A stretch of DNA of 63,020 bases, filler included, from Rhabdomonas costata (taxonomy: Eukaryota), in NCBI GenBank assembly GCA_019059605.1. It is 54 parts of 54 records of this genome, joined end to end, with 100 filler letters (N's around TTAATTAATTAA, not from the genome) between each part and the next. Parts side by side here need not be neighbours in the genome. Positions count along the whole stretch, not along the records: positions 11,695 to 12,763 come from JAHMHO010030263.1; positions 12,864 to 13,931 come from JAHMHO010030264.1; positions 14,032 to 15,100 come from JAHMHO010030265.1; 51 more parts are not named here. The stretch is one strand, 5' to 3'. The notes under the pieces are model-generated. The model did not search any database, was not told where the DNA came from, and saw nothing but the letters and a program-made list of their open reading frames with translations. Every line of letters begins with the position of its first letter. Within the stretch, counting starts at the first letter, position 1. The position numbers were made by a program, and so were the translations under genes. Positions 1 through 63,020 of this stretch are shown in pieces.

Positions 1-1070
1 TTGGTGGCCTTGAGCCGTTGGGGCGGTTGCCCTGCCAAATTCCGCTTGTGCGGGGTGCTGCTCTTGCATCGTGGTCATTGATGTTCTGGAAAATAACGGC
101 AGCACGAAAGACCTTCTTTTTTTTTTTGATGGCCTTGTGCTTGTTGTTTTGAGAAGCAGGTTCGCGCATGTCTTCCTGACCGAATCCATCACCGTATCTT
201 ATTCGCGGTTGCGTTTGCGTGTTCGGAAGTTAATCTGGTCTCATGTTTTTTCGACGGGTGGCGCGGTTTTGGGTGTATGATTCGGGGTTCCTTCCCACAG
301 TTTGTGGTGGTGGCCGGGGGCGCCAATACTAGGGTTAATTCTTACAGCGGGCCGGAGGGAATAAGCCCAAACTTGGAACTGAGGTGCCGCGGGCAAAGGT
401 GAGAACCATTATCGCGAATTCTTGCTCTCTGTGCCGTGTCCCGCTCTTGGTGGTCGAGACTGCCACCGCAGGAGTTCTAAGGCAGCACGCGTCGCGCGTT
501 GCCTTGGAAACTGCCCGCAGGTTCGGTGGCATGGGTTTCCATTTTACGCCAACGATCTGATGTGGTTGCCTTTGCGGATTTCGAGGTTGAGGACTTTTTG
601 CCGCAACACGCACCGCGACCTATGGTTTCCAGCCCTAGCCTATGCGCTATATATAAAGTCCCGCAAGTGTTTTCCGGTCTGCGCAAAATAACCGGCGGCT
701 ATGCCGGTTATTTCGCGTATTTGCGTGTGCTGTTATGTCCCTTCCGCCGACCGCTGGTCCAGAGATTGCAGGAATTGGCGCCTGAAAAGGGGATCCAAGA
801 AGTACTATTCAGGATTCGCTCGGTTTTAAGAACAGCAGTAGCGACCAAGTGGCATTGATCCTTTCCATGAAAATTGGCCAGATTAAATCAGTGACGGCTT
901 TCAAAACACTCAGAACTGCAGGTGTCATGAATCTGAAAACGTGAGTCTAACTCCCCCACCCCAACCTCACCTCCATTTGGGAGCGCGCTACACAAGAAAC
1001 GTGCTCTGCAAAAACGGTGGTCATCGCACATCACGTATAAAAGGTCAGCCTCACATCCACCAATACAACT

Positions 1071-1170
1071 NNNNNNNNNNNNNNNNNNNNNNNNNNNNNN
1101 NNNNNNNNNNNNNNTTAATTAATTAANNNNNNNNNNNNNNNNNNNNNNNNNNNNNNNNNNNNNNNNNNNN
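1071..1170. other. Artificial contig spacer (N44-TTAATTAATTAA-N44), first of about 53 copies recurring every ~1,169 bp
   Basis: Identical 100-nt block with a six-frame stop cassette. Intervening contigs are all about 1,068-1,072 bp, i.e. length-sorted. Confidence 0.99.
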
Positions 1171-2436
1171 GGTTTTGGGTGGAGAGCAGCAGGGAGACGC
1201 TCCCGCAGCCGAGCAGCGTAGGCGAGCAGTGAACGGGACTGGGTCAGAGAGCGAAAAGCAGGAGGGCACGGCAAGCGAAAGGCAGAGGAGAAAGGATAGC
1301 AGCCAACGAGCAGAGATGAAAAGAGATAAAGCGCACCCGAGATATAAGAAGAGAGGAGCTATGAAGACGGGAAAGGCTTGAGGCAAGACAATGGCTAAAC
1401 AGAAGGCCATGCTGAAATGATTATAGAAGAGAAGGTGGATATAAATGCAATCCTCGATGCGCATGTGCAGTTGGGTTTGTTGAGTTTTTTTTACCAGCGA
1501 GGATTGAGGTCAAAATCCTGCAGAAAAGGGAATTTCAAGACGAGTGGATGGAGAACTTTTTTGAATTTTGTGGTGCTTTTGGTTGTGATTAGAAATCTGT
1601 TCACCTAATTTACGTGTCACAGCTAAAAAGCTCAGCGGAGCGAGGCTAAAAGCGATGTTGAGGCAAGTCAGGGCTAAAGGTGTGCTGTGCTGTGCTTTGG
1701 TCCCGTTCCATTCTTCTTGTTTTTTTTGTGGGAAATCCGTGAGCGGACGGCTGGGTAGAGGCAAGACCTCCAGGACACCACCTCCCAGAGGAACCCTCGA
1801 AAGCAAAGGCCCTTTGAAACGAGAATCCAGCAGAAGCCACAGCAAGAGAAGTCCAGCGAAACCAAGCTCAGCAGTGGAGTAGAGAGCGCCAAAAGCTGAC
1901 ATTTTCAAGCCAATTGCATAAATCTGACGTGGTATCAGTGGAGACATAGACGTGCAAGAGGGTGTATTTTCCGCAAAGGAGGCGGAAGAAGTCAAGCCAA
2001 CCAAGCAAGATCAGCTTGCTACAGTTTGAACAGAAGTGGAAGATAAAGAGGAAGTTACTGAACTAGCACAGTAAAAATGGTAAAACTGATAAAGTAAGTG
2101 GAACACAGCATATGTGGCCACCACTGTGAGGTTTTACCAACCACCCCCGAGATTGAGAAGCTAAAATGTGGAGTTTGCAAGAAGTTTTACAGATTCAGGT
2201 ACTGGATATCTTCCACCACCCCACCAAACACACCCACCACNNNNNNNNNNNNNNNNNNNNNNNNNNNNNNNNNNNNNNNNNNNNTTAATTAATTAANNNN
2301 NNNNNNNNNNNNNNNNNNNNNNNNNNNNNNNNNNNNNNNNGTTGTGTGTGATGTTTAGCATGTTCGTTTTTTAGGGGTGAAGGGATGTCACTGGACAATC
2401 GTTCGTTCATGTGGGTTGTGTTGCCTCTGTTTGTAG

Positions 2437-2634
2437 TTCATTGGAGCCGCGGTGGAGAAGGCTCGGACGATGGTCCACCTCGCGGGTCCCAATGACCTTC
2501 TGCTTTCGGAGGCCGCCATGGCGGAAATCAAGCACCGCCTTGGCGATATTAGGGGATTTGTTGCGGAAGTCTTCGGGAGGGTCGTCCTGCCGGGTTGGGA
2601 ACACAAGGAGCAGATCACTGCCTTGGTGGCTGAG
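2437..2634 (+). CDS. Exon of a class III nucleotide cyclase-like domain (C-terminal half, degenerate)
   Basis: TAG|...GAG|GT exon of 66 codons: FIGAAVEKARTMVHLAGPNDLLLSEAA...FGRVVLPGWEHKEQITAL. Resembles the cyclase pattern G..VN.AAR....A....IL.SE....G...LKG. Confidence 0.55.
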
Positions 2635-5269
2635 GTGTCACCCGTTTATGAGGGAGTTGGGGTTTCAACGGGCTCGACGTAGAATTATTCCAAATCAGAA
2701 TGCGGTGTTCTCACAACCCTGAACGGGGTGATCAAATCTCTGTGAGATCAGAAGAAGAGGGACGAAACCGCAGCGCCCTCTTGGCACTGCGCAAAAACAA
2801 AGAGGTGTGGTGATGGGACTTTGCAGGATAGGAAAGGTTGATTCTCCATTTTGACTGCGACGGGTTTGAGACTGTTAGCCACACACACTCGCTCGGCCCG
2901 TCTATTGCTGATGCGGAACCTCTCAGGAAATGCAAAATGCGGTTCGGCCCTATGACCAAGGCTTCGTGATCTTTCAATGGTATGGCGCTTGCACACTGAG
3001 CTTATTGTTGTTTAGCTTCTTATGATAGCAAGTTTTTTTTTCGTTTGACGGTGCGTTTTGTCCTTCTGGGTGCCCGTTTGCCAAAAGTTTCCTTCCCCTA
3101 CCTCTCATTCTTCATTCTGTCAAGTGTGAAGGAGATCTCACTGTTGTTATGCTCAAGTGTTTTCTCTGGCTTGGCGCTTTTCTGCAGCCATGCCTTTGAG
3201 TGTCCGGTTGTGAGTGTTGTGGCCATGCTTGTGCCAGAGCACCCAGGGCTGCTGCAACCTGCACCGCCGTTTTGTCGTGACTTGGTGAAAAGCTACGCAT
3301 AAGCCAGCGCGTTATGCGCACTACACGCGGACGCCCACAATGATGCTTGCCTCATCCGAACTGTTTCCAAGGCTATTCTATTTTGCGGCCTGGCCGCAGG
3401 TGGCACGAGNNNNNNNNNNNNNNNNNNNNNNNNNNNNNNNNNNNNNNNNNNNNTTAATTAATTAANNNNNNNNNNNNNNNNNNNNNNNNNNNNNNNNNNN
3501 NNNNNNNNNAACCAACCGAGGCGATCGCGTTTGAGTGTTCTGCATTGTTCGGCAACGTGTGATCATTTTTCATATCTAAGTTTTTTCTCTCTTTTTTGGC
3601 CCTTTTTGAGGTTGTCTTTGCTAAAAAGGGGTCTTTTCCATGCAGTAGCGGATGGCCTCGCACCCCCCCCCCCCTGATTTAGACAATGTTGGCGCTGGAA
3701 AAGGCAGGTTTCGACGCCCCAACATTGTCTTTTTGCAGGGGGGAGGGAGGCGGGCAGCTCCAACGGGGTTTTGGGGTAATCGGGATAACGTTTCAGGCAA
3801 ATGGAAAGCATATGGGAAACGGAATCGAATGGCTCAAAGTATTTATAGCACGTTACACCGTTACTCAGAACACGTGCTTTTTAGCCTCAGCAGCATGACA
3901 ACGTTTAAAGCATATCGTATGCATCCATACAAGCCTAGCGGCATTTTATAGCGTTCCCAGGACTTCAATTGGAAACTCGTAACATACTAAATCCTGAGTT
4001 CCGGGATGTAATTTACCTTACGTATAAAGACAGGGGAAGAAAGGGGAGCCCACCACACCTCAACCCGTAGTGAGCCATCATTTCCGCGAATTCCCGCAAC
4101 AGGGGCACTTCCGGGGCGGCCTGGGGCCGAGACGGGCCTGATGCTGGACCTTCTGGGGGGTACAACGAGTGCGGCGGGACCCCCCACATAGGTGTGTGCC
4201 CCCCAACCCGCGAAGCCCACGGAGGAGACAGCGGATTCAGCAGAGAGGGCGACAGTGTGAGGGTCAATCCAAACCTCGGGGAGGAGGAGAAGCTACAAAT
4301 TCATTCTAAATGTACCCAGCCCTTAGAATATGTCTATGTATTCGAACATCTCAGAATGAAACAGCAATGAAGGGCCTTCGGAGGGGGCTATCAGGGGGTC
4401 AGCAAATGCCGATTAAACCTCTTGTCAAGTACCACCACAACTTAAAATCGGAATTTCTGAGGCAAAATGTCAGCTCCCCAAACGACCCTCCTCCCCACCG
4501 AAAGCCAGACTGGCCACAGAGCGACGACGGCCTCAGTGCCAGGCGCGCGCGGGGCACCAACCGCAGGTACACCACCACANNNNNNNNNNNNNNNNNNNNN
4601 NNNNNNNNNNNNNNNNNNNNNNNTTAATTAATTAANNNNNNNNNNNNNNNNNNNNNNNNNNNNNNNNNNNNNNNNNNNNAAATCTGATTTATTCATTGAG
4701 ATAGACGATAGCAAGAGACAGACTCGCTTCGAACTGAAATCACGGTTTCGAGCAACGAATATGGAGAGGTGGCTGAATCGCAAGGGAAGGGCTTTTTAAA
4801 GCTGTCAATTTTCCGAAAGAAAAAAGACAAATCTCAAAATGAAAAGGATCCAAAATCGGCATACAATCCTGCATCTCGGTCCCCTCTCCCCCTCAAGGAT
4901 CAATGTCGGGACAATCTGCGCAGATTCTGTTGGCCTCTTTCGTACTGACTTTTCGAGGTTGGGAGGGTGAGTTCGAAGAGGCAGCGGCAATCCAAGCGCA
5001 AACGTTGCCTATCTTTGTTTTGCTTGATTTTGGCTATTTTTGAGCATTTGTTGGGGATTTTTGACGGAATAAAAACCTAAATTCTCGGTCCTCCTGGGGA
5101 CTGCACAAGCGAGCAAGGGAAGGCCACGGTAATGGAAAGAATAACGCCGTGGATATTTTATTTCACCTACCCAGGAAATGATCAATAATCATCGCTTGTC
5201 AAGGTTTCCAAACCGAGAGGGAAAGAATCAGTCGAAATGCCTCCTGTTACCTTTTGCTGCGCTTCAACC

Positions 5270-5505
5270 CTGGTTTTTCGAGCATTCATACTGTCTGCAC
5301 ATGGCCCTTGGCGTCAAGAAAGCATTTCCAATAGTTTCTTGTGAACCCCACTTTGTACACGTAACTATCCAGATGGGTGATTAGATCCGGGAGGAGTCCT
5401 TTTTTCTCCCCAAAACCTGTCTGTCGGTCAAAAAGTGTTCGCGTTTTGACAAAAAACCCATGCTTCCAAAAGTAGGTGAAATCCCGGTGTCCACAACGAT
5501 ATCTG
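5270..5505 (-). mobile_element. Possible decayed restriction-like endonuclease (REL) region of a non-LTR retrotransposon, inside an intron
   Basis: Minus strand reads DIVVD, then after a frameshift YFWKHGFFVKTRTLFDRQTGFGEKKGLLPDLITHLDSYVYKVGF. This resembles the HD.VV...GF.V...PDL REL pattern. Stops and frameshifts are present. Confidence 0.3.
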
Positions 5506-5649
5506 AGGGAGCCCTAGACAATGAGTCAAAGAAAGTCCGGAATTATTTGTCAATTCTTGCCAAGAAAAGAATCCTTTTTAAACTGAGTTTTATCAAATAC
5601 AGACACGATGTAAAACGAAGGGTATGCGTACCACATTCTTCCACCGTAC

Positions 5650-5748
5650 CTTTATTCCAATCGGGGCTTTAGCCTGGACCAATGCCTGCACCAAATCCAG
5701 AGGCACGTCGGGGTGTTTTGCCACGAGGTGCAGGATGGTGCACTTCCC
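5650..5748 (-). CDS. Ankyrin-repeat exon (partial)
   Basis: 33 codons, GKCTILHLVAKHPDVPLDLVQALVQAKAPIGIK, followed by an AAG|GTACGG donor. Confidence 0.7.
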
Positions 5749-8700
5749 NNNNNNNNNNNNNNNNNNNNNNNNNNNNNNNNNNNNNNNNNNNNTTAATTAA
5801 TTAANNNNNNNNNNNNNNNNNNNNNNNNNNNNNNNNNNNNNNNNNNNNGTACTTTGAGGCGTGTCACCGTGGTATAGTTTCTTGATTGAGCAAGTTTTTT
5901 GGGGAGATGGACTATCATGTCCCAGGAAAGCTGAGAAAGTGATACCCCAGCGAAGACGGACGAAGCGTAAAAGCCGTCCCCTTCAGTGCGACAGTCTCTC
6001 TCGACAGCAGCCGTTAACAGCGAAGGCCAATAGGGTCAATCAGACGGTATAGTCCCTGGTGCCCGTGCGGAACGAGCCCAATGGGATATACCCTCCGGCG
6101 GATAGATACCGCACAGCCGTCAAGAGCACGCGCGGACACACCCGGCATTCCTTCGAACGCACAGCCCGTTGCGGTGTTTTACCATGAACCGAAAATTTTC
6201 GATGTTTCATGAAATTCCTCCAGTTTTGGAAAAAATCGGTTTTGGCGAAGAGGGATCCAATCCCCGCATCGCACTGCTCAGCTCCATGAGATTTATTGTG
6301 CTACTTACTCCGGAAGACCTGGTATATGTTGAACTAGGCGCGGAGTTCTATTGCTGGAGTTGATTTCTCTTGTTCTTTGTGGAACTTTTGGTGCTTTCTT
6401 TGCTGTATAGGCAAATGCATTACACGCAGGCAAGCCGCAGCGCCATTCAATGAGAAGAATACTGCGGAACACGAAATAGGACGTCGTACGACGAATATGG
6501 ACATAAAAGCAAGCAACCTTCCATTTGCATCCAAAATCAATACACAAAGGTCTCAGAGTCTCAAAGCCCCACCACGTTGCCAGGCTATGTTTGCACCATT
6601 CAGTTTATATAGATCACACTGCAGAGACGAGGTAATGCCATTTTTCAAGGAAGAATTCACAATTGATAATAACATGACATTTTATCAGAGCTTTTTTTTA
6701 CTTTTTCTCTAAGTCAAATGCAAGAATCCAGATATACACCCATGCTTCTCAGACTGTCTGCTTGGCTTCAAAATATGGTTTTGGTCGTAAAAATGATCTT
6801 GTATCCAGATATGCGCATTATCTCTTCGGTGTTAAGATCTGACTAAAAATCTGGAAAAAAAAGAATAACAGAATTCAAATAGTTCATCAACCGCCATAAA
6901 CAGAATTTCCACAGCANNNNNNNNNNNNNNNNNNNNNNNNNNNNNNNNNNNNNNNNNNNNTTAATTAATTAANNNNNNNNNNNNNNNNNNNNNNNNNNNN
7001 NNNNNNNNNNNNNNNNGGGTTTGTTGCATGATTGCTTGTCTTTTCCGATGAGGTTTATCATTCAGAGGGGGTTCGGTTTGTTCGGAAAAGAGTAGAGACA
7101 CGCCTCCAAGAGGTGACCGTGATGTGACCCCACTCGCATTGCCACTTACATAGGCGGCCCCGTTGCGGTGGGATTTCCCTGCCACAGAGATACATATAAA
7201 TAGTGAAACCGTGAACCCTCCTGCCATCTGCCCGCAAAATGTTGGTAATTCATGGGGTCCAGATTTGTAAGCGACTAGGGTCGAAAGTCGAATCTTGACC
7301 CTGACGTCCGTCATGGCCATGGGTGATGCGGTGTGATCCGGAGTTTTTTCACCCGGATGGTGGCGGATGGTGGCTTTTCCCGTTGAAAACGTCCCGCAGC
7401 ATTTTTTGGCCGTGTCTGTCCTTTGTTTCCCTGTGTCATTATGTCAAGCGACAATGGGGAGGAGGAGCTGGACTTGGATGCCCCTACCCCAGACGTGAGT
7501 GAGGTTGCGCGGTGGAAGATCAAGGTGTGTGTCAAGGAGTGATTAACTCCCTGAACCGTTTTCTTTTTTTTCTTTTCAGAAGGAAAAGAGTGCGTTATGT
7601 GGGCGACAGTTCTTTCTCTTAGCGTTTCTGCGTTTGCGTCTGGTGAACAGATCGAGGGTGGCATTGAGGCCGAGGTGGAGGTTGGGGAAGACTCTGCGCC
7701 ATGGTACTTCCCTTTCTTCCTTCTGCCTTCTCTTCCCTTTTGCAGTGTCCTCTGTTTCTGGAGACTCCCGAGGTGGTGATGTGGTGGGGAGAGCCGTGCC
7801 CCTGTCGCATTGCTTTTTCGCTGTCGTGGGCAAGCAGTCAAGTGTTTTTGTCTGGTTTCTTATGTGCGCACCCCCTGCTCCTCGTGATGTCCTTGCCAAT
7901 GAGGGTTAGGTTTAGGTTCTGAGGTTCTCTGCCGCTGGGGGGGGGTCCACGTGTGGGTTCACCTGATATGAGGACAAGAAGGGCAGAAACTGGAAGCTCC
8001 ACCAATGCTTTTGACCAATGCTTTTTGCCACACGCAGGTACGTCCACGCCATTGTCAACAATGGAGTCGATCACCACCAACCACCNNNNNNNNNNNNNNN
8101 NNNNNNNNNNNNNNNNNNNNNNNNNNNNNTTAATTAATTAANNNNNNNNNNNNNNNNNNNNNNNNNNNNNNNNNNNNNNNNNNNNGGTGTGGGTTAGACG
8201 CTTAGCACCGCTGGAGGTTTGGTTCACGCGTGTTGGACACCACAAACACACTATTCAGAACACTATTCACAACACTATTAAGCTGAAGAGCGATCACTGC
8301 TGAGCTGAACACGGGGGGGGGGCGTCTACTACACGCAAGCCGAAGGTTAAGCACTGTTGAGCAAAACGTGTCCGTATAGGGGGTGGAAAAAACAGTATAC
8401 GTAACACCAAATAAAGACATTGAAACAAATTTGGAGGGTTAGGAGCCCCGGTGCACCAAAAATACAGTAGCATCGTCACGGGCTCTTTCAGTACTGCTAA
8501 ATGTTCTGCATTGCCAAATGGAGCATCGTTCACACCGAGGAACGTCCCAAACCAGCCGCCCGCTCCAACCGGCCGCGCCCCGGACTTGCTTGTGCCTCCA
8601 AATTTGTTGTTAGGAAAGCTAAGCTAAGCTAAAAAAGCTTTTTCACTCCGAACGGCGAACGCCCCTCCCCCCAATACAATCTTCCCCCCAATACTACGAA

Positions 8701-9203
8701 ACAAACCACAAGCGCACCAAAAGACATCAGGTACTGCAGAGTGCAATTCATGTTGAGGAAGAAAAGCATCTTGCGCATCGCCACCCGCTGCTCGGGAAAC
8801 AGAGGACTCGCAGGATCGTACCTACCCCCCAAACACAACATAACCCGTACAGTATGGCATCAGAGAAATCCCGTGTCCTGCAACCAAACGAGCCCCAAGT
8901 CCCGTGAGGCCCAAGACACTTATCGCCGCAACGAAATGAGGAGATGGTTTGGGGAGCCACGCAGAAGAACCAGTTGCAAACAAGCAACAGCTCCAAATCG
9001 GCAGTTTGATCATCACACCTCAGCTTCTTCCTGTTCACGAGATCGCCGCCCCCGCACTCGCGTGCAGCCCACATACAAAGCCAAAAAGAAGTAAACGAAG
9101 CCTCGCCTCCTTGACGGAGGACTCACCGACCTGACCGAAGATGAAAAAAAAAAAAGAACCCTTTTCGAGCAGGCCGACGCCCGCTACCGAGCTGCCCGAG
9201 AAT

Positions 9204-9209
<6 letters not shown>

Positions 9210-9249
<40 letters not shown>
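9210..9249 (+). repeat. (GA)n microsatellite
   Basis: About 20 GA units at the contig end. Confidence 0.95.
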
Positions 9250-9254
<5 letters not shown>

Positions 9255-9356
9255 CGNNNNNNNNNNNNNNNNNNNNNNNNNNNNNNNNNNNNNNNNNNNN
9301 TTAATTAATTAANNNNNNNNNNNNNNNNNNNNNNNNNNNNNNNNNNNNNNNNNNNN

Positions 9357-9467
9357 TTGTTGTGGTCCGAAGAGCTTGTTGTGGCTGAGGTCCAGAAAAG
9401 CGAGGGTTGGTGGGAGATGAGTGAGGTCCACGCAGGAGGAAAGGGAGTTAAGGCTCAGGAAGATTTG
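9357..9467 (-). CDS. Leucine-rich repeat fragment
   Basis: QIFLSLNSLSSCVDLTHLPPTLAFLDLSHNKLFGP: LxxLDLSxNxLxG core plus a VDLTHLPxxL linker. No clear AG acceptor upstream, so it could be a pseudogene. Confidence 0.65.
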
Positions 9468-10525
9468 AGGTGTTGTTCCCCAATTACGTATTCATGATGG
9501 GCATAACCCGTCATCTCAGAAGCTCGCAGTGACGTGCCAAGCTCTCTTCCCTTCTGTCTCTCCCTTTTGTCGCACATAATGCACATGCATTCATTCAGAC
9601 AGGCAAACAAGCAGACTCTCAGACAAAAAAAAGAGACCGGCAGGGGGGCCGTTTGCCGTCCCAAAGCCAGTTTTCGGTTGCCGCGGCAGGCTTTCAATGC
9701 TTTTTCTGCTTCTCTTACGCGCACGCTCCGAGTCACGAGTCACGAGAAGTTATAGGATACCTCTGTAAACCCAGTTGTCAGCCACAGCATCTATCCTGGT
9801 GGAGTGGCGACGCGTGCAATCCGTCGCCCCTCCAAGAGCTGTCTTCCGTTCGTTCGTTGGACGCCGTGCAAAACCCTGCCCTGCTGGTCCATAACCTCCG
9901 CTGGTCGAATCTCAACATGGCGTACGCGGGAATCAGGGTTAAAAAGATACAACAGAGCGAAAAAGAAAAAGAAAACCGTCCAAAATCAGCAGAGGCTCAT
10001 CAAAGGTTCCCCCAGAGTATTCCGGTGGGCCAGAGAACTGGGGGTGTTAATCAAAAAGCTGCCCAGAAAAAAGGGTCCACCCTACAACCGATTGAATCTC
10101 ACAGAGGTACAATGTACAGAGGTGAGGTCCATTCCGGTGCCTAGGGTCAAGCGGAGTGCTCGGGGTAGAGCTTGCCGCCCAGGCTGCGCAGGCCGAGGTC
10201 AATGGAGAGCACCAAGAAGCCCACGGAGAGGGCATGGCAGGCGGGGTACCGTGGGGTCAGCGCGGCAAGACCCAGGCAGAGGTCCTCACATGTCACCCCA
10301 AACTTTCCTTTTTGGAGGTTACCAACAAACAAAAAGAAGTGCGCTGTTGACGCCATGCAGAATGGAACAATTGTTGGCAGCAACAGTGGCGGGAAATAAC
10401 AACAACACCCAACCACACCCAACACNNNNNNNNNNNNNNNNNNNNNNNNNNNNNNNNNNNNNNNNNNNNTTAATTAATTAANNNNNNNNNNNNNNNNNNN
10501 NNNNNNNNNNNNNNNNNNNNNNNNN

Positions 10526-10711
10526 GTACCAGAACTCCACGGTGAACTCCGTGCAATTGGCCAGCCCGGTGAACTCCGGGAGGATGGCCACAGGGGCGGT
10601 GGAAGAGATGTGTAAGCTGGTGCCCCCACCAGGAAACCCATCATGGCCTCCCGCCACCGCCCCCAACGCCGCAGCGGCAACGAGAAGAAGCGCGGACGCG
10701 GCGACAGTCAT
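10526..10711 (-). CDS. N-terminus of a secreted protein with a probable LamG/ConA-like domain
   Basis: Signal peptide MTVAASALLLVAAAALGAVAG, then ...NCTEFTVEFWY (FTVE.W motif). A pyrimidine tract and AG lie upstream of the ATG. Confidence 0.55.
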
Positions 10712-11694
10712 GCCATGGAATTAAAGAGCTCTCACAGAGCAAAGAAGAAAAACAGCGCTAAGTTTCCACACCACAGCGGCGAACAGAACGAAGCGCAAAG
10801 GCGCAGGCCCTAACCCAAGCAGTCACAAAACCGGGTATAACAAAACGCATAGGAGATCAACTCAGATCCTTGACCGAAAGTTGTTACCATGATCCCAAAC
10901 ACATACAGGTCGTTTTACAATGGAAAACAGCTTTTCGCTGGTGAAGGCCGATGACGCGAAAAAAAAAATCAACTTTCAAAAATTGATTCCGACTCTTCGA
11001 GATTGAGTGGAAACAGAGAAAAAAGAGAATCGTTTCGCAAATGAAAGTCACCCGCAAAGGGGAGGACGAAGTTCGTTCCTGAACTCCTATAATGGGACAG
11101 CTGCGGCAGGACCCACGAAAACAACGGGGGACACACAGAGAGATGGAACACACCCTCCCATGCGCCAGGAAGTGAGAGGAGAATTGCCCGCTCGTGAAAA
11201 TGACTCCCGGCAGTTGTTGGTGTAGTTTTTTTTGCTCCCAATGGGAGCTCGGATCCTTCGGACACACCGTCGCAACGAAAAAATGGGTTCCCTTCAGACA
11301 TCAAAGGGCCTGCGCTTCGTGCCGCAGCGCGCACTTCTGCGGGCAGGCGCATCATTCTCCTCGTTCTTCCCTTCCAAAAAAAACATCCGTGTGCGGCTAG
11401 CGGCCGCTAATCCCGCGATTCACTAATCGCCAAGTGAACAGCGACAAGAACACCAACACCACGTAGTTACTAGTTACGAAATAAACCGGTTGCTGGAAGC
11501 ATTACGGCACGTCTTGACCTGATCCTGTCACCAACAACCCCAATAGCATCTAGTATCGTCGGTTTCTGTGGACGTTGCGGTGATGGATGGTGGGNNNNNN
11601 NNNNNNNNNNNNNNNNNNNNNNNNNNNNNNNNNNNNNNTTAATTAATTAANNNNNNNNNNNNNNNNNNNNNNNNNNNNNNNNNNNNNNNNNNNN

Positions 11695-12084
11695 GTTGCT
11701 CGAGGTACGATTGTGTGGGGCGCCCGCACTCTGGACGGCAACAGCAATGACTACCGCTACGTCCAGGTTCGGCGAACCCTTATCTACGTGAATCAGTCCA
11801 TCGAAATGGGTCTGCAGCAGTTTATTTTTGCACCCAACGATGGTGACACGTGGGCGGCTGTCACCGTGATGGTAAGTGACTTTCTTACTGACCTATGGAA
11901 AGATGGCGGTCTGATGGGCGACAAACCCAGCGATGCTTTCAGCGTTCAGTGCGGACTGGGCAGCACCATGACAGCCCAGGATATTCTGGACGGCCGCATG
12001 ATTGTTTCGGTGCTGCTGCAGATCATCAGCCCAGCTGAATTCATTGCCATCACCTTCACTCAAAAAATGCGTGCCTGCCTTTGA
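11695..12084 (+). CDS. Contractile tail sheath protein, C-terminal domain (eCIS/Afp-PVC-type; 5'-truncated by the contig edge)
   Basis: Open from the first base of the contig: VARGTIVWGARTLDGNSNDYRYVQVRRTLIYVNQSI...FIFAPNDGDTW...FLTDLWKDGGLMG...AFSVQCGLGSTMTAQDILDGRMIV...PAEFIAITFTQKM. Sheath hallmarks are WGART, YRY..VRR, PND..TW, GLG.TMT..DIL.G and PAEFI. Confidence 0.95.
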   Translation, partial: VARGTIVWGARTLDGNSNDYRYVQVRRTLIYVNQSIEMGLQQFIFAPNDGDTWAAVTVMVSDFLTDLWKDGGLMGDKPSDAFSVQCGLGSTMTAQDILDGRMIVSVLLQIISPAEFIAITFTQKMRACL

Positions 12085-14040
12085 CTCGGGGGATCTTCAT
12101 GGTGTTGTGAGGCGCTTGTGAGACTCGGCATCTTCCCTCCAGAACATAGTGAACCTTTGAATGCTGAATGTACTTTTAGGTGGGTGAGTGAGTTGCATGA
12201 TGCGTGCACACTCGCGACTGGGCGACTGGCAGTGCTTTTCGTGCCTTTTTGCTGCTCACTGGGAAATGGGGGATGTGTGATTTCTTATTGCTCGACTGAT
12301 GACCTTGTGGTCTTCGGTCTTCGGTCTCAATAATTTAATTATCCGGCAACAACTCGACACCCTCAGGGTGCTTACAACAAGCGTTGCAGGACTTTTTATC
12401 ACCCAGAATTGAAGTCGATTGTCATACATTAAGTCAGGTCAGTCCACAAGCGCCCGCAACAAGTTCAGAAGCACAGATTTTTGGATTCCCAGAAGGTAAC
12501 GGAAAAGGTGGGAAACAAGTTCACTTAGCACAAGAATTGCTTTTTTTTCTGGGAACCGCATGTGTCCACTGGACCTGCTTGGCTCAAGAGATGGAGGGAT
12601 TGGTTTTTACCAGACACTGAAAATTGAAACGAAACGCAGAATGCAAACTGACGCTCGATGACGCCCAAAACACTTGATGCTGCTTCTTTTGGAGCACCCA
12701 ATGCCAACACGAAACAAATAGGAGACTCTTCGCGCGCTCCACGTCTCATTTCACAAACAACCCNNNNNNNNNNNNNNNNNNNNNNNNNNNNNNNNNNNNN
12801 NNNNNNNTTAATTAATTAANNNNNNNNNNNNNNNNNNNNNNNNNNNNNNNNNNNNNNNNNNNNGTGTTGGGTGTGGTTGGTTGGGTTGTTCCTGTAGTTA
12901 TCTGAATTTAGCACGGGGGAACGATGGATCGGTTGGGTTTTTTTGTTTTTCATTTGATCAGGCACAGTTTGCCCGCGCCCTTCTTTTAAACCTGTCCTCT
13001 CTCGCGTTTTTTTCTCTTCGTATGACTCCAAGAACGCACGAGGGTGGGGAGTGCAAAGCCTCCCCCAGGGTAAGGGAGTTATTTATTAGAGAGTTTTGAA
13101 GAAATGTGTGGGTAAGGTATTTGGAGAGACCTAGGGAACTTCTGGGGAGGAGGAGGTCCACTAATGGAGGCAACCCCGATGTCGTCAGGACAAAAGGTTC
13201 ATTTGCCCAAAAACCGATCTTCGGCACTCTTTTTCTTGATTGGTGCCGAATAGTTCGTGGAATAGGTCTGTCGACTTCGAAAACTTTGAAGACTCCCCCC
13301 CCCCAAAGTGCCACTTCAAGGCCTTTTCAGGTAATGACCATGCTCGACCATGCTCAAGTTCTCAGACCGAAGCCCTTAGTGTGTCCAATGATGGCACCCA
13401 AGTCACTTCAGACCTACGCCTCGTATTTATCAGACCTTCTGAGCAGCTTTCATGCTTTTTTTTTTTTTGCCTTTCTGTATTTTTTCGCCGTGCAGGCTGT
13501 TCCAGGCTTGCAGATCCCCGTACCCCCGAACCAGCGGGAGGACCCGAATTGGGAAGTGGCAATGGCTTGACCTTTTCACTGTATGCGGGGCCTGCGCAGT
13601 GCGCAGTGATTACCCACATGGCTGCCCGGAGGCTGTTCAGTCTCGCCTCGTTATGTGGTGAGACACGGATCTCCTTCCTTCACCACTGCACATGGGTGCA
13701 GCATAACAATCGGAGCCGCCTCTTCCGAGGCGGTGTGCTGTAAAATTCGCTTTGTTTTGTCTGCTTGAGGTGGTTTGACTGTTGGTATTGTGATAACTTG
13801 GCTATTGTGCTCGAGTGCAGTGCATCTTGTCGCGTTCACTAGTATTTGGTATGGAGAAATAGCCCGGTTTGCCCGTTTCGCTAATCTGTCGTAACTGGTG
13901 TTTCAATTCGGTGGTGGTTTTCTCGCAAGCANNNNNNNNNNNNNNNNNNNNNNNNNNNNNNNNNNNNNNNNNNNNTTAATTAATTAANNNNNNNNNNNNN
14001 NNNNNNNNNNNNNNNNNNNNNNNNNNNNNNNGTTGGTGGG

Positions 14041-14213
14041 TGGGAGCGAGGTGAATCTTCTCACGGGTTTAGTCTTTTCCTGCATTCAACTTGAACTGCG
14101 AAGTATTCCCTTGGCTTCATTCAGTGACAGAAATTGAAGCCAAGGGAATACTTCGCAGTTCAAGTTGAATGCAGGAAAAGACTAAACCCGTGAGAAGATT
14201 CACCTCGCTCCCA
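14041..14213. repeat. Perfect inverted repeat (79-bp arms, 15-nt loop) at a contig start; probable fold-back artefact
   Basis: 14041-14119 is the exact reverse complement of 14135-14213. Confidence 0.9.
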
Positions 14214-14247
14214 TCCCGAACCCGAAACACAAAAAGGACCCAAATCG

Positions 14248-14390
14248 ACCTGAAACGCAGTTATACCGAGTAGGAGGGGGAGGGGTCGTCAGACATCCTT
14301 CCTTGTCAGAACAAAGTTATGAAATGCAGTCAGCTGACAGTTACAGCACCAGCGAATTCGATCGTCCAACGGCTGAAGGCACAACTGACA
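14248..14390 (-). pseudogene. Decayed PHD-finger-like sequence
   Basis: CQLCLQPLDDRIRWCCNCQLTAFH, then after a frameshift CSDKEGCLTTPPPPTRYNCVSG. Spacing approximates C4-H-C3, with the last Cys lost. Confidence 0.3.
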
Positions 14391-16138
14391 TGCTCCCAAG
14401 CTGGGATAGCAAAATTTGCTTTGTCGGAGGATGGCAAGGAGTTTGCTTTTGCATGGAGCTTGGGAAGACGGTTGGCTTCCTCTGCGGCCTCAGACCTGTC
14501 CTCTGTGTCTTGCTAAGCTTTTCCTGGGTTCGAAAGGGCACAGTGACTTGGGCTTGCCCAGCGTGTGCACACGCACTTGGACGGGACCGGAGCCGTCTCG
14601 ACGGTTCCTCTTCCCGGCGCTCCCCAGCAAGCATCGGAGAGCCTGCGAGCGTTCACAGTGCAATCAGTGACAGAAGGAGAACACCAAATCCAACCTCCCT
14701 CCTCATAGTCAACTGCTTATCAAAGCAACGAAGAAAGAACACGATGTCCAGTTATCGCGGGGTCATTGCCTCAGCAAAAAAGCTGCCAAACGCTACCCAT
14801 TTCCTTTCCTCGTGTATGGGCGCTGCATTTCAGGATTTCAGATGAGCCTAGCCGTAATTTTTGAGACCCCAAGCAAGCAAGAAATAAAAAAAAGTAGGGA
14901 TACAGCGACTGACCACCAAACCGACATTCTTTATCCCAGTTTTTAAAAGAAGGTCATATATGAGAGTCATAAAAGAGCTTGGCTCACTTCAAATGCAAGA
15001 GATGCTCTGAAGCGGTATCAAAATTCAACTTTAGGACTAATGCGGAAGGCTTTCTAAACCAGAAAGCAACCAAGCGCAACGAAAACTAAACACACCACAC
15101 NNNNNNNNNNNNNNNNNNNNNNNNNNNNNNNNNNNNNNNNNNNNTTAATTAATTAANNNNNNNNNNNNNNNNNNNNNNNNNNNNNNNNNNNNNNNNNNNN
15201 GGGTGGGGGGTGGGTGCGCTGGTTGAATCTTGCGTACATTAACAAGGGCGGCTGGAATACTCTGTGCGTGCGGTGCGAGTCGGGACGCAACTATTCCCCC
15301 CGCTTCATTTCCTCGCAAAAAAAATAGCTGGCTGCACCATCTATTCGACAGCGATAGGAGGGCACAATTTCCTTCGAGTGTTAAAATCATCCGTGTCATA
15401 GTTGGGTTCAGGATTGACTTGCAGCGCAAGCAAGCGAACATAAGGGCACAATAGCTGCTGGGAAAAGCCTCTTCCATGACCCTTAAAAAGGAGAACCGCC
15501 TTCAAATCACTTGGAATGCACCTGCCGTTCCGCGGCCCAGGGTTGTGGTGGTTAACACACCACCACAAGAAGTACTTTCCCAACAAATTGCACTCACTGC
15601 GTATCGAGGGATTGGTCTCACCTCTAAATGAAAGTCGAAAAAACCTCAGAAGCGTACGAAAGCCACCAGATCGCACACCTGACCCGCCTTGGACACGCAA
15701 AAACACGAGACACCCGTCACCAGAGCAAAAAAAAAGGACGCCACTGAAGCCAGCAACGAGAACCGCTGCGAGTACCTTGCGATCCCGAAGGGACCGAGTG
15801 GGAACCCAAGCGGGCCAGAAATTTGAGGCGGGCGGAACGCCACACCCCTTGCACATGAAATAGAAAAAGAGAAGAGCGAAAACAAAACCCAAGGAAAGAG
15901 CGCAGCCATGGCACCTGCCACGACCGGAATCCCTCAAAAGAAGATCCCTCAGATCCGCTCCACGGAAGCCAATACAGTGGGTGTTCTGAAATGCACCCCA
16001 CGGACGGGGCAAGAAAACAGATGCAAAAGGAAAAGGAAAATACCTCCCTCTTTTTTCAAAGCAAAAAAGGAAAGGGCGAGTCCCAAACTCAACGGCCGAC
16101 AGTGCCCCAACAGAAATCCCGCTTATATATGAGCTCGG

Positions 16139-16257
16139 TTGAGCTATGGTGCATTCTATTGCTATTGTTCTTTACTTTTTTTTACACTGGAGACAAGACT
16201 GGAATTTTTGTTGTTGAAACGTAATGAACAATAGCAATAGAATGCACCATAGCTCAA
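16139..16257. repeat. Contig-terminal inverted repeat (32-bp arms)
   Basis: 16139-16170 is the reverse complement of 16226-16257. Confidence 0.9.
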
Positions 16258-16949
16258 ACACACCCCACANNNNNNNNNNNNNNNNNNNNNNNNNNNNNNN
16301 NNNNNNNNNNNNNTTAATTAATTAANNNNNNNNNNNNNNNNNNNNNNNNNNNNNNNNNNNNNNNNNNNNTTTGTTGTGGGACGGAGATGTTGGTTGTAGT
16401 GACCGTGGTAGTGCTGTTCGGCCGTTCTTTTGTCGCAAGTGCAGTGTGTGCAAAGTTTTTGCCTTTCTCAGAATCTTTGGTTCGCGTTTGTTGATTGATT
16501 CGAGCTGCACTGTTGCGGCGGATGTACGATAATTTCCGTTGCCCACTTGAACCAGCAGATAAGTTCCTGTACTGCTTCCTGTCCCTCTGCCGGTCGAATG
16601 TTTGATGGAGTGATCTTGACCTTCTTGGTCACGTTTTCTTCACAGCATTTGGCACAGTCAGTCAAGACTCAAACACATTGAGACCTCAGATCGCGAGGTG
16701 GAACAAGCGAGTGGGAGAGACATAAAGGGTGGAGAAAGGACGGTCTCGAACCCTTGTACCTCACTTGAACGGTCAATGATTCAGCAAGAGAAAATACCAT
16801 TTTGTAAGAGTTGTCAGTTAATTGCTTCTTTTGTTGGTTCCCGATAGTGATATGGGTGACGCTTTGTCATGGGGTGCGAGTGAAATGCACTTTTTCTTTT
16901 CGTTCAGATTGTGCTATTCATTCCAACTTTGTCTGTGTTTGCCTTTTCG

Positions 16950-17438
16950 GATGGACGACTACTTTGAACCGCACCATCATATCATCGAAATATTCTCGCC
17001 CACAAATAGCATGGGCAAAATAGCCGCCTGCAAAGCCAGGGAGCTGTTTCACAAGCGCCCTTTGGCCGAACTCTGCAGCATTACCGCGCCGCTGCTGATT
17101 TCCCATGGCCTCGCCGCTGAGGATGCTGTGATGATAAACGTTCTGGTCCACCAACGTCTCGTTGAACTGGGTGTGGAAAGTGCAAAAAGCGCGCATCTCC
17201 GGATCGTGGCTGCCTCTGCTCTGAACTCAGCGGACGACTCTGAGATGCCCCCCGCTTCTTGCACTGGGTCAGAGGAAGACGTAAGCGCCTGCCGGGGAGG
17301 GGAAAAGAAAGAGGAAGCATCTGAACTAGAACAAGGGCAGGAACCAGAACCAGAACCAGAACATGTACTGGAACCGGAACAAAACGATGAAGACGAGCAA
17401 GCGGGTGAGGACTGGGAAGAGCACGGTGAACAAACCCC
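16950..17438 (+). CDS. Hypothetical protein, 5' part, with an acidic EP-rich tail
   Basis: Open frame from MDDYFEPHHH to the contig end, including EPEPEPE/EDE low-complexity sequence. No family recognised. Confidence 0.4.
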
Positions 17439-18825
17439 NNNNNNNNNNNNNNNNNNNNNNNNNNNNNNNNNNNNNNNNNNNNTTAATTAATTAANNNNNN
17501 NNNNNNNNNNNNNNNNNNNNNNNNNNNNNNNNNNNNNNGGGTGTGGGCAAAGTGCGAAAATCTCTTAAATCTGGCGCAGTGTGTCAAAAGCACAACAAAA
17601 GCAGTCGTCCGGCAAGAAATAAGCTGGCACAAAACCAAACTGCAGTCCGATATAAATCGTTTGGTTTTCTTACATCCAGGGCACAAGCAACAAGCAAACC
17701 CCTCCACTCAGTGCCTGCATGAGTGATGATAGTGTGTATGCATGCGTGTCTGAGTGCATGTGTGTGTGTGCTTGTTTCCCCCAAAAGGCAGTCTTGTAAG
17801 TGTGGGTTTCACTCCCGATTGCGGTGATGGTACACCTGTGCTGCAATGTAATGTAATAAAGTGATCAATTTGCCATAGCCTGCAACACGTAAAGAGCGCA
17901 CAATTAGCAAAAGATGATGGAGAGTCAGGGCGGGAGGCGAGACGAGGGGAGGGGACCTGCATCAAGGAGAAGGGGTTGACGAACTGTCTCAGAAAGGGCT
18001 CCATCTCCCTCCGCACGGGCACCTGTCGGACCAACTCCGAGGAGGAGTGCAGAAACCGCGGCTGACGTCCTGAGCCCAGGGGCTGCAGGGTGTCCAACAC
18101 TTGCGCCGCAGTAGGCTCCAGGGGTTCCATCAACCACGCCCCAGAGCCAATGCACCGCGCATTCACCTGCGCGGACCCCCACGGCACATAGCATAGTGTC
18201 GGCCCATGGCACGAGTTGATTTTCACCCACTTCCGCTGAAGGAGAAGGGCAATGAGACACACCGGGGGGGGGGGAGGCACAGGGGCACCTTGCCGGAGGT
18301 GTTCCTCACCAAGAGATCCACAAAGGCGGCTTTGGCTCGGCTGAGGAGTCCTGAGCCTCCGTTGAAGGTGTCATAAGCCTGCTGCGACATCATCACATCC
18401 CCGCCGCGGCTCAGCGGGAGAACTGCATTTCACAAACAAAGAAGGGAGGGGCTCCCGCGAAAAAAAGGGAGGGGGTCTCAAGTTTTTTATTGGAACACGC
18501 GGGAAACGCGGATTGCCCTCGACCCCTCCCCCCCTCCTTCCCTTTGCAAAAACGTCCACGGGAATACTCTCCGTCAAAAGCCAACAAACACCCAAACACA
18601 CCCCACANNNNNNNNNNNNNNNNNNNNNNNNNNNNNNNNNNNNNNNNNNNNTTAATTAATTAANNNNNNNNNNNNNNNNNNNNNNNNNNNNNNNNNNNNN
18701 NNNNNNNGTGTGGTGTGTTTGGGGTGTGGGGTGGGAGCCCCTGTCCTATTTTTCCATGTTTTTTCCTCTCAGTTTTTATACACCCTTTCAGGTTTTTATG
18801 CTGTCATTGGGTTGCTTGTGCGCAG

Positions 18826-19554
18826 GACGCTGCAAAGCCCTTAGGCAGCGCTTTCGTCTCCGCGGAGGGCCTCCGCCCTCTGCAAGACCTGGTCCTTACC
18901 CCCGTAACGGGGCCTCTGGCGGAGCTCCGTGGGCTAGCCGCTCAGGCGCTGGCCGCCGCTATGGAGAACTGCCCTGCGGCTCGCCAGTCTCAGCGCTGGA
19001 ATGCTGCTACTCTGAAGAGGCAATGATATCCTCCCCCTCCCCTTGTAGATTGTGCGACTTCCCTCCTGGTCTTTTCGTCACCAGAAGCTCGGGTTTACTT
19101 CACCATTCTTGGACTCTGTAACTCTCAGTGGAAGGGGGGTTGCCCCACATCCTCAATGAGGGCTTCAATGGAACTTCGCCTCCCCCCCTTTCCGAAAAAC
19201 TGTTTCGAACATTTTGAATTTTAAAAAATTTGGATTGCTTCGAGGTGGTTTTGCGGAAGAGCTTCCTCTCCCGTTCCATTTGGACGTGTTTATGCCCGGT
19301 GCATTTTTTTGCACGTTGGCGGATTTGCAGATACTATCCTTCAGGTTTCGTTGAAATGCTCCTTTACTGCATACTGGCACAGCTTGGCTGCGACCCTGGT
19401 GGACCCCTCTGCCAGTGCGGAGGTCTCGCGATACTGCCTGGTTGTGGCTTCCCGGCTGGCGACCGAGAGCGAGGCGGCTGCCAAGGCCCTGTCCTCTGGG
19501 CTCAGCTTGGACGCCCTCATGGCCACCCCCACCCCCGCACTAGTGCATTTAAAG
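18826..19554 (+). CDS. Exons of a helical-repeat (ARM/HEAT-like) protein
   Basis: CAG|DAAKPLGSAFVSAEGLRPLQDLV...LRGLAAQALAAAMENCPAA and ...SRYCLVVASRLATESEAAAKAL...HLK|GT. Internal splice sites are unresolved. Confidence 0.4.
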
Positions 19555-20237
19555 GTGAGCACTTTTTCCAAGTCTTCCCCCTGTTCATGTGCGCAGCCGC
19601 TCGTTCGCCCACACGCCCACAGTGCACTTTACCTCCCAGCTCAGAAAGTAACTTCAACGAAACAGTATTTATAAGGGTGTTTTGCGTTTGTCAAGTGATC
19701 TGGGGTGCCCATTAATTTGGTTCAAGTAGCGCGTTTTATTACCACTTGAAATCCTTACCAATCCCCACCCAACACANNNNNNNNNNNNNNNNNNNNNNNN
19801 NNNNNNNNNNNNNNNNNNNNTTAATTAATTAANNNNNNNNNNNNNNNNNNNNNNNNNNNNNNNNNNNNNNNNNNNNGTGGTGGGTGTGTTTGGGTTTTGG
19901 GGGGATTCGACAAGACCAACTTCCGAAATTTTGGTCTTATGTGTTTGATTGAACTTAAGTTACAATGAAATTGACATACTTTCACACCTGCCCAGAAAAG
20001 ATCAGACGTGACTCAAACAGAAAACCTGTTGCAAAACAGTTCCGGCAGGCTTTTCGCTCACGTCCTCGGTTGACGTCGTCGTACACCGTTTGTCCTGGGC
20101 TGCAGCTGTCAAAAACTTTCGCAGCTCCACCTGCAACTCCACAACCTCTTGCGAATTTGTCCTCTGAACACGTTGGGATGAAATCATTCCTCTGATTCCA
20201 AAAACAACAAGAACTTATAAGCTGAGAAATCAAGTAC

Positions 20238-20926
20238 CGAAGCAGCGTCAGCACGCTCTGAGAGAGCAGCATTCAACTGCGCCTTCAGTTCCGCAAGGCT
20301 AGCTTCAAGAGCTTTTTGCAGACCGTCCGCTTCTGTGCGTTCCGCTTTCAGCCGCTCAGCTTCGGCATTGCTAAAGTCCAGCTTCACACGAAGTGTGTCC
20401 AGTTGAACCTGTAAATGCAAAACAGAAACGCGAAGAGAGACATTAAAGCAGGTCATGAACTGATTTTCTGATTTCTGAAGCCGTCGAAAACCTTGCTATT
20501 TTCATTGTAAAGTCCTGGGTATCTTTGTCAAGTGGGCCTCGCCAAACGCTGCGTGGGAGGTCCTTTCACTCTCAGACCGGTTCGCTCTTCCTGTGTTCGT
20601 TGACAGGTCTTACATTTTTGTCGTGTGCGACTTCTTTCCCCACCGTAGGGTTTATACACGCGACCAACTGTCTGATTTAATGCACAAAAAGTGAGCAAGC
20701 CATACCTTCCCCTTCTTTGAACCGTAAACACAAAGGAATGACTGAACAGAAGAACCTGAAGACCGTCTCGCTCCTCTTTGAAAGTTTGCTTGTCCTGCGT
20801 CAACAGGCTGACCATCGATTCGAAATGGCGTTCCTTGGACGCAAAGCTTTGTCTTTCAGCCTTCAATGCGACTTCAGCATCGGCTTTAAGATTTTCCAGC
20901 TGGGCTTTGACCAGCTCAAAGTTTCG
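20238..20926 (-). CDS. Coiled-coil protein exons (20926-20756 and 20408-20238)
   Basis: Two 171-nt phase-0 AG/GT-bounded exons rich in E, K, A, L and Q heptads. Confidence 0.65.
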
Positions 20927-21542
20927 CTGCGGAAACCAACCAAAANNNNNNNNNNNNNNNNNNNNNNNNNNNNNNNNNNNNNNNNNNNNTTAATTAATTA
21001 ANNNNNNNNNNNNNNNNNNNNNNNNNNNNNNNNNNNNNNNNNNNNGGGTGGTTTCTGTTCTTGCAGTAGAATTTCGATTAGATGAGCAGTGTTGGATCGA
21101 AGTTTGCGTTGCATTGAATTCGAATTGAAATGATGAAGGATTGAACCGGTTTGATTGAATTAAACTGATATGATTGGATAAAGTTCACTGCGGTGACGTG
21201 GAGGGTGGCGGAGAGGGGGAAAGAAAAATAGAGAGCACCGCTTGAAGATAAACCTGACAGTCGAAAAGAGTTGATGGAGGTCGCAGTTGATGAAGCCTAA
21301 GGCACCACAACAATGGCATGCAGACTCGACTCTTCTCTCCGATTAAGCTTCCATTGAACAGCACGGCAGTTCAACGACTGAGCTGTGCGGATTGAGGTTG
21401 AACTAGATCCCTTGAGGGATGAATGTTCCTACTTGTAGGCGAGGAAGGGCAAAATCTTGTAAAAAAAATTTATTAATGTGAATGAAGCGTTTTGTGCTGC
21501 GCAGTTCGTGAGATGTCGAGTTTTTTTTGTTTGTTTGCGCAG

Positions 21543-22053
21543 GTATTCCGGTGTGGAGAATGGCGTGAGCTTAGCACGGAGGAGCTTCTGCCGGGGGACC
21601 TCATTAGCGTCAGGCTGGTACCCGGGCAGCCCGGAGGGGACGTCGTGCCGTGTGACTGCCTGCTGCTCTCCGGCACAGCCGTGGTCAACGAGGTCGCTTT
21701 TCGGTTTTGGTGCCAAAGTTGGAGTCAGTTACGAGAGCCCTCACTGCGCTGTACATGGTGTTGAAGAGTCTTGTTTCTGCTTTGTGACTTTTTAGAAACC
21801 TCGTGAAACGAGCCCCGTGGTCTTTTGTTCGTCTTTTGTTCATGTGTGTGGAGGAGGAAGGGGGGAGGGTTGCATGCCTGTCTGCTTTGATTTGTGAAGG
21901 GTTCTATTCAGTGTTGGGGTCAGGGCCAGCCACCTGCATCCACCCCACCTGTCCACACGCGCACCTCCGGGGTGAACACAGGCCAATCTCACCGGGGAAA
22001 CCACCCCTCAGATGAAGGAGAGCATTCCTGTGGACTCTGCTACCCTGGAGCAG
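21543..22053 (+). CDS. P5-type (P5A/ATP13A1-Spf1-like) ATPase, actuator-domain exons 21543-21692 and 21982-22053
   Basis: Spliced reading VFRCGEWRELSTEELLPGDLISV...VVPCDCLLLSGTAVVNE|ANLTGETTPQMKESI contains the PGD, VPCD and LTGE.TPQMKE motifs. GT-AG intron. Confidence 0.9.
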
Positions 22054-22605
22054 GTAGAGAGATCCCCCCTCCTGCTCTCCAATGTGTTTTCCTCCGTCCC
22101 TCTACCACACCCCNNNNNNNNNNNNNNNNNNNNNNNNNNNNNNNNNNNNNNNNNNNNTTAATTAATTAANNNNNNNNNNNNNNNNNNNNNNNNNNNNNNN
22201 NNNNNNNNNNNNNGGGTGTGTGGGCTCGCGGCCTCGAGCACTTTCCGTGGCCCCCATTCGGCCTTGAGTGAGGGGTGCTGTCGAAGTTAGCTTTTGCTGG
22301 CGGCGGTTCAATAGTAAATGCCATCGAGCCACCAGCCTGCATAACCCAAAATTCAGAGCCTCTTGTTGCACGGCTTTTGAGGTGCTGGTGCTGCAGGGCG
22401 TAGGAACCGCAAGCCCCGGGCGGAGCAGCCTGATGACTTCAGCGCTCGCACGCATTCTCCATGAATAAAATTTTTCCAACCTGGCCCCATCAACTTGACT
22501 TGTTGCGATGCCTTTTGCGAACCCTGAACACTCTGTACATACCCAAGAAAAATTTACCTTAAAGGTTACTTGAGCACTTTTGTTGCTTCTGTCATTGTCC
22601 CTCAG

Positions 22606-22995
22606 GTGTCCTCTGTGGACCGGTCCTGTACAAACTTTCATCGATGAGAATTGCCTCTGTTTTAGCGGAACTGACGAGAACGCACTGGAGTTGACCTCTG
22701 TACATTCGGTGTGATGCGCTCTGGTTGTCTGGATGTCTGGATTACTCCCGCCTCTCTTCATCTCCTTTATATGCTTGCCTGCCAGGCGTTATCATGAATG
22801 GCTTTCGTCGCATTTCTGTTTCCGGCTGCCATTGCCTCCAGAAATTCCGCAGCCTGGTCGACACAATTCTGCAGAACCAGCTGTCTGAAATGGGCATTCC
22901 TCCCGAGCAGTTCATCACAGCTTGCGAGAAGGGAAAGAACAAGGAACTAAACACCCTTGTCAGCGAGTACATCCTCTCCCTGGACGACTTCCAGA
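22606..22995 (+). CDS. CFAP36: Cilia- and flagella-associated protein 36 (BART domain), exons 22606-22708 and 22842-22995
   Basis: PLWTGPVQTFIDENCLCFSGTDENALELTSVHS|KFRSLVDTILQNQLSEMGIPPEQFITACE...ILSLDDFQ matches the BART/CCDC104 pattern. In-phase GT-AG intron. Confidence 0.8.
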
Positions 22996-24101
22996 GTATG
23001 CACCTCCATTGGTCCACGTTCATTTCCATTTACTTTGTGGGGGTAGAAAGTTTGACGTTTGAAATACGGACGGTGAAGGGCGAGATTTTGCGCAACATTT
23101 TTCCTAAACATTTCCAAACCATTTTTTTCCTAAATCATTTTTGTTTTAAACAGCGAAGTATCACTGCGGCACGAAGTAGCACTGCGGCATCTGGGGTCAG
23201 CACGACACGATTACTATCAGCACCACTGCGCAAACAGGCTTGTTGCCAGGAAAGAAAAGCCGCACAGGAAGGAGGAGGAACCNNNNNNNNNNNNNNNNNN
23301 NNNNNNNNNNNNNNNNNNNNNNNNNNTTAATTAATTAANNNNNNNNNNNNNNNNNNNNNNNNNNNNNNNNNNNNNNNNNNNNTGTGTTGGGTGTTGGAGG
23401 AGAGGGGGGGAGGTCCTGATGAGGTGGAAGCCAGGTAAGAGGGATCAGTTGTGTCTGGTTTCTCGCGCGGTGGAGATTTGGGCCTTTTTCAAGGGCATCG
23501 AACGCAAAAGTGGCCTCCGATTTTGCTGCTTTTTGTTTTTAAAGGTCGGGATGAGACTCTGTACACGTGGGAGTGCCTGCAGCAGTGCCTTTACGAAATG
23601 GACGACGGAATGGACTCGGCGCTGTTCTCCAGCTGCGTGAAGAACCACCCTGAGGCGAAGCCCTCCGCTGAGGAAGATGAAGTAACTGATTGGGATGGGG
23701 GAGTGGGGGCAGCGCATTTGTAACGCATTTGTGGAAGATCGCAGGCTCCTTTTTGCCTTATTTATATTCATGTTCACCTTTCATGGGCACTCAGCGTACG
23801 TTTCTAACCCATTCTCTGCAATACTTTCAGCAACAATCCTTCAAATGTTCCGTCAAAAAAGTTTCCTCTTGAATTTCGTTCGTTTTGTCTGTGGTAGGTG
23901 TAGGTGCTCTGACGTCTTAATTACTCAGCGCGCACACGAGGCGAGATGTTCGATTGGGTCATCTTTTGGGTCACCCGCTCCCCTGAGTTGCTTTCGTTTT
24001 CTGTTCGGAACCTTCGGCCATTCAACTGTTTCCTTTCTCTCTTTTTTTCCTCCATGTTCGTCACTATTGAGGCAACCAACTTTTTGTGCACAAATGAAAA
24101 G

Positions 24102-24234
24102 GATGAACTCCAAGATAAGGTGCAGGCCCATCTGGAGCGAAGGAACACTGAAAACCAACTGCACACGCTGCTCCAGCACGTGGACATTCACGGCCGCACC
24201 GTGATGCACTACATGGCAGCATTAGCCTACAAAG
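24102..24234 (+). CDS. Ankyrin-like exon
   Basis: ...LLQHVDIHGRTVMHYMAALAYK, matching D..GRT..H..A, followed by a GT donor. Confidence 0.55.
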
Positions 24235-24321
24235 GTGTGGCACAGCCTAGTGCTATGATTTTTCATATGCGCATTTCTGTAGTCGTTATTCCGGGGGGAG
24301 TGGTGTGCATTATATATGACA

Positions 24322-24447
24322 AAGCTCGATTCAAAAACCCCCATCACACAGTAAAAAATAATAATTCGCTTTCTCTTAGCTCCGTCATTGCCAAGGCTCC
24401 CATTGCCCACCCTCATACGAGTTTTACCCCTAAGTAATTTTTTCTGG
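24322..24447 (+). repeat. Dispersed repeat, copy 1
   Basis: Aligns by eye with 26644-26771 on another contig (aagctcgattc...atcaca.agtaaaaa...aataattcgctttctctt.gctcc...gccaag.ctcc.attg.ccaccct...ttttctgg). Confidence 0.85.
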
Positions 24448-25722
24448 CATCNNNNNNNNNNNNNNNNNNNNNNNNNNNNNNNNNNNNNNNNNNNNTTAAT
24501 TAATTAANNNNNNNNNNNNNNNNNNNNNNNNNNNNNNNNNNNNNNNNNNNNGTTGTTTTGGGGAGCATGGAGCTGAACATCGGAAGAATGTGTGTGGGGG
24601 GGGGGACGGAAAATAAGCAGCTCCTATCGAGATCGCGCACGATTGTCCGCTCTCAATGCCATGTATTGAGCAGGGAAATGGCATAAACCCACGTTTTGGC
24701 TTTGCCATGGGGGGAGTGCTCAACTAGGAAGGGAAGTGCGCCTTTTTTTTTTGAATTGTTTGGATTTGAATTTAAGGTTGCTTTTGAATTCGCTTTTTCT
24801 TGAGGTGATGCAGTTTTTAGGGGTTAAAGTCACAGCGCACATGTTTTCGGGAACAGGTGGGAATAAGTGACCAGGATGATGATGAAGTCGCCCGAACCTC
24901 GTGGGAGCTCGACAGCTTGGGAGTGAGAGTTAGCATGTCTCCAGAAAGGAAAGCAACCCAAAGTCGGCTTGCTTTCATCTTGTTCTTGCCTCTCTGCAGG
25001 ACCCTGAGCGTGACTCCGTGCCAAGCTCGATGCAACGGTGCAGTGGTGAACAGCTTGCAGAGTTAAAGCGGCTGTCGGACAAGCAAGTTGCCGAGGAGGA
25101 TGCAGTCCGGCACAAAACAGGCCAGGCTGGGCTGTAGGGGTGGTGGCTTGAAGTGGTTCATGTTCCTTTTCGAGCACCTGACTGTTGTCACCGTGTGAGC
25201 CGCGTTGCACTTGCGTATTCATTGTATTCATTGTGCTGAACTTTTATGCCTTTGGGAGTTTTTTCTTTTCCAATTCTGATATTGATCGTTTTGCTTAGAC
25301 CCGCTAATGAACGCATGCGGCCAGATCAGCGTGTTTTACACCAATTCAATAGTGACCTTGATAAGCGGATGCCCCTCAGCAATATGCTGCACGCTTATTT
25401 TACTTTCATGCTATTTTGTTTATGTGGCTCTCTTTCTCGTAAGGTACTTCTTGGCATGACGCTTGTGTATCTGTTCTCTGTTCTCGTGACCCCTTTGTTT
25501 GGCAACAAAACAGTTTTTTGTTTGCAAGCTCTCTGTCCCTGTTGTTTCGGAACGGTAACTGTCCTGAATGCAGGGCAATGCGAAGGAGCGGTTGCGGCGC
25601 ATTCAGGACAGTTACCGTTCNNNNNNNNNNNNNNNNNNNNNNNNNNNNNNNNNNNNNNNNNNNNTTAATTAATTAANNNNNNNNNNNNNNNNNNNNNNNN
25701 NNNNNNNNNNNNNNNNNNNNGG

Positions 25723-26593
<871 letters not shown>

Positions 26594-26643
26594 TGAAATG
26601 TACCATACTAATCCTTCAGCGATGGATTGTATTAGAGCTGACT

Positions 26644-26771
26644 AAGCTCGATTCGAAAAAGCCCTATCACATAGTAAAAATGGCCAATAATTCGCTTTCT
26701 CTTGGCTCCTGTATCGCCAAGACTCCTATTGTCCACCCTGATGCGAGGCTTACCACTAAAGAATTTTCTGG
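26644..26771 (+). repeat. Dispersed repeat, copy 2 (downstream of an ADH exon donor)
   Basis: Diverged copy of 24322-24447. Confidence 0.85.
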
Positions 26772-27710
26772 GTTACCCCCCCCCCACAANNNNNNNNNNN
26801 NNNNNNNNNNNNNNNNNNNNNNNNNNNNNNNNNTTAATTAATTAANNNNNNNNNNNNNNNNNNNNNNNNNNNNNNNNNNNNNNNNNNNNCATCCATCCCT
26901 CTCCCCCGCACCTGTTGTTCAGTATGTAATGTCCTGTGCGCTGGCTTTGCAGTGCGTGCCGTTTTCTGCACCAGTGTGCACCAAGGGCATCTTGTTTGTG
27001 CTGTGCAGAGGCAGGTGACATAGAAATGGAGACCAGCAGACTAGGGGTATGGCAGGTGGTCTGCTTGTCGCTGTTTTCGGCGAAATTTGCTGAAGTTGCG
27101 CAGCCGGGTATCAGCTGCCGGGTGGGCTTTCATTTTCATGGTGAGATCTGATAATAGGGATCGAGATATTCTGCCCCCTGACTGAGCTGGTTTCCTTTCC
27201 AGATCGCTCCAGTTTTCTCTCCCAATGTCGCCTGCCGCCTTCCTTGAGGTTGTCAAGGCTAAGGCGCCGGACGGAACCTGAACCTACCTACGCTCAGCAT
27301 CGGAGCATCGGCACCCGACACACGTACAACGATGGAGCAGTGGTGGCTGCTTCCGCATTGGCCAGTGTCGCCATCTACGGGCGTTTTTTTAGGAGTAGGT
27401 TATTATCTATTACCTATTACACCTCAGTGAAAACCCGGGTGCAGTTATGCGTGACGAAAGACACAGGGGATGAGTTGGGAATGGAAGTGGGATTGATGGG
27501 CTGGATGTGTGCGCAGTCAGTGGCTCCCCGCTGGCCTCAGGGGCCTCCCCTTTGGCCCCCGGAAACCCCCGCAGCCCGGTAGGCGTTCCTGGGGCCTCGC
27601 CCACCGCACCATCGCAGGGACCCTCCCACTTCCTCCCCGTCGACGAGAGGCACGTGTCGACTCCTCTGCCTGTGCTTTTGCACATGTGCTGTCTGCGCTT
27701 ATTCTGTGTG

Positions 27711-27954
27711 GGTGGGTTTCGATCTTACTGTGTCTTCGCGTTTCTTGGTGCCCACAAGGTCTGTCTCTAGGTGCACGCCGGAAATTTCTGCCGTGGTTTT
27801 TTTTTAGCAAGAATGACTGTTGACCAGGATTGCGGTGTTCAAAATGTTGTTGGCTGGTTTTACTGCCCCCCCCCCCCATCCGTCGCGTGTGTCTTAGGAG
27901 ACTGACCTTGTGGGCACCAAGAAACGCGAAGACACAGTAAGATCGAAACCCACC
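27711..27954. repeat. Contig-terminal inverted repeat (51-bp arms)
   Basis: 27711-27761 is the reverse complement of 27904-27954. Confidence 0.9.
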
Positions 27955-29700
27955 AACANNNNNNNNNNNNNNNNNNNNNNNNNNNNNNNNNNNNNNNNNN
28001 NNTTAATTAATTAANNNNNNNNNNNNNNNNNNNNNNNNNNNNNNNNNNNNNNNNNNNNGTGTTGGGGTCAGGGGCCTCCCACCGCACTCCCACCTGAACC
28101 CAAAACCATGCCAGGCTATCGCTATCACAGAACCTCAGAAGTGCGGGTCCCATTTACAGGACAACGCCGTTCTCTCGTGAGAATGGAAGGGCGGGGAAAT
28201 CGTCTCCACGAAAGAACTTGTTCATCCCACTGTTAACGTCCCTAGGTTGTCAAACGGACTGGCTGTGATTCAAAACCAGATGAGCCTCTTGCTCCGGTGA
28301 GGGGGATGGGCGAGACAGTGGGGAAGTGTCACATCTCCACTTCAAGCAACTTCTCTGCTCAGCCGCAATGTCAGGCCAGCAGCCACGGAAAGGTCTCCGC
28401 AATCCAAACAAACGGTCTCCCATGCACCTGGCAAAGCCCTCAACGCAAAAAAAAAAAGAAGTGGAAAGCGTTTCAATTCAAATTATGAACCCATTTGAGA
28501 AAACGCTGCGACAGCACGCGCAAACCTTCGCACCACCGCTCGAATTTCCACTCTCCCCATCCTCCAGCACTCGCCACATCACGGAATCGGAGGGGGCTGC
28601 CGCACCCGCGGGAAGCTCTGGGACGTCTTCCTGTGAAAGCACCTGAAAAAAAAAACACAGAGTCCTGTACCTTCCCATAGGCCTGCTCTCAGTGAAGGTA
28701 AGCGGGCAAACTCTCCGCCGGAAGTTGACTCATTCAAGTAGCTGCTTCGTTCCAACCTTTCTCCCCAAACCTCCTCCGCAACGGAACGCAAGGCAACCTC
28801 TGAACTCTCGCTGGCAATGCTACACAAAAATCTATCAATCGCCGAGACGCATAAACAAAAACGCATCCAGCTATCTTTCAAAAATGTTTCAAAAACGTTC
28901 CAAGACGTTTCAAACGTGTGAGGTGAAAAATGTTAGGGCAAAGCGGTGCCACCATCACCTGATCCTGCTTCCGCAGCAGCCCAGTGCTGCATCCCGTATC
29001 CCGCGGGTTCAGGTCTACCGGGAGGTAGCACGCCTCCCCAGATCCTTGCCCGGGCCTCCCCCACTGTGGTCTCCTCGGCGCACTAGGACCTCCGGGCGAG
29101 CCCTCCGCTCGGACGGCTACCCCACNNNNNNNNNNNNNNNNNNNNNNNNNNNNNNNNNNNNNNNNNNNNTTAATTAATTAANNNNNNNNNNNNNNNNNNN
29201 NNNNNNNNNNNNNNNNNNNNNNNNNTGTGTGTGGCACAGGCATTTTGAAAATAAACGCGACCTCCCGGGAGGGGTACGGGTGCTAGCCATCCGGCACTAA
29301 TGCTCACTCATCGAAACAGAACAGACACCCATTGATCGAACCACGCACAGATTTCACTGGGCATTGCCAGATGTAACCTTAGCGACTCCCCGTACCAAGG
29401 GCATCTATAGGCCTATGCCTGTAGGCTGGCCATTGGCATACTGTACAGTGGTAGGGTTGCACACTGGCAGATGAGGCGGAATGGGGGGCGCATGCGTATT
29501 GGGGGGTTCCCTCGGAAGCTCGAGTCCCCTAGGGGCCCGGTGTCGGTATCGGTATGCAAGCCCCTAGCTTCGAACTATATGGGTAACTATGATCCAGCCA
29601 GCATATAAGCGGGCCCATACGGCCAATATGCCGGGAACTACCTTTCTGAACCATTCCCGCAAGGTGCCTCATCCACCGCAACCGCGACCACAACACAGAC

Positions 29701-29818
29701 CTACGAAGGCGAACTTGCCGTCGGGGTGGGGCTGGGCCCGGAGGATGGCGGGACAGCGCATCTGCCCGTACCGGGCATGGTACGTGGGGAGCTGGTTGAA
29801 CAGCTGCATGAAGAAGTC
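29701..29818 (-). CDS. RRM-containing protein exon (U2AF large subunit-like)
   Basis: CAG|DFFMQLFNQLPTYHARYGQMRCPAILRAQPHPDGKFAFV|GT, ending in an RNP1-like KFAFV. Not in the ORF track because it is a short exon. Confidence 0.5.
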
Positions 29819-32800
29819 CTGTGGACGCAAAGGGACGCCACACCCTATACCTGTAGGACCGCCACTTTTCCATGCTTACTAACAAAAGCAGCAAAGGGAT
29901 TACATCCGATTGATCCAATGGACCTGAATACTGAATCGGTAAGGTTGAATTGCGGCCATACATGATTTCCACTGCCTTTTTCCTCTTGAGCCACAACACA
30001 GAAGGGTTGCTGCTGAGCAGGGCGACCCAAGCGCAGCACCTAACGGCGTTTACACTTCTTTTTGATACGTAATTCCTTGCCAACTGCATCGATGCATACA
30101 TAAATCCTCAAGAGTCCTATTTTCGCTCTGTGGCGTGCACGTGCACGCTAATCACTTCAGTATGTTATGGAATGTAGGAGGGGGGCAAACGGGTTCGAGT
30201 CGCTCTCCCCAACAAGTGTCCACGCCTGTTGGAACCAAGACGCAGCCCCCTTGCACTGAGGTTATCGGTGACGAACGAACCTCCCACCCCACCCNNNNNN
30301 NNNNNNNNNNNNNNNNNNNNNNNNNNNNNNNNNNNNNNTTAATTAATTAANNNNNNNNNNNNNNNNNNNNNNNNNNNNNNNNNNNNNNNNNNNNTGTTTT
30401 GTTTGGTCCTTCGTCCTTGTCCGTCTGCCCATTCTCATGGCGGCTCACGCAAATTGCTCTTTCGAAAAAAAAAGGTTTTGTTTTTGTAACAAAAACAGGT
30501 ACAGCCCTGGCCATCGAATCACCCCTGCCTTCAAGCATGCCATCTCCGTCTATTCATCGGAGCATCTTAGAATATTCCTTTTTAAAAGTAACGTGTTTCT
30601 TTAAAGGTACTATACAAAATTTCCATCGTCCAGTGTGTTGCTGAACCTGTTGATTGATGCACTTTGCGGGTCAACTTCAATGCTTTGTGAAGCTAGTCTG
30701 CTTTGTTGGAAGGCTGAAAGTGTTCGGTTCATCATGTCAGGTTTTATTTGGTTCTCCCCCTCCCCCCTATTTTTGACTGAACAAATGAGGTGTCCGCAAT
30801 GAGCAAGGGTGCGGCAGTGTACGAAAATGCAAACTTTCGGGTGATAAACCTGAGCGACGACCCCAAGGCTCCTTTGGATGACCTTTTTGACGTATGCTCA
30901 GTGCATCTCTTTTCAGATGTGCAGAAGCGCAGGTGTGTTCGCAAGGTGTTTGATGACTTCCCATCATGCGTTTGCAAGCATGGTTTGGAAAACCTGTGTG
31001 ATTAGAACCTATCACACGACGTTGTAATCGAAGGATTTGCTGACGGTTCTGTTGGCCTGTGTGCTGCTCTTCTCCACCACGTGAACAAAGTGGTTACCGG
31101 GTTTGGAACTGGATGTGAGGTGGATGTTTACTGTCAAGTCAGTGCTTGCAGGGCCTCCACTTCACTGCAGAGATGTAATAAATTTCGACCAAAGTAGGAT
31201 GTTAACGTGCCCACCTCTTATGACCGCTTGTTGGTCTTATATCTTCCAGAGTTTGCGTGGCGGTTGCCTTCGCCCTCAGGGCTTTAGCGGGGGTGCAGGC
31301 AAGCGGGAGAAGAAGCGTGACAGGAAGTCCTCGGCAAAGAAGGAAGCCCCGGCCCCTTTGGACGCACCTGCCGGATGGACTCGCTCGTCTCTGGAGGAGG
31401 AACACTTTCCTCCTCCTCCGCCAGACCAAGGCATCTGTAACTGTTTGTATTTTTTTTCAGAGNNNNNNNNNNNNNNNNNNNNNNNNNNNNNNNNNNNNNN
31501 NNNNNNTTAATTAATTAANNNNNNNNNNNNNNNNNNNNNNNNNNNNNNNNNNNNNNNNNNNNGAGCTTGGTTTCGTCCGTCAAGGTCGCCTCTTCACACT
31601 CTGCAGCCTCGACCTTCACGGACGTTTTTTAAATGAAGGAGCCAGTGACGTTTGTGTTACTGCTTTTCCCCCTCTCCCAACTCCGCTGCAGTCATCGAAC
31701 CATCCACTCCACAACACTCTTCTGCACACCACAGCTCCAATGCAATACACCACAATTCACCATGCCCCAACTACCATTACCCATCCCAAGTACCCTCCAA
31801 CCAAATGCAACAGCTAAACATCAAACCGAGCACCCACCAACCCACCTACAAAACCAACGCCAACACCACGGAAGCGCGCACAATCACTGTCGATACACTC
31901 ACAACAGCGCAGGAAACCTGACCACAAAAAATAAAACCTACGACCTAAGTTGAAGAACCGAAGACCCAGCACTAACGACACCACACAAGCCCACGCAAGC
32001 ACTACCTTTGAATCCACATCCAAGCCTAACACACTCACACAGCGACAGAACACAGAAGCACTACGATACACGCACACCAACACCCAACCCCAATGCACTC
32101 ACTCAGCGGAAACAGAGACGGAAACAGTTACAGGATCGCGCCTAAAGCTGAAGTCAACCACAGGAACCCACCACACTCATTCTCGCACGAAGTCAGACCC
32201 AACAGCCCAGATTCAGATAAAAACATCATGGTAGTATTTAGTAACGCAGCAAAGGAACCAAGCAAAAACCGAATGCAAGAAGGCAGAACCCACCGACGAC
32301 AGACTTCATGACTTCAGACCAACTTCATGAAACCCCACTACGGAACAAAAACCACACTAGTACCCCACTAGCAGATGCACATATTGATAAGGAGACCCGA
32401 CATTCCACGACAGCGACACGGCACTGTTTCGGTTTTCCAGCCTCATCAGGTGAACAAGCAACCCCAACGCCTTGAAACCAAAGACCTAACCCAACCACTA
32501 GACACCGAAGCTAAACGGAGGCCTCCGAGGCCGACACACACAAATACCCTAACACCTCAACACATGAACACCAAGATACAAAGACCAACCATACGTTGGT
32601 CGGTAGCAACCTTACTCTTACCACCACCAACNNNNNNNNNNNNNNNNNNNNNNNNNNNNNNNNNNNNNNNNNNNNTTAATTAATTAANNNNNNNNNNNNN
32701 NNNNNNNNNNNNNNNNNNNNNNNNNNNNNNNCCCTCCTCCCTGACTTCTGTGGCGCAGCGCGGAGACAGAAGTTCTGGAATCTTAGTGGGGAGCTCGTGA

Positions 32801-34061
32801 ACCCATCCCCCCGAACGAAGAAGGCCAAGCTGCAGGTGAAGGCCCACTCGACGTACAAGTACCCCAAGCCACATACTCCGGTATTGACGCCCACCTTTCT
32901 GTGCCTCTGGGCTCCAACTAGCTCACTTCGCGTATCGGCGTTGCAGGATAATCCTAACCTGGAAACCATTGCCAGTTTGGTGGTAAATATTGTTTAGTTC
33001 GCACATAGCGAAGCGGGCGGATGTGCGTTGGGATTGATCTCTCGGCATTTTTGGGTGCAAAATTAACAAAATTTCGCTTTTTATTGTTCCTGAAACCCAC
33101 TTCGTCCTTAGTAAACAGGCTCCCGGTGAATGCTAAAAAAAAACTTGAACATTGGCATCATCCTTGACCCCACTCCCCGGTGCCTCGCACTCTCATCCTC
33201 TGTCACCTGATCATATCAATATCGGGCCGCGCGCTTCTAGCTTTTGTATTTGAGCCGTTCCCCAGTCGCCACCGCTTTGATGATGAATTGTATGGAACGA
33301 AAACAAACACACCCACTCTTGAAACAGTCAAGCGGACGACGTCGAGCTATCGAGGGCAATTGATGCTGCCCATATTGTGTGTTTGCCGCTGTACTCCAAA
33401 CTCACCTCCCTTGGTGGCGCGCTGGGGGGGAGGGGGCTGGACACAGGCCCCCTTTCGGGTTGTTAGAGTACGTATTGCGCCCCCTTTGCGCAGCCTCTGA
33501 AGGGGACCCGCCCGACGGTCCCTTTGATGCAGCGCTTCAACGACTCGTCCGAGGGCCCTCCGGGCAGCGCCACTATTAAGGATCTCTTTGGGGGCAGCTC
33601 CTTCGCGTGCAGCACCCCAACCACCGTGGACCCCTTTCCCAGCGGCGCCAGCTTCTTTGGAGGCATGACGGCCGCTGCGCCCGGCAGCTCCGTTGGAGTT
33701 CCGGGAATCAGCGTGAGTGTCTGTGAGAGCTCCTCGCTGTGTGCGGGGAGCTGTGCGTCTTGCACCCCGCCGCTCTCTGCGTTGGGTTCGCAAGGTGGGG
33801 NNNNNNNNNNNNNNNNNNNNNNNNNNNNNNNNNNNNNNNNNNNNTTAATTAATTAANNNNNNNNNNNNNNNNNNNNNNNNNNNNNNNNNNNNNNNNNNNN
33901 GTCGCCATCGTTTCCAGAGGACTTGCCAGGCACCCAAGCCTGTCCCACCCAATCCAAGTCCTCGCCACCTGCAAGGCCTGCAACAAAGCGTGTCGTCAGG
34001 TTTCCTGCCCAACCCGCCCTTGGGGCAAAGGCGGGAGGTCGCTCGGAGTCCCGGGAGTACC

Positions 34062-34548
34062 GGGAATAAACTCCAGTGGGAAAACCGCGTAGGAGAAGGG
34101 CGAGGACTCGTTGGCAAGCGCGATGTGCAGGAGGTCCTTGAGGGTCTTGCGCTGATGCCAGCGCTCCTTCGCCCTTTCCCACATCCGCTGGATGGTCTGC
34201 CCGCATGGACGACGACTGAGAAACTGCCAAGGAGAACTTCCGGCTGTTCGCCACCCCCCGGGAGCGTTACTGGGTGGGTCGGCTGAACGGCATGTGGCCC
34301 CAGGGGTTCAACTCGGCCAACTCTGGGAAGCCCGTATCCGCCTGGGTGCGTCGGCAATGGCAGCGTCCAGAGCCGGACCGCATGACGCTGACACCCAAAG
34401 CGCAAGATGCCGTAGCCCGCCGGGGGCAGCAGTGGCCCGACCGTTTCCATCGTGACGGTGGCGCCGCCCTGAAGGAGATGGAACGCTGGGAGAAGGAGAC
34501 CCTCCGTGAGACGCTGGACTGGATCCAGCAGAACGTCCCAGGGCGCCT
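34062..34548. mobile_element. Rearranged GIY-YIG endonuclease relic of a Penelope-like element
   Basis: Minus strand 34204-34062 reads GQTIQRMWERAKERWHQRK...LLHIALANESSPFSYAVFPLEFIP. Plus strand from 34205 reads MDDD*ETAKENFRLFATPRERYWVGRLNGMWPQGFN (RE.YW...L....P.G.N, the GIY-YIG C-terminal motif). Confidence 0.7.
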
Positions 34549-35565
34549 CTCTGATCTCCCACTTCTCGCTGCCATTCTCCCCTTCTCTTGTGCTGACCCG
34601 GGCTGCTCGTCCCACGGCAGGCTTTCCGCTCCTCGCTGCCACTCGCCACTTCTTGGGGGCTCCTTTTCTCGCCTGATCCAGCCTGCCCTCACACCAGGGG
34701 CTGTGGTTCTCTCCATCTCACGCTCCACCGTCCATTCTAACCATTCCTCTGCATCCGGCCCGTTGTGTATGTACTCGCCGTCCAGTCAGCCCATCTCTGA
34801 ACAGCGTCCCAGCCCGGATGCTTGCCCCCCGATATCACACGACACGACACGACACGGCACGACGGGCATTGGGGTGAGAGTGTGCGCCGTGCCCATCCAC
34901 ACACACACACATGGCGCCTTGGCGCGGTGTGCTGTGGCGTGTCCTTGTGCTGCTTGTTCCCCACCACAANNNNNNNNNNNNNNNNNNNNNNNNNNNNNNN
35001 NNNNNNNNNNNNNTTAATTAATTAANNNNNNNNNNNNNNNNNNNNNNNNNNNNNNNNNNNNNNNNNNNNATTGTCTTCATCGCATTTCCCAGACCCCAAG
35101 ATCACGAAGATTGTAATCAGAAAGGATCTTCTGGGGTCAGGTGTCGATGCGCAGGTAGAAGGAATTTCACGCTGGGGGCACATTATGCATCCGGAGTTAG
35201 GAGTTAGTTAGTAGTTTAGGAGGCGATACAGGTGTGGGATGCTAACAGAAGATCTGCAGGGGGTTAGGAGGCGATACTTATGCCGGGAACTCAAACTCAG
35301 TCTTTCCTGCCGCTTGGCAGAAAGAAGATGGAAGGAGGCGGGGGGGGGGCTTCCCTTCCATCCTCACGGACGGAGCTTTCACTCTTTCACTCCATTCAAA
35401 TCCCCCTCTGTGCGCAGATGGCCTGAGGTTGCCAGGCCGTCAAAGGCAGTCCACTGCGGACAAAAAGGGTGTGGCGACCACCGCCTCCTCCACCTCCTCC
35501 TTCGATTTTGGGTTAAGGCCATTTAAGGTCTGGTCATACTCCGGCTATCCACCCCCCCTCCCCCG

Positions 35566-35888
35566 GAGGGAAAGTTGGTTCGCAAATAAGGTGTCCGCCC
35601 TTCCCAACGAAGGTTGGTGCGGTCACTGTTTATCTTGCATGGCGCCTTAATTTACCTCGTGGCCAGAGGCAACACTTCCTCGATCTTTGCAATCTTTGCG
35701 GGATGGTAGTTGTCTTCCTCGTTCACCTTCTTGAAGGGAACGAGCACCTTCCCATGTGATTCAACCCAATCCTCCCTTCCACACCCCCTGCATGCCTTCG
35801 ACCGGGCGACGTTCTGCTCCTGCAGCCATCGGATCAGGTTGTGAGGGGTATCCAGAATGGCATCCACATCCGCTGCAGTCCAGGGCAT
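35566..35888 (-). mobile_element. Possible decayed Merlin/IS1595-like transposase N-terminus
   Basis: ILDTPHNLIRWLQEQNVARSKACRGCG, then in another frame QDKQ*PHQPSLGRADTLFANQLSL. This resembles the Merlin zinc ribbon followed by S.R..T.F. No DDE core seen. Confidence 0.35.
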
Positions 35889-36574
35889 TTCTTTCGTGCC
35901 AAGAAACACGGTGTGTAACAGGGGGACGGCGTGAAAAGCCGGAATCCTCATGAGGGTGTGTGTGGATAGCCCGAGAATCGCCCTAATTTGTTTTGGCTTG
36001 ATTGGTGCCCTCCTTCTTCAATGATGAAGATGGTCACATTCGAACAACACGTTTCCTTTCTTAGGCTTTTTTTACCATGCTTCCTCTTCCTGCCCTGTTG
36101 CGTGTGTTCTTTCCGTTTATTCATCGTACAACACAAACNNNNNNNNNNNNNNNNNNNNNNNNNNNNNNNNNNNNNNNNNNNNTTAATTAATTAANNNNNN
36201 NNNNNNNNNNNNNNNNNNNNNNNNNNNNNNNNNNNNNNGGGGGGGTTTTGTGATAACCACGAGTGAAACTTCAACTCATCACAAAAGCGACACCTGTCAC
36301 CGAAAATTGCATGCGCCGACTCTTATAGCATGGGCAAGTCACTTTAAAGGTCAATGTTCAAAACGGCTCTGAATATTTTCTAGAGGTGTGGTGGGGACTT
36401 GTCAGGCCTCAGCACTCTCTGAAGTGCTCAGTCGAACAAAGCTGATCTTTGCTTGTGTTTTGCACGGCGGCAACACTTGTTTATTGCCAGAGCCTTCTCA
36501 ATTGCCCTGGTGAGATTCTGAGTTGGATCCAACATAATCTTATCCCTAGGTGCACGTATCTTTTCCCTTGTGCC

Positions 36575-37225
36575 TCATTTCATAGGTTTCCAAAAAGAAT
36601 GTGGCCATGACTGGTTGGACACCACCCCTCCCTCCTCTGAGAACCCCACACTGATTAGAGCAGTGGCCGAGGCCTCTGCAGCCGGGGTGACCGCCCCCAC
36701 CAAAGGGCCGGCCACAGGATCGTAGTCCGAGTACCCCACGGGGTACTCCATCAGCCCGTCGTCCGCCGTGGCAAAGCGAACAAACAGGTCATTCGTGCAC
36801 CACACCGGGACCCACAGTCGCACCCGCTCCGCGAAGTCCGGCGCCGGAGGGATGCGGTTCGTTCTCCCGGTCAGTTGGTAAAAGGGATGGGCCTGGCACG
36901 TCAGCAGGTCCAGCAGCCGCAGTGTTGCGGGCAAGGTATTCAGCATCACCCCGCTGTACCCCGAGCCCAGATTGAAGAACACAAACCGGGCATCCGTGTA
37001 CTGCTTCAGCCAGGCCGGGCCAAAGATGGGCTCGGCCTCGCCGTGGGCGTAGAACACCAGGGCATTGTACACTAGGTGGCCGCGGCTGGAGGGAAGCCGG
37101 CGGGAGTACGCCAGCTGTTCTCGGGCGTAGGTCTCCTCGTCCAGGGCCTGAGAGTACTGCTCGTGGTCCGGGTCCAGGGGGATCAAGCTGATCTCAAACA
37201 AGAACCGGTCCACCAGGCTCTCCAT
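36575..37225 (-). CDS. Hypothetical protein (~216 aa, apparently intronless)
   Basis: Uninterrupted ATG-to-stop frame with strong GC3 bias and globular, aromatic-rich composition. No family recognised. Confidence 0.65.
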   Translation of the reverse strand: MESLVDRFLFEISLIPLDPDHEQYSQALDEETYAREQLAYSRRLPSSRGHLVYNALVFYAHGEAEPIFGPAWLKQYTDARFVFFNLGSGYSGVMLNTLPATLRLLDLLTCQAHPFYQLTGRTNRIPPAPDFAERVRLWVPVWCTNDLFVRFATADDGLMEYPVGYSDYDPVAGPLVGAVTPAAEASATALISVGFSEEGGVVSNQSWPHSFWKPMK

Positions 37226-37872
37226 TGTGCACCTCAACCTCTTCTACCTTCCGAGCAAGAACCAAAGATGTCGCAAAAGAATTGTGCGCAATTTGACCAA
37301 CCCCACCNNNNNNNNNNNNNNNNNNNNNNNNNNNNNNNNNNNNNNNNNNNNTTAATTAATTAANNNNNNNNNNNNNNNNNNNNNNNNNNNNNNNNNNNNN
37401 NNNNNNNAGAGTCCATCCTTTGTAGTTGAGATGAATTGTGATTTCACCTCAGATGATTCATGAAATCCCGCCCGTTTCGCTGCAAGAAAGTGGACCCAAA
37501 GCTCCGTTTTGGCGTTGGTTTTGGTGTGCCTATTGCTGGTGTCGCTGTGCTTGTTGACGCTCCCCGGACAGAAGGACCCTTAGACCCTGCAACGCTGTAC
37601 GAATCTGTCCGCCTTGTCGAAAGTGCGTGGCAGGTCGGTCCTCAGTAATTGTCCTTTGAGCTCATGGGCCCACAGTCCTCATCTCGGTGGGTGCATTTCC
37701 CACCACCGGAAGATACTTTTCGCACCCGTCAACTCTCTGTTTGATGCCCTCTTCGACACTACCACCTTCTCTGACTTTGACCTGTGAACCATGAAAGGCT
37801 TCATTTTTGCTTGTGGTTTTTTGCTTCTGTCTCTGTTGTGCTTGTCCAAAGGTGCCGCGTTTGTGGGCGCAG

Positions 37873-38441
37873 CCCTGTGCCTTCGGCGAGGACCCCACGG
37901 CGTGCCCCCCGCAGTGCTTTGTTGCCGTTGAGGGCACCCACCGCCGCGAGCTCCGCCTCACTGACGCCGATGGCAACGACCACAACGCCCGCCTGGAGGC
38001 CCTGCTGTGCATGGGGCAGCCCGGGACCACCACAGTGACCTTCGAGATCACGGCCCACCCGGACGGCTTCATCTTCTTTGGGTTGGCCCCGGTGGGTTCG
38101 TGCGCTGATCTGCAGCAGAAGACGGGCGAGCATCCCGGGCTGGACAGCTGGGACGGCATGTGCTTCGTCACCAACGGAGAGTTCTGGAACAAACGCGAGC
38201 AGAAATTTTTGCCGAACACAACCTGAAGGTCGGGGACCGCGTGGAGCTTCGCGTGGACCGCAGTGACTTCGAAGACCCCATGGGCGGCACCGTCGTGATC
38301 GCCGTCAACGGCACCGCTGTGGTGGGCGGGGCAGACCCGCGAGCTCCCGTGCCCCTGGGCTTCACCGAGGACGCCTACATCGTGGTAACGATGAGGAATG
38401 CCGGTAACGCGGTGCGAGTGGTGGAGTTAGTGTGGGTGTGA
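37873..38441 (+). CDS. SPRY/B30.2-like beta-sandwich terminal exon with one frameshift near 38210
   Basis: ...VTFEITAHPDGFIFFGLAP...HPGLDSWDGMCFVTNGEFW continues in the -1 frame as HNLKVGDRVELRVD...GTVVIAVNG...YIVVTM. Confidence 0.6.
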
Positions 38442-38962
38442 TTGTGTGCCGGGGTGCAGCTTTGGACAACCCCACNNNNNNNNNNNNNNNNNNNNNNNNN
38501 NNNNNNNNNNNNNNNNNNNTTAATTAATTAANNNNNNNNNNNNNNNNNNNNNNNNNNNNNNNNNNNNNNNNNNNNGTGGGGGGGTGGAGCTGTGGCAGCT
38601 GGGCCACCTGAAGTCCCCCCTATAGGCCCCAAGGGACCTAGCCAGCTGGACTCTTGTACACCAGGGTACCCCTATACCAGCCAATTGGACGCCGAATCTG
38701 TTGGGCGCCCAATTGAGGCCAAGCGGCAGTGCATATTTTGGAGTGGCCCAGCTCTTTATGACGCTCCCACGTAAGCGGTCTGTATTCACACACCGGGCAC
38801 CAGCGGTGCCGGGGAACCACTGATCCATTCCAGTCCACCCCAGTCCCAGCACAGCCGAAAAAGATCCACAGCCACCGCATTACTCCGGCACAGTAAATAA
38901 AAGGCGTTTTGCACGTCCCTAGTGTAAAGAAAGACGTGCAAGAGGTGGAAGAGCTGGATGAC

Positions 38963-39256
38963 CTGCGCCGTGTGGCCCGTCTTGCCGCACTTGCTGCACC
39001 ACTTCTCGTGGGGGCAGTTCTCCAAGGTGTGGGTGTCGGCCCAGCAGTTGAAGCACACCGGGCGGGAACCCCGCCGGGAACCAGCGGCAGGGACCCCCTC
39101 TCCTTCCGAGGCAGCAGCAGCAGCGTTGTCGCTGGAGGAAGTTGCTGACCCACCCGCCTCACGAGCGCTGGCCACCGAGGAGACGGGCCGGGGCTTAGGC
39201 TCCTTGAAAGGGCGATCTCCTGTTCGTGGGCCCAGGGCAAAAGAAGGGTCTTCCAT
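38963..39256 (-). CDS. First exon of a CCHC zinc-knuckle protein
   Basis: ATG-initiated 98-codon exon containing CFNCWADTHTLENC (CX2CX4HX4C) and CSKCGKTGHTAQ|GT. Confidence 0.75.
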
Positions 39257-40723
39257 TGTGAAGGTCTCTTCTAAGGCTTTTTTTTAAAGTTTGACTCGGG
39301 GACAACTTCTTTTTTCTTCCCTTCCCATGGCTCCGTTTTGGCCCATCAGCGATGCAAGTGTCTCCTGGGATTCCAACAGAAGTGTTTGAAGGAGGGGGTA
39401 GAGGGCGATGCGACCCAAGATCTCAGGTGATTTTCAACCGCTCATTTGTAAATCGCGTTTCCCGTCATTCGCCTCGACTTGAAGACGAAGGGCACCGAGG
39501 TGAAAAATAGGAGAAAGGATAGTGCAGAATAGTACCAACCAACCTTTGAGCGCCCGGCCATGGGATGCACGCGCTGGATCCAGTCTGTAGCATATCTTCA
39601 TTCTCAGGCGGTTGAGGGCATATTTAGAGTGGCGGTGTGGCGGTGNNNNNNNNNNNNNNNNNNNNNNNNNNNNNNNNNNNNNNNNNNNNTTAATTAATTA
39701 ANNNNNNNNNNNNNNNNNNNNNNNNNNNNNNNNNNNNNNNNNNNNATGATTGCACCAGTCGCCTGTATCTCGTGTGTGTGCGGGGGCACCCTTCTCGACA
39801 ATTCTTCCTGGCCTTGGTATATGATGACTGCATTGCACCGTCCCTATGCCAGGCGATTGCTCTGTGTTTTGCGAAAAGGATCGGGCTTTGGACCTGCGAG
39901 CGAGCCACTTGCTCCCTGTGCTGGGGGATGCTTGTGGAAGGAAATCTGTTGGGGGAATAAATCTTGTTTTTTTGCGTCAGATCATTATGGGATGGCAGTC
40001 CAAGAACGAGGATCAGCTCCAGAATACCTTCACGTATGCCGTGACTTGCTAACTATGTGTGGACTTTGTCACACAACCTGTCGAGTCCTGGTGTTGATTC
40101 TGGTTATTTCCCTGGCGGCGCCCTTTTTGCGGTGGAGTTTTCTGCTTGGAAAATGGAGTGCTGCATGCGATGGACTGCTAAGTACAGGAAGACCTCAAGG
40201 TTGGGTGGGTCTCACCACTTTTCCACAATTGCCACAGGTTTAAGGTTGGCCAGGTGTGGTCCCTGGATGTGGTGATGATCAACGACTCCACCGCCGCCAC
40301 CAACAAGGCGAAACTGCAGCAGAGGAGCCCCTCGGACGCCCACATCTTCCGCAAAAGTGAAGTCGCCCGAAGCATGCGACTTCATGTGTGCCCCTGCCGA
40401 TGCATTTCCTTCTCGTCCCAGCATGCGTTTTCTTTTGGCGTCACTTCCATTGGGGTTTTTACATATCCAGTCGAAATTATGTTGCGATAATTGCCATTTG
40501 GAATCTCGCGTGAATGGGAGATGCATCCTGTCTGCATACTCCGTATCCGATTATTCATTAGGAGATATGCTCATTCCGCAGTGCTGATTAGCAGCGCATT
40601 TACAGTAGGATGCAAACGCTCATGAGCTGAATGGGCGCGTCATGGGCTCGGTGCAATGAGTGCTCTTCCAACGGCAACGTGCGCGTGTGGAGTTTTCCTA
40701 TCACTGTGATCATTCAATCTGGC

Positions 40724-40808
40724 GTGGCCAGGGCTTAAAAGCATGGGCTGTGAGTTCAAGGTGTAACCTACCTTGAACTCACAGCCCATGCTTTTAAGCC
40801 CTGGCCAC
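40724..40808. repeat. Contig-terminal inverted repeat (39-bp arms, 7-nt loop)
   Basis: 40724-40762 is the reverse complement of 40770-40808. Confidence 0.9.
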
Positions 40809-41041
40809 ACCACCNNNNNNNNNNNNNNNNNNNNNNNNNNNNNNNNNNNNNNNNNNNNTTAATTAATTAANNNNNNNNNNNNNNNNNNNNNNNNNNNNNN
40901 NNNNNNNNNNNNNNGCACAAGGTTCCCGGTGGGCTGGGAGAGTCGTCCCCCCCCTCTTGATTCCGTTCGTTTCTTTTTAACATCTTTCATCCGATTGGTC
41001 CTTCTGAACCACCCCTCACTCTCAAAAGCCGCAAAGGAAAT

Positions 41042-41120
41042 TGCAGTGCAGTGCAGTGCAGTGCAGTGCAGTGCAGTGCAGTGCAGTGCAGTGCAGTGCA
41101 GTGCAGTGCAGTGCAGTGCA
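41042..41120 (+). repeat. (TGCAG)n pentanucleotide microsatellite
   Basis: About 16 perfect units. Confidence 0.97.
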
Positions 41121-44100
41121 TTTAGCTTGCACCGGAAACGCTGTCTGGTGGGTGACCTGCTCCTTCCTAGTCTCTAGCACAGAAAGTAATAATTGGGATT
41201 TCGTGATTCCGTTCTGAAAAGGATAACATTTGAGGGAAAAAAGATGCCAACATAACAGTGTGAACCCCCCTCCTCCCCACAAAAGACTCCAGCAATGTGC
41301 TGTGCCTCCCTCGTAGATGTTTCCAATGACGAGGTCCCCCTTTGCTTTTTTTGCTCTCGCCTCGCTTGCGCGCTCGATTGAGATTGTTGAGCAACCGCCA
41401 CAGAAAAGGATTATTGTGTGTGTGGCTGTATTGCTGGGGCGTGGGCGTTCAGTTCGCTTTTGTGCCTTTGTTTTCTGGCAGTGGGGAGGGGGCTGCTTGA
41501 AATTGGTTCCCCGTTACCCAGGTCCGGGATCCTACGGTGCTGTGGGAGGAAATCGAGGGCCTCAGCATAGCATGGCGGCCAGGTGGGCTCGACGGGTGGC
41601 TGCGGACTCGCCAGGTGCTGTGCGAGGTGGGCTCCCAATGTCCTGGGTCATCCTGCTTGTTGTGGTTTCTCCTCGCATTCACGTCCACACTACCACTACG
41701 ACCGCGTTTGTGTTTCTGTCTCGCATCTGCCGGTGCCCTAGGAACCCGACACATACAGCCACATTCTCTCTCTGCCTGTCTCCTCCACTTTGCATTTGCA
41801 GTTCTTTCGCTTTTCGCTTTTCTGAGGGCTCTACCAGGTGGGCCTATCTAGCCTCAGGCGGCCTCGGGAATCTCACCAATCGTCGGGGGCCTCATCGGAA
41901 ATGGGGGCTAGGACCACTTACTTTGGCCCTAAATTTCGCCCTATTCACTGGGTGACATCCTCCATGGTCACTCCCACACCCACNNNNNNNNNNNNNNNNN
42001 NNNNNNNNNNNNNNNNNNNNNNNNNNNTTAATTAATTAANNNNNNNNNNNNNNNNNNNNNNNNNNNNNNNNNNNNNNNNNNNNCGACAAGGAAGCAGAGC
42101 AGGCTTGGGGAAAGCTCACTTTGGACGACCTGCGGGTGCTTCTCGACGAGAAGGGGTAGCTGGGTCATGGTGATGGGTATCTGAAATGTTGTCGACCTTC
42201 AGGGAGGAGGACCCACAGAGAAGAAAATCGGTCCTTTTACGACGGCGGATGTTGCCCAAGGTTGGTGAAGGTACAATCTGCACGAGAGTCCGTTGTTAGG
42301 GGACTGCCCGCTCTCTTCACTGTTGCACACGTGCTGAACTACGCTGGCGCATGTGCGCATGTGTTTCTTCTCGCTTATTGAAGGTCACTCTTTTGTCTGA
42401 GCATTTCTGTGAGTGCGCCTGTTGTGAGATTAAGAACATGCTGTGTGTATTATATGGCTCTTCTGGGTGTTGCGGCAGGTCGAAGCTTTTCAACATCTGC
42501 CCGTGAAACTGCAGATCTCCCATGTTTTCTCGCCATGAAGTGAAACCGGAATCAGTTCCGCTGCCAGCTGTCGAAGATGGGCACTGGATTCAGGCCGCGG
42601 AAGAGGAGGACAGTGGGAATTGCCTTCATCCAAAGCCCAGGAACGAGGGCAGCCAAATCCACCGACCCCATAGCGGTGCATCCCCGTGCGCATAGACCTC
42701 AGTCTCTGCGACGCAGCACACTCACACGCACATGAAAGCCGCAGCCGAAAGAAGGTGGAAGACTGAGCACCTGTGCCCCAGGAGTGCGATGCTGGCACGG
42801 GATGCCATGCGAGTTCCAACGATCTCTCTTTGTGCACCCGAGGGAGGAGCACCTAGAACCAACTCGCGTAGAGACGGACCCAGTGCGCAGAGGTACAAGC
42901 GGACCATCGAGCATCGCAAGAAATCAGAGCCGTTATGCTACCACCAACGGGAATCGACAGTACTCGCAGATGCACCAGGGAAAAGAGTCAGTGAGGCAAC
43001 CACGAGGTACAAGAGGGCCAGAGGAAGAGAGCAGGAATAGCCCGCTACTGCAGAGTGCGCTGGCACAGCAACTCCTGTAGATGCCGGTGCTGCCCATTCA
43101 CCGTCTGAAAGAAAAGCTCCAAGGGTCGTTCTCGCGAGCAAAGGCCCCCACANNNNNNNNNNNNNNNNNNNNNNNNNNNNNNNNNNNNNNNNNNNNTTAA
43201 TTAATTAANNNNNNNNNNNNNNNNNNNNNNNNNNNNNNNNNNNNNNNNNNNNGGTTGGGGGTGTCGGAGGACTTCCGCTTGACGCCCCCTTGGGGGACGC
43301 TCTCGCTGCGGGGGGCGGCGCCGTTCCACCCTTTGTTTATGTGGCGTGTGTGCATGCCCCTGTCTGTAAAATCACTCGCTAAGATGCATCTCACCGTCTT
43401 TCTTTATTTGCCTATCTTTCTGCTGATGACTGCAGTACGCCCCATCCCTCTCCATCATGGATCATTTCTTGTGCAGGCGGTTTGACAGATTGCCACAACA
43501 AAAACAGCCTTGTTGGTGTTTATGTGTGGGTTGGGGGCACAGCGCGCTCGCCGTTGCCTACATGGGTGTCGCGATACTCGATACTGGCTTAGGGACCGCT
43601 ATCGTCTGATGGGGACACGCCCTGTTGGCCGCGGGTACCTTTCGAATGCACAGTGGCATGGGGAAGCGGCGTCGGCCACAGGATTCTCTCCCCATAATTT
43701 TCCACCGGAGCCAACCGCAGCGATGCACGCACCGGAACCAATCGCACCCACACCAGCACCGCCGATATCGACATACAAGACAATAAAAGGAGCACCCCTG
43801 GTCCCAAAAACCAGCCTCGCCCTTCCAGCCACACAGCCATTTGCTCTCGGGACGGGGCATACGGGTGTCCACGAGGGGCTTCGCCGGATGCAGGATGGCT
43901 ACACAGCTGCCCTCGCTGCGGAGGATCTCCTCAATGGTGCGGCCCTGCCAGCAGAACTCCCACCCTATTTGGGAAAGTTGCCCGAGTTGCCAAAGGAGGC
44001 TGTGGGGACGGGCATTATGTTGGGTCGTGCCGCTTTCCGCCGGCAGTGCAGCAGAAAAGAACCATTCTGCTCTGCGCCCACGCTAAAAGAGGTCCTGTCA

Positions 44101-44832
44101 ATGCCCTACGCATTACACATACCGGTGGAGAAAGTCCTCACTATTCTGTAACCATGTACTGAAAATGAGACATTTTTTTTGCCTTACTCCGGCTTTTCTT
44201 TTTTGCATGAAAAAATGCCGCTGAGCGACAATTATGAACTGGAACAGGGATGGTATGAGAATTATTACTCGCTAGTGACCAAAACGTTCCCCAGAATGTG
44301 ACGTGGAGTGGATGTCAACANNNNNNNNNNNNNNNNNNNNNNNNNNNNNNNNNNNNNNNNNNNNTTAATTAATTAANNNNNNNNNNNNNNNNNNNNNNNN
44401 NNNNNNNNNNNNNNNNNNNNGGGGTTGTGGGCTGCTCAGCGCACAAGAAATTTCAGAGTAAACGCTTCGGACAAAGCCGAGAAAACACAACACAACACAA
44501 CAGTGATTTGAATAAATGCATAGTTCAATTGTGGGTTGATGGCGTGGGGTCCAGGTTTGAACAAAAATGAACGTCCCCTGCACCCTAAACAGGTGGTCAG
44601 CCGGTCCCAGCTAGGGTGAAAGGCAGCTGACGAGGGACGAAAAATTCGCACGTGCCGGAGGAGAAAAACCTAAAGATAGCATTCAAAGGGATCCGTTTCC
44701 CGGCACTATCTGTCATTTCGTCACTGCGCACCAAACTGACCTAGCAGAACGGCCAGCAAAGAAAAGGCAAATCATGGAAACTCTCGCGTCCCGGGGGAAG
44801 AGACTATAAAGGAAAACAATTAAAATGAACAC

Positions 44833-45015
44833 CGGAGCAGCCCGAGAGGGTAAAGGTCCAATAAGGAGCGTCGCAGCTCACCCTCACAGCCCCCGGGTAG
44901 CCAGAAGCGCAGGACAGTCCGGTGCAGCTCGAGGCATTGACGTACCCCGGGCCACACCCACTGCCCCCGTACGCATATCCCGAGGGCAGCGACGAGGGCA
45001 GGGAGCACACCAGGG
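44833..45015 (-). CDS. Cysteine-rich extracellular module exon
   Basis: 183-nt phase 1-1 exon, LVCSLPSSLPSGYAYGGSGCGPGYVNASSCTGLSCASGYPGAVRVSCDAPYWTFTLSGCS, with six Cys and AG/GT boundaries. Confidence 0.7.
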
Positions 45016-46241
45016 CTGTGACGAGTTAATGTGGGTATGATTGCTGGGTGGAATGCGTGCTTGGAATAGCAAAGCTACCGCAATGCGGGAAAATGGCAAG
45101 CATAATGGAAAGTGGAGGATAGTGGAAAAGTGCATGTTCTTTTGCATGAAGATGCTTTCGAGTGATTGGATCGGTTACAGAAAGTGTCCTGTGCCGCAAA
45201 TGATATTGGTTTAGCTTCAGACTAACTTGAAACGTTGAAACCCATTGAAGTACAAAAACAGCACAATGTAATTTATCTGCTTTGATTACCGCTTTGACTG
45301 ATGAACTGTTCAGAGCCTCTACCACAGTTTCTGCAAGTAAGTGTGCCTAAAAAGTCCGTCGTCGGGACTGCTGGATTACTTGCAACGAGGTCGCGTTTTT
45401 GGAAGCTCATCCTGCACCGCCTCTTTTAGCAACCTTCGATACCTTCGAGACCCACAACCACCCTTCGAGACTGAAACACACCCAAACCNNNNNNNNNNNN
45501 NNNNNNNNNNNNNNNNNNNNNNNNNNNNNNNNTTAATTAATTAANNNNNNNNNNNNNNNNNNNNNNNNNNNNNNNNNNNNNNNNNNNNGGGGGTGGGGGG
45601 CCACACCGAGGCCGACGCTGTCAGCGAGGTAGCCGTTTTACGTGCTGCGAAAATGCGTGTGTGCCCGAGAGGGGCCGCAGACAACTTTCCGCAGTAGCTG
45701 TCGCAGCATCGGGGGAAAATGAGCGGCCATCTTTTGCGAGAGCTGAGGGTCACCTTTGCTTTTTCTGTGGGTCTGCACGACGAGGATTGCCCTGCTGGCT
45801 TGTGTCCCAAGAAACTTGATCATCCTGTGTGGCAAAAAAAAGAGAGAGAGAGAGAGACTTGCATCACAAGTTTTTGCTGTTCTCCAGCACCGTCCCCAAG
45901 TCCACCGGTTTTTGACGAGGGAGCCTTCTCTAATTCGGGGTGAGTGGCTGTGTCATCTAGCAGAGCAGACGACGTGATACGAGACCGCACTGCCCAGTGG
46001 TTTACTCCGGCATTTACTCCCAGTGGGGCACAGCCGGCGACAATGTGACCAGATCTGAGCTGATCTCTCTGCCACCACACAGGATCGTCGGGTGGTCAGG
46101 GTGACCGTGTATGCAGCTCGGGATGCGGCCCAAGGGATGCGGCGTTACTTAGATTAAAGGATTCCTGCTTCGGCTGGGAAGCACCGTGGCGCCAGCATGG
46201 CAGGGGTGGAGCACAGTGCGCTGTCTGCGTATTGCTCTCAG

Positions 46242-46592
46242 GTATATTCCACTGCGGACCCCACGGGCGCCACTTGGACGTTCCACGGCTCCGGGGGCTT
46301 CCCGGCCAGGGCTGGCCCCGGGGTGATGCCCTTCTTGGGCAGGCTCTGGGTCATCGCTGGATTCGGGATGCCCCAGAACGAGTTCTCTGACCCTGAGCTT
46401 CTCTACGCCAGCACCCGCTTCCGTCTTTTGAACGATGTGTACTTCAGCCTTGACCCGACGCAGGGCAGCAGCAGCTGGGCCCTGGCCACCTCCGCCGCCT
46501 TTTTCTCGGGAGGCCGCTACGGCTTCAAGATGGCGGTGCACCGTGGTCAGCTATGGGTGATCGGTGGAAATCAGTACTTCTCCTACACGGAG
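46242..46592 (+). CDS. Kelch-like beta-propeller exon
   Basis: 117-codon phase-0 exon with two repeats: W...GFPARAG...FLGRLWVIAG and LNDVYFS...W....AFFSGGRYG...HRGQLWVIGG. Confidence 0.8.
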
Positions 46593-49095
46593 GTAACACC
46601 TGCCCTAGGGCAGGTGTTACCTCCGTGTAGGAGAAGTACTGATTTCCACCACAACACNNNNNNNNNNNNNNNNNNNNNNNNNNNNNNNNNNNNNNNNNNN
46701 NTTAATTAATTAANNNNNNNNNNNNNNNNNNNNNNNNNNNNNNNNNNNNNNNNNNNNGTGTTGGGTTGATTGTAATCGTTGTTCGAAATAACCCGATCTT
46801 CGGTGTCTTCGCATTATATGTGTGCGCGTATCACTGTCGAGCGATGTGCTCGGACGTGTCTTTGCCCCTGTTGCCAGTAGCTTTTTTTGCGTGTACGTAT
46901 TCCCTTTATGGCAGTCTTCTCGTGCTCCAACGCTGGTGCCTGAGAACGCACCCTTTGCCATCGGGGGTAACCTGGCGGTGGCCAAGAGGCTTTCTCAGCC
47001 GGTTTGCTTCATGTGCTGTAATGTCCGTCCGAGTTCCTTGAATTCTGCGTGATTTGTTTATCAGCGTTTCCCACAGCAGTTACTTTTCTGCGCTCTTTAA
47101 TTGAATGCTGGATCTTACGAAAAGTCCGTGCACCTGTTACAGGCGCCCAGAGGTCGCGAAAACAAAAACGCAGCGTTCGCGTGGCTTCGTGTGCATTTCA
47201 CACCAGCAATGAGCCGAGCCCCCCGGCGTTTGGCGTTTGGGATTCGTTGGGCATTCACCCTGCAGTCAGCGCGGGTCCTTTCACGTGAACATAGGCCACC
47301 CCGTCCCCTCTGAGCTCTGGGAGATCGGAGGAGAGGCGCGAGGAGCCCGCTCCCGAGACCAGGGTGAGTTTGGACCCCCCGAGGAAGGTTGGCTGCCTCC
47401 GCTGCTCGCTGGCCACTTTCTTGTGGTGTTGGAGTTCTGGGGCAGCTTTTTGGCAGCAAGAAAGTTCACCGCAGGCAGTCGCGGGGGACAGGGAGTGGTG
47501 GAATGCAGAGATGGGAGTGAAAGCTTCGCTAGGCTGCATGATTGCCTATGGTTTTGTGCCGTTCCTTAGTGATGGGTTGTGTAATCTTCTATCCAGGTCT
47601 TGAGGTGATTGGGGAGGGGGGATATAACACGTTCCCTCGATACGCATGGGCATGTTTGACATCATGCAAGCATTGTAAGCATGTAATCTCCAGCTTCTGG
47701 TTTTTGTTTGACATTCAGAGCCCACGCCCAATTTCTTCGGTCGCCCCGCCACCCGCGCCACCGCCCGCGGCACCCGCGGTCGTGCTGACCGTGTACACCA
47801 CTTCGTCCGACGAGACACCCAACCACNNNNNNNNNNNNNNNNNNNNNNNNNNNNNNNNNNNNNNNNNNNNTTAATTAATTAANNNNNNNNNNNNNNNNNN
47901 NNNNNNNNNNNNNNNNNNNNNNNNNNGGATGTAACCGGAACTTGCGCGTTTCCCCTCGTTTTATTACTTTCGAAGCTTGCTTGCATTTGCGTGAGTAGCT
48001 GGGTGGCAGCGAATTCAGGGGCAAGGTCTCTCTTTCATCAGTCGTTAGGATGAAAAATATTACATGCCATTCCTGCACCCACCCATCGATCTCGCTAATC
48101 ATAATCAATCCAGCGCCGGTGTTCAAACCCCCGCCGAACACGTTGAATTCGGGGTCTCATCATTTTATTAATCGTTTTTACACCCTTGATCATTCAAATC
48201 AAATCCTCTTTATCATGTGTGCATTCGCGGACTAACCTAGTGTTGGTGCACATCCAGATGCTTTCCAATGGCACCACGCTGTCGGTGGAGGCAGTCCGGT
48301 GCCGCATGAGCGGACTTTCCGTCCATGCCACGCCGGCCACTTTAGACCCGGCAATGCTCCGTGCCCACGTCAAGCTGGATGCCAAGCAGGACTGAGGCCC
48401 TCTGCTCACCCTCCCTTTATCGCGAATGTCCCCCCACTGGGTTCCACGGTTTGGTTCCCCGGATTTCCGCAGCGCATGTCTCTGTGATTCTGGTTTTTTT
48501 TCTTTTGCGTCAAAGCACCATCATGAGAGTGATTGAGCCGGTGGAGCAGTATTTTTGGTTTTTCTGTGCATTGCGCCTTGCTTTTTTACTGCAGCCCACG
48601 GACTGAGGAGCATCGGGAAAGGGTTTGGAGGCGCCTCCCCCTTGGTGCCCCCTCTTTTTGGGGGGTCCTTTGTTTTCCTCCCGTCTCGTGCAGCTGCCCT
48701 AACCCTAACCCCTGCATTGTACTCTGCCCTGTTTCATGCAAACGTACTTGGAGCCTCTCAGCCGTGTGATGAATTGCGCTGTTGGTTTTTGCCGTTCCGC
48801 TCGTTGCAGTAAAGGTCTTATACTTGGTGCGCACCCGGGCATTCTTTCGGTGGGCAGGCGGTGGGCATAATCTGCTGCCCCATAATCTCATTTTGGGGGA
48901 GGGGACAATGTCGACCTGCAAATGCCTTGCCCTTTCGGAAACCGAACTGCATCTGATCGGATTGCCCGACACAAACAATCATTTTAAACAACCCCNNNNN
49001 NNNNNNNNNNNNNNNNNNNNNNNNNNNNNNNNNNNNNNNTTAATTAATTAANNNNNNNNNNNNNNNNNNNNNNNNNNNNNNNNNNNNNNNNNNNN

Positions 49096-50167
49096 GGGGG
49101 GAAAATTTCGATTTTCACCCATATTGTCTGAATGAAATGCGCCTGTGAGTGTTTCCTGATGAACTTGGGTGGGTGAGTTGGGTGCCGTTTTTGAACCAGA
49201 AAAACACCTCTGCTTCTAAGAATTGCCCACATTTTTGCTGACAGAGGTTGCTTCATGACAATTGAAGGAAACCATTCATTTTGATGAGCATTTTTCCTCG
49301 GAGTTCTGATAGTTTGATGTGGGTGTGGGAAACTCTCACTTTTGAGATGAAACGGGCCAAGGGCTCAAGAGGTCTTGTGTGAGTTAGTGGTGCCGGCCTC
49401 TGGGGTGATCGAATTGGCGAGGTTTTCTGCCAATTAGAGGAGTATATTGGAGCGAATGCCTACTATTGCCCTTGCTACCACTGAGACGTGAATCGTTTTC
49501 GCTTCTTTCTGGCGTACCAAAGTGTCGAGGTATGCATTGTTTTGCAGGTGTTTGCCCGTTTCACCTCAAAACTGAGAGGTGGAAAAACGTTTCCAAAAAA
49601 GGAGACATTTCGGACTTACAGAGGTTTGGAGGGGGGAAAATTTCGATTTTCACCCATATTGTCTGAATGAAATGCGCCTGTGAGTGTTTCCTGATGAACT
49701 TGGGTGGGTGAGTTGGGTGCCGTTTTTGAACCAGAAAAACACCTCTGCTTCTAAGAATTGCCCACATTTTTGCTGACAGAGGTTGCTTCATGACAATTGA
49801 AGGAAACCATTCATTTTGATGAGCATTTTTCCTCGGAGTTCTGATAGTTTGATGTGGGTGTGGGAAACTCTCACTTTTGAGATGAAACGGGCCAAGGGCT
49901 CAAGAGGTCTTGTGTGAGTTAGTGGTGCCGGCCTCTGGGGTGATCGAATTGGCGAGGTTTTCTGCCAATTAGAGGAGTATATTGGAGCGAATGCCTACTA
50001 TTGCCCTTGCTACCACTGAGACGTGAATCGTTTTCGCTTCTTTCTGGCGTACCAAAGTGTCGAGGTATGCATTGTTTTGCAGGTGTTTGCCCGTTTCACC
50101 TCAAAACTGAGAGGTGGAAAAACGTTTCCAAAAAACGAGACATTTCGGACTTACAGAGGTTTGGAGG
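49096..50167. repeat. Tandem repeat, 535-bp unit, two near-identical copies filling the contig
   Basis: Unit restarts at 49631. The ORF pair at 49466 and 50001 is offset by 535. One visible difference (aaaaaaggagac vs aaaaaacgagac). Confidence 0.97.
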
Positions 50168-51469
50168 NNNNNNNNNNNNNNNNNNNNNNNNNNNNNNNNN
50201 NNNNNNNNNNNTTAATTAATTAANNNNNNNNNNNNNNNNNNNNNNNNNNNNNNNNNNNNNNNNNNNNGGGTTTGTTATGTCTCTGTGCTGCGCTCGCGGG
50301 CATTCGAAATGAGAGTTTTGCTTTTTGGTGGGTTGAGGATAATTGGTTGAATCGGCTCAGCGGCAGTGAATATGAAGTGACCTTCATCTGTGACCCGCTC
50401 CACTCCACACCATTCTCCAGACTTCTCTCGCTATTGCTTTTTTCTCTGCTGACTACTGAGCCAGGCTCACAGTGGACCGCTGTCACCTTGTCTCTCGTCG
50501 TCCACGCTTTTCTTGCGGGTTTTCCAAAGTGGGTGGATCCTGGAGGGTCCTGTGCAATGCGTAATGCCCCTTTGGTTTTAGCAGGTGCTGGCGCATAGCG
50601 AAATGAGAACGGCTCAATTACCTGGCAGTCATCCATCACATCTTCAGTCGACGTTTTGCGGCAGATTTGTCACAAGTTGTCCATATCTCAGGGACCAGAT
50701 TCAACACCATTCTGAGCAGCATTCAATGATATGACCTTCCTCTTCTATCCTCCCTCCGGCTAATTCGGACCCCAGGGGTGGAGTGCTTCGCACGTCTTTG
50801 GCTCGGGACAATTGTTAACCGCCACAAATTTTATCCTTAGGCTCAAATTATGGGAGCTCAGGATCGTAGCGTAAAGGCGGCGAGGGTTGCACGACAATGG
50901 CACAATGATTTCTGCTTCTGGAGGTCTCTGCGCGAAAATATATGTGCAGCAGGTGATTTTCCGTCTGTGGTTCTCCAGGTATGCGAGTTTTTGTTCTCTG
51001 TGGGAAGGGGAGGAAAGCACTAGTAGGCTTCTGTGATGGCTGATGCGGCAGCTGCGGGGCCATCTACGGAGCCTCGTGTCCCGACGGGGCCACCGAGGGG
51101 CGCAGTGTCTGGTGCAGGTGGGCGTTGCTGGATCCTTTGGTGGTTACTTTTTTTTGCTTGGTGTGCAATAAGTCACTAGTTGCTGCTGGCCAACCACTGC
51201 CGGTTGTTGTTGTCGCGTTAAAGTTGCTGTACATGTCACTAATGCAACGGAGAAAGGACACAATAGCATACAAAAAGTCTTCGAGTTCGACATCTCACCG
51301 TTTCCTTCACGGTTGAGCTAGTCTTCACTTGACCGANNNNNNNNNNNNNNNNNNNNNNNNNNNNNNNNNNNNNNNNNNNNTTAATTAATTAANNNNNNNN
51401 NNNNNNNNNNNNNNNNNNNNNNNNNNNNNNNNNNNNGGGTGTGGGTCGGGGTGGCGCAGGTTGGCGCAG

Positions 51470-52253
51470 GAGGTGAGGCTGGAGAACTGCACCGATGCCG
51501 GGGTAAAGGAGTTTGTTGAGGATAAGTTCAACGAGCCTTTCTTCAAGCCCGGCGAGGTACGCGGGGAATCTGGGCTGCACCGGGCTATCAGTCAAACAGT
51601 GATTCGGGACAACGGTCTCCTCCACCGTTGGGAATTGTTTTTGTGAACTTCTTGCATCGCTAAGTCCAGCCTTCCACTGTGGGTGTCCGGATTTAGGGTG
51701 TTCTCGGTTTCGTTGAACGCCACGTGGGTTCGCCTGTCTTTCCCACCGTTGGAAATTCCTCCTTTGAATCCTTTGCATTTTTTAAGCCCACCATTATAAT
51801 GTTAGCTGTGTCTGGATTTACAAGTTGAGAATGGGAGGAGTCTGAGCATGCATTAAAAGTGTCATTGGGCCCAAAGTTCCGCAGAGGTTCACGTGTAATC
51901 CAAAGAAAGAAATTTCAGAACCCCCGAACTCCATTCTAGCAATACAGTAAGTCGTGGATTACCATTTTTGGAGATGGCGCCATTCTCGCTTGTGCCCTTG
52001 TTACAGCCCAAGTACCTGTGGAGGGTCTGGGTGCTCACCAACGTGCCCTGGGGGGGCTGCCTTCTGGTCTTCCGTGTGCACCACTGCACCTCGGACGGAC
52101 AAGCGATGACGCAGGTGACCAAGAACATCTTCTTCACCGACGCGCAGAAGGCCGCCGGGGCCACTGCCCCGACTCCGAAGCCCAGGAAGGCTGTCCAGGC
52201 GTCGTCCATGAACTGGGGGAAGGTTTTCAAGACCTCGGCCGCGGTGGCCGCAG
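51470..52253 (+). CDS. Wax ester synthase/diacylglycerol acyltransferase (WS/DGAT-like), exons 51470-51556 and 52007-~52253
   Basis: ...KEFVEDKFNEPFFKPGE|PKYLWRVWVLTNVPWGGCLLVFRVHHCTSDGQAM contains the HHxxxDG catalytic motif preceded by P.LW. The 3' exon boundary is uncertain. Confidence 0.75.
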
Positions 52254-53245
52254 GCGCCGCGTTGGGTGTGAATCGAGCTGCAATCAGACCTGCAATTTTT
52301 TTCTATTTTATTCAGAACTCTCCTTGTGGGTGACCACGCTTTGGGACCGAGGGCCCTCTCGGTAAGTTTTGAGCCTCGGAGTGAGGAAGGCCGGGATCCC
52401 CAGTGTGGATCATTGCAAAAGCAGAGCAAAGCAAGCCAACGTATCCATCACTTTCATAGTATCGTGCCTTCATCCCATGACCGGAAGTTGTGCCCCCCAA
52501 ACACCNNNNNNNNNNNNNNNNNNNNNNNNNNNNNNNNNNNNNNNNNNNNTTAATTAATTAANNNNNNNNNNNNNNNNNNNNNNNNNNNNNNNNNNNNNNN
52601 NNNNNGGGGGTGCAGGTTTCTATTCTGAAAGCCAGCAGTATTGACTCTTCGACACATCACTCGCCAAGGGAAGAGATCACGGCATGGTTATTGCAGGCTG
52701 GCGTCTGTGGGGCATCCGAACAGGTGCGTATGCACGCCGAATTCGGAAACATTGTCCAAATCTGTCCATCCCTAGGTCGATTTCCCTGAATTTCCCAAAT
52801 TACGCTCTAAATTCTTATTGCTACCTTACCTTACCTTACAATGGAAGAGGGATTTGATGCTCCTTGATGCAAAAAAAAACTTGTCTGTGTTGTTCACACT
52901 TTACAAAAAGAAAGGACAATGATTTGCAGCAAAAGCAGAAACTTAGGCGAAGAAAAAGGGGGGAAACTGGGAGCAGGTGGCAATGGAGGGGGTTCAGACG
53001 CATTCATTTTCAGAGAGTTGGTTGCTGAGGGAAAGGGAATATAAGCAGAAGAAGAAAAGAAGCCAAACCGAAAGCCAAACCGAAAAAAGCTGCTTGATGC
53101 GAATTCCCCCTTTTCGAACGCCCCCTTACGTTCCGCGATGTGCCTAAGCTCGCATAATTCCCGGATCTTAGGGGAGCTAAGTAACAACACTTTTTCATTA
53201 CTGTTTGCCGATTGTCATGCACCATGTTTTCGCCGCATTTTGGAG

Positions 53246-53329
53246 AGAAGGCCCCGCTCGTCGGCAGCCCAGATAAACCGCGGGTGTTTATCTCGTATCA
53301 GTGGGGTGTGCAGGACACCGTTCGGCGGC
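53246..53329 (+). CDS. TIR domain (TIR_2-like) exon
   Basis: KAPLVGSPDKPRVFISYQWGVQDTVRR|GTAAG: the box-1 motif VFISY followed by W..Q..V. Confidence 0.7.
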
Positions 53330-53902
53330 GTAAGCGTGACGTGATGCTGTCTTTTCTTGAAGACGTTTTTCAAATTGCCTGTTGTAACTGCCTTTCTAGC
53401 TGCGGCCTGCAAAAGCATAACTTTCCCGATTTTATGTGCGAGAGTCGACCACAAATTGCACATTGAATCCACCGCAAATTATCATCATTACTGAGTGTTA
53501 TCATTTTTTCGATTGCAGGGCCGCTGGATTTGTTGTTCTTCTAGGGGGGCTTGGCATCCCCCCGATAACCCAAACCGAAGTTGCCTCCTGCTCCCGTTCC
53601 TGTGCACATGATGGCCGCAAACGCCTGGGCTTGCCCACAACCACCCCCACTACCAGACTCTCTTCCAACCCCCCNNNNNNNNNNNNNNNNNNNNNNNNNN
53701 NNNNNNNNNNNNNNNNNNTTAATTAATTAANNNNNNNNNNNNNNNNNNNNNNNNNNNNNNNNNNNNNNNNNNNNGGGTTGTTGGACACAGGTGTGTCACC
53801 AGCAGAGGCCACTTCCATGTTGACACACCTCTGTCCGCCCACCCCTTTCTCTGCACCCTCAGCCTTGTCCCTAAGCGCATCCGCGTGCACGTCGTCTCAC
53901 AG

Positions 53903-54234
53903 AGGAGCAGATCCGGCAGACCAAGGCCAGGCGCCGTGCCCAGCACGAGGACGAGTACAGCATGGTGTGCCCCCCAAGCCTGGCTCTTTCTGCGAAGTGA
54001 GGGGAGGAGTTTGGAGTTTGGGTTGGGGCGTGATTTCACAAAATGCAAGGACCGCATCATCCTTCCATTCCATAGAGATCTCACAGTTTCTTCTTGTGGT
54101 GGTCTGGCGTTGCTGTGACTGCCATGTGACACTGCAGCAAAACGTGTACTACCCCTTCGGGAGGCCAGGCTCAGGGGCCCCTGTGCGGGACTCCAACCAC
54201 AACGTGGTGGCCAACGTGACCTTCACCCGCTGCC
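53903..54234 (+). CDS. CSPP1-like centrosomal/ciliary protein, exons 53903-53964 and 54138-54234
   Basis: EQIRQTKARRRAQHEDEYSM|QNVYYPFGRPGSGAPVRDSNHNVVAN resembles the Y.P.G..G.GAP.RD..GN motif. In-phase GT-AG intron. Confidence 0.5.
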
Positions 54235-54992
54235 GTAAGATTCTACCACGGTGTGTGAGAGCATGTGTGAACCCTTCCCTCTGGCCAGCACCCTTCAGGT
54301 TCCTTGGCAGGCTGGCGCAGAGGGGCAGGGAATGGACAGGTCCCAACACTCCCAGCAGGAACTGTCGGTAGTCCGTGGTTATGTTTCTATCTGCATTGGC
54401 TAAATCATAAGAACTGGGATGCCTTCGGGTGGACTTTGTGTTTCAGAGCGCAGTCTTTTTTCTTTGGTCGTAGGTCGCTGAAACTCTGAAAGTTTGGCAG
54501 GTTGTGTGTGTGTGTGTACTACTACTGTGTAGTAGTAGTGTACTACCTCGCACCGTCACTGCACGACAATTTCCTCTCCACAGCGACCACACTGCGTTCA
54601 GCGCTGCCGCGCTGGACCTGAGCGGCGGGAGGGTCCGCAACCGCTCCGAGACCGCGTAAGGGTCTTGATGTGGTAAGGATCTTGGTGTGGGTTTGCGATT
54701 GAGGGAGGAAATTGCCTTCCCTCTTCCATAAAGGTATGCATGGCACCGGCAGCCGTGCCTCGTCCCCTCTTTCGGTGAGCTCTTGTTCGCAGTGGGATGG
54801 AATAGGAGCATCAGCTGTGCTGCCGATCCTGACACCCCCACACNNNNNNNNNNNNNNNNNNNNNNNNNNNNNNNNNNNNNNNNNNNNTTAATTAATTAAN
54901 NNNNNNNNNNNNNNNNNNNNNNNNNNNNNNNNNNNNNNNNNNNGGGGGGGGGGTGGGGGGGGGGAGGGGAGGCAGGATGGGGTGGCTTCCAC

Positions 54993-55241
54993 CTGCTGCT
55001 GCTGCGTGATGGCGACGAGCAGGTGCCGGAGGATATCAAACCGGATCTCCAGCAGCAGGTACACCGGGATGGTTACCACCCCCCGCAGCACCAGCTCTGT
55101 GAGGCTCAAGGCGCTGAAGCGGGCCGGAGCATGGGGCGGCTCCTCTCCCTCCTCCTCGGGCGCCTCCCTGGGGGTGGGGTGCCCAAAGCGGCACAGGTGA
55201 TGCATCAGCAGGTCGTACATCGCCAACAGGTTGCCCAAATC
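54993..55241 (-). CDS. Exon of an unidentified alpha-helical protein
   Basis: 249-nt phase-0 AG/GT-bounded exon with high GC3 (DLGNLLAMYDLLMHHL...FDILRHLLVAITQQQQ). Confidence 0.6.
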
Positions 55242-55619
55242 CTTTTTGCCCCCCAGAGAATGGCATGTGCTTGCAATGCCCAAAAGTTCGACAAGTGCAG
55301 ACCGCAAAACATAAAAAACGGCTGCAGCGCTTGAGCAGGTTGCTGGAATGGAGAAAAGAGAAACCAAAGTTCCCGCATCAAATTAATGCTCTTCAGTGAA
55401 TTTGATTCGGTAATGGGCGATGGGAAAGTCTCTGCCTGGCTTGCCCCTTGATTTTCCAACATCAAGCAATTGCCGCCGATAACGAGATCACGTTCGCCCC
55501 GATACAAAGTTGGACACTTCTTTGGGGCGCCGAACCGGGGATCCAGTCGAGTTAACTTCGAACAAAGCGCCAGACACCGGCTGCGCCTAACCATCTTCAC
55601 TGTGGAAACTCGAAAACAA

Positions 55620-55620
<1 letters not shown>

Positions 55621-55653
<33 letters not shown>
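55621..55653 (+). repeat. (CA)n microsatellite
   Basis: About 16 CA units. Confidence 0.95.
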
Positions 55654-55656
<3 letters not shown>

Positions 55657-56448
55657 AGAAAGTCTATGTGAAAGTAAAAAAGAAGGGGCGAGGACAACAA
55701 TCAAACCGACTCGCCGCGGGAGCACAGTATGAAGAGGTGATGGTTCAGCAACTTCGTGAGATAGGCCATCATGTGCGGTGGGTGCATCTCGGTGAACACC
55801 GACCGCAGTAGCAGCACAAACTTCCCCGTTAAGGAAATGAACACCTGAAGAGTGACACCACAGGCGGAAGTTGCACGTAGCATCTCCTCATAGTGGAGAA
55901 GGAAAAGAAAAGCCATTCAATAGATGACTTACTCAAAAAAAGCATGCACCCCCCCATCACCCCCGAAAGAATACAATTATTGGCAACACGGCCAGGTATA
56001 ATTCCAAAAAAACNNNNNNNNNNNNNNNNNNNNNNNNNNNNNNNNNNNNNNNNNNNNTTAATTAATTAANNNNNNNNNNNNNNNNNNNNNNNNNNNNNNN
56101 NNNNNNNNNNNNNGGGGTTTTTTTAGGAAAGGACTTAGGATGGTAAGGAAGGAGGTACCCTTGCGGGTTGCAAAAATTGGAAGTCGAAGGCTTCCGGATC
56201 TTTCGAGTGGAATTTATACCGAAAAAATGATTACATTCAGTATTATAAGCCTGGGATATCGCAGGGAAGGCGCCTGGCCCGGCGCGCCCCGGGTGGGGAT
56301 TTATGGTTGGCCGCAACGGATATGGAGATATATATGCGGTCTTGCTTAAGGTCGTTTGCATTTTGTCCCGGTGCTGTTTGGTTTTGCATTGGCGAGGTCA
56401 CGAGGTCACTCTTTTCTTTTCGTTTGATCGACACTGCATATGGCGCAG

Positions 56449-56944
56449 GGTCTTGCACCGTCCCCGCCAGAGATGGGCCCGATCGTTGTGGTGAGCCAAT
56501 CCGCGGCTGCCCTGGATGACCTTCTTGCGCCCGTCATTGAGCGGTTCTCCAACCCGTTGTGCCCAAAGGTGCGTCAGCGCAGTCTACAGAACGAAAATTA
56601 TGCAACCTGGTCCCTTGCCATGTTCGAGCATCACTCCCACTGACAAGTCTTTCAGATGTATACGGGGATTACGTCGAGGCCTGCAAAATGCCATCGCCTA
56701 GAACCTCTACTGTTAACCGCCACTGAATGCAAAGTTTCTACCATCGCAACACAAGACTCAGGTTTCGCCCCTCCCACACCTTGTGCTCTCTTCACCCTCT
56801 GCTCTCCGCTGTTGCAAAAGGATGTGCTGAGGGTGGTTCCTCTTCGCGGGGGTACCAGCACCATCGCGGAGCACACCACGGAACTTGCCGCGGCCTATGC
56901 CCAGGAGGCTGCCGCCGACCCAGGACCAGCCAAGGAGCTCTACG
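56449..56944 (+). CDS. Upf1-like SF1 helicase family exons (motif Ia region, divergent), 56449-56568 and 56821-56944
   Basis: GPIVVVSQSAAALDDLLAPV...|DVLRVVPLRGG resembles PILV...SN.ALD.LL...VR.G. Confidence 0.4.
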
Positions 56945-57832
56945 GTGTGGTGTGGGGAGAGGGGGAGGTGGGGAGGGCATGCGCCTGGCCTTCCCCCTGA
57001 GCTCCGTGATGTTCCGAAGCCAAATAGAGCTGATGGTGTCAGTATTTCTTTCCTGTCCAAAAAGAGGCTGTGTCAGCTGCGGAACCGCAGACTGGACTGA
57101 CGGGGACTGAGGGGCTTGAAGACACTTGCAGGGGCATGGAACGTGGAACAGCAGGTGGAGCCCAGCATTTCACCCCCCACCNNNNNNNNNNNNNNNNNNN
57201 NNNNNNNNNNNNNNNNNNNNNNNNNTTAATTAATTAANNNNNNNNNNNNNNNNNNNNNNNNNNNNNNNNNNNNNNNNNNNNCATTTAAGGGCGCTTCGGC
57301 TTGCTTCTCTTGCGTCTCTTCCGGTATAATCAATACATTTGTCTATACAGCACTAGAAAGCACCAAAAGCTCCACAAAGAACAAAGATCAACTCTAGCAA
57401 TAGAACTTTGCGCCTAGTTGCTTTGGGACCGCAGCTATACTTCCTCCTCCTCTCATGAAAATGATAGTGACTCTACTCTGTATCATCACCGCATGGGCAC
57501 CTAGAGAATGGGCGTCGCAAGCAGCACTGCCGTAGTGGTCGTCATTGCCTGGGTTCTGCAAAGTCCCTTGGGCAGCAATCCCAATTGGTTGTTCAATGTC
57601 CAGATTCAACTACAGCTTCCACGGTCAGCTTGGCTCGCGCTCTCTCGTTCCCATCATGTCCCCTCCAGTGATATCGTTGTGCACTCTTGCTTGTGTTTTT
57701 TCGGTTTCCCCCTTTTGTCTGTGTGACTTTGTTTTGTACTTAAGCTGGTGGGGTGTGTGGAGGTGCGCTGGGAGATCGCGTGTACCCTTCCCCTGCGCGC
57801 GCTTCCCCTCCCACCCGGACGCTCGTGGAGAA

Positions 57833-58282
57833 ATGCCCCGGCTGAAGATCGTGGGCCTCACCGCGGGGGTGTTCCTGCTGGGGCTGTACATCTGCGCGAT
57901 CAACCACTATCTCCGGTTGGTCACGTGGCCCACCTTCCACGGCGCTACCAACCAGGAGTACCTGACCTGCCTGAAATTCCACATGCAGCCCGGACGGAAC
58001 CCCGCCCTGTACAAGGACCCAATTGATTACCGTCTGGACCAGCGGGTGTGGCCGCCGTGGCCCGATGCCAGCCTGCACGCGGAGATTGCCGGGGTGATCA
58101 ATCGCCTGCCCTGCCGCGAGGAGTCACTGCACCAGATCCCCGCGGACGTGTACCACATGCGGCTGCTGATCGTCATCAACTGCTACGGGAACATGCAGGT
58201 CCCGCTGATGTTGACGCAGCTCAGCGCGATAGCGCAGATGTGCGAGTTCGGGTGGTGGATTCGGGTGGTCATCCTGGTCACG
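57833..58282 (+). CDS. First exon of a type II membrane protein, possibly a glycosyltransferase
   Basis: ATG, N-terminal transmembrane segment (IVGLTAGVFLLGLYICAI), stem, then RLLIVINCYG...MCEFGWWIRVVILVT|GTATG. High GC3. Confidence 0.65.
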
Positions 58283-59115
58283 GTATGAGCGTACCCCACA
58301 CACTCACCCACCCCCACTCCCACCCGCAGGCGACTCTGAAACCCCCAAAANNNNNNNNNNNNNNNNNNNNNNNNNNNNNNNNNNNNNNNNNNNNTTAATT
58401 AATTAANNNNNNNNNNNNNNNNNNNNNNNNNNNNNNNNNNNNNNNNNNNNGATACTAGTGCGTATGAATGCTGCATTTGTCAAAATAGTTGCCCTGAATT
58501 CTGTTTACAGATCGCAGCGTAGTGCACAGAATTGTTTGCAAACGAGTGACATAAGCATCGGCAGAATGAGTTTGCAGTATGCTGCAAATTCAAAAGGAAA
58601 CGTGAAATAAACACAAAGGCCAGTAAGGATTTCTGCACACAAGGTTATTGACGCAAGGAGGAAGTGCCATAGAGAGGAGGGGGGGAGGGGACGGGAATAA
58701 AGCAATTGAAAGGGAAGAAATAAGGAGGAAGGCTACACACACACGCGTCAGTGACTTTGCAAGCTGTTCGCGTTTCCACAGACGATCCTTTTCTGTTTGA
58801 GTCTCACTTTCCTCCTTCTATCTGAAGGTCTCCCTGTTCTCTCTGTCGCTCTCTCACTTTATACTCGAGGGGAGGTTTCTAACTGCACTCATGACTTCCC
58901 CTCCCTCGACGAAAGCTCGGGGTCGGAACCCCTTGTCCTCATTCGTGGAGGAGGACCCACAGTCTCCCCGGGATCTCTGCCTCTCCAACCTGACCCAAAT
59001 GCGGATGTCGACTTGTGTTTTGGTGTGACGATGTGTTTGTGCATTCAGAGGCGGTGAATCTGAAACGCAACTGCCCTTGTTGGCTCAAAATGTGGCTGCA
59101 CACCCACTCCAGTGG

Positions 59116-59354
59116 ATGCCATATGGGTCGGATGATGTGCATGTACAGGAAGCGGGACGTACTTTGAGCGTGATAGTGCAAGACGAGGCCCAGGCCGAGG
59201 CTTCTTCCACACCCCCGGATCTTCGCACTGCCGTCAGAGAGCGCCTGCTCTCCCTGCCCGTGTTGCTGGCGGTGTTCAGCGTGGCGTTCATCACCGTCTC
59301 GTGCTTCGCGGCGTGGTACCTTACCTACGACATGACCCTGCAGACGATTGCCAG
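59116..59354 (+). CDS. Membrane protein N-terminal exon, possibly a receptor-type nucleotide cyclase
   Basis: Transmembrane helix LLSLPVLLAVFSVAFITVSCFAAWYLTY, followed by a CAG|GT donor. Family assignment is inference. Confidence 0.5.
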
Positions 59355-60058
59355 GTGCGCGGTCCAGTGGGCCTGGCCTTTGAGCAGGAAACCCCCTGGT
59401 TTGGTGGTTTGTGCTTGTGCTTGTGCTTGTGCTGGAGGTTCTGTTGGGCTAATCAGTCCATAGCTGACCTCATTCCCTCCTGTTGGTGTGTCCCTCATCA
59501 CCCCCCCCCACAACCAACCNNNNNNNNNNNNNNNNNNNNNNNNNNNNNNNNNNNNNNNNNNNNTTAATTAATTAANNNNNNNNNNNNNNNNNNNNNNNNN
59601 NNNNNNNNNNNNNNNNNNNGCGCAGACATATAATGGGCGGGGAGCGGGTTGAGGCTGGGCGGGTTCAGGTTGTGCCCAAGCAGAGTCCTATGAGGCGCAT
59701 CTTAGGACTCATTCCATTTTTCCGAACGATACCAATGAAGGACTTACCCGCACAAATCTGAGAAGGAGCAGCACGTCCACGTGGGCGGGACACACTTTTG
59801 TGCGAATAGAAAGAAGATGATCCTGCAGAAGTTCTTCATAATAGTGGTTGCGGACATTGTAACCGCCATAGCAACCAACCTTATCACGATAATCACAACA
59901 GAGAATTTGGACAAGGGGGGATGGGATTGATAAACTGAACGGTACGATAAAGGTACATGCCGGCTCGTTCCCTCCGTGCCCTGGGCGTGCAGTCAACAAA
60001 ACTGAAAACGAAGGAACAAGACAAGCAGCATCGCATACACCTTTCTTGCGGCGCTTAC

Positions 60059-60167
60059 CCTCCTCATGGGTGCCGACAATCTCCCGAATCAACACCAGAG
60101 ACTGGGGCACAGAGAGGCCCAGCCTCACATTCTCGCAGCACAGCTTGAGAAACCTCTTCCGATGGGT
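60059..60167 (-). CDS. Exon possibly from a large ubiquitin-specific protease (USP34/USP9-like N-terminal region)
   Basis: TAG|THRKRFLKLCCENVRLGLSVPQSLVLIREIVGTHEE|GTAAG. Similarity recalled by eye only. Confidence 0.35.
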
Positions 60168-60600
60168 CTACGGGTGCACGAAAGACAACCTGGGAAACAA
60201 CCTCAGCACTACCTTCAGTGGACGTCCGAACGGTGCGTAAACCAGCGAAGATAAAATTCAAAATAAAAATGGTAACACCCCAAAACTTTTGTTTTCCTCT
60301 CTCTCTCTCTCTCTCTTTCTCTCTCTTTCCTACCAGCATATCTTTTTGTTGACACGTGTCACACACGCCTTCCCGCCCATTGCATCCCGTGGTGCTTTGC
60401 TGTCATGCTCTGTCTTGCCTTCCGGGTTGCAGGAAAAACGGAGGTTTCCGCAAGAAAACTGAAAGTATGCGACATTTCGAAAAGTCTATTGCCTTTATTT
60501 ATGCCGGTGGTCCTCGCGGCATTCTGCGCTGTTCTACAGAACAACTGACTGCTCACTATTCCGATAGTTGTGCCCCACCTCGGGTGCCACGGAAGACGAA

Positions 60601-60683
60601 GTTTTGGTGATAGTCATGACTTGTCATTCACCAAGGTGGATGGGAAGGGCAGCACGGAAGATGGGCATGACTATCACCAAAAC
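60601..60683. repeat. Contig-terminal inverted repeat (18-bp arms)
   Basis: 60601-60618 is the reverse complement of 60666-60683. Confidence 0.85.
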
Positions 60684-60787
60684 CCCNNNNNNNNNNNNNN
60701 NNNNNNNNNNNNNNNNNNNNNNNNNNNNNNTTAATTAATTAANNNNNNNNNNNNNNNNNNNNNNNNNNNNNNNNNNNNNNNNNNNNG

Positions 60788-61466
60788 GTGGGGTGGGCCG
60801 CCTTTGCGGGGCATGCCGAGGTCATCCGGGTGCTGTTGGCGAGCGGTGCCGACCCTCGCGTGCAGGCCCAGTCCCAGCTTCCCGCTGAGGTGCGTGCTGA
60901 TGCGATTCTGACCGTTTCTGGGGCTTCTTCTGAGGAACAGCTTCCTTTGACTATTGCAGCGCCATTCTGAGGAAGCCGGAAAAGCCCTGCTGACAGCATC
61001 GTTTTGAACTTAGAACTTGTGACCTTGTCCTTGGACCTTCTGCTCTTCTTCACTCATACTCGTGGAATTGCAGCCTTTTCAACAAGTTGTGAATAAGTGT
61101 TTGCAGGAATTCGTTAAAACCGTTAAATTCCGTGAAATCTGTTAAATGCCCAACAAGAAATAGCCATTGAGATTGTTGGGTTGTTAGCTTTTACATTGCC
61201 TTTGACAACAATAAGGTGGCCTCTGGGGAGTCCAAGGAGGCTTTGGTGAAGGGGGGTGTCTCCCGCACGGACACCCTTCTGGTGCAGTACGCCGCGCAGA
61301 GGCAGAAGCAGGCCGCGGCAGCAGCGCAGGCTCGGGACTCGCTTTGTGGGCAGCTGCAGAGCAGACTTTTGACAGCTGAGAAGGCCGATGGCGCCGCACA
61401 GAGGTCGCTGGGGAAGGCACGGCAAAGTCTGGAGCAGAGGATCTTGGAGCTGGACAAATGCGTCAG
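60788..61466 (+). CDS. Ankyrin-repeat plus coiled-coil protein, exons ..60889 and 61216-61466
   Basis: WAAFAGHAEVIRVLLASGADP is a canonical ankyrin repeat. The second AG/GT-bounded exon is rich in Q, A and R. Confidence 0.75.
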
Positions 61467-62566
61467 GTATTCTTTTTTGTGGGGAGTGGGGCTACATGTG
61501 CATGTTGAGCCGGGCTGCAGAACTGGTTCTAGGTCCAACTGTCCCAACGAAAAGCCTGAAATTGATGTTGAAGATGGTGATGAAGGTGATGAAGAAGATG
61601 AAAATCACACAGTGGCCCATTGCAGTGGTAGAGATAGGCAGATAACGCTAGGTCAATGCTCAGAGTTCTGTTTGGGGAGAGAGGGAGGTGTCAAGACGGT
61701 TGGGAGGGGGGGGATACCTGAAGGTTTGTTGGGAAGACCTTGGCGGCTTAATAGGAACCTAACTACGGGAAACCATGAACTACATACTGCTTCCTACCTA
61801 CAACTTAGCAGTTCCCTCTGATGGAGTGCCTTTTCACTCCGAAAAGCTTGCNNNNNNNNNNNNNNNNNNNNNNNNNNNNNNNNNNNNNNNNNNNNTTAAT
61901 TAATTAANNNNNNNNNNNNNNNNNNNNNNNNNNNNNNNNNNNNNNNNNNNNTTTTTGTTTGCTTGTTCCGATTTTTTCAAGCCATGACACGAAGTAGTCG
62001 TGCTTCTTATGTCGGACTTGGTCAATTACCGTCTCAAAGAGGGCAATGGGAAACACATGCTGGGCAGATGCCGCTTCCCCACCGTGCGTGATTTCCGGTG
62101 CTGCTACTTTTCTTTTTTCACAGCCTGATATCTTGCCCGCCTCCTTCCTCTTCTCTTCATAGGTCTTTTCCTGCTACCTTTTCTTGCGCCCTTCTTCAGA
62201 GCAATTGTTTCAAGGCAGTGCGTTGATTCCCTTTCTTGTTCAATTCGCCCTGCAGATGCCCAGGACTGCTTAATGAACGACCCCAATGATTTTCTTCTGG
62301 TTTGTTTGACAACTCTCCAGTTGAAAGTAAACATGGTGCTGTCATGAGGCAAAGCGTCCCCAGTGTCCAGAGTTCAGAGAGCAGCACAAAAGGAAGGGGA
62401 GAGGCCATAAAAGAATGGAAAAGAGGGGAGATGGGAAGAGTGGGCATAAGTGCATTTATTACCCCCCCCCCCATATCAAGGAGGATAAAAGTGCAGGGCA
62501 ACAAAGAAGAGCAGAATGGGGTGTAAATGCAATACTGCCCAGCCAATTACCTACCCACACAACCAC

Positions 62567-62734
62567 CTTTGACTCCGAGTCCTCGGCGGCCTTCAGGGGG
62601 CGGTCCGGGTCCAGCAGCCTGGCAGTGTAAATCACCCGCAGCCGTGAATCCGCCTTCAGAGTGTACTCGATGCTGAGCACCCCGGTCAGCTCAACCGCAG
62701 CCCCGGCCTCCTCTTCCGTCTCCCGCACAGCCCC
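62567..62734 (-). CDS. Nudix hydrolase exon (NUDT18-like)
   Basis: 56-codon phase-0 exon GAVRETEEEAGAAVELTGVLSIEY...RLRVIYTARLLDPDRPLKAAEDSESK, with Nudix box RExxEEAG. Confidence 0.85.
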
Positions 62735-62939
62735 CTGCATAGAAACATGCCGAGTATAAGACCGCGCGTGGGTGTTTGTGGGTGTATGTTTGCGTCTATG
62801 AATTCGGGCACGGTGAAGAGTAGGAGGGGGGAGTTCCACAACGCCGTAATACTTATGACGCATACATAAAACGGTGTTATACGTCTCGAACCTGTGAATG
62901 ACAATCCTAACTCCCTGAGAGACCAAATAGCCTAATGCT

Positions 62940-63015
62940 GGGGTACGTTCATCGCAAACCCATCACGGTCTCCCAGGGCTGGGTCGCCGTGATGGGTTTG
63001 CGATGAACGTACCCC
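62940..63015. repeat. Contig-terminal inverted repeat (29-bp arms)
   Basis: 62940-62968 is the reverse complement of 62987-63015. Confidence 0.9.
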
Positions 63016-63020
63016 ACCCC

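What the first reader, a model, noticed from the sequence alone, without database searches (positions are those of the whole stretch)
11695..12763. Bacterial contractile-injection-system sheath gene in eukaryote-looking DNA
Seen: an undisrupted ~129-codon sheath C-terminal domain running from the contig edge to a stop at 12084. The next ~680 bp have no RBS-led gene or tail-tube ORF and resemble the non-coding DNA of the other contigs (T-tracts, only spurious ORFs). Similarity ends at TFTQKM, directly followed by C|GTGCC at 12071, a possible intron donor. Established: WGARTLDGNS, GLG.TMT..DIL.G and PAEFI..TF.QKM are typical of eCIS sheaths (Afp/PVC/MAC/T6SS-iv-like) rather than T6SS TssBC, and in bacteria these genes sit in compact operons beside tube genes. 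Inference: a horizontally acquired, possibly domesticated sheath gene in a protist nucleus. If tube, baseplate and spike genes also occur in the genome, this would be a eukaryote-encoded injection apparatus. Speculatively, it could instead be a repurposed polymer, for example in extrusome-type organelles.
Basis: partly seen in the sequence, partly recalled or inferred. Interest (0 to 1): 0.88.

Follow-up and report, generated by a model that had tools for sequence, protein, structure and literature searches.

The report
Bacterial-type sheath gene end beside euglenid-like DNA
A 1-kb contig joins the intact end of a bacterial injection-system sheath gene to DNA that looks like the euglenid host's own, so it is either a rare gene transfer into a protist or an artefact of amplifying DNA from a culture that also held bacteria.

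Summary
Window 11695-12084 encodes the last 129 residues and the native stop of a contractile-injection-system or phage-type tail sheath (Pfam PF17482; solved CIS sheaths E~1e-40). It keeps 49 of 51 highly conserved columns. No database protein is more than 77% identical. The suggested intron donor is not needed, because the protein ends where its homologues end.

The 679-bp flank has no gene and no trace of tube or baseplate genes. Its oligonucleotide signature matches the other 53 contigs and was reached by none of about 1,600 bacterial test windows. Those contigs are euglenid: one carries two exons 99-100% identical to a Rhabdomonas costata protein.

The contigs also bear G/T-primer ends typical of whole-genome amplification. 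The published draft of this species came from amplified DNA of a culture that also held bacteria. No matching sheath protein of that species appeared in the protein collection. The fragment has no intron, and its GC3 (0.62) differs from the one host gene measured (0.81-0.90).

My estimates: real nuclear integration 0.38, amplification or assembly chimera 0.32, wholly bacterial contaminant 0.20. Read mapping, junction PCR and a spliced-leader transcript would decide. None could be run here.

The parts
11695..12081 (+). 3' part of a CIS/phage-type tail sheath gene: 129 codons, equivalent to residues 392-517 of a 520-aa relative. The 5' ~1.2 kb lies off the contig.
   Evidence: It keeps 49 of 51 columns that are >=90% conserved among 80 relatives. 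GC is 0.538 and GC3 is 0.62.
12082..12084 (+). Native TGA stop of the sheath gene.
   Evidence: The C-terminal tail after QKM has the same length as in Nitrospirillum L001. PDB alignments end 2-3 residues before the chain ends.
12085..12751 (.). Non-coding flank with the oligonucleotide signature of the euglenid contigs.
   Evidence: The longest open frame is 93 aa. There is no homology to eCIS neighbourhood genes. The order-3 Markov log-likelihood ratio is +0.029 bits per base, which is the 38th percentile of host windows. It is reached by 0 of 1089 bacterial windows (overlapping windows from the same 22 loci used), 0 of 447 high-GC bacterial windows and 0 of 73 E. coli windows. CpG o/e is 0.75, equal to the host's 0.75, against 1.04 in bacteria.
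12100..12109 (+). A run of 10 G/T-only bases, 16 nt after the stop, oriented like the left end of an amplicon that would end at the contig's right end. It may be coincidence or may mark an amplification junction.
   Evidence: The contig has 2 internal runs >=10, against a mean of 3.85 per contig in the window. By my estimate the chance of such a run this close to the stop is about 5-10%.
12752..12763 (-). A 12-nt G/T-only terminal run: an amplification-primer-type contig end.
   Evidence: Of 108 contig ends in the window, 64 start with >=10 G/T-only bases, and 0 start with >=10 A/C-only bases (control).

Best explanation
The coding part is the intact 3' end of a contractile-injection-system (eCIS-type) tail sheath gene of bacterial ancestry. 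It belongs to a clade dominated by Alphaproteobacteria (Azospirillaceae, Sphingomonadaceae) and Acidobacteriota. The most probable single reading is that this gene lies in the nuclear genome of the euglenid that supplied the other contigs (Rhabdomonas costata or a very close relative), after horizontal transfer. The gene keeps its own stop codon and runs straight into host-type non-coding DNA. Shown: the family assignment, the intactness, the native stop, the lack of any neighbouring CIS gene in the flank, and the host-like, un-bacterial composition of the flank. Inferred: that the join exists in vivo. If it does, the conserved residues mean the gene was either acquired recently or is kept by selection. 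In that case the product would polymerise into a helical sheath-like tube through the conserved C-terminal strand-exchange region. It could do so together with tube and baseplate genes elsewhere in the genome, or alone, like the stand-alone sheath paralogues of Nitrospirillum. Artefact and contamination readings together are about as likely as this one.
For: Flank composition: the order-3 Markov log-likelihood ratio (host model minus bacterial model) is +0.0345+-0.018 for 106 host windows and -0.032+-0.016 for 152 bacterial windows. The flank scores +0.029. No bacterial window reaches that value: 0 of 1089 windows (overlapping, from the same 22 loci), 0 of 83 low-ORF bacterial windows (a subset of those 1089), 0 of 447 out-of-sample high-GC windows and 0 of 73 E. 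coli windows. Six E. coli intergenic regions are all negative. The result holds at Markov orders 1, 2, 4 and 5 against the GC-matched bacterial model: 0 of 172 GC-matched windows each time. Flank CpG o/e is 0.75, as in the host. The flank is non-coding: only 4.5% of 333 GC-matched bacterial windows have so short a longest open frame. No tube, baseplate or other neighbourhood gene remnant is present, and no + strand terminator follows the stop. Relatives are compact. Where a tube is present it starts a median 54 bp after the stop, and the Nitrospirillum loci show coding periodicity immediately after the stop. The bacterial-type sequence ends right after a complete reading frame, which a random breakpoint would do rarely (my estimate is about 0.1-0.2). 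The contig holds no internal copy of the amplification primer: the best match is 12 of 18, within the 11-14 range seen in all contigs. None of the other 53 contigs looks bacterial. Of 126 ORFs >=110 aa, only 5 besides the sheath hit Pfam, and none of the 10 longest does, so contamination in this size class is low. The coding part scores more host-like than 79 of 80 homologous bacterial segments (weak, and it depends on the Markov order). Its GC3 of 0.62 is below all 47 relatives with >=66% identity, whose minimum is 0.71. Euglenids of this species are reported to hold bacterial-derived genes that carry spliced leaders (PMC8219788, passages read).
Against: The contigs are amplification products. 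Of 108 contig ends, 64 begin with G/T-only runs, and 5 carry a sequence that matches, with 2-3 mismatches, a universal WGA primer recalled from memory. [quoted passage not shown] One of its two DNA samples was 16S-PCR positive, and only the transcriptome was decontaminated (Methods read). The contaminant transcripts named there include a Magnetospirillum-like bacterium, which I recall belongs to the same order as several close relatives of this sheath. A G/T 10-mer lies 16 nt after the stop, in the orientation of an amplicon start. No protein more than 77% identical exists among the hits of two searches of the 5.8-billion-cluster collection. That collection does hold this species' transcriptome-derived proteins, as the RCo002743 hit shows, so no expressed sheath was recovered. 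The fragment has no intron in 390 nt. Six host genes carry 43 complete or partial introns in 8,448 nt (Table 2), which gives about a 0.14 chance of none at that density (my calculation). Its GC3 of 0.62 is far from the 0.81 and 0.90 of the only two host exons I could measure. No sheath gene in a eukaryote nucleus is described in the listings of four literature searches.
Confidence: 0.38

Rival explanations
1. Chimeric molecule or contig. A fragment of a culture bacterium's sheath gene was joined to euglenid DNA during whole-genome amplification, library preparation or assembly, so the join does not exist in any cell.
For: The contigs are amplicon-bounded (64 of 108 ends have G/T-primer runs). 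Primer-like sequence sits at 5 contig ends, against 0.16 expected. A G/T 10-mer lies at 12100-12109, 16 nt after the stop, oriented like the start of an amplicon that would end at the contig's G/T-run right end. The published draft of the species combined a bacterially contaminated amplified sample with a cleaner one. The coding part has no intron, has a GC3 unlike the measured host exons, and has no matching host protein in the collection. The composition switch is compatible with a junction anywhere in 11695-12088.
Against: No internal universal-primer sequence marks a junction: the best match is 12 of 18, as in ordinary contigs. The contig's 2 internal G/T or A/C runs are fewer than the window mean of 3.85. 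A random junction would rarely leave a complete reading frame with its native stop and no neighbouring bacterial sequence. Bacterial DNA appears rare among contigs of this size: none of the other 53 looks bacterial.
Confidence: 0.32
2. Plain contamination. The whole contig, flank included, comes from an unsequenced bacterium or its prophage-like element in the culture, and the sheath gene is followed there by an unusually long non-coding stretch.
For: The culture of the species was not axenic, and genome contigs were not reported as decontaminated. All 120 best hits listed in each of the two protein searches are bacterial or metagenomic. The gene is intact, intron-free and of ordinary bacterial length at its C-terminus. 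The flank GC (0.477) is lower than the gene GC (0.538), as is usual for bacterial intergenic DNA. Moderate-GC members of the same clade exist, such as Pyrinomonadaceae with GC3 0.72-0.74 and Magnetococcales with 0.56. Its terminal branch (0.46) is long but not unique in the tree.
Against: The flank's oligonucleotide signature is host-like and was reached by none of the bacterial windows tested. These were 1089 overlapping windows from 22 loci, including 83 low-ORF windows, plus 447 high-GC windows, 73 E. coli windows and 6 E. coli intergenic regions, all negative or lower. Only 4.5% of GC-matched bacterial windows are as free of open frames. There is no + strand terminator, no promoter and no next gene. 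Relatives are compact after the sheath. No bacterium or metagenome holds anything closer than 77%. Neither the junction 27-mer nor a flank 30-mer occurs in the metagenome contigs, and there is no relative in the viral contigs.
Confidence: 0.2
3. Gene of a reduced intracellular symbiont of the euglenid, whose genome is decaying and poor in genes.
For: This would explain an intact bacterial gene beside gene-free DNA, a long branch, and co-purification with sorted cells.
Against: Nothing in the passages and sections of PMC8219788 that I read mentions a symbiont, though I did not search the paper for that term. The flank matches the host nuclear signature, including CpG depletion, and not a separate genome. 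No other contig of the window looks like such a genome.
Confidence: 0.05

Closest known systems
Solved CIS-type sheath proteins: PDB 9r9h chain T, 7adz chain 2A ('putative phage tail sheath protein FI'), 7b5h (All3325). Afp2/3/4 (6rao) and Pvc2/3/4 (6j0b, 6j0n) are more distant.
   Same: The C-terminal domain aligns end to end: query residues 2-126 against the last ~125 residues of each chain, at E 4.9e-41 to 9.6e-39, and 1e-28 for Afp2/Pvc2. The WGARTL, GLGxTMTxxDIL and PAEFIxxxFxQKM blocks are conserved.
   Different: Only the last quarter of the protein is visible. No tube, baseplate or spike gene is adjacent. The gene abuts eukaryote-like DNA and not an operon.
Stand-alone sheath paralogue of Nitrospirillum (P0002, labelled 'cytoplasmic fibril protein' by NCBI for N. 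viridazoti Y2; loci L001-L003, L005)
   Same: This is the highest identity found anywhere, 74-76% over 126-128 residues. The C-terminal length is identical. The gene is not next to a tube gene: none lies within +-6 kb, its flanks are LysR/LysE and Fer2/MoCoBD genes, and the genome's one gp19-type tube match lies on another contig.
   Different: The Nitrospirillum genes have GC3 0.81-0.87 and are followed at once by coding sequence. The tree does not resolve whether the window groups with them or with operon-type genes such as Niveispirillum L007.
Operon-type eCIS loci of Alphaproteobacteria and Acidobacteriota (e.g. L004)
   Same: The sheath is 73% identical.
   Different: There the gene order is sheath, gp19-like tube, second tube, CIS_tube, then a VgrG-like spike, and the tube starts a median 54 bp after the sheath stop. 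None of this lies downstream in the window.
T6SS sheath TssB/TssC (VipA/VipB)
   Same: Contractile sheath principle (established knowledge).
   Different: There was no Pfam hit other than PF17482 and no TssC chain among the 16 PDB matches. It is not a member.
Bacterial-derived nuclear genes of euglenids confirmed by spliced leaders (e.g. thiamine-pathway enzymes and ferrochelatase in R. costata, PMC8219788)
   Same: Bacterial phylogenetic affinity in a euglenid data set (passages read).
   Different: Those are metabolic enzymes with transcripts and spliced leaders. For the sheath, no transcript or spliced leader is known and no host protein was found.

Membership tests
Phage/CIS tail sheath family | C-terminal sheath domain (Pfam PF17482) above the curated threshold | tested here: met
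   50.8 bits against a cut-off of 26.9, E 1.9e-13, covering profile positions 3-103 of 104. PHROG tail sheath 9.8e-31.
Phage/CIS tail sheath family | Conserved extreme C-terminal strand region (PAEFI..F.QxM), used for subunit linkage in solved sheaths, with the native chain end | tested here: met
   49 of 51 columns that are >=90% conserved are kept, and the tail length equals L001. PDB alignments run to within 2-3 residues of the chain ends. The linkage role is recalled knowledge and was not tested.
Phage/CIS tail sheath family | N-terminal and central sheath domains (Pfam PF04984) | not testable with these tools
   The contig starts at the equivalent of residue ~392 of 520. No whole genome is held.
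Extracellular contractile injection system (eCIS: Afp/PVC/MAC/AlgoCIS type) locus | Sheath gene in a cluster with gp19-like tube, baseplate (gp25, gp6/J-like), spike (VgrG/PAAR) and AAA+ ATPase genes | tested here: not met
   No tube or other neighbourhood homology lies in the 679 bp downstream (best 24.3 bits) or in any of the other 53 contigs. Upstream is off the contig, and the rest of the assembly could not be searched.
Extracellular contractile injection system (eCIS) locus | Sheath sequence closer to eCIS sheaths than to phage or T6SS sheaths | tested here: met
   The top PDB matches are CIS-type sheaths, the only other sheath entry scores E 0.0094, and there is no TssC. The 73%-identical relative L004 sits in a tube/CIS_tube/VgrG-like operon. 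No relative was found in the viral contigs.
Nuclear gene of the euglenid (horizontally acquired) | Physical linkage to host-type DNA | tested here: inconclusive
   The flank is compositionally host-like and un-bacterial. It holds no identifiable host exon or repeat, and the join could be an amplification artefact.
Nuclear gene of the euglenid (horizontally acquired) | Host-type transcript (spliced leader, polyA) or a protein in the species' transcriptome-derived set | tested here: not met
   There was no hit above 77% identity in two searches of a collection that holds this species' EukProt proteins. Raw RNA data could not be searched.
Nuclear gene of the euglenid (horizontally acquired) | Host-type gene structure and codon usage (introns, GC3) | tested here: not met
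   There is no intron in 390 nt, and GC3 is 0.62 against 0.81 and 0.90 in two exons of one host gene. The reference sample is very small, and a recent transfer need not meet this feature.
T6SS TssC/VipB | Match to TssC-type sheath families or structures | tested here: not met
   There was no such Pfam or PDB match.

The most novel reading that the evidence does not exclude
A free-living euglenid (Rhabdomonas costata or a close relative) carries in its nucleus, and keeps under purifying selection, a bacterial contractile-injection-system sheath gene. Two forms are possible. The gene may be part of a transferred set that builds a eukaryote-encoded contractile device. Or it may be a stand-alone self-assembling polymer, like the orphan sheath paralogues of Nitrospirillum, reused for example in an extrusive or cytoskeletal structure. 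As far as my four literature searches show (listings only), this would be the first sheath gene of this family encoded by a eukaryote.
Probability: 0.2. Interest if true: 0.85.

Novelty: new member of a known kind. Interest (0 to 1): 0.45.

Why it matters
Contractile sheaths of phage tails, tailocins, T6SS and eCIS are known only from bacteria, archaea and their viruses. A sheath gene maintained in a eukaryotic nucleus would show that this machinery, or at least its self-assembling polymer, can cross domains. It would also offer a molecular candidate for some protist extrusive or fibrillar structures of unknown composition. If the contig is instead a chimera or a contaminant, it is a useful warning. 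In assemblies built from amplified DNA of cultures that also hold bacteria, a bacterial gene beside host-like DNA on a 1-kb contig is not evidence of transfer. Either way the sheath comes from an unsampled lineage, at most 77% identical to anything in a 5.8-billion-cluster collection.

Tried and rejected

Steps that gave nothing:
- An exact look-up of the 129-aa product found no record of it.
- A Rfam scan and a tRNA scan of the whole window found nothing.
- A leave-one-out Markov model of the host alone had no discriminating power. I replaced it with a host-versus-bacteria likelihood ratio.
- A change-point analysis could not place the composition switch more finely than 11695-12088.
- blastn of the contig against the other 53 contigs found only 12-17-nt chance matches, so there is no shared host repeat.
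- Two exact-pattern scans of the metagenome contigs, one with the junction 27-mer and one with a flank 30-mer, gave 0 hits.
- The viral-contig scan found no relative.
- The protein-atlas call on the WS/DGAT ORF confirmed the family but gave no host taxon.
- A motif grep did not locate the ADH_zinc_N ORF.
- A second batch of 10 protein-like ORFs yielded only the WS/DGAT hit, so host codon usage rests on two exons of one gene.

Readings rejected:
- The intron donor at 12070/12071, because the C-terminus is complete.
- A pseudogenised tube gene in the flank.
- T6SS membership.
- The Magnetospirillum-like or Tolumonas contaminants named in PMC8219788 as the source. Nothing closer than 76% was found among species representatives. 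This is an inference, because I did not search those genomes individually.

Papers:
- PMC8219788: I read the outline, Methods part 1, the intron section and term passages.
- All other papers: search listings only.
- The supplements of PMC8219788 (GC and CAI histograms S54-S55, intron tables S2-S6) were not opened. They could bear on host codon usage and on whether any transcript maps to this contig.
Full report
**What the window is**

The 63,020 bases are 54 separate contigs of 1065-1072 bp joined by N/TTAATTAATTAA spacers, so this is a length-sorted slice of a very fragmented assembly. The finding is exactly one contig, 11695-12763. No whole genome is held for the window. Everything below therefore rests on this contig, its 53 neighbours and public collections.

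**The gene**

- Frame 1 is open from the first base for 129 codons and stops at TGA 12082-12084.
- The product matches Pfam Phage_sheath_1C at 50.8 bits (cut-off 26.9), nearly full length, and PHROG tail-sheath families (best 9.8e-31).
- It matches 16 distinct PDB sequences. The best are CIS-type sheaths: 9r9h at 4.9e-41, 7adz at 3.2e-39 and 7b5h at 9.6e-39. Afp2-4 and Pvc2-4 follow. No T6SS TssC chain appears.
- It corresponds to residues 392-517 of a 520-aa relative, so about 1.2 kb of the gene lies off the contig.
- In an alignment with 80 bacterial relatives it keeps 49 of 51 columns that are >=90% conserved, which ranks it among ordinary functional members.
- Its tail after QKM has the same length as in Nitrospirillum L001.
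- The stop is therefore the native one.

**Relatives**

- Two searches of the 5.8-billion-cluster protein collection found 1882 hits at E<=0.001 among 1968 candidates of 227-2000 aa, and 178 hits among 183 candidates of 70-226 aa. No hit exceeded 77% identity.
- The exact sequence is not on record.
- Among species-representative genomes, 145 of 281 pattern matches encode a relative. The best are Nitrospirillum at 73-76% identity, then Niveispirillum, Novispirillum, Sphingomonas and Acidobacteriota.
- A quick maximum-likelihood tree (81 rows, 129 columns) puts the window in an unresolved 49-row clade with SH-aLRT 95. It has no supported sister. Its end branch is 0.46 against a median of 0.17, which is long but not unique.
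- No relative appeared in the viral contigs.
- L004, 73% identical, has the classic order: sheath, gp19-like tube, second tube, CIS_tube, VgrG-like spike.
- A tube hit follows the sheath in only 42 of the 78 loci that have >=700 bp downstream. The two shorter loci also had one.
- The closest relatives, four Nitrospirillum loci, have no tube within +-6 kb. In L001 the sheath gene lies between LysR/LysE and Fer2/MoCoBD genes, and that genome's single gp19-type tube match lies on another contig.
- So 'always beside a tube gene' is too strong. Bacterial relatives are compact all the same. Tubes start a median 54 bp after the stop, and the Nitrospirillum loci show strong codon periodicity immediately downstream.

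**The flank**

Window 12085-12763 has these properties:

- No open frame exceeds 93 aa.
- There is no sigma-70-like promoter and no + strand terminator.
- Nothing scores above 24.3 bits against 8,685 ORFs from the 80 neighbourhoods.
- Only 4.5% of 333 GC-matched bacterial 679-bp windows have so short a longest frame, against 10.9% of 55 GC-matched windows from the other contigs.

I then scored windows with an order-3 Markov likelihood ratio. The host model was trained on the other 53 contigs with leave-one-out. The bacterial model was trained on 22 loci of 40-60% GC. The two classes separate well:

| Test set | Score or windows reaching the flank |
|---|---|
| Host windows (n=106) | +0.0345+-0.018 |
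| Bacterial windows (n=152) | -0.032+-0.016 |
| Flank | +0.029 (38th percentile of host) |
| Bacterial windows, overlapping, same 22 loci | 0 of 1089 (maximum 0.026) |
| Low-ORF bacterial windows (subset of the 1089) | 0 of 83 |
| Out-of-sample high-GC bacterial windows | 0 of 447 |
| E. coli K-12 windows | 0 of 73 |
| E. coli intergenic regions | all 6 negative |

Markov orders 1, 2, 4 and 5 against the GC-matched model give the same picture, with 0 of 172 GC-matched windows reaching the flank each time. With a bacterial model built from all 80 loci the separation is poorer, and 0-8 of 193 windows reach the flank. Flank CpG o/e is 0.75, as in the host, against 1.04 in bacteria. The flank is therefore host-like and not merely non-coding.

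**The coding part**

- GC is 0.538 and GC3 is 0.62.
- All 47 relatives with >=66% identity have GC3 >=0.71.
- With sheath genes masked from the bacterial model, its likelihood ratio is about 0, higher than 79 of 80 homologous segments.
- That shift depends on the Markov order, and I treat it as weak.
- The position of the composition switch cannot be resolved within 11695-12088.

**Who the host is**

- Of 126 ORFs >=110 aa in the window, only six hit Pfam: the sheath, ADH_zinc_N, ARL2_Bind_BART, WS_DGAT_cat, DUF6844 and Kelch_1.
- None of the ten longest ORFs hits anything.
- There are no tRNA or Rfam matches.
- Contig 51437-52505 carries two exons, 51461-51556 and 52004-52237. They are 100% and 98.7% identical to EukProt protein RCo002743 and are separated by a GT...AG intron. 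That id style is the one used for Rhabdomonas costata transcripts in PMC8219788.
- The other contigs are therefore euglenid nuclear DNA, and none of them looks bacterial.

**Signs of amplification**

- 64 of 108 contig ends start with >=10 G/T-only bases, against 0 with >=10 A/C-only bases as a control.
- Five ends match, with 2-3 mismatches, a universal WGA primer that I recalled from memory, against 0.16 expected.
- The finding contig has such an end on the flank side (12752-12763) but not on the gene side.
- It has no internal primer copy: the best match is 12 of 18, and all contigs range 11-14.
- It has a G/T 10-mer at 12100-12109, 16 nt after the stop. By my estimate the chance of that is about 5-10%, so it is a flag and not a proof.

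For background, I read the Methods and other passages of the published R. costata draft. It used FACS-sorted or microdissected cells from a culture with uncharacterised bacteria. It used a whole-genome-amplification kit, and one of the two samples was 16S-positive. The authors assembled with SPAdes into 143,763 contigs (N50 1194, GC 51.6%) and decontaminated only the transcriptome. They also report bacterial-affiliated genes that carry spliced leaders and so are genuine host genes. I do not assert that the window is that assembly.

**Weighing the readings**

- A wholly bacterial contig is hard to square with the flank composition and the lack of any gene or terminator.
- A chimera fits the amplified, bacteria-containing source and the G/T run at the boundary. 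But there is no internal primer, and a random junction would seldom spare a complete frame with its native stop and leave no neighbouring bacterial gene remnant.
- A real nuclear integration fits the flank and the clean boundary. Several observations count against an old, host-adapted gene:
  - No host protein was found in a collection that holds the species' proteome.
  - There is no intron in 390 nt, although six host genes carry 43 introns in 8,448 nt. My estimate of the chance of none is about 0.14.
  - GC3 is far from that of the one host gene measured.
- A recent transfer escapes those objections but has a lower prior.

My estimates are integration 0.38, chimera 0.32, contaminant 0.20, and reduced symbiont or other about 0.10. 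These rest on rough priors that I cannot verify.

**Novelty**

Four literature searches returned no paper describing a sheath gene in a eukaryotic nucleus. I judged from their listings, and one search found no paper at all. The term 'cytoplasmic fibril protein' gave nothing relevant. As a sequence, this is a new and fairly divergent member of a known family. Its possible eukaryotic location is the only unusual claim, and it is not established.

Noticed in passing
whole window; e.g. 2224-2241, 10409-10426, 12863-12880, 18592-18609, 19876-19893: 64 of 108 contig ends begin, read from the end inwards, with >=10 G/T-only bases, against 0 with A/C-only bases. 46 of 54 contigs have this at one or both ends. 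Five ends carry a near-copy of a G/T-only universal amplification primer, recalled from memory. The contigs are essentially amplicon-bounded, and untrimmed primer sequence remains in the assembly.
   Followed up: yes
window 51437-52505: Two exons of a wax-ester-synthase/DGAT gene (51461-51556 and 52004-52237) are 100% and 98.7% identical to EukProt RCo002743. They are separated by a GT...AG intron of about 447 bp. Exon GC3 is 0.81 and 0.90. This ties the window to Rhabdomonas costata or a very close relative.
   Followed up: yes
L001 4774-6390 (also L002, L003, L005): Nitrospirillum carries a stand-alone sheath paralogue, labelled 'cytoplasmic fibril protein' in one strain. It lies between LysR/LysE and Fer2/MoCoBD genes, with no tube gene within +-6 kb. 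The genome's single gp19-type tube match is on another contig. About 600 bp of unannotated sequence with coding periodicity and no Pfam match follows the sheath. In all, 36 of 78 relatives had no tube hit directly downstream, though divergent tubes may have been missed by tblastn.
   Followed up: partly
window, ORFs >=110 aa (positions not determined): Single ORFs match ADH_zinc_N (9.6e-10), ARL2_Bind_BART (6.9e-07), DUF6844 (1.7e-04) and Kelch_1 (6.1e-04). I did not locate them or ask whether the ADH and DUF6844 fragments are host or bacterial.
   Followed up: no
window 5849-6916, 4680-5748, 1-1070: These three contigs have the lowest host-versus-bacteria likelihood ratios of the 53 other contigs (-0.010, 0.002 and 0.004). 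Two of them are the most AT-rich contigs. They hold no long ORFs. They may be organellar or simply atypical host DNA.
   Followed up: no
window 12309-12328: A short tandem GGTCTTC repeat lies in the flank, and a T8 tract lies at 12541-12549. Neither has an evident function.
   Followed up: no
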